From positions 542,966 through 606,965 of the forward strand of contig NW_005434646.1 of assembly GCF_000315625.1 (NCBI RefSeq): 64,000 nucleotides of DNA, given 5' to 3'. The stretch is from Guillardia theta CCMP2712. Its lineage: Eukaryota > Protista > Cryptophyta. Below the pieces are notes generated by a model that saw nothing but the letters and a program-made list of their open reading frames with translations, searched no databases and had not been told where the DNA came from. Position 1 is the first letter of the stretch; the number at the start of each line of letters is the position of its first letter. This document shows, in pieces, positions 1 through 64,000 of the stretch. The position numbers and the translations under genes were made by a program.

Positions 1-369
1 CTCTATCTTTTCTCTACTCCTTCAATAAGTGATCAACGGTATCATCCACCCCTCGAGCTCAGCGACACTCTACACATCCACCCCTACCCTACCTCAAAAC
101 CTTCACCGTTTCCGTAGCTTGCAACCTCCCTTACGACCCCTACCACCCTACCTTACAATTAGCATACCACCCCCTTCGCAAAGATCTGATAGGCACCACC
201 CCATAAAATCGATTATCAACTGAGACAATTATGACGAGTACCCCATCTAAATCTGAACCCCACCCCCTCGTCCCTCTACCCCCACCCATCAAATCCGAAC
301 CTCCTGGCCCACTCGAGACACACAACCGCACGTGCCACCTCATCCCCGCTCACCGTGGCACCGAACTTC

Positions 370-700
370 GGAATGGCCCGGCGTCGAGCAAGGCGTCGAC
401 GGTCGCCGCACCGAGTGAGCCCGGCGGCGGCGGACTCCGCCGGCCGGACGGTGGCAGGCCGGGCCGGCCCGTGGACGGCTCCGGGCCACCCTTGCGGCGG
501 CGGGCCGGGACCGCCGCCCGGCAACCCGACACGGTTCATTTCACTGAGTATACGTACAGCGGCCGGCCACCGTCGTGGAGCAGTGCAGGCCGCTGTGATG
601 GAACAGGCTCTGTCACCGTACTGAAATGTTCATTACAACTATCCTATCCTAGCCTACGGTGCAGCCATTGCAGGTACCGTTCACTTACTGAACTACGAGT
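370..700. repeat. GC/CCGG-rich non-coding island
   Basis: Dense CCGG/GGCC/GCGG words plus recurring TCACCGT/GTACCGT/TTCACTGA words. The same vocabulary occurs at 22730-23060. Overlapping ORFs are Arg/Pro/Gly-rich in all frames with no recognisable motif. Confidence 0.5.
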
Positions 701-713
701 CATCAAGCGAAAG

Positions 714-1904
714 TCACCCCAACCGTTGAACTCTGCCACGACTAGAATGATATTGGCGTCGGGTGAGCAGGGCACAGAGTAACATCAATGCTGTTCCACC
801 TGCAACACGGTACCTCAACAATTCAGAGTTTCCTTGATGTTGTTCACCTTCCTGTTCACCTGGATTGGAAGGCTCTTCGTCAGCCTGATCATGTGGTGTA
901 AAAATCTGGTGAAGGACTGAGGTTTGCAAAACTTTTTCGGTTTCTTTGAATGTGTTCATGTTTTTGTCTGCTAACATTCGTTTGACCTGCGTTCTCATCA
1001 AAACAACACTTCTTCTGTTTTGCTGACTGATTTTCGAACGATGCAGAAATGAGTAACTCGATTTATCCTGTATGAGGAAGAACATTATGATGATAGATAT
1101 TGTAAGCAATGCCCTTGATAAAAACCTGTTCCCTCGTCTAACAATTGTGAGCAGCCCTGCACCGGGAATAACAAAGCAACAACGAATTACAGCCAGAAGT
1201 ACTGTGACAAAAAAGTTTATGCAGATTAGTGCGTACCAATTCGAAAGTAGAATCATAAAGCATGTTTTTGTCCATTCCTTCGCGATGAAGTTCAAAAAGT
1301 AGAACAGAATGGTAAATGATAAAAACATTTTTGATCGAAGCGCTCGGTACGAAAGTATCAAAAAAGCTCGTACCACACGGTTATTTACAAATGGACTCCA
1401 GATATTAGACGATGCAAATTCCGCCCAACTTTCGATATAACAGTCGATGCGTCCTTTGATCAAGTGATCTACGATTGAAGTGAAAAACGATCCACTTTTT
1501 CTCATACCAACTGTACCAGCAAGATCTGTGAAATCCAGGAGATCGCTTATTTGAATGCGAGCTCTCGTCAACTCTTCTCTCTCCACGTCATGCCATACTG
1601 CAAATGCTTCAGTTGCATCCAGCCACTTTACAACTACGAGGTCGTTAACCTGTGGAGTAAAATCCTTCAGGCAAGAAAATTTGAAATGCATCTTCTTTCG
1701 CCTGCCTAGATCAATGAAACCACATGATTTGTGAACAGATACAATCTTCCCATAAGATGTTGAAAGGTATTGATTCATTACATCATTGTACCTCGACTCT
1801 CCGATTACACCCGCAGCTCGTAACGATTGCAACCGTTCGACATCGTGGAGGCGGCGACAATCTTCCGGAGATTTACATAACCAATAAAGCCACCTTTTCG
1901 ACAT
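714..1904 (-). CDS. Hypothetical multi-pass membrane protein with N-terminal SHOCT-like helix pair and cold-shock/OB-like domain
   Basis: 421-codon open frame; first ATG at 1904 (MSKRWLYWLC). ERLQSLRAAGVIGESRYNDVM is SHOCT-like. GKIV...GFIDLGRRKKMHF...PQVNDLVVV is homologous to a segment of the neighbouring kinase. It is followed by 3-4 hydrophobic stretches. Exact start and end are uncertain. Confidence 0.7.
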   Translation of the reverse strand: MSKRWLYWLCKSPEDCRRLHDVERLQSLRAAGVIGESRYNDVMNQYLSTSYGKIVSVHKSCGFIDLGRRKKMHFKFSCLKDFTPQVNDLVVVKWLDATEAFAVWHDVEREELTRARIQISDLLDFTDLAGTVGMRKSGSFFTSIVDHLIKGRIDCYIESWAEFASSNIWSPFVNNRVVRAFLILSYRALRSKMFLSFTILFYFLNFIAKEWTKTCFMILLSNWYALICINFFVTVLLAVIRCCFVIPGAGLLTIVRRGNRFLSRALLTISIIIMFFLIQDKSSYSFLHRSKISQQNRRSVVLMRTQVKRMLADKNMNTFKETEKVLQTSVLHQIFTPHDQADEEPSNPGEQEGEQHQGNSELLRYRVAGGTALMLLCALLTRRQYHSSRGRVQRLG

Positions 1905-2318
1905 GAGATATGAAAAAATGATCAAATTATGCTCTTCATGGTGGAAATTGATCCTTGTCCAAACTTGTACACCAATCAAACAATGATATTACTGAAAGAC
2001 TTGAAATTCTGAGTTTTAATGCTCCGTGCGGGTTGGAGTCACATCCTTTGCGGCATGGCAAGAAAGATTTCGCTGTCCTGCATTTCAACACGAATCTCTC
2101 AGACCACCACCCCCGTATTGAGGGTACCACCCTCCCTTCATGCGCAACAAGACCAGATTTGCTGAGTACCCCCTGTGCCGAAGTTCTCTACCCCACCAAT
2201 CGACATGGAGTCACTGCCCTTCTCTTTCACAGCCCATCTGTTCACGGTGACCCCACCCCTGCTTGTTTGCAATTCCTAGCTCAGCGAGGATAGCAGCGGG
2301 GCACGTGAGGTGGACGAC

Positions 2319-5150
2319 ATGGCAAGGTATGTTTGACGAGATGATGGTATAGTCGCTCATTTGACAATACTTTTCCGCAGTAATCCTGCTCCAAAAGAAG
2401 GAAACTCCTTTTTCTCACGGTTCTACAACATGTATCAAGGAATGTTTTCTCCTATGGATGAAACAAGCACACAAGACACAAAAGCCCCGTCAGAGCGGGA
2501 GCAGGCTGAACAGCTTCTCAAGGAGGGAAAGATCAGCGAGAGCCTGTACAAGCAGATGATATCAGCCATAGAGACCCGCAGCAAGAGCAAGGATGCTATC
2601 TCCGAGCGGGAGCAGGCTGAACAGCTTCTCAAGGAGGGAAAGATCAGCGAGAGCCTGTACAAGCAGATGATATCAGCCATAGAGACCCGCAGCAAGAGCA
2701 AGGATGCTATCTCCGAGCGGGAGCAGGCTGAACAGCTTCTCAAGGAGGGAAAGATCAGCGAGAGCCTGTACAAGCAGATGATATCAGCCATAGAGACCCG
2801 CAGCAAGAGCAAGGATGCTATCTCCGAGCGGGAGCAGGCTGAACAGCTTCTCAAGGAGGGAAAGATCAGCGAGAGCCTGTACAAGCAGATGATATCAGCC
2901 ATAGAGACCCGCAGCAAGAGCAAGGATGCTATCTCCGAGCGGGAGCAGGCTGAACAGCTTCTCAAGGAGGGAAAGATCAGCGAGAGCCTGTACAAGCAGA
3001 TGATATCAGCCATAGAGACCCGCAGCAAGAGCAAGGATGCTATCTCCGAGCGGGAAACAAGCACAATGCCTGGAAAGATTGTAGGATTGAAAGGTAACAA
3101 AGGTCTTATTGACGTCGGCCGACGACACAAAATGACATTCACCCTTTCCAAGTGCTATGATCATCCAAAAATCAATGACCTCGTGATAGTTCATGTTCTT
3201 CGTGAAAATGACGATTATCAAGTCGTAGAGGTGTCGCGGGATGTTGCCAGGGAAGACATTCGACTTGCTGCAGATGAAATTTTTCGTCTGACTGATGGTG
3301 CAATCCAAGTCGATTACACAAGCTTGGATATGAGAAGTATGCAGAATTTATTGCATGAAGTCAAAAAAATTACTGTTGAAGAACGGAAGCGCCGTGATAC
3401 TGCTATTAGGCACAAATTGAAAGCGCTGAAATATGCACATTGTGCACAGGTGGTTTTTTTGATGGACTGTACAGGCTCCATGCAGTCGTACATCAACGCA
3501 GCCAAGGTTGGCATCAGAAAAATTCAGAGAACCATTATTGAAGCAATACCGAATGGAAACGTCAACTTCAGTTTTGTTGGTTACCGAGATTATGGCGATC
3601 CTGAGGTTATCACCCTGCCATTCACCTCTGATGCCAATCGGTTTGAGGAGCACCTTTCAACTGTTGTAGCCGATGGAGGTGCAGACCAATGCGAAGACGT
3701 TTACTCTGGACTCGTCAAAGTTTGTGATCTCACGTGGGACGGACAGATTCCATCCAAGATAATATTTCATATTGCTGATGCACCAACACATGGAACATTC
3801 TTTGCCGGAGGATACTCGTTCAGCGATAGCTATCCACATTTCGACTCTGATGGCTCAAAAACTAAGGCAGTTTTGAGGAAAATGGTTGTGGAACTTGGAT
3901 TGAATTACATTTTTTTGCGAATCAATTACTCGACAGACGAAATGATTAAAACATACAACACCCTGCTGGACACGCTGTCCATCAGTGAAGTCGACAAAAT
4001 AGAGACCCATGAACTTGAAAGAGCTGAGGATATCATTGAGATCGTCATGAAGAGTACGGTGGACTCGGTATCAAGCGCAGTGAAGGACAGTTTGACCGAA
4101 TTGGGCATGAAAGACCACCGTGCTGAATACTTTGATCGTTTGCGGAAATCAATTGAAAGTCACTACAAGCGATCCCCGGTCAAGTCGAAGGAGCGACCTG
4201 TTGTGTCATCAGTCCTGAAGCTGGAACCCTCAGTACTTGGGCGACTGGAAGGTGTTGCAGAAGAAACAGAAGAATTGAGTGATGACGAAGAAATCTCTAC
4301 TACTTTCCCTCGTGTTGGAGATCGAGTCGAATCGAATCCAAGTGCACAGTACGTGGAGGTTTTTGCGTGTGTGATGCCAAAGACTATGGACGATTTGAAA
4401 TCTACGCTTTCGCTGACAACATCCAAAGTTAGAGCATTTGAGATTGAACTCAATCCCAGCAGATTCTTTGCAAAGGGGGGTGTTCGAAGTGTCACCTTTG
4501 CTCGTGATGTTTCAGATGGCAGTGAATTGCACTTTGATGAAGAAGCTGACGGAATATTCGCAAGTCCAACAAGACAATTTGTTTTCAAAGTGCATCAGAG
4601 ATTTATTGATCCTGAAATGGATAAAATCAACACCAAAGACGATCTTCAATCAATTACCATCGCAGCATTTCTTGCCCAAGAATTCTGCAAAAATCCCTCC
4701 GTGGGAAAAAAGATCGAGTACCTCAAGTCCATGGCAGTGAAGTTCAAGAATTCTGATGGAATCATCAGACACGCAACCATCGAATCGATTCTAGAAGGTG
4801 ATTTCATCAAATGGAGCAACAATGCAGATTACATGAAAGCTGAGGAAGATAAGGACTTCTCGGCAACCTTGTCTGCATTCACTCATTGGACTTATGAGAT
4901 TACAAAGGGATATCTCATGATTGTAGATGTTCAAGGCATCAAGTCCCCATCAGGAGAAGAATTCATTCTCACAGATCCTGCGATTCATTGCAAGAATACA
5001 GATAGATTTGGAGGAACAAATCTTGGAGTTGAAGGCATGAATCTCTTCTTCTCGAAACACAAGTGCAACAGCATGTGTAGGGCGCTCAAGCTGCTTCCGC
5101 ATTCAGCCTGCCCTGGGTTTTCAGAGCATGGTACTCTTCCTGTAGTTTGA
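2319..5150 (+). CDS. vWA domain + alpha-kinase (eEF2K/MHCK family, VwkA-like architecture) with N-terminal SHOCT-like repeats and a cold-shock-like domain
   Basis: ATG at 2319 and a GT-AG intron 2327-2380 join in frame (MASNPAPK...). vWA motifs: VFLMDCTGSM, FVGYRDY, GGADQCEDV, HIADAPTHG. Alpha-kinase motifs: FAKGGVR, FIKWSNN, AFTHWTY, IVDVQG, LTDPAIH, GGTNLG, and the Zn site HKCNSMC. Confidence 0.93.
2490..3055 (+). repeat. Coding tandem repeat, 5 x 111 bp (37 aa) plus a partial copy
   Basis: Units start at 2490, 2601, 2712, 2823, 2934 and (partial) 3045. Each encodes SEREQAEQLLKEGKISESLYKQMISAIETRSKSKDAI and the copies are essentially identical. Confidence 0.98.
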
Positions 5151-6232
5151 TTTGAGCCTCTGTTTCCTGAGTTCAATTCTCAAATATACGGTTATGTCGA
5201 CATGAAGTGAAGGTATCAGTTTTTAAGCCTGGCAAGTTTGGGGGACAGCAGTCCGGCACGCTCTCTTTTCTCTTCTCGCCGTTTGGCCTGCACAGTGACA
5301 GTGTCAGGGTCAAGCCTCCTCGACTCACCCAGGCTCCTGATTGTCCTCCGGCGTACTGATTTTTAACTTAACTTTGAGTAAACGTTGCCGTCGGATCATA
5401 TGTTGCCAGTGAATGTTACTGAGTCTTTGTCCTGATCAGCCTTGTTCCCCTGCTTGTCCGATCGTGCATACTGTCGCTTGCGTGACGGTTGGAGTAGCGG
5501 TTTTCGCTGCCTCCTCCGTTTCCTAGTGTTTTGTTGAGGCGGGTTCAAGTTGTAGGCTTTATCCTCCGTCCTCGGGATTCGGGCCGTCGCCTCAAAGTTT
5601 TCCCGCCAGGGCCGCCGCTTCACTTTCGATCATGAGGGGGATGATGGGGCCGTTCTAATACGAATGGCCATCGGTCAACCAACCCCACCCTCTGATCCCA
5701 CCCCCACCCCTGACTTAAAGAACTAAAGACCGTACCCACCGTCGCACAAAGTTTTCTGTCCATACCAGGGGTACTCACATATTTCATTTTTCCTAGTGGA
5801 TAACTCGAGGAAATTATCCGGATTGCTCTATCAATCCCATTTGGCATCACCCCTACCCCTCCATGAAGTACCTTACCCCTAGTCAATCACCCTTCATTGG
5901 GGAGGACGGCAGCAATGCTGCGACGCCGCTTGGCTGCTAACTGAGGTAAGATGAAGAGAGATTCGAAGATGAATGGAGGACATGGGGAATGTAGGAGAGG
6001 AGAGAGACAGAGGAGAGATAGGAGCAGCGGAAGCCAGATACGAACGATCCTTGTGGCTCTTTGCGGTGTGTGTTCAGCATGCCAGGTTGCAAGAGTCTTT
6101 GTCTGATAGCATTTTGATGCTAGTGAAGTGTGATGAGTTGTTTGTCTGAACAAGTTAATGGTCAAACAGGTTTCTTAGTAATAAACAGGGCTGGGTTTTT
6201 CGGTTTTCAACGAGATCTGGGCAGCTCTTACC

Positions 6233-8235
6233 ATGGTGGTCAAAAAGGCAGCTGAAGATGAAGAAGCTTACATCGCGCCCCTCCCCTACTTCCCTGATCT
6301 CAAGGTCATCTCTTGTCAAATATCTTGGAGCCTTCACTGAATCCTTTCCCAGCATGCAAAGTTAGCACGGGAGAAGGATAGCAGCCCCCCGGGCATCAAT
6401 AACTACCATACCACATTTCTGCTCGTCGTCCAGATTCTTCTTTGTATTCTGTATGGACTAACAGTACAGCAAGATAAATTCCCAAAGCAGCAATTGCCCG
6501 ACCCGGGGGAACTGGAGAACCCGGACCGGATTGATCAGGTGCCTCCCTTCAAGAGGTATCCCCCTGGCTTCGACATATTTCTAGGTACCGCAAGGATGTC
6601 AGAATTCAAAGTCCAGGAGCACTACAGCAGTTTCATGCAGATTTCCATCTTTGTGTTTGTTGGGTTGCCCTGGTCTTTCTCTTTCTTGCGACGATATGCG
6701 TACAGCGCAGTTGGCTTCGGTCTGGTCTCAGCCTGCGTTGCGACTCAGATTGGAATCGTGTCGATGCAAGTGGTTGACCGCATTCACTGCAGCTACCTCA
6801 AGGATATGTTGAGGGCTCCGGACTTTAGCCTCAACAAGATCCCTTTGACGCCTTGCCCTGACTACGCCGGGCCCAACAGCGGTGGGTTGCCTTGTCGCGA
6901 CTCGTTCGTCTACACGTGCAAGTGGACGAGCCCGACGCAGAGGTGGACGGCGCCTCCTCTAGATGAGATTCAGGATGACTTTGGGGCCAGACAACTGAGA
7001 CAAGCTTGCTATTGTGATCTTTGGGACAGAATCGTCCAGAACAAAACGTTGGCAATTTTGCAGCCAAGGCTTGCGCACCAAGCTTTGTTGGTCACGGGAC
7101 ATCAAGACTTCAATAAGATCTCTTTTTCACTATCCTTCATGAACGTGATTGATGGAATTTATGCAACTGTGCCAGTCATGATCAGCTTTGGAGTGGTCCT
7201 TGGAAAGATGACCCCGATTCAACTTGTACCTTTTGGAATCCTCAATGTGGTAGCTTATGCGTTTAATCTGTGGGTCTGCACTTACGTCATCGGAGCGTGG
7301 GATCACACTGGCGGTTGTTGTGTCAATCATATCTTCGGAGCTTGCTTCGGAATCGCTGCATCTGCCATTTCTTACACGAAGGGAAGTGAAACAAGCGAGA
7401 ATTGTCGGTCACGCTATCACATGGACATTCTGTCGCTCTTTGGCACGATGCTCCTGTGGGTTACTTACCCTTCGTATAACAACTTCTATGCTCCATCCTT
7501 CGCTCAGCAGGCAGTTGCTGTAAACACTTTCCTTGCAGTCTTGGCAAGTGCAGTTGCTTCACTCCTCTACTCTGCCTTGTTCCATCCGAAATTCAAGCTC
7601 ACCATCACAGACACGCAGCGATCAGTCATTGCCGGAGGTGTCGCCATGTCCTCGAATGCCAACCTTGTCAGCGACCCTTGGGTTGCGCTTCTTATCGGAG
7701 GGCTGGGAGGCATGGCTTGCTGTTTCGGCGTTCACAGAGCGCGACGTTTCTGGCAACAGAACCTTCAAACCCACGACACGGTGAGCGACTGACGACGTGT
7801 AGAAACAAAGAGACTGAACCTATACTTGACCAGGTTGGTGTCACGAGCATGCATCTGTATCCAGGAATCATCGGCTGGCTGGCTGGAATCATTCTCTTCT
7901 CTCCTAATTGGCCGGGTTACTTGAATGCCAATGCCATTTACGGGGATCTGCAGAGCTCTAGATACAAGTATCACCTCCAGCTAGATCAGATCCTAAACCA
8001 TAACAAGGGCAACGGAGACGCCATGAGAGCACAGATCTACATCGGCCCGATGTCTGTCGCCACTGGGCTCGTCACTGGGACTCTTGCTGGACTGATCGCT
8101 ATCAAGATCAACAGGCTTGAGTTCAAGTCGATGTACCTCGACGACTACTTCTTCTCAGTCCCGGATGACTTCTACACAACCAAAGTCGAGAAGTCGGGCG
8201 AGGACAACCTTGACGACGGGACCGTGGAAGTTTAG
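6233..8235 (+). CDS. Rhesus (Rh)-type member of the Amt/Mep/Rh ammonium/gas channel family
   Basis: ATG at 6233; introns 6305-6352 and 7781-7833 (probably another near 6540-6616). Rh motifs: FSFLRRYAYSAVGF, ISFGVVLGKMTP, DHTGGCCVNHIFGACFG, SLFGTMLLWVTYPSYN, AGGVAM, HDTVGVTSMHLYPGIIG. Both pore histidines are present. Confidence 0.9.
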
Positions 8236-8397
8236 ACGTTGAATAACAGGAATGAGGCAAGTCCTCGCAGTCTGGTGCGAGGCGGAGAAACTTTTGTAGT
8301 TTAAAGATGTGAATGGGATGGCAATGATGAAACCGAGAAATCCAGTGCAAGGTGACCCACCACAGCACGCATCTTTTCGTGATCTTCAGCATCTTCA

Positions 8398-10324
8398 CTA
8401 ACTGCGTGAGGTAAGTTGAAATCTCGACTCCGCCTTGTCCACTATCAACTTTGCAATGGCGAGAGAACTGGTCGCGCCAGGGGACGGCGAGTTTCTCACG
8501 TGCAGTTGTGAAGCAGGGCAATTCTCTTCAAACACAAAGTCATCGACGAGGTTCCCAGACATGTCGAGTGCCTGAGCTCGCACCCCAGCTCGACCCCTCC
8601 TCACGTCCTCCATCTTGATGCCAGGGAGATACTTGTTGATCTCCTTCATCTGTGCTGAAAGGACGAGGCTGCGAAACATCTCTCCCATCCCGAACGACCA
8701 GTGCTTGAGAGCCACTCGCCAGAAGCCGGGAAAGCTCAGGGCCTCCATCAGGTCCTTCACCGCCACGTCTCGCCACCGGTAGCCTTCTCGCGAGAAGGCC
8801 AGGACCGCGTTGGGCCCGATGAGCACCTGGGGGCAAGCAGCATTAGAGCAAGAGGCTGAGCAGCACAAGGTACCTGGCTGGCCTGCCCAGTGGCTACAGA
8901 GCCCATGGTGGGGGTGAAGTGCACGCCGAGGAAAGGGACAGAGGGATCGGGAACTGGGTAGATGAGGCCATTGACCTGGAGAGGGGAAGATTAGCCATGA
9001 AAAGGGGAAAAGGGGAGCATACAAGGTTATGCTTCGACTCCTGGAGCTCAAGATACTCTCCTCGGAACGGAACGATCATCGGATCCAGCTTGCCCCCAGC
9101 CATCCTGCACCATCTGGTTGAGACGAGCTATGAGCCCCTCCACCCTCACCTTGCCAGCCTGTCCGAGTATGCTCCAACACCTGCTCATCGCGTCAGAGCC
9201 CCTCAAGACGAAAGCTTGCCTGACAAAAGATCGATTTCGCTGTCCGAATGGCCTCGCCGGTCTTGCTGACAAGCTCTAGGCCTTCTTCGGCGTCCTTCTG
9301 CAAGGATTTAACTTGCGCAACCTGCGTCAGGTGACTGAGGGAGGAGGTTGAAGGTTCAACGAGGCAACCAACCTCGAAGTTGAGGAGGATCTTGCCGCCA
9401 TGGGAAGAAACATCCTCTGCATAGTTGCTGAAGACGACCATCGATCAACGTCAAGGTGGAGGGACCATGTTCAGGGCTCACCGGGCGACCAGCCCCCAAT
9501 CCACAATCCCTGTATGGGGAGACAAGATGGCCCGCACACCGTTGCAGTGAGGTTCGATCTACGGGAGAACGTCAGACATCCCGAGCGAGTCACCACAGCG
9601 AGCTCCTTGCCCAACCTTTCGGATCTCTTCGGAGTCGATGAATCGCAGATCCTGAACGCCGTTCTGTCGCCCTTGCCAGCGCTCAGGTACCTTCAGTCGA
9701 CTCTGCCGCCATGTTCGCTCACCTTTTTCCATCAGACTTTCGAGGCCAGGCAGCTCTTGTTCGTTCAATGCTACTATCAACTTCCCACATTTCCGGTAAG
9801 GAATCCCCTTCTCATCGAAATACCTGCCCACCCATCCCTTCAACCTCTTCCCTTGCTGCCCACCTCCCCTCACTTGTAACTCAGGTTCAATCCCTCCACA
9901 CAGAGCTTCGCCTTGAGGGATCCTGGCTTGTAGTAGATCCCTGCATGCACCACTCCGCTGTTATGCCCTGTCTGAAGTGCGACGAGTCAGCTCCCCTGGA
10001 GCTCAAACGGTTGAGCATACCTGGTGGTATCCGACAACCGGCTCCTTCTCAAGAACAGCGACTTTCAGGGAGGGATACCTTAGCAGAACCTCTCTGGCTG
10101 TCGCAAGACCCACGATCCCTCCTCCTGCACGACAGGCAACATCACAACAGCCGTCGGAGGAAACTGAACTTCACCTACGATGGTGACGTCGAAGGACCTC
10201 TCTGTTCCCTTGCCGGAGGTTGAGAAGGACCTTGAAACGGGAATTTCAGGCCGCCATGTCAGGATAGCAAAAGAAATAACCTCCTCAACAATCTAGAACC
10301 AACCAAACGGGCAAGTGATGACAT
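8398..10324 (-). CDS. L2HGDH: L-2-hydroxyglutarate dehydrogenase, mitochondrial (multi-exon)
   Basis: Spliced N-terminus [20 protein letters not shown] (transit-peptide-like). Motifs: [88 protein letters not shown]. Confidence 0.93.
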
Positions 10325-10810
10325 CTGACTTGTAACTTCAGCCCAGAAAACAATTTTCAGTCAGTCTGGCAAAAAACTTTAGATCGACAGTCAGTCAGTC
10401 CATGTTCCGACTTGTCTTGATTCTCCTTGTCCTTTGTTTCTCTCATCTCCTTCAATATCCTTTCCTTGCCTCCTCTTTCTTCTTTCCCTTCCCTTCCTCC
10501 CTCGCTTCTGCCCGCCCCTCCTTCCTTGATTTCCCACTAGGCATTTTCGACTTTGCCTCACAGCAAGAGTCTGATTGAGGGTTGGTAGGGGGTGGGTGGG
10601 CACTAGATCAAGTCACATTGTAGCAAGGCAAAGAGGCCATGAAGGTATATTTCCTATGTATGACCATAAGTAAAATGCATATAATGACAGCCTTTGATGA
10701 CAAAGAATGGGGATCGGGACCCTGGTAACTACCCCACCTCCTGTCATCCACACGGTGGATCGGCTTACGCAATGGCCCAATGAGACGCAGATGGAGGGCG
10801 AATGGTGATG

Positions 10811-10875
10811 AGGGGAAGGGGAGGGAGGGAGGGAGGGAGGGAGGGAAGGAGGGAGGGAGGGAGGGAGGGAGGGAG
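10811..10875 (+). repeat. (GGGA)n microsatellite
   Basis: Direct read of a run of GGGA units with one GAAG variant. Confidence 0.95.
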
Positions 10876-11027
10876 ATGCGTACATACATACAATGAGGTT
10901 GGAGGTAGAATAGATAGCAATGACAAGGGTTGTTGTGTCACGCCCAACGCTCTCATGTCCAGTCCTCACTTTCCTCGCAGGGTCTGTGCATGAAAACAAG
11001 TAGCTGGGAATGATCCCTCACTTGCAG

Positions 11028-12010
11028 ATGTCCAGCTTTGTATCTCGACTTAGATTGAGCTTCTCACCTATTCCTGTCATCGCGAACAGGAGCACAATCT
11101 CTCTCATCTTGGGGCGCATGTATTCATCTAGAAGCCTGCCAATCAGGCTGGGGTTAGATTGCTGCGGAAGAACAGCACCTGGAAGAAACCGACAAGAAAT
11201 TATTTTGTACAGATCGATGAGTCGTTCGCGGTTCAACTCCTTCTTTGGTCGCAGGCATATGAGGTTGCTTCCTTCACTTGCTCACAGCTTGTTGATCGTT
11301 TTGCAGCGATACACCTCCAAACGTAAATCGCTTTCAAGAAGAGGCGCGGAAGAGGCAACAAGCTAAGAATCGACAGCTTGCTATGTACATGGGAGGCGTC
11401 ACTCTTTTCACCATCTCCTTCACCTATTTATCCGTTCCACTGTATCGACTGTTCTGTGCCAAAACTGGATTTGCGGGGACTGTGAAGCCAGCTGATATGG
11501 TGGACTATGAGAGCAAAGCAAAGCCGATCTCAGGCAAGCGTGTGCTCAAGATCAAGTTCAACGCAGACACATCAGATTCGATGCCATGGAAGTTCATTCC
11601 CCAACAGTACGAGATCAAAGTGCTGCCAGGGGAAGCTGCGTTGGCCTTCTACACAGCTGAGAACCGGACGGACAAAGCGATCATTGGGGTTGCAAGCTAC
11701 AACATTCAACCCGAAGGAGCAGCCTTATACTTCAACAAGATTCAGTGCTTTTGCTTCGAGGAACAGGTAGGAGCAAGCTTGCCTCCCAATTATCTCACCC
11801 TCGATGCAGATGTTGAAACCCAACGAGAAGATCGACATGCCTGTGTTCTTCTTCATAGATCCAGACTTTCTCATGGACAAGAATATGAATGCTGTGGATA
11901 CAATCACCTTGTCCTACACCTTCTTCAAGGCAGGCGATTCAGACGCTCCAGAGGTTGCAGGCATGCTGCAACAACATGCTCCCAGAATGCACAAACAACC
12001 AGCCGCATAG
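11028..12010 (+). CDS. COX11: Cytochrome c oxidase copper chaperone Cox11 (CtaG family)
   Basis: YLSVPLYRLFC, FNAD, YFNKIQCFCFEEQ, then intron 11767-11809, then DMPVFFFIDP...ITLSYTFF. The 5' exons and start codon are uncertain. Confidence 0.92.
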
Positions 12011-12192
12011 AAACCAAGAAAATTTGAATTCCATCTCTTTAATGTGTTGCATTTCCAGGAGCACGGAATAAAGCAGTGATGGATATTTATCGAATAGAAA
12101 ATCTGATCAACTGACGACCCTGCCTTAATCGATGGAACCGCCATACCGATCCCACCAGCGGTGGACGGACGTGCATTTTAACCCACTCTGGT

Positions 12193-13132
12193 TTACTTCC
12201 TGCGGTAGAAGTAGTCCTACAACACACCAGTGAGCTTCTCTCAAGTTAACCTGCAAGTCCTGCACTCACCCACTGCCTCCTAGCGCGGCGCCAATCATCA
12301 TAGGAGGCCTGCGCGTTAGCGAGGTAGTACGCATCCTGGGCCTTCATGTAGTAGAAGCGCGCAGTCTTGTTAAAGTCTGCGGCTTGCGCATACAGAGCGG
12401 CCTTTCAAAGATGCAAGTCAGCGACAACCATACATGTGAATGTTGATAAAAACGATGTTGAAGAGGAAACTCACAGCGTGCTTGCCGTACAAGGTCGTGA
12501 AAACCTAGAAACCAGAGTCAGGTTTGATTCCAATCTATCCCTTCACAGAGCATGATTCATCATTCAATGGATAAGAACATCGTAGATATCGGAGCACATA
12601 AACGCATGAAATACAACATTACACTCCGCTTCCCTGCAATGCAAGAAACGGAGATGACTCGTAGATGAATACGAAATGCTACAGGTGAAGCGAATCACGA
12701 AACAAAATGTGATACATCAAGAGAAAAACAATTCATCATAATGGGGCAAATGAACAATCCTAAGTCTACAGAAAGGGTGACGTGTCCCAAAAAGCAGCAT
12801 TAAAATGAATCTCCAGCCATATTGGAACGGAGCTATGAAAAGGGGGGTATGAGATTCTTGACATTCCTATACAGAAAGCAGAGTGTTGCTCAAAACGATG
12901 CCAAGCACACAAACAAACACAACAAGCCCAAGGGCGAAGAGGGCATATTACACGAACATGTGATACCCGCACACAACCGGAAGACTTCCTGTCAGGACAA
13001 GTATGATTGGCAGTGAACCACACAATCACTTCCATGTAACATTCTCATTTGCTTCCACATATCATATTGTTCTTGACGTGAATGAGCATCGCGCGCGAGC
13101 TGCAGGGACATTGAGGAGCGGCACTTCACCAT
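12193..13132 (-). CDS. Hypothetical 62-aa Ala/Tyr-rich micro-protein (4 exons)
   Basis: Exons 13132-13130 (ATG), 12504-12475, 12401-12270 and 12216-12193, with GT-AG boundaries all in phase 0. Translation: M-VFTTLYGKHA-AALYAQAADFNKTARFYYMKAQDAYYLANAQASYDDWRRARRQW-DYFYRRK*. Exons are GC-richer than the introns. The first exon is the least certain. Confidence 0.65.
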
Positions 13133-13547
13133 GGCTAGTCGGCTATAAGAGGAAGAGGCGCCTGTCTAAGCTTTAACCCCCTTCGGAATGAGCAAGTACC
13201 CCCTTTAGTCCCAGGGGGGTGGTAGCGCTGACTCTTCGCGCCTCCCCGTAGCTTCGGGGAATTAAAACAATTTAACTCATTGTTAAAACATTTTAGTGAA
13301 AAAGACTACCAAAAAGTGATCGGTTATTGGTACGGATGGCAGCTAAAATGATATAATTGGCTAATACTTTGATCCATTGGGTAGTAGATTTAGTAATAAT
13401 GACAACAATATAGGTGATACCAACACCAATTATTGAGTTACAATGTGTATAGACAAGATTGATTTTGGTACAAATCGAGAGTCTCCGGTACCACTACTTG
13501 GCGGGCTGATGTTTCTCTCTCGGACTAGACTGACCGCCCCCGAGGTC

Positions 13548-16500
13548 TCACGCATCTTTATCCTTCTCTGTCACTTCCATCGCTGCAACGGCAGAAGTTT
13601 CCTGCTGGGCACTTTCGAGGTCAGGCGAACTCCCATCCTCCATGACAGGTGGGACTGGCAGCTGAAACAAGAAGTTGGGCGCGGCCGCATCCGGGGGCCC
13701 TTCGGATTCCTATCGAGAATCATGTGAGTCAAGAAACCTGGCAAGACAAGCAAATAGAGAGGATGTTCACCTTCTTGGACAGGTCGACAAGGAGCGCCCA
13801 CTCGCTGTCCTCCTCGTCCACGCTAGCGATGTTACCGTAGAGCTTGTCGGCGTTGGCCTCTTCCATCCTCCTCTTGGCCTGAGCCCGCGAGGAGTAAGTT
13901 TGGTCTACGACAGGATTCTACAGGCACCTCCAACTCTGCGATGTGCTGGTTGAAATGTGCAGTAGCTTTCGGCTCCTGGCCCTCCCACTCTATCATAGCA
14001 AGTTTGGTCTGTGAGAGCAAACGAGTCAAAGCTCCTCGAGCTGCTTGCAGGTCACTCAAGCACGTCACCTCTACAAACAGAGAGGCGAGGTACTTGGTCT
14101 TGGACTCTGACTTGAGATCTACCCATTTCTGGCAGCACAACTCACTCGCTGCTGGGCGGAAAGGGTCTCATCACCTTGACGTACTTGCCCACCAAGACGT
14201 CATACAGCTGAAGCTTACATCCCCCCACCTTGTCGCCGAAGAATCCCTGAAGAGCTGACTTCAGCCCTGAGCAGAGCAGCACAGGCTTGCACGCACGTCT
14301 TTGCTCTGCAGGACAAGCTCCAACTTGTCCAGAAAAGGATCTCGGACCATGAATTCAAAATACTATCATGCTGATCAGGACAGGCTCAAAGAATCTCGAC
14401 CATCACCTCATTGAACTGCGGTTCGTAAGTCCCGCGGACCACACGAGTTTCAGCACTCTGAAGGGACCACTCGTCAGATGGCTTGCAGACTTGTGGGTCA
14501 ACAACCTGGTTGTTCAGCTTCAGCTGGATGAATGGGTGCAGCGTCTTCTGCTCGTTCCCGGGGAGCAACGAGCACTTGGCTTTCAGCACTTTGATCTGCG
14601 AAGGCGTCAGGTCTCTCAAGCAGCATGCACGAGCGACGGTAGGGAATACCTGGACAATGCCCTTGATGTTCTTAATGGGCTGATGGCGAACAGAACCGAT
14701 CAATAGTACAAGATGCAATCTGAGCAGAAGCACTCACTTGAGATATGAGGATCGGGCTGGCCAGCCCTCCCAGGAGATCCTTGTCATCGAGTCCTGCAGG
14801 CATCCATCAAACCTCCACTCCTCTGACCTGAGGGCAAAGACCTGAGTTCTCTCGTTGAATACCTGTGTTTACCTGCAAGACCCCCGGGGGAACACAAACG
14901 TGAGTTGACTGGAAGCGTTGAATTGAAGGATTGTTAGGGGCCATTGTTCCATTACCGCGCAGGTGAGCGTTTCCATTCTAAGGGTAGCGTGCACAATGCC
15001 AGTCCTGATCTGTTTCAACTGAAAAGACATCATCACAGGCACTTGAAGGAAGACTTGGTTAAAGTAGCTCACCGACACTTTTCCTGTCCATCGACTGTCT
15101 TGCATGGATTGTAACTATTCGAAAACGTGACCATCGACAGGCATTCATGACAACCCTTACCTGTTTTAAGCTGAAAGAATAAGTCCCGATCTCATCATCT
15201 CTAACATGATAGCTGTGCCACTGTCAACGGCAAATTGAAAAGAAAAGACGAGTACCCGCGAGAAACATCATCCTGATGGACCGTCAGGACAACTTCCTCG
15301 TTAAGCACGTCACTGGCAAACATTGCAAATGTTTCTTCCCATCGCGGATTCATAGAGTTGAGTTTTGGGGTCGTCTTCTCTACTTGATTTCCGAGTTGTA
15401 TCTTCACGTAAGGGTCTCGCGTACCGATGATTTTGGGCATCAAATTCTCAGCTCCATGAATGGTCACCCATACCAAGGCTTTGTACTGTCTCCTTGGAAG
15501 CAGCTCCTTCCATAAGTAGCGATCCTCCTCAATCTCCTTTGCTAGCTGCACAGGAGCTGCCCCCAGCCGCACAGCACGTTTCTTCTCTATCTGCGTACGG
15601 AATGCTTTGGAAGATTCCGGAATCCAGTCCGACCTTCCGCCGATGAATTCTTTACTAGGGCTGTATTGAGAGGAGAGGGTCGCAAGAGGCTCTCTGAAGG
15701 GTGCATAAGCACTTCTCAACAGCATACGTGCATTCGTGATATCCGCAATGTCCTTCCAGTGCGGCTTCTTGAACTCCTCTCCCAGCAACTCCTTGACTGA
15801 CACTGTCAAGAGCAGCACCGGCTGGTAGGTGATACCATCCTGTACACAAACCAGCTGCATTTCCATCACCTCTTCATCCCTTCCAGCTACAAAGAATTCA
15901 AAGCGCTCATGTAGTGATTCGTGGAACGTGTTGATGATTTTGTGTGTTCTGAACTGCTGCTTGCCCAAAGTAACTCGGATATAAAGGTCCTGTAGACAAC
16001 CTGTCAGACAAGCATAAAGGAACAAGAGCGAGCATGGCATACCTGAGCACCGCTCTCCTTATAACTTGGATGAAGCATCATCTTTGCCTCTTCAACAAAC
16101 AACGTCATCACGCCCGAGTACTTATCTCGGTCGGTTGCAACATGTCCCCTCTCCTTGTAGTAGTCGTCTAGCTTGAATTTCTCCAAGGCAACGATCTTCC
16201 CCATCGGCAAGACAATCTCTTGCTCTATTCCTTTCATTATCAGGTCATGCAGCATCAAATCTAATCCTGGAATGCGCATGACATCCAACCCGCCGAGGGG
16301 AAGTATACTCAAGTCCAAGTTGGGCTTCTCTAACATAGATATCCAAATGACGCGAAGGAACGGCATTTCATCTTTGAGGTGCAACCTTATCAAGAGCTTT
16401 GTCTCGACACTGATGTTCTCAACTTTGATCGGGATCATGATGTTACTCGGGCCTTTGATGTTGAGCTCAACGCCAGCGTCCTTGTCAGAAACAAACCTCA

Positions 16501-17183
16501 CGGTCGCGGTCAAGCAGACTTCATCAAGCGACCTCATCGGATTGAGCTGAACGTCGATGATCCAAGGAGAAGACTCGCGGAGAGTGACGCGAGTGATGAG
16601 GATGTCTCTGATCGGCCCTGCCGGGAGCACCGAGTCCCTCCGAAGGCCCTCGAGGATTTCGTTGAGGATGCTTGTCCTGATGACATCGGAGAGGATGAGG
16701 GGATAGCGGAGCCACACATGGCGGATGACACCGTTGAGCCACTCCACCGTCTCCACCTTGGACTTGAACTCTTTGTGCAGCTTCTGCATGAACTCTGATG
16801 CGACGTCGGGGAGGCCCTGCGGCTGATTGAAAGAGTCTTCTTCCACGGTCGCGCTCGCCGGCAGGTCCTTGTAGAGACGAGCAGCGTACATGTACAGGCC
16901 GATCATGCCGCCTAGGAAAGCAACCTGAGACACAACGGTGAGGACGATGCTGTGAGCAGAGGAGACGGAGAGAACCGAGAGGGACGTCGGAAGGATCTGA
17001 AATCGTCCGACGACATACGCTGCTGGGAGCAGGACAGTGATGGTGAAGGAGGGTCGACTGAAGACCTTGCAATGACAAGCGTCATGGTTCTAACCTCGTC
17101 CTGCATGCAGCAATTCTCCTCCTCCCTCCTCCCTCCTCCCTCCTCCCCCTCACCTTCATCGTCGATAGCGCGAACTTCTCCAT
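13548..17183 (-). CDS. Extended-synaptotagmin/tricalbin-like protein (TM + SMP domain + several C2 domains), multi-exon
   Basis: Hydrophobic VAFLGGMIGLYMYAA. SMP start ETVEWLNGVIRHVW and end DVMRIPGL...IVLP. C2 domain VTIHGAENLMPK...RDPYVKIQLGNQVEKT...NPRWEETF, with further C2-like exons. Gene ends are inferred from splice sites. Confidence 0.85.
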
Positions 17184-17394
17184 TGCGATCCACCTCTTCA
17201 GCTCCCCTGCTACAGTAAAACACTGGGTAGCTAATCCCTTTTTCTTCTGTCGGACGTGACCGGGAGACAGTCAGTGCCGCAGTGCAGCTACAAGGAATAT
17301 CAGAACATTTCACGTATCATATTCCAAGTAGCTGACGTGAAGCTCACTTCTTTACTAGTAACCTTCAACTAAAACTTCAGAGAAGCAATCGTTC

Positions 17395-17497
17395 CATTTC
17401 ATTTCATTTCATTTCATTTCAAAGTCTTACTTTATTGACTGATTTTCAGTTCATTTCAGTTCATTTCAGTTCATTTCAGTTCATTTCACGTTTCATT
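17395..17497 (+). repeat. (ATTTC)n microsatellite followed by a derived 10-mer (TTCAGTTCAT)n
   Basis: Direct read; intergenic, between the kinase stop and the SMP-C2 gene start. Confidence 0.9.
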
Positions 17498-17541
17498 AGT
17501 TAATCTATCTCACTCAAAGTCGATTGTACAGTCATGTAGCA

Positions 17542-20500
17542 CTAGATGTCACCCGTGTCTATGTCTTCGCGCCGCGACCCAACGCTCTGGCTTCGCCTCC
17601 TGCTTCCCTCTTTCCGGCTTCGCCTCTTGGGCTTCGAGGCGTCTTCCCCCAGGTCTCCTTTCAAGCTCGCCGCGACTCTGCAGATCTGATCGAATCCCGG
17701 ACGGTCTGCCGGAGACTGAAAACACAGAGAAGGATGAGTCAGGATGCTAAGAGACAGGACGCTGATGGGAGGGGAGACAGGAGGAGAGGCACAAACCTGC
17801 ATCCACATGCTCTCTACGAGCTTTACAAGTTGGTCCACCACAGCTGGAGCGTCGAGATCCGAGTCCGAGAGCTGCGTAGGTTTCACGTCAACGCGGCAGC
17901 CTCGCATGCTCTCACTCACCTCTTGTGAGAGTCGCTCAGACAGGCAGCCGACAGACGGCCTCTCGCCGCCCCAGCCGACGATCCCAGGGATCGACTGAGC
18001 TGGTTTGTCCTTGTATGGCTCCGAGAGGGAGAGGAGCTCCCAAAGCACGATGGCGAAGGAGTACACATCACAACTGTGAAAGCGTTAAGATGTCACGACG
18101 GGCCGACGGCATGGCACAGTCGCACCTCTCGTCTACATCCGCTCCTCTATGGACCTCGGGAGCGATGTAATTCAAGGTCCCCCCTTGGTGAATTGTCTGA
18201 AGATACGCTCCTTGCTTGTCCCTTGCCAAACCAAAGTCGCAAACCTGAGGAAGCACAAGAAGAATCAGCGACCACAATGAGTTGAGCGCCGACCACATCT
18301 TGACTACGTACCTTGACGATCTCATCGTCCTGACACAACAGAAGATTTTCTGGTTTGACATCTCTGTGTACTACTGGAGGGTTCTGCCGCCGACATGTTT
18401 CAATGACAGCATATTCACAGTGACCATATCAGTTACCTGGGAATGTAAGTACAGAAGGCCATTCATGGCTCCGAGAGCTATATCAAGTCGTTTGATCAGG
18501 TTGGCATCTTTGCCTTGATTGCGCAAGAAATGCCTCAGATCGTAGTCCATGAGCTGCAAAATTCCATCATTCATGAATCATCAAGATTGATGCAGGTAAA
18601 GCAGCAAGAGAAGACTCCAAAATGATACAAAGATCCATATCAGCGACGAAAGGGAATATAGTAGACACCATCGATTGCCCATCAAACATTTTTAGAAATC
18701 AAAAGCAACGCACAGCCTAATTCTGACCACCTAGGTAAAGACAAACAAATATACTACGATGACTCACCTCAGTAATTATGCACAGTTTTGGAGCTTTTGT
18801 CACTGCACCATAGAACGCCAAGATATTGGGATGCCTCAACCGACAAAGTCTCGAAACCTCGCATCTAAACGCTTGCAGCATCTCTCGCATATATTCGTTC
18901 TGAAAATCCTCTGAGCCTGTTATGTCCAAATCCTTGATAGCTACACGGGCATGTTGCCATTTTCCTTCCCACACAGCACCACAGATTCCTCTTCCTATAC
19001 ACTTCATCCGCTTCAACTCGGCAGGATCAACTTCCCAGACCTCCGAAAGCTCGCCAGTGATTGCACGATGGATCTGACCGCCTTCCGGTAAATCATCTTC
19101 TTCGTTTGCCGATTCTCTTCTTTGATCATCATCATCTTTCGAATCACCAATGGAATCATGCATAGAAGATAGATGGTTATCGCAATCAATGTCGCATCCT
19201 TGATCGGCGTTCGGGGCGTGCTCATCCACGATGCCCAACATAGGAGAACTTCCATCCTGTAAGGAGCCTGACGCAGCTTCGTTGATATCTAGACCTGTCT
19301 GACTTGAAACTGAACCTTCGTCTCTCTCGTCATCTTGCTCTAAATTTGAGTATTCACAGGATGGGTCACATGGCTGTGACTTGGCAGACTCAAGCTGCTG
19401 CCGCAAACGATTGTTCTCAGCTAGGTATCGATTCAACATAGTCTCGTACACTTCCAAGCGTTTTGACATCGTTTCCATTTCACGATGTTGTTGCAGTGTG
19501 AGCGTAGCAGCTAAAGCCTCAGGCTTCCTCGGAGACGGCTGCATTCCTCCTCGCGGGGTCCTGGGAGAAAACAAACGGGGGGAAGGATTCGAAGCTCCCT
19601 GAGCGCGGGGAGACAGCAAGCCTCTCGGAGAAGGCTGCAGACGCGGAGATGCCTGAGCTCTCGGAGTGATCTGAGGAGAAGGTCCCGAGACGTATCCCCT
19701 TGGCGTACGTGCAAGCGAGCCACCCCCAAGCGTCGATGAGCCCGAAGGACGAGGAGACGGCCGAGCTGATGTGATGCCGAAATTGGAAAGATGACTCGGC
19801 CTACCAGGGGATATGCTGCCGGAAGAAGTGTGCCTTCCCGGAGAGGTGATGAATGAGATTGACCGGGAACTCAGAGGACCGTGTGGATCTGGGCTTGGCA
19901 GTCTCCCTTCGTTCAGGTCCCGCTGGTCTCTACCCCCGCTGAAGGCTCCATCCTTGGAAACTCCTGACAAGGCCCCCTTGCTCAGACCTGATGCTGCACC
20001 AGACCCATCTCGAACCACATTGAGGGACAATCGAGGCACGGGAGGTCCTTCAACAGGAGCATCCACTGCTGAAGCAGCAAGCTTGAACAGAGGCAAATTA
20101 GTCCATGCATATTCTGCCCAAGAACCTTTGGAAGCGTCCAGGTTCATTGCTTCAGGATTCCCAATCTTCAGCAGCTCACAACAAGCACCTTCAAAGAACA
20201 TCGAAATAGCAACATGAAAGCTACTTCCCTGGTTATCACTACTATCTAGCTTCACAGGAGGAAGCTGTTCAATGGAATACTGAAGCTCTTTCTCAGAAGT
20301 CCTTAAGGAAGCGGAAAGAATTGTGCCATTAGTTGTATCAGACCGTTTGCCCCTCGCGAATCTAAGTTCTCCTTGATCCAAGTCCACATCCATGAGAATA
20401 ATATCGCCCTCTCCGTAACGGATCGCTGTGTCGCAGAGAGTTTTTGGCCCTGCTCTCACCCCCCCAGTTGATGTGTAATACCAAACTTTTCCTTCACAGG

Positions 20501-21050
20501 AGGCTGTTGCCCATCCTCCTGCACTTGAGAGTACCTCATCGCATTGCAAACCGATTCCAACTGACATTCTTCCTGTCCTTCCAGCCACCTTGAGTCCCCA
20601 AAGATGCCTGCCTTCCTTCATTCCCTCGCTCAGCGCAACACCCCAACAGCAGTCTTCGGATTGTTTATAGCATATGTTCTGCTCAATTCTGCACCCTGAG
20701 ACCCTGCAGACAGCATCGGTGTTACATGAGAACAAGAAAGTTTCGTCCAATCGCCCTCACCTTGTCCAGGGTGAAGGAGAGCTGCACTTGGCCATGTGGA
20801 TCCGGTTCGAGGGTTCTTAAAGATCTTCGCTCCTTCTCCTCCCAGCAGACATGAATCTGAGCAAGGGGAATCAAGACAATTCTTTTAAACAGACCTTTAC
20901 GAAATGTTCGAGAGAAGGCTTCCAAGAGCCGCAGGCACTACACTGGTCGATAGCAGGACCCGAGGGCTCAAAGGATCAAACAAGGGGGAAGGAAGTGCTG
21001 GTCAGGGAGGGAGCCGAGGATAAGCGGCAAAGTGGGACAGATAGGACATG
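17542..21050 (-). CDS. TKL/Raf-like Ser/Thr protein kinase with N-terminal SPRY-like domain, SP/TP-rich linker and short coiled coil
   Basis: Kinase motifs: IGRGICGAVW, VAIK, HPNILAFYG, HRDVKPEN, CDFGLAR, GTLNYIAPE, DVYSFAIVLWEL, DRPGF. SPRY-like: EGRHLWGLKV...YGEGDIILMDVDLDQGELRF. Start codon uncertain. Confidence 0.88.
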
Positions 21051-21299
21051 ATTGCCATTCAGAGCAGAGAGGAGCCATTCATTTTGGTGCACGCAAGGGC
21101 GAGGTCTGCGATTATATCGCCATGTTGCGCGGAGGCGCCGCCGACATTTTGGCTCGAATGAAGATCATTCATTCATGCCTCCCTTAATATTTCAAAGTTT
21201 AGAGACCATTTTGGCATCCTTAAAATCCTGAATGCTCATAAACAAGTCCCCCTCAGAGGTCATTGGGCGGGCCGGCGCCCGGACCAAAACTGTACTGTG

Positions 21300-21985
21300 T
21301 AAAGGCACGCAAGATCTGACTACAGGAATCGTCGAGCTCAACCAGACACACTTCATCAATCAGATTGTGGAACGCTTCGATTTGCTAAACAGCCACGGAT
21401 TAGCGACATCAAGGCAATTATCCATCTGATACAATACGTATACAACACTCGAGAACAGGGCTTGACATTTTCCCCGTCAGACGGGCACATTCAAGGCTTC
21501 AATCAACAGTATTATCACAACACCTTGATAGCAGCGAGCGATTCCACCTGGGGAACAGATCCAATTACCCGCCGTTCTCAAGGGGGAATCGTTATCTCCT
21601 TGAACGGCGGCCCAGTTAACTTCTCCAGCAAACTACAGAAGGTCGTCAACTTGTCGAGCACGGAGGCCCAGCTGAATCGTTACGGACGTTACGATCTCTT
21701 ATGCTCGAGCTGGGGTCCGCACAGCGCGATCCAACCATCATTCTCGTCGATAACGCAGCGGTCATCCATCTGCTCAAGGACCGTCAAGCATTTTCTAAGC
21801 TCAAGCATATTGCAATACGACATCGCTTTATCCTTCAGATGGTGGATGAAAATGAAATCATTGCTGTGAAGATTTCTACCATGTACAACCCCGCAGACAT
21901 CTTAACGAAGATCTGCCCGGTCTCCAAAATTCAACAGCTAGCTCAGTTCTTGTTTGGCAACGACATATCTCGGATCGACAGTTGA
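21300..21985 (+). mobile_element. Degenerate Ty1/copia pol fragment (end of RT and RNase H)
   Basis: LNQTHFINQIVERF; SDSTWGTDPITRRSQGG; SSKLQKVVNLSSTEA; VDNAAVI; KHIAIRHRF; NPADILTK. Split across frames by deletions and frameshifts. Confidence 0.9.
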
Positions 21986-22406
21986 GCAACGCTTCAAGCG
22001 TCATGCAGGACCCGCTGACCGAGCTCCCTGTACCTCGTCAGGGAGGGAGACGGATGCTGCAAAGTCACAGAAGGTCATCTGAGCAACACTGATGACAGTC
22101 GGGAAGGGTTCACTGAATGAACAATTTAATCAGGGAAATTTTATATCCACATCATATATCTGAATACTGAACTTCATGACAGGCTGAACCTCTGATGATA
22201 TCTGATGATTGACATCAGCATCGAGCCTCGCATCATCCCTATGTCAAGTGACATGGACGAGTCACAGGGATCCCCCAAGCAGAGCCAGGAGTCGCACATG
22301 ATGACGATGGAGGGATCAGTCCTGATCAAAGGTCTGAATGTCAAAATTGACAAGAGCTGTTTTCAATCCAACCTCAAAGCCTGCACGTGGTAAGACGCTG
22401 TGACAG

Positions 22407-22679
22407 TCAGGAGAGGAAGTACCTTAACAAGGCAGTCTTTACGTCGACATGATGAAGCAATCGAATAGTGCTCAGGTCTGCAAATGGTGCGAATGTCTCT
22501 TCATAGTCAATACCCTTCACTTGACGATATCCCAACGCTACTACACGAGCCTTGAATTTGTCTAGGGTTCCATTTGAATTTGTTTTTACCTTGAAAACTG
22601 GTTTGCAAGGGATAGTTTTTGTTCCGGGAGGAACCTTTGACTCAGTAGTATACACCAATTTTTGTTCAAGGCTTGTCAT
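22407..22679 (-). mobile_element. Degenerate Ty1/copia reverse transcriptase N-terminal fragment (RVT_2)
   Basis: IPCKPVFKVKTNSNGTLDKFKARVVALGYRQVKGIDYEETFAP...HVDVKTA; truncated. Confidence 0.92.
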
Positions 22680-22729
22680 TTCATCTTAAAGTGCCTTCTT
22701 CCTTTATGCTTTTGAGTTCCTTGATCTGC

Positions 22730-23060
22730 TGCCAGTACGGTAATTGAGGGTTGATGAGGTGAAGTAGGCTGTCACTGAGATGCCCGGGACGGCCGCCCGT
22801 TGGGGGTCAGAGTCACCGTGCCAGTACGGCGTGATTTTGGTGGAATTATCTTTCAAGTCAATGTCATCTGGTACCGTGCTACTACACAATGTGATGACTC
22901 ATCGGGAATCTTTAGTGACTGCGGGATTTTCGTTCGGGCTCACCGTCACTCGGAGGCTCGGTGAATTCACTGACTGGACGGTCGCCTGGCAGTGGCACGC
23001 GGGCCGGGCCCGGCGGCCCAGGCCTGGCCGCAGTTCCGCCCAGTGCCCGGGCAGACTCCC
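22730..23060. repeat. GC/CCGG-rich non-coding island adjoining the copia remnant
   Basis: CCGG/GGCC clusters and CAGTACGG, GTCACCGT, GGTACCGT, TTCACTGA words, as at 370-700. Confidence 0.5.
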
Positions 23061-23311
23061 GTTATTACTCAACAACACTTGAGTAAAAGATTCTCGTGTG
23101 CCTCTCGCATTCATACCACCCCTAGTTCTCGAGTTGTCCTCTGCCCTGCCTTCTCTCGCGACGTTTCTGGGTTATCCTGGTACCCTTGAACTTTTTCACT
23201 ATAGGGACAACTATAGAATTCATCCCCCTGACATCCGATAGATATTAACCCAACCTCCGGATCCCACACCCACTCAGTACCCACCCCACCCATCAGTCCG
23301 AGCAGAGCGCC

Positions 23312-23866
23312 ATGGCGGGGAAAGGAGGGACGAACGTGGACGAGCCGCTGGATCTGCTGAGACTGTCGCTGGACGAGAGGATCTATGTGAAGATGAGAGG
23401 AGACAGAGAGCTCAGGGGAAAGTTGCATGTAAGTGCTTGTCTTGTCTCCCTTTCTGCGACCCGCCATGTTTCCTTGTCCATGCTTTTGCAGTGCTCAGCT
23501 CCCCAGCTCGTTCTCGGCTCAGATAGGATCTCCAGACACGAGTGTTCATGTCTTGAGATCTGTTGTTCTTATTGTTTCTGGATCATTTCGAGCTCCTTGT
23601 TGCATTTCTCCTGATGGATTCGATGGGCAGGCTTATGATCAGCATTTGAACATGGTTTTGGGGGAAGTCGAAGAAGTTGTAACTGTAGTAGAATATGACG
23701 AAGATACTTTCGAAGAGCACGTCAAGGTATACAATCTTAGGATAGTTGAAAGTTCGATCGATCCAGCTTACTCGTGCTGTAACAGATGACTAAGAGGAAC
23801 ATCGACATGTTGTATGTAAGAGGAGATGGAGTCATCCTAGTTTCGCCCCCTTTGAGAACCAGTTAG
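23312..23866 (+). CDS. LSM3: U6 snRNA-associated Sm-like protein LSm3
   Basis: Exons 23312-23428, 23631-23726 and 23786-23866 give [40 protein letters not shown]...[15 protein letters not shown]. Confidence 0.97.
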
Positions 23867-24013
23867 GCGTTGTGACAATCTCTTCCTGATGAATCTTATT
23901 GAAACATATGACATTTAACGAGGAGATTTGAGAGAATGGTCATGAGCGCGCATGAAATCACGGATCCACAGCAGATTTCACGGACTTTACATTTACTTGA
24001 TCAGCAGGGAAGG

Positions 24014-27000
24014 TTAATCAGACAGCAGAGTCTTGAGCATCGACTCCACATCGTCAAGCTTTGCGCTCAAGTCCGACTTCTTCATCAATTCCACCCAAGT
24101 GCTTCTGGCTGGTCCTTCACTCGAGATGATCTTGCCGAGTTTGAGGTCCTCAAGCTCTTTGAGCAGCGCCTTCTCTCGCTCACTCTCCATCGTCTCTATT
24201 TCCTTCGCGCTTGCAATCTTCTGCTGGTAGACCACGTGCTCCGCCTGCAATGCCAGCGCAAAGAGTCAGCCGGGAACAAGGCAAGCAAACCCTCTCACCT
24301 CCAGGTTCTGTGGGGCATCCGCTCCCTGCTCGTCCTTTGTTGGACTTATCCCCAAGATTTCCTACGAGGACGTTTGAGGTGTGAGAGGACAGGACATTGC
24401 GATATACCTGAAGTTGTCGGGATGGAGACGTCTTCTGCGGCTTGAAGCGAGTTCTCCTCTGCCCTCCTCCCTGAGCGCTCGTGGTAGCTGCATCAGGTTC
24501 TGCATTCAACGACTTCCCCAAGCTCTGCTTCAACCATTGCCCCCCGGCTTTCTTGGCGTTGTCCAACGTGCTCTGCAGTCGGGTCTCCTGTCTCTCCTTT
24601 AACCTACGAGCCAGGAGCTGATGCTGCCTGTGCCTCTCATCGTCTATCGCCAACAACAAGGTTTCTGTCTCCTCCTCGTGCTCTCGCTGTATGTCTTCAC
24701 GAGTTTGAGGGGTCGTGCTGCCCGACAGCACAATCGATGACATAGTTTCCTCATGGAGCTGACGAATCCTTTGTGCGCCTCTCGTAGCAAGCTCCTTACG
24801 CTTCTGTTCGAACATCTCCCTTTCCATCTCCTGCTTGTTCTTGTACTCCATCTCCATCTTCTCTATCTGCGATTGCAGGGCAGACAGTTGATCGCTCGCT
24901 GCTTCCTCCAACTTCTTATCATCCGCTGGAATACCAATTGAGTCCGTTGATGCGCTTCCGTACCTTGACTTCTCTAGATCAGCTTTCTCTCTCTCCTGTT
25001 TCGTCTTCAGCTCCAAGATCTTGTTCTCATGCGTCTTCTCAAGCAACATCACTTCACTCTCGTTCCCTCCTTGCAGTCCTTTTGCCTTGGCCTTCACGAT
25101 CTCAGTCGCTTGGGCTGCTTGCACCTGCTGAAGTTCCTCGTTATGGAAGTCTCGTAGCAGTTTCCTTGCCTCTGACTCTTGCCCATCTGAGAAAATTTGT
25201 TGGAATTGCTGAATTTTGCTATCGCGGAAATTGTCTTTGAGAGATGTTTCTTGTGCAAGCATAACTTGATTCACTCCCTCCATGTGGTCCAAGCCTTTCT
25301 TCGCTTGCATTCTCTTCTTCAATTTCCTCTGCTCGAGCTTCTCCTTCAGGTCATTGTCAATGGAAGCTTTCTTTGCCATCGCCTCCTGCTCAAGATTACG
25401 AAGCCTCTCTTCGTGTTGCTTGATAAGGATTTCTCTTTCTGCAGACGACATCTTCTTTGATGCATTTTCCATCTCTTGCATCATTTGCTTCTTTTTACGA
25501 TCAAATTCTTCCATGCGTGCGGCTTGCTCCAATCGCATCTGCTTCTCAAGCTCTTCTTGCTCTCTCTTCATCTCGTTCTCAATCTTGCTCTTTTCCGCTT
25601 CATGCTTCTCCTTCAATTCTTTCCGTACTCGTTCTCGTTCTCCAGAAATTAGAACCATCTCGGCTTCAAAGGCCCTCCTCTCCTCTTCCAATTTCTTGTG
25701 CAGCTCGACGTTCTCAAAGTCGTCTGGGTTTTCATTCTCGTCCATGACTTCATCGCCACTGTCATAGTCGCCATTTGCAGAAGTCTGATTTACTTTGCTC
25801 TCAGACAAGATCTTCTCAGCTACCTCAATTTGCTCGCACATCTTCAAACTCAGTTCCTCGTCATGCTTTCGCTTCAATTCTGAAGCTTTCTTGGCTTTCT
25901 TTTGTGCCAACTTCTCTTGCAGAGCCTTCTCCTGCTTTTGCTTCTCAATCTCCGCTTGGTGTCTCACATGATCAAGCCTAGCATCTGCTTCCTTGAGGAG
26001 CCTCTCTCGTTCAGCCGCGTCGGTAGCGACGACTTCAATCTTCTTCATCTCTTCTTGCTTTGCCTCCTCCAATCTCCTGTCCATTTCGATCACAATTCTT
26101 GCGTTTTCTCGTTCTTTCTCGATCTCCAAATCATTGTCGACTTGCATCAATTCTGTCTCAATTTGCTTGACGTGACTTTGTTCTAATAATTCTAATTCTA
26201 CTTTTTGCTTGTTCCTGATCTCCTCCTCGATATGTTGTAGTCTCGCACGCTCTTGCAGCTTCTCGGCTTTCTTTCTCTTTCTTTCTTCGATTTGAAGCCG
26301 TAACTCATCAGTCTTCTTTTGCTTTTCGATTTCCATGTAGGACTTCAACTTCTGCAGATTTTCTTCGTGCTCTTTCACAAGCTTTTCTCTCTCGGCCTCT
26401 GATAAATCTTGGGATTGCTGAGCTTCTAAGATCTGCTGCCGCGACTCTGCCAGGAGCTTTTCTTCTTCGGAGGAGAATTTATCTAGGAATGCCGCCACCT
26501 CTTTCTCTTCCTTTGCTTTGTAGACTGAGTCTAGATTGTCTAACGAAACCTCAGTCACCTTGGCTGTTTCTTCAACTCCCAGTTGCTTCAGCTCCTTTGC
26601 TTGCATGGTCTCAATTTGTCGTTTCTTCTTCAGCCGACGAGTCTGCAGCATAGACTCGAGGTTCCCGACTTGTCTTGCGGCATCCAGCTGCATCTGCTGC
26701 TTCATCATCTTGATCTCGTCCTCATGATTTTTCAGGAGTCGCTCACGATCTTCGTCTGAGTAGTTGTTGGTCTGCAGCTGCTGCTTGAACTCGTTCTTCG
26801 TCATTTCTATCGACGAATTCATCCTCTGCTCGAGCTCGGATCGAAGACTTTTGATCTCCGATTCTGCACTTCGAAGGAGATTCTCATACTCCCTCGCCTT
26901 CTCCTCCTCATGCCGAAGCATTGACGCGGAGATCTCATTCAGGTTTGCAACTTCTGCTGCAATCTCTTCAAGGGGCGTCTCGGTCTCCGCAAGGGCTTTT

Positions 27001-30000
27001 GCCTTGGAATGCTGGGCAGTCAGCGAAGACAGCTTCTTCGCTTTCCGCTCGTTGAGACGTCTGCGGAGATCTTCCTCGGTCTTATTCCTTGCAACCCCTT
27101 GCTGTAACTTGACCTTTTGAATGGCGATGTCGTGCTCGTCCAGCATCCGCTGGCGAAGGTCGGGATCGTCCGTCGCTGCGATGTTCGAGAGAAGTTTCAT
27201 TTCCATCAGATTGCGTTGCGCTTCCTCTTGTTCTGACTGTGCGCGAATGAAATCCTGAACCTCCGACTGCTGCTGTTGCCACAGCGCGCTTTCTATCCTT
27301 GTTTCTTCTTCCAGGTGTTGAACCAAGAGATTCGCACTGAACGCAACTTTCTTGGCGAGTTCATCATCATCGGTATTCTGTAATAAGACGCTCGTTTCTT
27401 CTTTGTGAATACTCTTCAAGTTTTCTAACATCTTAGCTTTTTTCTCCGCTAGTTTCTTGTTGAACTCCGCAAGCTGCCGCTCTTTGTCGATTTCAAGCTT
27501 GCTTTGCAGTGCTTCTCTTTCTTTGTCATGATTGTCCAATAGTTTTCTTCGTTCTTCATTGTCTTCAGTTGTCTCAATTTTCTTGAGGCAAATCTCATCA
27601 AGTCCTCTCAGTTCACTTCGATTTTTCATTTCTAGTTCCTGTCGATAAGATTCGATGACAATAGAAGCATATGCTTGGTGTGCAGATTCAAGATTGATTA
27701 TTTGTTCAGCTTGTCTGGTCTTTGCTTTTTCCAACCTACCTTCCTTCGAATCTTCGCTCGAAACAATGTTCGATTTTGATGCATTCGTCCTAGGTGTCAG
27801 AGCCTTTGCCTTTTTCCACAGCGAACGTGCCTCTTTCCGAGGGGCATTGGCACGGAGTAGACTGAGCTTACGATTCTTTTCTTCTTCGCTCTTCATCTCG
27901 ATATCTGAGATCCGGTTGAATAGCGCTTTCTTGTTGTCAAGGTCCAACTTATCATGCATCCGCTCATGCTCATCGATCATTGAGTCTACCATTGACTCAT
28001 TGAAGTCAGCACTGTTTGCAAGAGTTTCAACGATCTGCATCTTGGTTTGAGAGAGCTTTTCCAGGAGGGCTTTGACATTGTCTTGCAGTACTCCTTCAAC
28101 TTGTGCGATCGTGGAGTTGTCCAAAGCCATTTTGATCTTCAATGCAGCATCATCCGCAGGGGTTGCTTCTCCGTTTTCCATCTTTTGTTTCAACTCCTCA
28201 TGATTTGAGTTTTCTTCGAAGTGTTTTCGCAGCAACCTGTCAAAGTGTTCTGCATACATGTTTGCATAAGTTTTGAGTACTTTGTTTCCTTCACTTCTCA
28301 GAATAAACTCTAGTAACTCTTCTTGCAAGCTGAATTGATTCAGAAGCATTTGCTTCTCTGTCTCATCAGCTGCAAGTTGACTTTTGTTCTTAACATTCTG
28401 GAAGTGAGCTCGAAGGGTATTGTTGTACGATTCTCGAAGCGCGTCTGCAAACGCCCTTGCACCGGACATGATGTCTCCTCGAATTTTTTCAACTTCTTGT
28501 AAGTTCGTGGGCTTATATTTCTGCACATACTCTTGAGAAATAGCATTTAGCCTTTGATCAAACTCCTCCACGAACGATTCAACATTCAAGTAAGCGGTTG
28601 AATCTATGGCGTCCTCCGTCCTCACTTTTTCACCTTTCTTTTCTTTCTTCGACTTCTTGATTGACGACTTGGCGGCCTTGGGCTTCTTGAAGACGGCTGG
28701 TTGACTCTCGTCCATCTGGTTGTCCGCAGCCTCTCCCTCCCCGGCATTGGACATGTGCGACAAAGCATCCAAGAGCTGAGAGGCATCGAGTGACGCCAGG
28801 TTGTAGTGGATTGAACTGCCATGAAAACCGCGGAGATTGGATTCAGGGACAATCTGAAACGTGGAAGGGTCCCTTCTGACCCCAGCGATAGGAACGACAT
28901 GGCCGGTGACAGAGTCTCTCATTCTCCCTCCGATCGTTGCAGGTCGAACAATGCCGGCAATGGGGTCCATGACTGTACAACCAAGACCTTCGCAGAGTCT
29001 TGTGTCTCTGTCCGTCTCGAAGTCAAGAATTATGATCTCGTTCCTTGCACTAGAGTCGTACATCTTTCCTCCCTTCAGCAGTGGGAGGTCCTCATTCAGT
29101 ACTGGATCCAATCTCATCCCCATCACTCCTCCTTGCTCTTGTAGGAATTTCTGATGAACCACAGCGTCCTGTGACTTTGAAGTGAATTGAAAAAACACTG
29201 CATCACTTTTCGCTTTCACGCTGAACAGATCTTGTAGTTGTGCACGTAAGTCGGATCTAACTTTGAACAACTCTGCCTGAAGAGACTGGATCTTCTCCAT
29301 CGGTGATCCACGTTGCATTTGACAAGATCGCACTACACTTTCACACCTTTGCAACAATTCTGTCTGCATGTCAGCCTCCACTTTCTTGATGGATCGTTCT
29401 AGGTAATCAGGTACAAGCAAAGTCCGCTTGAAGTTGAAGGGATCACATATGCTCCTTGATATCTTCTGTGTTTGGCTGGAAAAGACGTCACAGAAAGGTA
29501 GGCCTGGCAAAATTGCGCGGTGTTCTTCAGTTCCATGGTCGATATACCTGAGAGAGAAAGTCAGAAATATCTCAAACACGCAAATAAATCTTACTTGCCA
29601 CCCAACGGAACAACTTTGTAGAGTTCGTGATCGATCTTGATTCCAGTTATGATATGTACCTCCTTGTTTTCAGAAGACTCGAACAAGTCTCCATATCGAA
29701 TCGGTCTCAAAAGACGAGTCTCAGGATCTTGATATGATCCTCCCACAGCAATCAATTCCTTGGTTATGTGATCGAAAGTTACACCCAGAACAGGGACGCG
29801 AAGTCCTGTACAGGGATCGATCATAGTCCTCGAAGAATTCAGAGGCCATCCCTTGTCAATTGTAGGTATAAGGTGGGCATATGTCCCACAAGTGTGCGGA
29901 AAATTTTTACCATCTTTGGGCTGTGGATTACAAAAGTAAGGTATGAAACCAGATGTAATACAATGTCTGTGGAGTTGAAGGGAACAAATGAACTGATTCG

Positions 30001-33000
30001 TGCTCAAATCTAAGAACACGTTACCTTCTACTGGAACGACTGAGCAAGTGCCCGGAAGAATGCAGCAATTGGTCGGAACAAAAAGAACTTGACCGGCTCC
30101 AGTTCGCATTTTGGAACCTCTCTTTGGAATCAAAAGCTTTGTTATGTTATCAATCTCAACTACTTCAAGATTTGGAGCGCCATCATGATTATACAAATGA
30201 TCCTTTGTCATTTGGTTTCCAGCAGAGTCTATCAGGCAAGCTCCAACTTTTGGATCAGAATTGTCAGCAAGCTGAGATTCGAGACTTTGAACTTTTCCGA
30301 AGGCTGAGTTTAGAGCTTCGAGACTTTCTGTATTCCATACGCTGATCAGTTGGTCCAGCGATTTGAAGAATAAGTTGTAGTGCTGAGATACTTTGGAGTA
30401 ATGCTCGATTCTGATGTTTGAAACCTGCTTGTTGCTCTCCAGAAGAGTCGAATGCAAGTGAAGGCCAACCTCTCCCACAGCCTTGCGTCGCCTCACCTCT
30501 TTGAAAAGCTCATCTTTCCTCCTATCTGCAAGCATCCTATCATGTTGAGAAAATCCACTGGGATGCTTATCATCTAGCAACTTACGGAGATTCATGGTCT
30601 CACTTGACAATTTGTCATAGAATTCTTTAGCATCACGCTTTTGCTCAGTGAGCTTTTCCGTTACAAAATGAGCTTGGTCTTGGAGTTTATCAAAGAGATA
30701 GTCTGCACGAAATCCTTCAATGTTTACATAGTCTGTGAATTCATCGACTTCATCGAGAGTTCTATTTTTGCTGTAAGGATCCTGATTTGAAGCCAAGGAT
30801 TTCAATGCTTTGCTTGAGGCTAACTTTCGATATTTAGGAACTTGGTTGTTTTGGAAACCCCATGCTGCCCTATTTCTGTAATAGACCAAGGCACAGCTTA
30901 TCGCAGTAATGACCAAGAAGCCCAGCATGACATTCGTGATCAGATCATAGTTGGGAGCTATCACCTGTTGTTGTTGTCCTGCTGGAAATGAACTTAAAAT
31001 ATCTGCAGACAACGGTTGAATCGTGTTGTATTGGAATGGACGAGGACAGTCAAGAACCGGATCAACGACTCCAACAACAGTCTGTTTTGACACGTCGCCA
31101 GCATCTCTGAAGACATATATTCCAGGCTGATCGAAGGCATGAAAGAACGTAGTCAGGTTGCTTCCCTTCTTGACTTTGTCCGCAAGAACCACAAAAGCAC
31201 CGTAATCAAATGTTGGATTTGTGTTGAACAAAGAGTCGGGCACATATTCAGGGTAATGGTTAATTCCATTGAAAGACGTGATTGTCCATATAACACCATT
31301 TCCCGTTTTGACGCAGAGCACGGGCGTTTGCACTCCAGTCACTTGAGCATTGTCTATGGGGACTGCACGTAGCATCGTTTTATGACCCCTCAAGTAACTT
31401 CTCCGTCTTATGCTCTTGACATGATACTGCGCTGAACCAGGCAGCAGCACGTCACGAGGCACTTCATGATACGTATCAAACGATTCTTCTCGTCGCCTCG
31501 CGAGGGTTGCTTGAACTTTTGCTACACAAACGTTATCAGAATTCAGCTGACACTCCGTCAATCCTAGTTGTTCAAAAAAACTCAAGGGAGCATCAAGCAA
31601 ACCAGTAAAACCATCCTGCGAAGTTCCTACAAAATTCGCGTTTGATCCTTGGCTTGATTGGGTAGAAGGAAGGAGATAAAAGGTCTTGTTTGTCCCTTCT
31701 GTGATTGATAGGATACTATTGCCCTGATTGTCAGTGATGATCTCAAAAGACTTAGATTGTGAAACCACATTTGGATCAGCACATTTCAAGTTGTCACTTC
31801 CCACCCTACATTTGCAAACGCACACTACCATTGCACCAATGGTGGCGTCAACCTGGAAGGAAATCAGTAACTCATGATATCGATACAAACGAGAAGTACC
31901 TGTAGCGTCTCAGCCTTGGGATATTGAAAATCAGGGCATGAACTATTGCATACATCCACACCTCCAGCATCACAGTAGCATGGAGGAGATTCACAACTTG
32001 AATCAGGACAAGATTGCACACATGATCCACTTTGGCTCCGGAGTTGATTGGCTGCACATCGTGGCATGATTAAAGGTTCGCAATCCAAAATACCATCCGT
32101 CATGGCTTCATCCGGTTGTGCCCCTCCAGCACTGTTGTATACCGTCGTGTTTGGCATACATCTGCACGCACTGTCGAAGGGTTGAAACACACGATTTTTA
32201 CCCTTGCATTGACATTCGAGGCTATCATTCCGAGAAATAGCACTCCCCCCACATGGAATACACAAAGGCTGACCTGTCTTGTTGTTGAAAGAATTTGAAG
32301 GACAGGGTAGGCACTCGTCTAAGTTGCTGCCTCCAGTCTCTTGACGAAATGTGCCACGTGGACATGCATTTGGCTGAGAGGAACCTTGTGGGCAGTAAAA
32401 CCCCGAAGGACAAATCTCACCTCTATCCCGTGTCAAGCTACGAGGATCCCCTCTGGTAGTATTTCCGTAACAGACGTATCCAGCAAAGCAGGGTTCGCAC
32501 AGGAGTCTCGATATATGCGCTCCGAAAAATCCAGGTGGGCATGGGATACAGGAATCCTCCACAGCAGAGAAATTGGTAGTTTTCCCTTCAACAACACGGG
32601 TCCCAAGTGGACAAAGTGTGGGAAGGAAAGATTTTGCGGGGCAGTAAGTCCCGGGCGGGCATAACTTAGGACTTATTGCGGTACCCTCACAGTAAGTCGC
32701 AGGTGGGCATTCCAGAGGTGTTGAGACGTTACCCGGACAATAAAACCCTCCCTCACAAGCTTTCCCTTTGCTTGACCCTGCAGGACAATAGCTTCCTGCT
32801 GGACAAGGAATAGGAAAGATTGATCCCTCCGGGCAATACATTCCTGCATCGCATAGCTGACAGTGTTCCAATTGAAAAGCACCTGGATTTGATCTATAGT
32901 AGCCTGCAGGACATGGCATTTCCTTGGATACCCCTTCTAAGCAGAAGCTTCCGGCCGGACATAAAATTTGGGTGCTTGAATTCTCCTGCGGACAGTAGTA

Positions 33001-36000
33001 GCCTCTATAATCCTGTCCATTATCCATCAGCTGGCCGCATACCAAACAAGATTGGATGGATGTTTGTCCCAATTTGGGATTGAAGTAACCTGCTGAGCAT
33101 GGTTTTGGTGATGAAAACAATCCACAGTACTTGTTTGAGCAGTTGCTTGCGCTCATGTTGGAGCTTGTATTAGAAACAATCACCCCTGGACAGAAAAAGC
33201 CTGCCGCACATGGTTTTGATAGAATACTCCCTATATCGCAAAACTCTCCTTCAAGGCAATGTATACAGTCACAAATTGATCGTCCAGGAAATCCCGGGTC
33301 CTTGCTAGATAAACGAGTTCCCGCTGGGCAAGGCAACGGAGACTTTGTACCTTCTGGACAATAGTGCCCCTCAGGACAGAATCCGTTAAATTTCCCAGGA
33401 ATCGTACTCTGTCTGCACTCATTTGAAGCACCTGGATCAGCACAACTGGATCCTGCACTGCACAAGTAGCCAGAATAACACTTTCCTTTGATCTCTCCAT
33501 TTCTGCACCATAGTCCTGGTGGACATTCTTGACATTGTTCAACGCTCGACAAATTCTCAATTGCTCCATAGAAGCCATCTGGACATAGTTTTGGCGTTGA
33601 ACCTTGATTGCAGAAGTACCTCACTGGACAAGGAATAGTGGAATTGGAAAATCCATCACCTTCGTGATTTTGTAAACAAAGCTTTCCTGAAGGACATGGC
33701 AAGCATTGGCTTTCCATGACGAAGGGTTGATAAACATCACAAACTAAGCCACTACTATCACTTGATTCCGATGAATGACAACATCTTATGGCCCGTGGTG
33801 ATTTTTGCACACATTTATGACCAGATGGACAAAAGTATTGCATTGGGCTACCATTGTCAAATCCTGCTTCTATCTTAAAACTTCTGACATTTGCACCAAT
33901 TTGACAAATATCTGCAAATGAGAAGTTCTTGAAAATGTCATCAATTTGAGCAAAGAAAGGTGCATATGGGCAATAGAAATCCGCAGCGCAATCCTGAATT
34001 TCCCTTGCAGTAGATGCAAACGTAGCGCAGAATTGGCCCGCAGGACAAGGGATGCATTCAGAGGGTCCTCGACCGTGATCGTGGTCGTTGTATGTTCCAG
34101 GTGGACAAGGAATCGGAACTTGAGACCCGGCAGGACAAAAGTATCCTTTTGGGCACATGGATTGATTGCCTTGTGGTGCTGATACAACGGATCCGCTTGG
34201 ACACAAATATCCAGCCTGACAGATTCCTGTTGGTTCGGATATCCCAAGCGAAGCACAATACATCCCCACCGGACAGGATAGACATTGCCCCACGTCCACG
34301 GCACCTAATTCAGGCCCATATGTCCCTCGGGGACAAGGAATCGGAGAGTATGGGTGCGCAAACGGACAATAATGTCCCCGTGAACACTTGGATACATTGA
34401 TTCCGTCGTTTGACATCAGTCCAGCTGGAACTTGTAGGCAATGATCTTGTTCAGCTGAAGGTTGATACATTCCGAAAGGGCATGCTATCGATCTGTTGGT
34501 TCCCGCAAGGCAGAAGCGGCCAGGAGGACAAGGGCCTCCATACTGGGAGGTGTTCATGGGTCTGGGCTGCCAAGAGCCTCCCGCACAATAAAATCCTGCG
34601 TCACATTGTCCAAATATCTTTTCAGTTTCTATAAAGCATTGAGAGAAGTTTCTGACACCACCTCCACATGCACAACATTCTCTGCTGGAAGGAATCTCAA
34701 GCGAAGAGTTGGGGATTATGCATAGTATAGGATTTGATTCATATCTGGCACAATTGTTTGTTGTATTTTCGGGAATATCATCAATACAGGAGAATATATA
34801 TTTTGAATGGCAGACAATATTTGATTGATTAAAATTGATGCCTCCAAAGTCATAATAGTTGGTTGAGCTGTTTCCAGACGTGGCATTGTCAATGGTTAGA
34901 AATCGTGAAAAATTCGTTCTGACTCCGAGGGCAACGATGCCTGATATGTTTGCATAGGAGCCGGCTTTGACAAGCTGACATTTGACTGAACCTAATGTCG
35001 AGGAATACGACCCAGGTTTACAAAGCCTTGGCCAACCAGATCCTTCTGGACATTCAAATCCTTTTGGACAAATATTTGATGGGAGACTTCCACTCGTGCT
35101 ACCATTCGGACAGAAATAGCCCGCGCTGCATGTACCGTTCACCTGTGACAATCCTGTGGCGTTACAGAAATGTCCAGGAGGACAGAGAATGCACGAATCA
35201 ATGTCTTTCGAGGCCATTCTTGGATTATAGCAACCTTGTGGGCAGGGTCGAGGAAAAATCGTCCGAGATGGGCAATAGTGACCTGATGGACATAAAACAG
35301 CTCCAGCGGTATTCGCATTTGCTATTGGATCGTCAGCTAGTAACTTCTCAACGCCTGGACAATATATTCCGCTAAAACATGATTTGCAAGATGATTGACC
35401 AAGATCATCTTGATAAGTTCCTGGAGGACACGGTGTTGGAGTTGGGCACTGGGCTTCACAGAAATGTCCTTTTGGACAAACTCTGTCAGGACTGTCCCCA
35501 ACAAAACTTCCTGCAGGACAGAAATACCCTACTGGGCAAGGAAACCTCTCACCAAGGCAATCTTGCACGTTTTGACCTGCTGCACATTGCGTGTTTGAAG
35601 ATGGACAATAGAAACCTGCTGGACATGCTACACAAAGACTAGAATCCTCATTACCCAGTGTGATAGAAGCTGTGCCTTTTGGGCAAGGTATCGGAGAAAT
35701 GCTTCCCTGTGGACAATATTTACCGACCGGGCAGAGAATTCCACTTAGCATTCCGGGATCAGGGCAATAAAACCCTGCTCTGCACGGCCCTGTGACATTC
35801 TCAAACCCAGATCTTTCACAGTAATATCCTGAAGGGCAGATTAAGGGATGCGGAGATGCTCGTGGGCAAAAATATCCAGCTGGACAAATGCCTCCACAAC
35901 TCCAGTTTTGTTCTAGATGTAGTAAGCGTTGATCGCATGATAGCGCTCGCTCGTCCGCAGACCCTCCGGTACAGTACCATCCTGCTTTACAAGGCCCGCT

Positions 36001-39000
36001 TGGAGCCGTGAGCCCTGTATCGTTGCAGTACATCCCAGCAGGACAGCTCGTGCACTGCGACACATTTGCAAGCCCCTCCTGCCCTCCGTACGTGCCCCGC
36101 GGACACCGTCCGGCCTCAAGGTTCTCCATGCCTTCCGGACAGTAGTGCCCCAAGGGACAGGTCAACTTGGCAATAGATGTTGTCCCTGAGCAAAATGATG
36201 CTTCCTGAAATGTGACATACGCATTAGCTTCATTAATTCCTTGACTTACGGCTAACATCGTATCATTTGTATAAAACAGTACCAAGTTGCTGATTTGAAG
36301 CGAGAGGTTCGTTTGTTCCATTTCAAGTTGATCTCCTTCACTGTTGAGACGGGCCATGAAAAGACTACTGTAATTTGATGACGAATCACGAAGCTGTTGA
36401 CCAGTCACAAAGATCTCGTCGAAGTCCTTTATGCACATGCTCGACGCTACACTCTCAAGCATACTTTTCAATGGTGTGGTCCACAACAAGCTGCCGATGG
36501 GACTAAATTTGGAAACGAAAGAGATCATGTGGACATTGGTTGAGGAAGTACTGTTGCTAGCATTCGAGTCTTTCAACTGGTAAGAGTTTGTCAAAGTTGC
36601 TGTACCAAGAATGTAGAAGAAACCTGAAACATCTGCTAACGAACTCAAAACAGAGCAGCTGTAGTCATTTCCAAACAGAGAATGGGTGTGTGAAAAAGTA
36701 ATGGATCCATTCAAGTCAAAAGTTATCAATTTGAACTGACAATTGTTTTGCACAAGACTACCAATGAAGCCGTCGCCTTTGAGACTTTTTGTCAGCACGA
36801 TACTTCCCGATATTCCGTAGACATCTAGTGGCATGGACCACATTAATCGACCATTTTTGGTGAATGCAAACAGCCTAGTATCGTTGAAATTCAAATTTGT
36901 TGATGAAACGCAAAAAAGCAATCCATTTTCGAATGTAGCTATTCGAATCTTGTCTGAATTTTGACTGATCGGAATCTCCTGATTCCAAGAGTTTTTCGCT
37001 TCATTATCTATGCTCCCAATCACAACGAAGCTAATATTTTTCTTGAAGGCATAATAGATCGTCGAATTGTGATCAGTGGTCAATTTCAATGATTGCAGAT
37101 CAAATGTTCCCAGGAAAAATTTCCATTTTACGATCCAGTTCAAATCAAATTTATACAGACAGAATTGGTTGGCGGAAAAAGATTCACACAACCCTGGAGC
37201 AAAAAGATTACCATCAGATGAAAACGATATTGGCGTTTCATCCAATGAAAGGGTAGCACTAGGAATAGAAATACTCACAGGGTTTTGAAAAATTCGTTTT
37301 GTCAACGGAGGACACTCATCAAAAACAAGTGACGAGTAGGCAACATCTGCCTGAAAAGAAATGATGCCAGAAAACCGACAGGCGTATCCAGCAGGGCAAG
37401 CAGCGCAACTCGTCTGATTCGTTGCCTGGTTATATGTACCTGGTTGGCAAGGAACTGGTGCAGTGTTTCCTCCTGCACAGTAGGTCCCTGGAGGACACGG
37501 CAGTGGCTTTGAGCAACCACTTACACAGAATTGACCCGGCAGACAAGAAAAGAGTGATTGGTTTGAAGACAAAGGGCTCACATTCATCCCTTGAGGACAA
37601 AATCTTCCAGCTGGACAGATTCCGGTAGGTACAGTTTCCGCGCGATTCAGACAATACTTGCCGACAGGACATATGCTACACTCAATTTCCAGTACGAGCC
37701 CGAGCGAGCTGCTGTATGTGCCGATGGGACACGGAGTAGGCGACGAGCTGTTCGACTCGCAGTAGTATCCTGCTGGACATACCGTCGGCGTGATGGTCCC
37801 TGGCTGTACGCATGCTTTCCCGCTCGGGCACCCCTGGCAAGCGGCCAGCCCTGGTGAAGGCCCGTACGTCCCGGGGCTGCAAGGATGTGCAACGCTGGTT
37901 CCAGAAGGGCAGTAGGACCCCGACGGACATAGGACAGTGCCGTCTGGTCCGGAGGCTGAGAGCGTACCGGGACAGAAGTATCCAGGCTTACACACCTTGC
38001 AGGCGCTCTGGCCTACTTGATCTTGGTAGTAACCTGCATGACACGGCTCTGGGTCTATGGAGTTCTCAGGACACGCATGTCCAACATAGCAAGCTTTTAG
38101 ATTGTGGGGTTTGGAACTATCTCTCCAAAGCCGCAGCTGGGCAAGTTTGTGGTATGCTAGTGTTCTCTGTAGGACAGAAGTATCCTGCCGAGCAGCTTTG
38201 GCAATCATTTACAGTTTGGCTCAGCACAACCCCAGAAAATGTTCCTGGCGGACAACTGGTTGGTTGTACAGTTCCGACCGGACAGTAGAATCCCGGTGGG
38301 CAGGGACCGAAGCCTGAAATTGTTCCGTTCGGCCGTGCTTCGAATCCTCCCNNNNNNNNNNNNNNNNNNNNNNNNNNNNNNNNNNNNNNNNNNNNNNNNN
38401 NNNNNNNNNNNNNNNNNNNNNNNNNNNNNNNNNNNNNNNNNNNNNNNNNNNNNNNNNNNNNNNNAAAGAACCCAACCTTACATTGATCTCCACAAAGACC
38501 ATTGATCTCATTTGACAACGAAGAAAACAGTCGTTGTTCGCATGATAGCGCTCGCTCGTCCGCAGACCCTCCGGTACAGTACCATCCTGCTTTACAAGGC
38601 CCGCTTGGAGCCGTGAGCCCTGTATCGTTGCAGTACATCCCAGCAGGACAGCTCGTGCACTGCGACACATTTGCAAGCCCCTCCTGCCCTCCGTACGTGC
38701 CCCGCGGACACCGTCCGGCCTCAAGGTTCTCCATGCCTTCCGGACAGTAATGCCCCAAGGGGCATGTAAAATTCAGGTGTTCAATTACTCCCTGACATGA
38801 TGAGTCAGAATTGATTTTGATCAAACTGGAATGAATTTGCGTACTGGTTGACCACTCTGAGTCCAAAGCATGACTACCCACAAGAACAAAGATGTTTCGA
38901 GCTGACAATGCGACATCTGTTCTATTTTGCATGTAGCCCAGAGGTACTTCAATCGTGAAGATAAGGTAACCTGCATTGCTGTATTTTTGAACAAATACTA

Positions 39001-42000
39001 TGTTTTCATTTTCTAAACATGTTCCATTCAAAACTTTTTGGAGTCGAGCTCCAGATATTATGATACCTCCGTGTTGGTCAATGTTCGTTGAATAAACAAA
39101 CTCATCTGTATCATTTCCAAATGTTTTTACCCACAGAAACTGTCCACTGGAAGAGAATTTGATCAAGAAACCATCATAGCCACCATTGGAGACTTCTCCA
39201 AGAAATGACGCTGATCCATTTGACATACCAAACGAACCACCGACAAAAATATTTCCTATTCCATCACAAGCTACTGAAGAGACAGCCTCACTCACCGAGC
39301 CAAAGTCAGCTAATCTTTGAAACGATCCAGTTGAATCAAAAGACATCACAAAACAAAATCGATCCACACAAGAACCATCCATGCAGTTCAGGCTACTTAG
39401 ACAGCCGGTAACAATGCATCCTCCAGCACCGTCGCTTGCTACTGCTCTGATGCTTTCATCCCCTCTCACGCTTACGTTCCTGCCCCAGTCTAAGCTTCCG
39501 TTCCCGCTGTACTTATACACCCATGAGCCTCCACCCGCCCCCCGCCAAGATACAAACACGTGATCCTGCCCCCCAGCAAGCCCCAGCCGGCTCCCAGCCA
39601 TCATCTCTCCCAGGTCCCTTGACCACATGCTACCTCCTGTCGAGGCCGCGAGACTCCATACCCTGGACCCTGTCTCCCACCGCATGCCTACGTACACACT
39701 CCCCGCCTCGTCTACTCCGATCCCCTCCGCCATGGTGCTTCCTTCGCCTCCTGCTACTTCCCTTCTCCACACTTCGGTCCCGTCCACCCTGTGCTTGGTT
39801 ACGTAGACCTCGTATCCCCCCTGACCTCCCTGGCCCCCGCTATTGTTCCACACGCTCACGCTGACATACAGGCTGTCGTCCCGTCCATGCGCTACCCCGC
39901 CTATCAGACTGGCCGCCCCTCCGACCAGCTCCTGCGTCCAGCTCGGCATCCCGACGTCAGGATCGGCGCACGCCTCGAGCCCCTCTACTGCATACGCTCG
40001 CCCTCTCGCATAGTCCACGACTGCGCCTGGGCTACAGATGTACCCGGGCGGACATGGCTTGCAGCTCGTCTGCATCGCTTCCTGGTTGTACGTCCCGGGC
40101 TCGCATGGAGCGGGTAGAGAGTCTCCGCCTGCACAGTAGGTCCCTGGAGGACAAGGCGAGGGTGCCTCGGACCCTGCTATGCAGTAGTGCCCCGCTGGAC
40201 ACGGTATTACTCTCCGCCGCCCTGAGGGCGACTCCGCGTCGACGAGCGTCGACGAGTCATTCGCCCCTGCCTCGCAGAATATCCCCGCTATGCACTCCCC
40301 CGTGCTCTGTGTAATACCTACTGAGGCGCAGTACCGACCCGCCGGACACAGGCGGCACTCAGACTCTGCCTCGAGTCCGAGCGAGCTGCTGTATGTGCCG
40401 ATGGGACACGGAGTAGGCGACGAGCAGTTCGACTCGCAGTAGTATCCTGCTGGACATACCGTCGGTTGGATGGTCCCTGGCTGTACGCATGCTTTCCCGC
40501 TCGGGCACCCCTGGCAAGCGGCCAGCCCTGGTGAAGGCCCGTACGTCCCGGGGCTGCAAGGATGTGCAACGCTGGTTCCAGAAGGGCAGTAGGACCCCGA
40601 CGGACATAGGACAGTGCCGTCTGGTCCGGAGGCTGAGAGCATACCGGGACAGAAGTATCCAGGCTTACACACCTTGCAGGCGCTCTGGCCTACTTGATCT
40701 TGGTAGTAACCTGCATGACACGGCTCTGGGTCTATGCGAGTTCTCAGGACACGCATGTCCAACATAGCACTCATTTTTACGTGGATTAATCGTTCCAGAT
40801 GGACAGTAGAATCCTGCTGGGCAAGTTTGTGGTATGCTAGTGTTCTCTGTAGGACAGAAGTATCCTGCCGAGCAGCTTTGGCAATCATTTACAGTTTGGC
40901 TCAGCACAACCCCAGAAAATGTTCCTGGCGGACAACTGGTTGGTTGTACAGTTCCGACCGGACAGTAGAATCCCGGTGGGCAGGGACCGAAGCCTGAAAT
41001 TGTTCCGTTCGGCCGTGCTTCGAATCCTCCCGATAATGAGCAATAGTAACCAGCGCCGCTGTACCACAGTACATTCCTGCTGGGCAATCTGTGGGCTCCC
41101 ACGAGCCCGTAGGGCATATGGAGCCCAAGGGACACTCCCCGCCGCAAGTCCCATTGGGCATGACTCTTGCTATATCTTGGTTGCACTCTCCGCTCTGACA
41201 TACCCGAGACCGTGGATCGCATGATAGCGCTCGCTCGTCCGCAGACCCTCCGGTACAGTACCATCCTGCTTTACAAGGCCCGCTTGGAGCCGTGAGCCCT
41301 GTATCGTTGCAGTACATCCCAGCAGGACAGCTCGTGCACTGCGACACATTTGCAAGCCCCTCCTGCCCTCCGTACGTGCCCCGCGGACACCGTCCGGCCT
41401 CAAGGTTCTCCATGCCTTCCGGACAGTAGTGCCCCAAGGGACATACGAGGCTGCCAATGTCTCCTACTCCCCTGCAGTCTGCTGACGACGAGAAAGCTGA
41501 CACCTGGACTCCCTGTCCTTGGTTGCTCGTGTTGAGTACGACAGCTACCTCTAGCCCGCTGCTCCCCTCGGCTATGATCCCTCCCAATCCGCCCATGCGC
41601 TCCCCTGCTACGACCCTCGTCCACCCCCGCTCGCCGTAAGCGTTCAGCTTCATAACGAAAGCGCTGTAGCTCCCTGCCTGTATGCTCCCTTGCTCTGCTG
41701 GCATGTCCGTGTACCCCAGGAGGTATATGCCCCCGTACGCGTCTGTGCTCACCGACTCCCCTTCCTCGTTCCACTCCGACCCCACCACGGCCCTCCATCG
41801 CTCCTTGCCTTCTGCAGAAACCACGGCAAGAAAAGCGTCCCTCTGCTCAAGCGCTCCTGTCCACTCCGCTCCTACAAGCCTGACCCGCGATGCTGATATG
41901 AAGTCACTGCCTGTACCGCTGCTCCCTTCTCCGGTCCCGACCGATCCTGTATACCCTACCACTATTGTCCTCCCCAGCCTGTCTGTTGTCACTCCTCTGG

Positions 42001-45000
42001 CGACCTGCTCTCCTGCCCACTGCAGTACCTCCGTCCAATCAATGGACCCCGTCTTGTTGACATGGTAGACATAGACATCCCGCTCCTGTGCAGCTCCCGC
42101 AGACCCGTTGTACACTTCGCCTACTACGACTGCTCCTCCAGCACCGTCGCTTGCTACTGCTCTGATGCTTTCATCCCCTCTCACGCTTACGTTCCTGCCC
42201 CAGGCTAAGCTTCCGTTCCCGCTGTACTTATACAGCCATGAGCCTCCACCCGCCCCCCGCCAAGATACAAACACGTGATCCTGCCCCCCAGCAAGCCCCA
42301 GCCGGCTCCCAGCCATCATCTCTCCCAGGTCCCTTGACCACATGCTACCTCCTGTCGAGGCCGCGAGACTCGATACCCTGGACCCTGTCTCCCACCGCAT
42401 GCCTACGTACACACTCCCCGCCTCGTCTACTCCGATCCCCTCCGCCATGGTGCTTCCTTCGCCTCCTGCTACTTCCCTTCTCCACACTTCGGTCCCGTCC
42501 ACCCTGTGCTTGGTTACGTAGACCTCGTATCCCCCCTGACCTCCCTGGCCCCCGCTATTGTTCCACACGCTCACGCTGACATACAGGCTGTCGTCCCGTC
42601 CATGCGCTACCCCGCCTATCAGACTGGCCGCCCCTCCGACCAGCTCCTGCGTCCAGCTCGGCATCCCGACGTCAGGATCGGCGCACGCCTCGAGCCCCTC
42701 TACTGCATACGCTCGCCCTCTCGCATAGTCCACGACTGCGCCTGGGCTACAGATGTACCCGGGCGGACATGGCTTGCAGCTCGTCTGCATCGCTTCCTGG
42801 TTGTACGTCCCGGGCTCGCATGGAGCGGGTAGAGAGTCTCCGCCTGCACAGTAGGTCCCTGGAGGACAAGGCGAGGGTGCCTCGGACCCTGCTATGCAGT
42901 AGTGCCCCGCTGGACACGGTATTACTCTCCGCCGCCCTGAGGGCGACTCCGCGTCGACAAGCGTCGACGAGTCATTCGCCCCTGCCTCGCAGAATATCCC
43001 CGCTATGCACTCCCCCGTGCTCTGTGTAATACCTACTGAGGCGCAGTACCGACCCGCCGGACACAGGCGGCACTCAGACTCTGCCTCGAGTCCGAGCGAG
43101 CTGCTGTATGTGCCGATGGGACACGGAGTAGGCGACGAGCAGTTCGACTCGCAGTAGTATCCTGCTGGACATACCGTCGGTTGGATGGTCCCTGGCTGTA
43201 CGCATGCTTTCCCGCTCGGGCACCCCTGGCAAGCGGCCAGCCCTGGTGAAGGCCCGTACGTCCCGGGGCTGCAAGGATGTGCAACGCTGGTTCCAGAAGG
43301 GCAGTAGGACCCCGACGGACATAGGACAGTGCCGTCTGGTCCGGAGGCTGAGAGCGTACCGGGACAGAAGTATCCAGGCTTACACACCTTGCAGGCGCTC
43401 TGGCCTACTTGATCTTGGTAGTAACCTGCACTGCATGGTTTGGGATAAAACCGACCTGCGGGACATTCACTGCCAATCGGACACTCATTTTTACGTGGAT
43501 TAATCGTTCCAGATGGACAGTAGAATCCTGCTGGGCAAGTTTGTGGTATGCTAGTGTTCTCTGTAGGACAGAAGTATCCTGCCGAGCAGCTTTGGCAATC
43601 ATTTACAGTTTGGCTCAGCACAACCCCAGAAAATGTTCCTGGCGGACAACTGGTTGGTTGTACAGTTCCGACCGGACAGTAGAATCCCGGTGGGCAGGGA
43701 CCGAAGCCTGAAATTGTTCCGTTCGGCCGTGCTTCGAATCCTCCCGATAATGAGCAATAGTAACCAGCGTCACAGCCACCCGAGACAGCTGCAAGGCCAT
43801 CCATGTTACAATACGATCCAGCCAAGCAAGGAAGTGGATATGATGAGCCCACTGGACAAAAGAACCCAACCTTACATTGACCTCCACAAAGACCATTGAT
43901 CTCATTTGACAACGAAGAAAACAGTCGTTGTCCGCATGATAGCGCTCGCTCGTCCGCAGACCCTCCGGTACAGTACCATCCTGCTTTACAAGGCCCGCTT
44001 GGAGCCGTGAGCCCTGTATCGTTGCAGTACATCCCAGCAGGACAGCTCGTGCACTGCGACACATTTGCAAGCCCCTCCTGCCCTCCGTACGTGCCCCGCG
44101 GACACCGTCCGGCCTCAAGGTTCTCCATGCCTTCCGGACAGTAGTGCCCCAAGGGACATACGAGGCTGCCAATGTCTCCTACTCCCCTGCAGTCTGCTGA
44201 CGACGAGAAAGCTGACACCTGGACTCCCTGTCCTTGGTTGCTCGTGTTGAGTACGACAGCTACCTCCAGCCCGCTGCTCCCCTCGGCTATGATCCCTCCC
44301 AATCCGCCCATGCGCTCCCCTGCTACGACCCTCGTCCACCCCCGCTCTCCGTAAGCGTTCAGCTTCATAACGAAAGCGCTGTAGCTCCCTGCCTGTATGC
44401 TCCCTTGCTCTGCTGGCATGTCCGTGTACCCCAGGAGGTATATGCCCCCGTACGCGTCTGTGCTCACCGACTCCCCTTCCTCGTTCCACTCCGACCCCAC
44501 CACGGCCCTCCATCGCTCCTTGCCTTCTGCAGAAAACCACGGCAAGAAAAGCGTCCCTCTGCTCAAGCGCTCCTGTCCACTCCGCTCCTACAAGCCTGAC
44601 CCGCGATGCTGATATGAAGTCACTGCCTGTACCGCTGCTCCCTTCTCCGGTCCCGACCGATCCTGTATACCCTACCACTATTGTCCTCCCCAGCCTGTCT
44701 GTTGTCACTCCTCTGGCGACCTGCTCTCCTGCCCACTGCAGTACCTCCGTCCAATCAATGGACCCCGTCTTGTTGACATGGTAGACATAGACATCCCGCT
44801 CCTGTGCAGCTCCCGCAGACCCGTTGTACACTTCGCCTACTACGACTGCTCCTCCAGCACCGTCGCTTGCTACTGCTCTGATGCTTTCATCCCCTCTCAC
44901 GCTTACGCTCCTGCCCCAGGCTAAGCTTCCGTTCCCGCTGTACTTATACAGCCATGAGCCTCCACCCGCCCCCCGCCAAGATACAAACACGTGATCCTGC

Positions 45001-48000
45001 CCCCCAGCAAGCCCCAGCCGGCTCCCAGCCATCATCTCTCCCAGGTCCCTTGACCACATGCTACCTCCTGTCGAGGCCGCAAGACTCGATACCCTGGACC
45101 CTGTCTCCCACCGCATGCCTACGTACACACTCCCCGCCTCGTCTACTCCGATCCCCTCCGCCATGGTGCTTCCTTCGCCTCCTGCTACTTCCCTTCTCCA
45201 CACTTCGGTCCCGTCCACCCTGTGCTTGGTTACGTAGACCTCGTATCTCCCCTGACCTCCCTGGCCCCCGCTATTGTTCCACACGCTCACGCTGACATAC
45301 CGGCTGTCGTCCCGTCCATGCGCTACCCCGCCTATCAGACTGGCCGCCCCTCCGACCAGCTCCTGCGTCCAGCTCGGCATCCCGACGTCAGGATCGGCGC
45401 ACGCCTCGAGCCCCTCTACTGCATACGCTCGCCCTCTCGCATAGTCCACGACTGCGCCTGGGCTACAGATGTACCCGGGCGGACATGGCTTGCAGCTCGT
45501 CTGCATCGCTTCCTGGTTGTACGTCCCGGGCTCGCATGGAGCGGGTAGAGAGTCTCCGCCTGCACAGTAGGTCCCTGGAGGACAAGGCGAGGGTGCCTCG
45601 GACCCTGCTATGCAGTAGTGCCCCGCTGGACACGGTATGACTCTCCGCCGCCCTGAGGGCGACTCCACGTCGACAAGCGTCGACGAGTCATTCGCCCCTG
45701 CCTCGCAGAATATCCCCGCTATGCACTCCCCCGTGCTCTGTGTAATACCTACTGAGGCGCAGTACCGACCCGCCGGACACAGGCGGCACTCAGACTCTGC
45801 CTCGAGTCCGAGCGAGCTGCTGTATGTGCCGATGGGACACGGAGTAGGCGACGAGCAGTTCGACTCGCAGTAGTATCCTGCTGGACATACCGTCGGTTGG
45901 ATGGTCGCAATGTCGCTGCATACAAATCCAGCTGGACAATCCAAGCAATTTGTTTGGCCTGATTGGTCTGTGTACGTCCCCGCTCTGCATGGCTTTGGTT
46001 CTATTGTCTGTGTTTCACAATAAAATCCTGCTGGGCAAGGTATTAATCTATTTTCAGACGTCCATTGGGATGTGTTTGGAGGGCAGTAATACCGTTCAGG
46101 GCACTCTTTACAGGCGCTCTGGCCTACTTGATCTTGGTATTGTCCCAAACAACAAGCGGTAGGAATTGCATTTCGACCATCGCAGAAGTGACCCACAGGA
46201 CAAATGAAAGCAAGGTCGAATCCCACCGACATGCCTAAAGGACAGTAATATCCGTAAGGACAGGTAAAATTAGTTCCAAACGTCAGAGCTTCTTCAGGAC
46301 AAAAGTATCCTGCTGGGCAAGCTTCACAATCGCTGACATTTCTGTTTCCAACAGTCCCTGAGAACGTCCCCCGAGGACAGCTTATAGGCTGCAAGGTCCC
46401 GGCTGGACAGTAGTGCCCTTGCGGACATGGTCCCCGACCCCTGAGGCCCTCCCAGGGCCTTGGCGTACTGCCCCCAAGCCCGCCCAAAGCACCTTGGCAG
46501 TAGTACCCTGCATCGCAAGGTCCTGTCGGCAGGTGTCGCAGCCCCGCTGTACCACAGTACATTCCTGCTGGGCAATCTGTGGGCTCCCACGAGCCCGTAG
46601 GGCATATGGAGCCCAAGGGACACTCCCCGCCGCAAGTCCCATTGGGCATGACTCTTGCTATATCTTGGTTGCACTCTCCGCTCTGACATACCCGAGACCG
46701 TGGATCGCACGATAGCGCTCGCTCGTCCGCAGACCCTCCGGTACAGTACCATCCTGCTTTACAAGGCCCGCTTGGAGCCGTGAGCCCTGTATCGTTGCAG
46801 TACATCCCAGCAGGACAGCTCGTGCACTGCGACACATTTGCAAGCCCCTCCTGCCCTCCGTACGTGCCCCGCGGACACCGTCCGGCCTCAAGGTTCTCCA
46901 TGCCTTCCGGACAGTAGTGCCCCAAGGGACATACGAGGCTGCCAATGTCTCCTACTCCCCTGCAGTCTGCTGACGACGAGAAAGCTGACACCTGGACTCC
47001 CTGTCCTTGGTTGCTCGTGTTGAGTACGACAGCTACCTCCAGCCCGCTGCTCCCCTCGGCTATGATCCCTCCCAATCCGCCCATGCGCTCCCCTGCTACG
47101 ACCCTCGTCCACCCCCGCTCGCCGTAAGCGTTCAGCTTCATAACGAAAGCGCTGTAGCTCCCTGCCTGTATGCTCCCTTGCTCTGCTGGCATGTCCGTGT
47201 ACCCCAGGAGGTATATGCCCCCGTACGCGTCTGTGCTCACCGACTCCCCTTCCTCGTTCCACTCCGACCCCACCACGGCCCTCCATCGCTCCTTGCCTTC
47301 TGCAGAAACCACGGCAAGAAAAGCGTCCCTCTGCTCAAGCGCTCCTGTCCACTCCGCTCCTACAAGCCTGACCCGCGATGCTGATATGAAGTCACTGCCT
47401 GTACCGCTGCTCCCTTCTCCGGTCCCGACCGATCCTGTATACCCTACCACTATTGTCCTCCCCAGCCTGTCTGTTGTCACTCCTCTGGCGACCTGCTCTC
47501 CTGCCCACTGCAGTACCTCCGTCCAATCAATGGACCCCGTCTTGTTGACATGGTAGACATAGACATCCCGCTCCTGTGCAGCTCCCGCAGACCCGTTGTA
47601 CACTTCGCCTACTACGACTGCTCCTCCAGCACCGTCGCTTGCTACTGCTCTGATGCTTTCATCCCCTCTCACGCTTACGTTCCTGCCCCAGGCTAAGCTT
47701 CCGTTCCCGCTGTACTTATACAGCCATGAGCCTCCACCCGCCCCCCGCCAAGATACAAACACGTGATCCTGCCCCCCAGCAAGCCCCAGCCGGCTCCCAG
47801 CCATCATCTCTCCCAGGTCCCTTGACCACATGCTACCTCCTGTCGAGGCCGCGAGACTCGATACCCTGGACCCTGTCTCCCACCGCATGCCTACGTACAC
47901 ACTCCCCGCCTCGTCTACTCCGATCCCCTCCGCCATGGTGCTTCCTTCGCCTCCTGCTACTTCCCTTCTCCACACTTCGGTCCCGTCCACCCTGTGCTTG

Positions 48001-51000
48001 GTTACGTAGACCTCGTATCCCCCCTGACCTCCCTGGCCCCCGCTATTGTTCCACACGCTCACGCTGACATACAGGCTGTCGTCCCGTCCATGCGCTACCC
48101 CGCCTATCAGACTGGCCGCCCCTCCGACCAGCTCCTGCGTCCAGCTCGGCATCCCGACGTCAGGATCGGCGCACGCCTCGAGCCCCTCTACTGCATACGC
48201 TCGCCCTCTCGCATAGTCCACGACTGCGCCTGGGCTACAGATGTACCCGGGCGGACATGGCTTGCAGCTCGTCTGCATCGCTTCCTGGTTGTACGTCCCG
48301 GGCTCGCACGGAGCGGGTAGATAGTCTCCGCCTGCACAGTAGGTCCCTGGAGGACAAGGCGAGGGTGCCTCGGACCCTGCTATGCAGTAGTGCCCCGCTG
48401 GACACGGTATGACTCTCCGCCGCCCTGAGGGCGACTCCGCGTCGACGAGCGTCGACGAGTCATTCGCCCCTGCCTCGCAGAATATCCCCGCTATGCACTC
48501 CCCCGTGCTCTGTGTAATACCTACTGAGGCGCAGTACCGACCCGCCGGACACAGGCGGCACTCAGACTCTGCCTCGAGTCCGAGCGAGCTGCTGTATGTG
48601 CCGATGGGACACGGAGTAGGCGACGAGCAGTTCGACTCGCAGTAGTATCCTGCTGGACATACCGTCGGCGTGATGGTCCCTGGCTGTACGCATGCTTTCC
48701 CGCTCGGGCACCCCTGGCAAGCGGCCAGCCCTGGTGAAGGCCCGTACGTCCCGGGGCTGCAAGGATGTGCAACGCTGGTTCCAGAAGGGCAGTAGGACCC
48801 CGACGGACATAGGACAGTGCCGTCTGGTCCGGAGGCTGAGAGCGTACCGGGACAGAAGTATCCAGGCTTACACACCTTGCAGGCGCTCTGGCCTACTTGA
48901 TCTTGGTAGTAACCTGCATGACACGGCTCTGGGTCTATGGAGTTCTCAGGACACGCATGTCCAACATAGCAAGCTTTAGATTGTGGGTTTGGAACTATCT
49001 CTCCAAAGCCGCAGAAATATCCCGCCTGGCAATAAACAAGGTCAACATATCGCATCGACGCATTCGGGCAGAAGTATCCTGCTGGGCAAGCTTCACAATC
49101 GCTGACATTTCTGTTTCCAACAGTCCCTGAGAACGTCCCCCGAGGACAGCTTATAGGCTGCAAGGTCCCGGCTGGACAGTAGTGCCCTTGCGGACATGGT
49201 CCCCGACCCCTGAGGCCCTCCCAGGGCCTTGGCGTACTGCCCCCAAGCCCGCCCAAAGCACCTTGGCAGTAGTACCCTGCATCGCAAGGTCCTGTCGGCA
49301 GGTGTCGCAGCCCCGCTGTACCACAGTACATTCCTGCTGGGCAATCTGTGGGCTCCCACGAGCCCGTAGGGCATATGGAGCCCAAGGGACACTCCCCGCC
49401 GCAAGTCCCATTGGGCATGACTCTTGCTATATCTTGGTTGCACTCTCCGCTCTGACATACCCGAGACCGTGGATCGCACGATAGCGCTCGCTCGTCCGCA
49501 GACCCTCCGGTACAGTACCATCCTGCTTTACAAGGCCCGCTTGGAGCCGTGAGCCCTGTATCGTTGCAGTACATCCCAGCAGGACAGCTCGTGCACTGCG
49601 ACACATTTGCAAGCCCCTCCTGCCCTCCGTACGTGCCCCGCGGACACCGTCCGGCCTCAAGGTTCTCCATGCCTTCCGGACAGTAGTGCCCCAAGGGACA
49701 TACGAGGCTGCCAATGTCTCCTACTCCCCTGCAGTCTGCTGACGACGAGAAAGCTGACACCTGGACTCCCTGTCCTTGGTTGCTCGTGTTGAGTACGACA
49801 GCTACCTCCAGCCCGCTGCTCCCCTCGGCTATGATCCCTCCCAATCCGCCCATGCGCTCCCCTGCTACGACCCTCGTCCACCCCCGCTCGCCGTAAGCGT
49901 TCAGCTTCATAACGAAAGCGCTGTAGCTCCCTGCCTGTATGCTCCCTTGCTCTGCTGGCATGTCCGTGTACCCCAGGAGGTATATGCCCCCGTACGCGTC
50001 TGTGCTCACCGACTCCCCTTCCTCGTTCCACTCCGACCCCACCACGGCCCTCCATCGCTCCTTGCCTTCTGCAGAAACCACGGCAAGAAAAGCGTCCCTC
50101 TGCTCAAGCGCTCCTGTCCACTCCGCTCCTACAAGCCTGACCCGCGATGCTGATATGAAGTCACTGCCTGTACCGCTGCTCCCTTCTCCGGTCCCGACCG
50201 ATCCTGTATACCCTACCACTATTGTCCTCCCCAGCCTGTCTGTTGTCACTCCTCTGGCGACCTGCTCTCCTGCCCACTGCAGTACCTCCGTCCAATCAAT
50301 GGAAAGATCTGGGAGTATGCGACCCGAAGACANNNNNNNNNNNNNNNNNNNNNNNNNNNNNNNNNNNNNNNNNNNNNNNNNNNNNNNNNNNNNNNNNNNN
50401 NNNNNNNNNNNNNNNNNNNNNNNNNNNNNNNNCTTCGCCTACTTACGACTGGCTCCTCCAGCACCGTCGCTTGCTACTGCTCTGATGCTTTCATCCCCTC
50501 TCACGCTTACGTTCCTGCCCCAGGCTAAGCTTCCGTTCCCGCTGTACTTATACACCCATGAGCCTCCACCCGCCCCCCGCCAAGATACAAACACGTGATC
50601 CTGCCCCCCAGCAAGCCCCAGCCGGCTCCCAGCCATCATCTCTCCCAGGTCCCTTGACCACTCTTCATGTCGAGGCCGCAAGACTCGATACCCTGGACCC
50701 TGTCTCCCACCGCATGCCTACGTACACACTCCCCGCCTCGTCTACTCCGATCCCCTCCGCCATGGTGCTTCCTTCGCCTCCTGCTACTTCCCTTCTCCAC
50801 ACTTCGGTCCCGTCCACCCTGTGCTTGGTTACGTAGACCTCGTATCCCCCCTGACCTCCCTGGCCCCCGCTATTGTTCCACACGCTCACGCTGACATACC
50901 GGCTGTCGTCCCGTCCATGCGCTACCCCGCCTATCAGACTGGCCGCCCCTCCGACCAGCTCCTGCGTCCAGCTCGGCATCCCGACGTCAGGATCGGCGCA

Positions 51001-54000
51001 CGCCTCGAGCCCCTCTACTGCATACGCTCGCCCTCTCGCATAGTCCACGACTGCGCCTGGGCTACAGATGTACCCGGGCGGACATGGCTTGCAGCTCGTC
51101 TGCATCGCTTCCTGGTTGTACGTCCCGGGCTCGCACGGAGCGGGTAGATAGTCTCCGCCTGCACAGTAGGTCCCTGGAGGACAAGGCGAGGGTGCCTCGG
51201 ACCCTGCTATGCAGTAGTGCCCCGCTGGACACGGTATGACTCTCCGCCGCCCTGAGGGCGACTCCGCGTCGACGAGCGTCGACGAGTCATTCGCCCCTGC
51301 CTCGCAGAATATCCCCGCTATGCACTCCCCCGTGCTCTGTGTAATACCTACTGAGGCGCAGTACCGACCCGCCGGACACAGGCGGCACTCAGACTCTGCC
51401 TCGAGTCCGAGCGAGCTGCTGTATGTGCCGATGGGACACGGAGTAGGCGACGAGCAGTTCGACTCGCAGTAGTGTCCTGCTGGACATACCGTCGGTTGGA
51501 TGGTCCCTGGCTGTACGCATGCTTTCCCGCTCGGGCACCCCTGGCAAGCGGCCAGCCCTGGTGAAGGCCCGTACGTCCCGGGGCTGCAAGGATGTGCAAC
51601 GCTGGTTCCAGAAGGGCAGTAGGACCCCGACGGACATAGGACAGTGCCGTCTGGTCCGGAGGCTGAGAGCGTACCGGGACAGAAGTATCCAGGCTTACAC
51701 ACCTTGCAGGCGCTCTGGCCTACTTGATCTTGGTAGTAACCTGCACTGCATGGTTTGGGATAAAACCGACCTGCGGGACATTCATTGCCAATTGGACACA
51801 TTGTGGTGTTGGGATACTGGACGTCAGTGTTTTCAAGGCAGAAGAATCCAGCTTCACAAGCTTTTGGTGTTGTTAGGTTGAATTCGTCACAGTAGTAGCC
51901 TGGTGGGCAGTTGTAGCAATCGTCAATTTTCGTCAGTTTCGTCTTGTTTGAAAACGTTCCTATCGGACAGGGTTTGGGAGCTACAGTTGCTGCTGGACAA
52001 TAAAAACCAATTGGACAAGGTCCAAATCCTTGAGTGGAACCATCAGGAGCACGGAACGAGCCTCCAGGAAGTGAACAGTAATAACCAGCATCGCAAGGTC
52101 CTGATATTCGCGTATTGGGAACACAATAATATCCAGCTTGACAAGCTTGTTCTGCTTGTGTCCCAGCAGGACAATACATTCCAGTTGAGCAAATTCCTCC
52201 ACAAGAAATAGGAAATTCTTGATAGTGAAAATACGTGCAATTCAGATCTGCGCAAAAATACATTCTGTTATCACAACTAAGCGCGAACTGATCCGCAGAA
52301 CCAAGCGAACAAAAATATCCTTCTGAACAAAGACCAGAAGGACCATCGAGACCAGTATCGTTGCAGTACATCCCAGCAGGACAGCTCGTGCACTGCGACA
52401 CATTTGCAAGCCCCTCCTGCCCTCCGTACGTGCCCCGCGGACACCGTCCGGCCTCAAGGTTCTCCATGCCTTCCGGACAGTAGTGCCCCAAGGGACATAC
52501 GAGGCTGCCAATGTCTCCTACTCCCCTGCAGTCTGCTGACGACGAGAAAGCTGACACCTGGACTCCCTGTCCTTGGTTGCTCGTGTTGAGTACGACAGCT
52601 ACCTCCAGCCCGCTGCTCCCCTCGGCTATGATCCCTCCCAATCCGCCCATGCGCTCCCCTGCTACGACCCTCGTCCACCCCCGCTCTCCGTAAGCGTTCA
52701 GCTTCATAACGAAAGCGCTGTAGCTCCCTGCCTGTATGCTCCCTTGCTCTGCTGGCATGTCCGTGTACCCCAGGAGGTATATGCCCCCGTACGCGTCTGT
52801 GCTCACCGACTCCCCTTCCTCGTTCCACTCCGACCCCACCACGGCCCTCCATCGCTCCTTGCCTTCTGCAGAAACCACGGCAAGAAAAGCGTCCCTCTGC
52901 TCAAGCGCTCCTGTCCACTCCGCTCCTACAAGCCTGACCCGCGATGCTGATATGAAGTCACTGCCTGTACCGCTGCTCCCTTCTCCGGTCCCGACCGATC
53001 CTGTATACCCTACCACTATTGTCCTCCCCAGCCTGTCTGTTGTCACTCCTCTGGCGACCTGCTCTCCTGCCCACTGCAGTACCTCCGTCCAATCAATGGA
53101 CCCCGTCTTGTTGACATGGTAGACATAGACATCCCGCTCCTGTGCAGCTCCCGCAGACCCGTTGTACACTTCGCCTACTACGACTGCTCCTCCAGCACCG
53201 TCGCTTGCTACTGCTCTGATGCTTTCATCCCCTCTCACGCTTACGTTCCTGCCCCAGGCTAAGCTTCCGTTCCCGCTGTACTTATACACCCATGAGCCTC
53301 CACCCGCCCCCCGCCAAGATACAAACACGTGATCCTGCCCCCCAGCAAGCCCCAGCCGGCTCCCAGCCATCATCTCTCCCAGGTCCCTTGACCACTCTTC
53401 ATGTCCGCAACTGTCTAGCTTCCATACCCTGGACCCTGTCTCCCACCGCATGCCTACGTACACACTCCCCGCCTCGTCTACTCCGATCCCCTCCGCCATG
53501 GTGCTTCCTTCGCCTCCTGCTACTTCCCTTCTCCACACTTCGGTCCCGTCCACCCTGTGCTTGGTTACGTAGACCTCGTATCTCCCCTGACCTCCCTGGC
53601 CCCCGCTATTGTTCCACACGCTCACGCTGACATACAGGCTGTCGTCCCGTCCATGCGCTACCCCGCCTATCAGACTGGCCGCCCCTCCGACCAGCTCCTG
53701 CGTCCAGCTCGGCATCCCGACGTCAGGATCGGCGCACGCCTCGAGCCCCTCTACTGCATACGCTCGCCCTCTCGCATAGTCCACGACTGCGCCTGGGCTA
53801 CAGATGTACCCGGGCGGACATGGCTTGCAGCTCGTCTGCATCGCTTCCTGGTTGTACGTCCCGGGCTCGCACGGAGCGGGTAGAGAGTCTCCGCCTGCAC
53901 AGTAGGTCCCTGGAGGACAAGGCGAGGGTGCCTCGGACCCTGCTATGCAGTAGTGCCCCGCTGGACACGGTATGACTCTCCGCCGCCCTGAGGGCGACTC

Positions 54001-57000
54001 CGCGTCGACGAGCGTCGACGAGTCATTCGCCCCTGCCTCGCAGAATATTCCTGCCAAGCACTTGAAGCCCGTATTATGTTGAAGTCCATTGGATGGGCAA
54101 AATTGCCCAGATGGGCACAGCTTGCATTCTGACAAAGAAGCGGCTTTCAAGTTACCATTGTACGTACTTAAGGGACATGCATTTGGAATGATCGTTCCAA
54201 GAGGACAATAATGGCCAACTGGGCAATCAGAGGGATTGCTAGTACCAAAAGATGTGCAATGATATCCTTCAGGACAGATAGAACATGAGCTACTACCGAG
54301 ACTGGATGAAAATGTTCCTGGTAAACAGTCGATTCCAATGTAGGATCCTGTAGGGCAAAACGAACCGGTCGGGCATATGTTTCCAAACGTTCCTTCAGGT
54401 GAACTAGAATTCGATCCCCCTAGGCAAAAGAAACCTGCGCTACAAGGTCCATCTGGTATGGTATTGTTCTCCTCGCTGCAATACATACCTGGTGAGCATG
54501 GAATGCAAGCAAATATGTCACTTGCACCAATTGTAGGGTTGAAAGTCCTTGGAGGGCAAGGTAGTGGGAATTCTGTCCCATTTGGACAGAACGAGCCGGG
54601 GTGGCATAATCCGTTAGGAGGAGTTGGTGATTTCGAACCAGGAGGGCAGAAATACCCATCGAGACATTTGCCTGAAGGCTTAGTCAATCCATAGCCATTG
54701 CAATACATTCCTCCAGTACATGGCTGACATTGAGACTGTCTATCCAAGCCACTAACATTGCTATAAGTCCCAAGAGGACACATGGATGGCAAAGGGCTAC
54801 TCGAGGGGCAAAAGCTGCCTTTTGGGCACAACAATGGGAAGACGGTTGCTCCAGGGCAAAAATAGCCTGGAAGACACGCAGAACAATGAGATGAATTGGC
54901 GGCTCCGGTTTCTGAGCGATAAGTTCCAGCAGGACATGGTATCTGAGTACTTTTTTGTGATCCAGGCGGGCAAAAATACCCAGGAGAACACATTTGCTGT
55001 GACCAGTCACTCGTACCAAAACCACACCAATAAGATGGCGGACAGGTATCACAATCTTTCAAGCTCGCGGCACCTGTGATTTTCACATATGTCCCAGCAG
55101 GACATGGTATCATTCTGTCTGTACCCTCAGGACAGTAATATCCAACTTGACAACTGAAATTTGACCATTCTGGTACAACACTTGTTCCAGAGGGGCAATA
55201 CATTCCACCAGGACACGTTTTGGCTTCCAGTTCAATGCCGCTAGTATTCCCAACATCACAGAAGTGACCAGCTGGACATAGGCTGCAGATGGATTGCCCT
55301 TCAAATGAATACTTGCCCACTCCACAAGGGACAGGTGCAGTCATGCCTTTGTCAGGGCAATAGTACCCGGATAGACAAGATGTACATTCAGGATATGAAC
55401 TAAAGAGATTCATAGAAACGGCTATTCCTGAATTCCAAAAATATGAAAGAGTACTTTCAGAGTTCAAACTCGAAACACTTGAACCTGCTCTTTCCGTTCT
55501 TGACAAAGCTGAGAAAGTTCCCTCCAAGCATGGAAAAGGAGACTTGCTTCCCTCCGGACAAAAGTAGCCCTCCGGACATGGCAGACATTGATCTGAAGTT
55601 GTAAATCCTTTTGATCCACCATAGGTTCCAGCAGGACATGGAAACAGGAGAAAATCTCCAGTCTTCTCGGGGCAGAAGTAACCAGCTGGACACTCACCGG
55701 TAACATTAGACTGCCCTCCAGCACAGAAATACCCTGGTGGACATGGCCAGCATTCAGCCTCAGAAGCAAGAGATGCCTGCGGCGAAAATGTGCCTGGCAG
55801 GCACGGGTACTGTGTCGGAAACATAGTTCCCTCCGGACAGAAATGCCCTCTAGCACAAGGTAAGATGGGCTGTGTTGGATCACCAGTACCAGCCAGACAT
55901 GCGTATCTTGCTGGGCAGATGAGACAATCTGCTTCCTGAATCAATGCAGTGGAATTCTCATTGTAATAACCTGCAGGACAAGGAACCTGGGTAGGATAGA
56001 CCGTACCCCTAGGACAAAAGTGGCCGAGAGAGCATTCGACGTTTGGAAGAGACAGCCCTGGTTGTGAACATGCAAATCCTGCTGTACAAGGTATGCATTG
56101 AGCTTGAGCTGCATTTCCCTCTTTTGGAGAAAAAGTACCCATTGGACAAGAATATGGCCATGAGCTGCCCTGCGGACAGTAATGACCAGGCGTACATACA
56201 ACGCACTCTTGAATCGAATTCCCTGAGCCTCTACTCAAGTAATATCCTCCTGGGCAGGGTGATGGAGAAGAAGATCCAGCTGGACAAAAGGATCCAGCAG
56301 GGCAAGGCATGATATTGCTGCTTGAAGATCCTGATGGGCAAAAATTCCCTTCAGGGCATATTTCGCACACATCTGATGTCTGAGCCCCTGTTTGATCGCT
56401 GTAGGTTCCTGAAGGACAAGGATACTCAGTACCAAATTTGGTGCCAGAGGGACAATAAAATCCAGGAGGACATAAGCTTGAGATATAATTTTCGCTTTGC
56501 TCCAAGCAATAAAAGCCTGCTGGACAGGTGTTGCACTCGAGGGAACTGGTAGCACCCAATACATTGTTGAATGTCCCTGCAGGGCAAGGAATAAAGCTTG
56601 AGCCATCACAATATCCACCCAACGGACAGATGTCTTTGGCAGGTGCAGGTTCTGTTGCTGGAAATCTACAGAGAAATCCAGCATCACAAGACCGACAAAG
56701 ACTTTCTTTCTCTGGGCTCCATTGCCCTGTCGGACAAGGAGATGGTGCATATTCAGCATAAGGACATTCATATGCCGCTGGACACGATAAGCATGCGGTC
56801 ATGCCATCATCACTATACCAACCATCTTGACATGGAATTGGTGCACTGGAGGAATTTCGACACATATTCCCAGCCGGACACGAGATGCACTCTGAAAGGC
56901 CTCCTGTGGAATATCTTCCTGGCAGGCATGGAGAAGGTAACTCTACTCCAGTGGGACATTCGTATCCTGCAGGGCAAAGAGAACATGTGCTGTGACCCTG

Positions 57001-60000
57001 TAGCGAGAACGTTCCTGGTTGACATGGGTCAATCGTGCTGGAATTCTTCTGCGGACAGGCGAAACCCAAAGGGCAAGCGGCGCAAAATGTAGACCCTGCA
57101 AGTGACCAGCTTCCTTCTGTACACATGGCTGGTTCTGAGGCAGAATCTTTGCACATGGAACCAGCGGGACATTCTGCACAACTTGTGCTGTTCTCAGCGC
57201 TCCATGTTCCCTCAGAACAGAACAACGGGAAACTCATACCCACCCAGGGGCATTCACTTCCAGGAGGGCACACTGTACAGAACGCTGAACCTTCAATGGA
57301 AAAGCTGCCTGCTTGGCATTTGAGGGGATATTCTTCTTTCACCTTACAATGAGATCCTGCTGGACAAACCAGACATGCGGTCTGATTTCCCACAGAGTAG
57401 AATCCATCTGCACAGGGGCTTCCAACACTATTGCCCTCAGGACACTGCATCCCAGCCGGGCACGAAGAGCAGACAGTTTGATATCCTAGCGAGTAACTTC
57501 CAGCTGGACATCGCTGCCAACACTGATCAATGCTAGAGCTATTCGACCCAGACACCTCAGTGTGGTTCAGATCAGACTGCAGATCGACACTTCTCAAAGC
57601 GCTTTCACAAGGTGCGCAATTGGTAGAGCAGCAATAATATCCAGCAGGGCATGGGCTGCATGCTGTATAGGACTGTAACGAGAACGTCCCTGGTGCACAT
57701 ATCTGCGGCAGAAATGAAGGATTTGGACAAAAGTAGCCAGCGGGACAATCCATGCACGTCAAATTTACATGATTCACATATTGTCCTGGTTTACATTTGG
57801 AAGGACTTTTGGATCCAAGCGTACACAATTCATCACCCTCACAAAGTTGTGGATGATTAGCTTTCATTGGACAAAAGGAGCCTTCCGGACAAGTTGTGCA
57901 AAAAGTGGAGTTACCTGTAGAAAAGGATCCGATAGGACAAGGAAAAACTGACGCTGGGTGGGGGCAAAACATTCCAGGAGGACATAATGTACAGAATGAC
58001 GCATTAGATTCTGAAAAGGAGCCGAGCCCACATTGAAGACACACTGAAGCTCCTGTCCCTGCAAAAGTACCAGGTTCACATGAAATTGGAAGTGAGCTTG
58101 AACCATTGCAAAATTTTCCGAAAGGACATTCGCTGCAATGGTTCCAAGATGGTGAGACCGAATATTGACCTGGCGGACAATCAAAGCAAGATGATGAATT
58201 AGCGTTCGAATATTTTCCAAATGCACAAGCTGTAGGTTGGATGCTACCCTCTCCGCATCGAAAACCTTGGGGGCAAAGAAAACAGCGGTCAGATTGAGAG
58301 AAATTCGAATAACTGCCCTGAGGACAAAGTAAACAACCGGACTGAGAGCTTTTTGAATATGTTCCAGGAGGGCAGTCGAAGGCTAGTCCCCCTACGCATT
58401 TTTTGCCAGATGGACATCCCATACATGAGGTTGCTATGTTTGCGGAGTACATGCCATCTGGACACTTGCTGCATGAGCTAAAACTTGATGCTGAGAATGT
58501 TCCCGCAGCACATGCTACAGGAATGCTAGAACCATTTGAACAAGAAAATCCTTGAGGACAAGCGGAGCACGTTGAAGCATTGTTTGGTGCGTACTTGCCA
58601 GGATTACACGCTGTACACGTTGAAGAATGATAAGATGAATACGTTCCCCTTGGGCAATCTTTAGGGATCTGTGAATTCTCGAAATCACAATAGTGCCCCG
58701 GTGGACATTCGAGACAACTCGATGAGCGTAGTTCGGAGGAGAAGGTACCAAGTGGACATGATTTGCAAACGGTACAGTTGGAATCGCAGAAGGTACCTTT
58801 TTGACATGGTAGAGGATGTTGATCCGTGCTGCAGTAGAAACCAGGAGGGCATACTGTACAGGCAGATGCATTCCCGATCGAATACGATCCTGTTTTGCAA
58901 ACGGTACAATTTTCAGCTCCAAACTCAGAGAAAGTTCCCGCTGGACATGGAATAGGTTCAAAAGTTGCAGACGGACAGTCTATTGGGCAATAAAAACCTG
59001 CCGGACAAACGGTACAAGACGAAGACATGGATTTCGAATATTTTCCTGGACTGCATTTTGTACAGATTGTCTGGTTTGGGTGAGAAAAATAGCCAGCGGA
59101 ACATGCTTGCGGAATTTGAGAATCTCTGCAAAAATATCCAGATGGGCAAGGAAAGCAGACACTTGAGGTAGTCGGAGACCATTGGCCGGCTGGACAGTGA
59201 CCACAGACTGTTGCCAACCCTAAGCTGTATGTTCCAGCGGTGCAACTCATGGGTGCTGCGTTCGCGGTTGGACAGAAACTCCCTTGTGGACAAGGAGAAC
59301 AAAAGCCAGCTTTCGAAGTCGAAAAATAACCAAGAGGACAATCCAAGCAAATTCGAACACCGCCAGATGCAAACTTTCCAGATGGACAGGCAACAGGCGA
59401 TTGATCAAAATCACATTGAAAGCCAGGCGGACATCTGAGACAAAATGCAGCGGACTCAGCTTGACAAGAAACGCTAGATCCATTGAAAGGCGAATATCCC
59501 TCTGGACACTGAGTGCAAACCGATTGTCCTGGACCAGAAAATTGCCCAAAAGGACATGGAGTAGGAAATGTATTACCCGGGGGTTCATTTGGACAGTACA
59601 TACCAACAGGACAAGTTTTGCATGTTGTCTTACCTGCTTCCGAATATTTTCCATTCTCGCAAGGAATCGGACTTTCCCAATTTGTTACACAAGCATAACC
59701 CCTTGGACAGATAGAGCAATCCATTTGATTGTCAAAAGAATAAAATCCAGGTTCACATTGTGTGTCAAGCGAACGAGAGCTTAAGCACCTATAACCTGCT
59801 GGACAAGGTATACAGAAAGAGGCACCTGGGTTAGGCGCAATTTTCCCGATGGGACAAACAACACAAGTGTCAAGGGAAAAAGTACCGCTCAGGTTGTTGA
59901 AGGTACCAGGTGGGCAAAGGATGGGATCATGTGATGAATCATTACAATAATGCCCCATCGGACAAGTTGAACAAATTGTTGATGATTCAGCAGAAAATGT

Positions 60001-61911
60001 GCCATTCGGACACGGTAAAGGCGGCATGGATGCATTGGTACAAAAAAAACCTGCTGGACAACGTTTGCACACCTCTTGAGCACCATTTGAATAGAATCCA
60101 GGCAAACACGGGATCATGACATCTGGCTGATCAGGAAATGGGCAAGAATATCCAGATGGACAGGGCAAGCAAGCCATTGACTTCGAATGAGAAATGTAAC
60201 CCGCTCTGCATTGTATCTTTGTCACTGAGGACGGGCATTCAAACCCAGCAGGGCAAGGATTACAAGGAGGACGGCCATTGTCTGAGTAATGCCCATCAAA
60301 ACATTCCTGACAAGAAGTATTCGGATCTTCCCCAGTTTGACAACGCCTGCAACTAGACCGGTCGCAGTCAACTATCAAACCATTCAAACATGAGGAGCAC
60401 ACACTCATCGATGATGATGCAAATGTGCCATCGGGGCATTGTTGTGGTATTGAACCGTTGGTGCAACTGTGTCCTGAAAGACAAGGAATACACTGAGTCT
60501 TATTAGCAAACATCCCATCCGCACAATCCAAGCACGATGTCGCACCACTCAACGACCATTGATTTTCAGGACAAGGTATACAATTGATGTTACCAGCAGA
60601 TGAAAATGTGCCAGGGATACAAACTGAAGGTAATGCATCGACGGATCCACAACGAAATCCAGCTGGACATTCATAACAAGCAGTCTGATTCCCAGCAGAA
60701 TAAGTTCCGGTTGGACATTCAAACTCTACACCGTCTACACAGTAATTGCCCACAGTACAAGTCGCACAAAAAGTTGCACCAATTCCAGCAAAAGATCCTG
60801 CAGGACACGGGATACATGAGACAAGGGAGCCATCTTGCGTGGAGGCGTAGGTTCCTCTTGGGCACGGAGTTATCTGCTTGAGGCCATTTGAACAGATGTG
60901 GCCAGGCGGACACGAAAGGCACATGACCTTGCTATCAGTCAGGATATCAACAGTAGAAAAATATAGTCCAGGTATGCAATCTAAAGTTTTGCAAGCAAAG
61001 GGGAATACCGTGAAAGGAATGCTCCTTGTCTCTCCCAAATTTGGTTGAAAGTGGAATTTCAATGCAAAAGTTGCATTGTAGAACAACTTCAGATGGTTGA
61101 GTTTGATGATTAGATTCGAGAATAAAAATGTACCATTGATTGATACACTGCTGAAACAACCTGTGCCCATCGTACAGTCAAGGAGCGCTCCTGTATCACT
61201 GAAATCCACAAGTTCCACCGACATGCGAGAAGAAGTGTCATGTAAAAGCACGCTACCCTGCGCGTCAAAGCTCTGTACTCGAGAGCTCAAAAGTCCACCA
61301 ACAATGTGATTATTCGGTTGCAACATGATCGTCAGTTTTGCAGGTGACAGAGTGAAGTTTGAGCTTTCCGCCCAAATAACGTCGTTCTCAAGATGCAAAG
61401 AAAATTTCAACGAGAAGTTGAGCCCCGCATTCGAATAAATAACAAGGCCTGAAAAGATGATTGTAGAGTTTGAGACTTGAAATTCCTGCTTTCCTCTAAG
61501 AGAATCTGCTGGAAGACCATTCTTGAAGAGATCTATATCAATGAAAAATTCTGAAAAATTGCAGTGGTCGTGTTCTGTCAAACTGAGAGTAAAATTTCCC
61601 AATTTTGATCCTGATATTCCCTGATATGGTTGAGTGAGGACTTGAAGTCCACACGACGAGCCCAGATGTACCATTTGAAACAGTATAATGCACATTATAA
61701 GCCTTCTTGCTGTTTCAGCGCCAATTGAACCGTATCCCTTTGTGTAGTGCAAACGGTGATAGTAACTGTCTTCTGCGTTCCGTTTCAACACAACTCTCCT
61801 CACTGGGGTTGGTTCCCTCCATCTGATGTCTAGACACCGTCTGTGTGAGGCACCGTCTCTCTCTCCCGACTCCCCAACGCCGGCACCTCCGTTGTGCGAG
61901 TTAGTGTGCAT
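24014..61911 (-). CDS. Giant (~12,000 aa) type-I membrane protein: Ig-like N-terminus, Cys-rich GCC2/GCC3 (ephrin-receptor-like) repeats, SBBP-like beta-propeller cassettes, TM helix, coiled-coil cytoplasmic tail
   Basis: Seven long co-directional ORFs with continuous CPxGxYC repeat content. Clean introns 31853-31899 and 29548-29594 join the last three ORFs in frame. Signal-like MCIILFQMVHLGSSCG near 61690; TM VMLGFLVITAISCALVYY near 30880-30945. The remaining breaks coincide with N-gaps or junctions between repeat copies. Confidence 0.8.
38352..38464. other. Assembly gap (113 N)
   Basis: Run of N; the flanks match the sister copy, where the equivalent interval 43746-43858 is also 113 nt. 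Confidence 0.99.
38470..54050 (-). repeat. Array of six near-identical ~2.7-2.8 kb GC-rich coding cassettes
   Basis: The same antisense marker ORF (MSLHPPPAK...) recurs at 39523, 42238, 44954, 47726, 50558 and 53292. Partial copies also lie at about 37690-38340 and 35935-36160. Confidence 0.97.
50333..50432. other. Assembly gap (100 N, probably of nominal size)
   Basis: Run of exactly 100 N; the flanks deviate from the sister cassette copies, consistent with low-quality contig ends. Confidence 0.99.
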
Positions 61912-62039
61912 GGTGGTGGATAAGGTCGGACCTGAAGGTCAGTTTAGTGATACCTCATCCATCGGGTCCACCTCAGAGCAATGGCTCGGGTACCATTCTG
62001 AGGCTGGCCCACAGTTCTCTGCACAGTTCTGATCAAGAT

Positions 62040-62325
62040 GCAGCTATGGGTATGGGTGGGGATGTGGTTTAAAATCTGATATCTGACACCTTATGACCCT
62101 CAGGTCGTGTAGTTCGAGGGGGGTAGGGTGAATTTTCACTGTTTCTTGGATGCGTGGGGTGGGTAGTACTCAAGATGGGGTATAAGGGGGACATTTCCGA
62201 GACTTTATTCATATCAAGGGGGTAGGGTGTTGAAGGGAGTAGGGTACTGTCTCAAGGAAGATCTTCACACTGGGGTAGAGGTAGAAAGGTTGTAGTAGGT
62301 GGTAGGGTGGTGGGTACAAAGGATC
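62040..62325. promoter_or_regulatory. G-rich (GGGTAGGGTG-type) tract in a bidirectional intergenic region
   Basis: GGTAGGGTG recurs at about 62122, 62221 and 62301, between two divergent genes. Complementary C-rich tracts lie upstream of other genes in the window. The regulatory role is inferred. Confidence 0.4.
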
Positions 62326-62332
62326 ACTTGGC

Positions 62333-64000
62333 ATGGCGCGGTTTATGGTGATAGCCATGCTTATCGCGGCAGCTTCAGGCGAGCAACTCAGACAGGCACA
62401 CTCTTCCTCGTCCCTCGGATTCTCAGTCAATCCTTGCAGCATGGGTATGCTAAAGTCTGGTGTCTCGAGGGCTCGGAGTTCCTGTATCGTCGGGGCTCGG
62501 GCAGGAAGGATGAATCTTGCCGGAAACGAAAGATCTGTATTGAACAGGATGAGAGATACTGTGATAGCTCATTTTCTTGCATCATCTTTGATCCTTGGAA
62601 CACCTTTGGCCGAGTCCTATGCTGCTGTAGAACAACCTAAAGTACCCGAGCGTCAATACGACTTCCAACAAAAGTATCAGGGACGGTTTCTAATTGCGCA
62701 GGACGACTTGGGGATCGGAGATTGGAAGGATCTCCTGAAAGACGAAGCATCTTCACCACCACCGGCTAAACAAGCCCCATCTGCTGTAGCACCTGCAGCG
62801 CCTGCTCAGGAATGACAGCGCGTACATTCTAGTCTAGTTAATGATTTCCCTTTGCAGGCTCCGACTAAGAAGGAGGAGCCCGTCCAGCCGCCAAAGACAG
62901 CGCCTTTGAGTACGACTGACTCGAACAAGAAGTCGACATCTAGTGATAACTTGAAAGCTCCTGACATGAAGAAATTCTCCATGCCCGACAATTTTAAGGC
63001 TCCAGATATGCCGAAATTTTCCATGCCAGAAAACTTCAAAGCTCCCGATATGTCCAAGTTCTCTATGCCCGACAACTTCAAGACTCCTGATATCAAGAGT
63101 TTTGGTATCCCAAAGTCTTTCGATATGAAGATGCCTGAGTTGAAGGCTCCTGCCCCTGCCCCTGCCCCTGCACCGCAAGACAAGTCGGAGAGTTCAAAGG
63201 TGCTGCGAAATGAATTTTCTTTCAATGTTTTCGTTCATACCCTGCAAGGTGAAGGCGAAGACGGTTGAAGATATCGAGGGCAAAGCTTCAAGCAAGAGCT
63301 CTCCAGCTGCGAGGGTGGAGGAGGGCGTGCCAAAGCGGAGTTCAGCTCCTGCTACCACTCCAGCCCCTTTGCCAAAGAAGTCAGAAACGAATGCACCGAA
63401 TGAGCCCAAGGTACGAAAAGGGTAACCTGTGTCAGGATTTTCATGATTAGTGTTGATAGAAAGAAGCCTCAGCTGCGAAACCCTCTGTTTCTTTTGACAG
63501 CTTCAAGGTCAGTCTTCCGAGATTGTGTCTTTTTCTCGTTTCTTCAATCACTAAGTTGCTCCTTGTGATCTTCAGGCCCCTGAGATTCCCAAAGTATCAG
63601 AATTAGTGTTATGACATCAAGTTCTGTTGACGGACTTTTAGGTTTCCACCGATGATGTTTTGAAATCGTTGCAGAATGTCAGAATCCCACAACCTGGAGA
63701 AGAGGTAGTTCTTCCAACGGGTGGAAAGTTTAAGGTCGACTTCTCGCACTCCTTTTTGTTCTTTGCGTATGTAATGATACTCTCTAGATTCCAACGAAGT
63801 TAGAGCCGAATCAAGACTTCCTTGCACCATCTCCAGTTGGTAGAAAATGATTTTTGTTGTTTTTCGAATATGATTGGTTTCCTCGAAAGATTCAGGGGCT
63901 CGTAAATACAATTTCCAAAATCTTGCGTAATTCTTTCCAGGCATTGGATGATTTGTTTTGTGACATGCTCTCAGCGAGAAATCACAACTTGAGATCGAGA
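62333..64000 (+). CDS. Probable plastid-targeted, Pro/Ala/Lys-rich low-complexity protein with 14-aa repeats (3' incomplete)
   Basis: Signal peptide MARFMVIAMLIAAASG, a Ser/Arg-rich transit-like segment, and a second hydrophobic stretch ending ESYA-A. Many short exons with GT-AG boundaries continue to the window end. Confidence 0.65.
62945..63112 (+). repeat. Coding tandem repeat, 4 x 42 bp (14 aa, DNFKAPDMxKFSMP)
   Basis: DNLKAPDMKKFSMP / DNFKAPDMPKFSMP / ENFKAPDMSKFSMP / DNFKTPDIKSFGIP; synonymous positions have diverged. Confidence 0.9.

Follow-up and report, generated by a model that had tools for sequence, protein, structure and literature searches.

In plants, sensor and executor NLR proteins can be encoded head to head by divergent, paralogous neighbours that have an N-terminal module in common. 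In animals, the slot of RNA-linked phosphorylation control is filled by PKR. The closest described relatives of the kinase presented here are the vWFa alpha-kinases of Dictyostelium, in which, as in our gene, a vWA domain is followed by a C-terminal alpha-kinase domain, and whose member VwkA exerts its effects on myosin II and on contractile vacuoles (PMC2827801). Unlike our kinase, VwkA is credited in that review with neither a hairpin nor a cold-shock domain (PMC2827801).

The stretch of DNA analysed here (64 kb, hereafter the window) contains a divergent pair of ORFs, at 714–1904 on the minus and 2430–5150 on the plus strand, and both frames are present and open. A preliminary description of this DNA proposed that the two genes share a single module and nothing else. 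This was confirmed, as the proteins align over ∼110 aa (41/119 identities, 34%, E 4e-11) and no other region is alignable. Its count of 21 identities in 41 core positions was reproduced when recounted on the alignment. The features of the locus are as follows.

714–1904, minus strand: membrane-type gene, 396 aa, intronless (ORF and probable RNA contigs)
765–821, minus strand: C-terminal segment of moderate hydrophobicity, with basic residues behind it (Kyte-Doolittle, KD, 1.52)
1068–1340, minus strand: hydrophobic block with three to four predicted membrane helices (KD peaks 1.29, 2.47 and 2.08; hydropathy only)
1533–1586, minus strand: helix past the barrel, with the kinase's first linker helix as its homologue (alignment and AlphaFold2)
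1590–1763, minus strand: cold-shock/S1-like OB barrel with aromatics at three of four RNP1/RNP2 surface positions (profile, AlphaFold2, structure matches)
1767–1853, minus strand: two-helix hairpin with central G-x-I, one copy (AlphaFold2 helices 2–14 and 20–30)
2073–2325, no strand: candidate bidirectional promoter gap, free of RNA-type contigs, ∼250 bp
2319–2380, plus strand: possible first exon of 8 nt (ATG 2319) with a 54-nt GT-AG intron at 2327–2380 (in-frame splice)
2430–5150, plus strand: vWA-alpha-kinase gene, 906 aa (925 if spliced) (ORF, Pfam, AlphaFold2)
2493–3055, plus strand: 111-bp unit repeated 5.1 times in tandem, with copies that are 100% identical and encode one hairpin each (repeat analysis)
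3054–3239, plus strand: cold-shock/S1-like barrel with none of the four RNP surface aromatics (AlphaFold2)
3243–3437, plus strand: linker helices and long stalk helix (AlphaFold2 helices 103–118 and 132–167)
3441–4109, plus strand: vWA domain with MIDAS variant DxTxS and the Asp of ADAP (Pfam, alignment, AlphaFold2)
4335–5096, plus strand: alpha-kinase domain (Pfam, alignment)

The two C-terminal domains first recognised in the plus gene are well supported by Pfam (VWA_4, E 6e-12; Alpha_kinase, PF02816, E 2e-40, with 139 bits against a cut-off of 21.3). In the alignment, the kinase retains the catalytic Lys, two Asp, the Gly-rich loop, the DxQG, TDP and GxxNLG motifs and the zinc ligands; a conserved Gln of helix C is replaced by Ile. 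With a vWA domain N-terminal to a terminal alpha-kinase domain, the predicted product conforms to the VwkA type in domain order. The closest other vWA domain in the genome lies at the end of a long helicase-like ORF (L004, G000:C50:455436-456023). Instead of the single hairpin initially assumed, the kinase carries five, encoded by 111-bp copies that are identical at the DNA level. The GC3 of these repeats is 0.76, compared with 0.36–0.46 elsewhere in the same gene.

AlphaFold2 (13 sequences) models the shared module with a pLDDT of 90 as a hairpin of two helices, a five-stranded barrel and one further helix. The closest structures are the S1-like domain of DBC1 (Z 9.4) and the cold-shock domains of Unr (Z 9.2), followed by NusA S1 and Lin28. 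The best PDB sequence matches of the module profile, again Unr cold-shock domains, are weak (E 0.013), and the Pfam gathering scores for CSD and S1 are missed (best S1-like match 15.1 bits vs 25.2, E 0.02). The barrel and the structural matches uphold the suggestion that the module adopts a cold-shock/OB fold. Mapping of RNP1 and RNP2 as defined in PMC5624153, in a register taken from a weak profile match, places aromatics at three of four surface positions in the membrane protein and at none of four in the kinase. This suggests a division of labour, in which the aromatic RNA-binding face was kept by the membrane protein and lost by this kinase. Two other kinases, P0036 and P0039, also have none of the four aromatics and no module-bearing neighbour; loss of the RNA face thus needs no partner, which weakens the argument from complementarity. 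The hairpin is SHOCT-like in shape only, as the best profile match (E 0.25, 11.6 bits) stays below the cut-off of 27. The oligomerising role derived from it fares no better, since the paper that defines SHOCT states that its own experiments do not support oligomerisation (PMC3581485).

No third copy of the module was found in this genome (87.1 Mb, 669 contigs), where the sole weak match is an ordinary S1-domain protein. The ten closest kinases (35–44% identity) have the module wherever the N-terminus is complete, and the number of hairpins ranges from 0 to 5 across relatives. The module is what proteins of one vWA-alpha-kinase clade usually have at their N-terminus, where 0–5 hairpins precede a cold-shock/S1 barrel that is followed by a stalk. 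Module-bearing kinases form a single clade (support 100), separate from the vWA-kinases of moss and green algae. One member additionally contains a KH domain and another CCCH fingers, fusions that hint at an RNA context. P0001 has a membrane hairpin between helical repeats that is unrelated to the minus protein. P0020, a further member, consists of two hairpins, another domain of ∼250 aa and then a hairpin and barrel, and apparently ends before the vWA domain. Scans of IMG/VR returned stand-alone vWA genes or nothing, and prokaryote genomes gave no match.

Two family members lie on intronless, gene-dense contigs of 27–29% GC, one of which also reaches a NADAR gene and the gene of a divergent second subunit of RNA polymerase. 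Matches of this subunit in a viral collection (31–32% identity) include a giant-virus MAG. Based on the low GC, the lack of introns, the gene density, the NADAR gene and the polymerase matches, these contigs appear giant-virus-like. Both carry a kinase-less vWA paralog directly upstream of the kinase, and the kinases themselves are devoid of the hairpin. On the giant-virus-like contigs, in L138:1444-4350, L128:2-2973 and L029:82-2988, the vWA paralog and the cold-shock-vWA-alpha-kinase are followed by a small convergent membrane ORF; L138 additionally encodes NADAR, a kinase with an EF-hand match and the RNA polymerase subunit.

The minus protein comprises, in order, the hairpin, the cold-shock domain, a helix, the hydrophobic block, a polar/acidic stretch and the C-terminal hydrophobic segment, which may be tail-anchor-like. 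The transmembrane helices expected past the module are thereby recovered as three to four hydrophobic segments plus the C-terminal one, as judged by Kyte-Doolittle hydropathy only. Past the module, its frame contains no stop over 270 codons, compared with 10–21 stops in the other five frames (chance ∼3e-8). Probable RNA contigs from three studies span most of 662–2072, and both flanks are empty. We conclude that the minus gene is real and old, and probably transcribed. The whole protein had no match in a word-indexed protein search or the Atlas, and beyond the module its sequence occurs only once in the genome and has no detectable relative elsewhere.

A counterpart emerged when 1.84 billion proteins were searched with a profile. 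Among its five matches is P0021, a protein of 422 aa from Hanusia phi that has the layout of the minus protein (hairpin, barrel, helix, hydrophobic block, polar stretch and C-terminal hydrophobic segment), with the last segment (KD 1.62) in the corresponding position. Searched against this genome, P0021 matches the minus gene best. A profile of the minus protein and the modules found only P0010. In trees, the modules of the minus protein and P0021 group with supports of 100/97 and 100/98, a grouping that is good but not final, given short module alignments and a long Hanusia branch. Trees that unite the window's two modules are rejected (p-AU 0.015 and 0.003); if Hanusia is left out, the two are sisters (90/87). 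Both membrane-type modules fall into a subclade with the window kinase, P0004 and the virus-like kinases. On these trees, the module copy in the minus gene predates the split from Hanusia. Past the module, the minus protein and P0021 show no significant similarity, which would mean that the two membrane proteins evolve fast or are related by something other than strict orthology.

Between the window's two modules, identity at the three codon positions is 0.50/0.62/0.33, values that are somewhat biased by the protein-guided alignment. This is the pattern expected of an old duplication under protein-level selection. The kinase family has the module as its own N-terminus, so that a local inverted duplication is enough to account for the common module as well as for the divergent arrangement. 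We therefore infer that the minus gene is an old local inverted partial duplicate of the kinase N-terminus, placed on an unrelated membrane-type C-terminus. There is no sign of carriage by a transposon, as no terminal repeats were found around the locus. The fourfold-site GC of the locus is 0.31–0.43, against 0.48–0.64 in the nearest genes; this hints at a foreign origin, but two other ORFs of the window are equally low (0.36 and 0.39) and we do not claim a transfer.

The gap of 415 bp given for the two genes is correct (414 bp between ATGs) only if the kinase starts at ATG 2319 and the 54-nt intron is used; from ATG 2430 it is 525 bp. The splice from ATG 2319 is in frame, yet the only contig across the intron (2326–2484) is unspliced. 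Read mapping covered 150–2600 of the window, and five raw reads terminate at 1932, which may be a minus-strand start, or the reads may be duplicates. Both genes were detected together in the same three probable RNA runs from three studies, at similar and low depth, although the RNA status of the runs is an automatic guess and they form no condition series. The 111-bp repeat unit of the kinase is present in the same three runs and its 5′ end in one.

The surroundings show several further features. Just past the kinase, 5205–5386 and 5424–5573 belong to two dispersed repeat families with many genomic copies each (75–87% identity), possibly small non-autonomous elements. Between the end of the minus gene and an upstream DEAD-box-like gene lies a GC-rich patch (340–620) with inverted repeats (447–461/560–574) and no cover by RNA-type contigs. 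Split ORFs at 6494–8235 resemble, by eye, an ammonium transporter. On the minus strand, 24180–61911 is taken up by a very large gene of Cys-rich repeats, in which the internal cassettes are near-identical and a coiled coil forms the tail.

If the pair were a system, it could be expected to recur as divergent kinase and membrane protein genes, a test put forward in the preliminary description. This was not observed: none of seven other kinase loci has a module-bearing partner within the available upstream DNA (0.6–2.4 kb each, beyond which a partner would escape). These loci (L035 and L137, one cluster; L036; L028; L029/L138 and L128, one lineage; L038) represent five independent cases, none of them a known cryptophyte. 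At the CCCH-type kinases, the divergent upstream genes resemble methyltransferases. The searches returned no kinase from Hanusia, perhaps owing to an incomplete transcriptome. Overall, the interpretation first given is supported with respect to the OB fold and the real, old minus gene, and is not supported with respect to SHOCT oligomerisation or to recurrence at the loci with upstream DNA.

A functional partnership of the two genes is thus close to an even bet, though slightly short of it. It is favoured by the lasting adjacency, the ∼250-bp common gap and the complementary RNA-binding faces, whereas origin alone would explain the adjacency. Our main reading, to which we assign a probability of roughly 45%, is a split receptor, in which the membrane protein, bound to RNA at an internal membrane, would recruit the kinase via the shared module. 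Here, the membrane protein, with its RNA-binding face kept, would tether single-stranded RNA or a ribonucleoprotein at the membrane. The kinase, having lost the face and multiplied its hairpins, would be recruited through the module and might phosphorylate a translation or RNA-turnover factor. A short common promoter would keep both genes co-expressed.

Alternatively, the two genes may be independent functional paralogs, the duplicate being a membrane RNA-binding protein with a role of its own and the adjacency a relic of the inverted duplication. We take this to be a serious possibility, albeit one that we would not favour. The failure of the pair to recur, a Hanusia membrane protein found without a kinase and a family that functions elsewhere without a partner all fit it; an adjacency that outlasted saturation of synonymous sites, the complementary RNP faces and the similar low transcript depth do not. 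It is improbable that the membrane gene is instead a decoy or inhibitor, which titrates the partners of the kinase's hairpins or barrel (or a viral kinase copy) and does not activate the kinase. A module without a catalytic part, the truncated vWA-only paralog directly upstream of the kinase on the virus-like contigs and the fast divergence from the Hanusia protein would suit such a role, but the virus-like kinases have no hairpin. The preliminary description itself named decay of an inverted partial duplicate as the outcome that would undo it. The empty word-indexed search and a region past the module without detectable relatives are compatible with decay. Against this, the long open frame, the probable transcripts, the Hanusia counterpart and third positions that are saturated while second positions are kept largely refute it, and we regard it as very improbable.

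Whether the split receptor would belong to a defence system is a separate matter. Defence is suggested by the copies on virus-like DNA, by a repeat number that varies and by the fast divergence, and we consider an antiviral role unlikely. We are similarly sceptical of a wider scenario, in which protists in conflict with viruses would use an RNA-sensing alpha-kinase pathway: a membrane cold-shock protein would detect RNA and recruit the kinase via hairpins, and giant viruses would subvert or exploit the pathway with a kinase copy and a vWA paralog that lacks the kinase part.

Among known systems, the module shares its five-stranded barrel with Unr/CSDE1, Lin28, CspB and the S1-like domain of DBC1/CCAR2 (Z 8–9.4, rmsd ∼2 Å). 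It differs from cold-shock/S1 domains in scoring below the Pfam cut-offs, in not keeping the H29 position and in its hairpin and helix flanks. The RNP1-like motif of cold-shock domains is present in the membrane protein, and the face is fully degenerate in the kinase. The hairpin resembles SHOCT (PF09851) in its ∼30 aa and two helices around a conserved Gly; it is N-terminal in all members and also occurs in tandem, whereas SHOCT is C-terminal. eEF2K, ALPK1 and TRPM6/7, which match the plus kinase with E 1e-18 to 1e-10, also join an alpha-kinase to accessory sensor or membrane parts. Unlike the window pair, they hold the sensor or channel in cis and contain neither a vWA nor a cold-shock domain. 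The layout is that of the plant NLR pairs, but there is no NLR/STAND domain and no conserved pairing at the seven other loci, and our pair is known from sequence and probable transcripts.

Taken as a whole, the kinase belongs to the vWA-alpha-kinase family. What appears new is its cold-shock-bearing subfamily and the membrane offshoot, on neither of which a literature search retrieved a paper. The KH and CCCH fusions and the giant-virus-like copies point to RNA-linked phosphorylation control in protists. Without a partnership, the subfamily would remain a novelty at the level of annotation; if the membrane paralog is a partner, a cultured alga would possess an RNA-sensing kinase that is split over two proteins.
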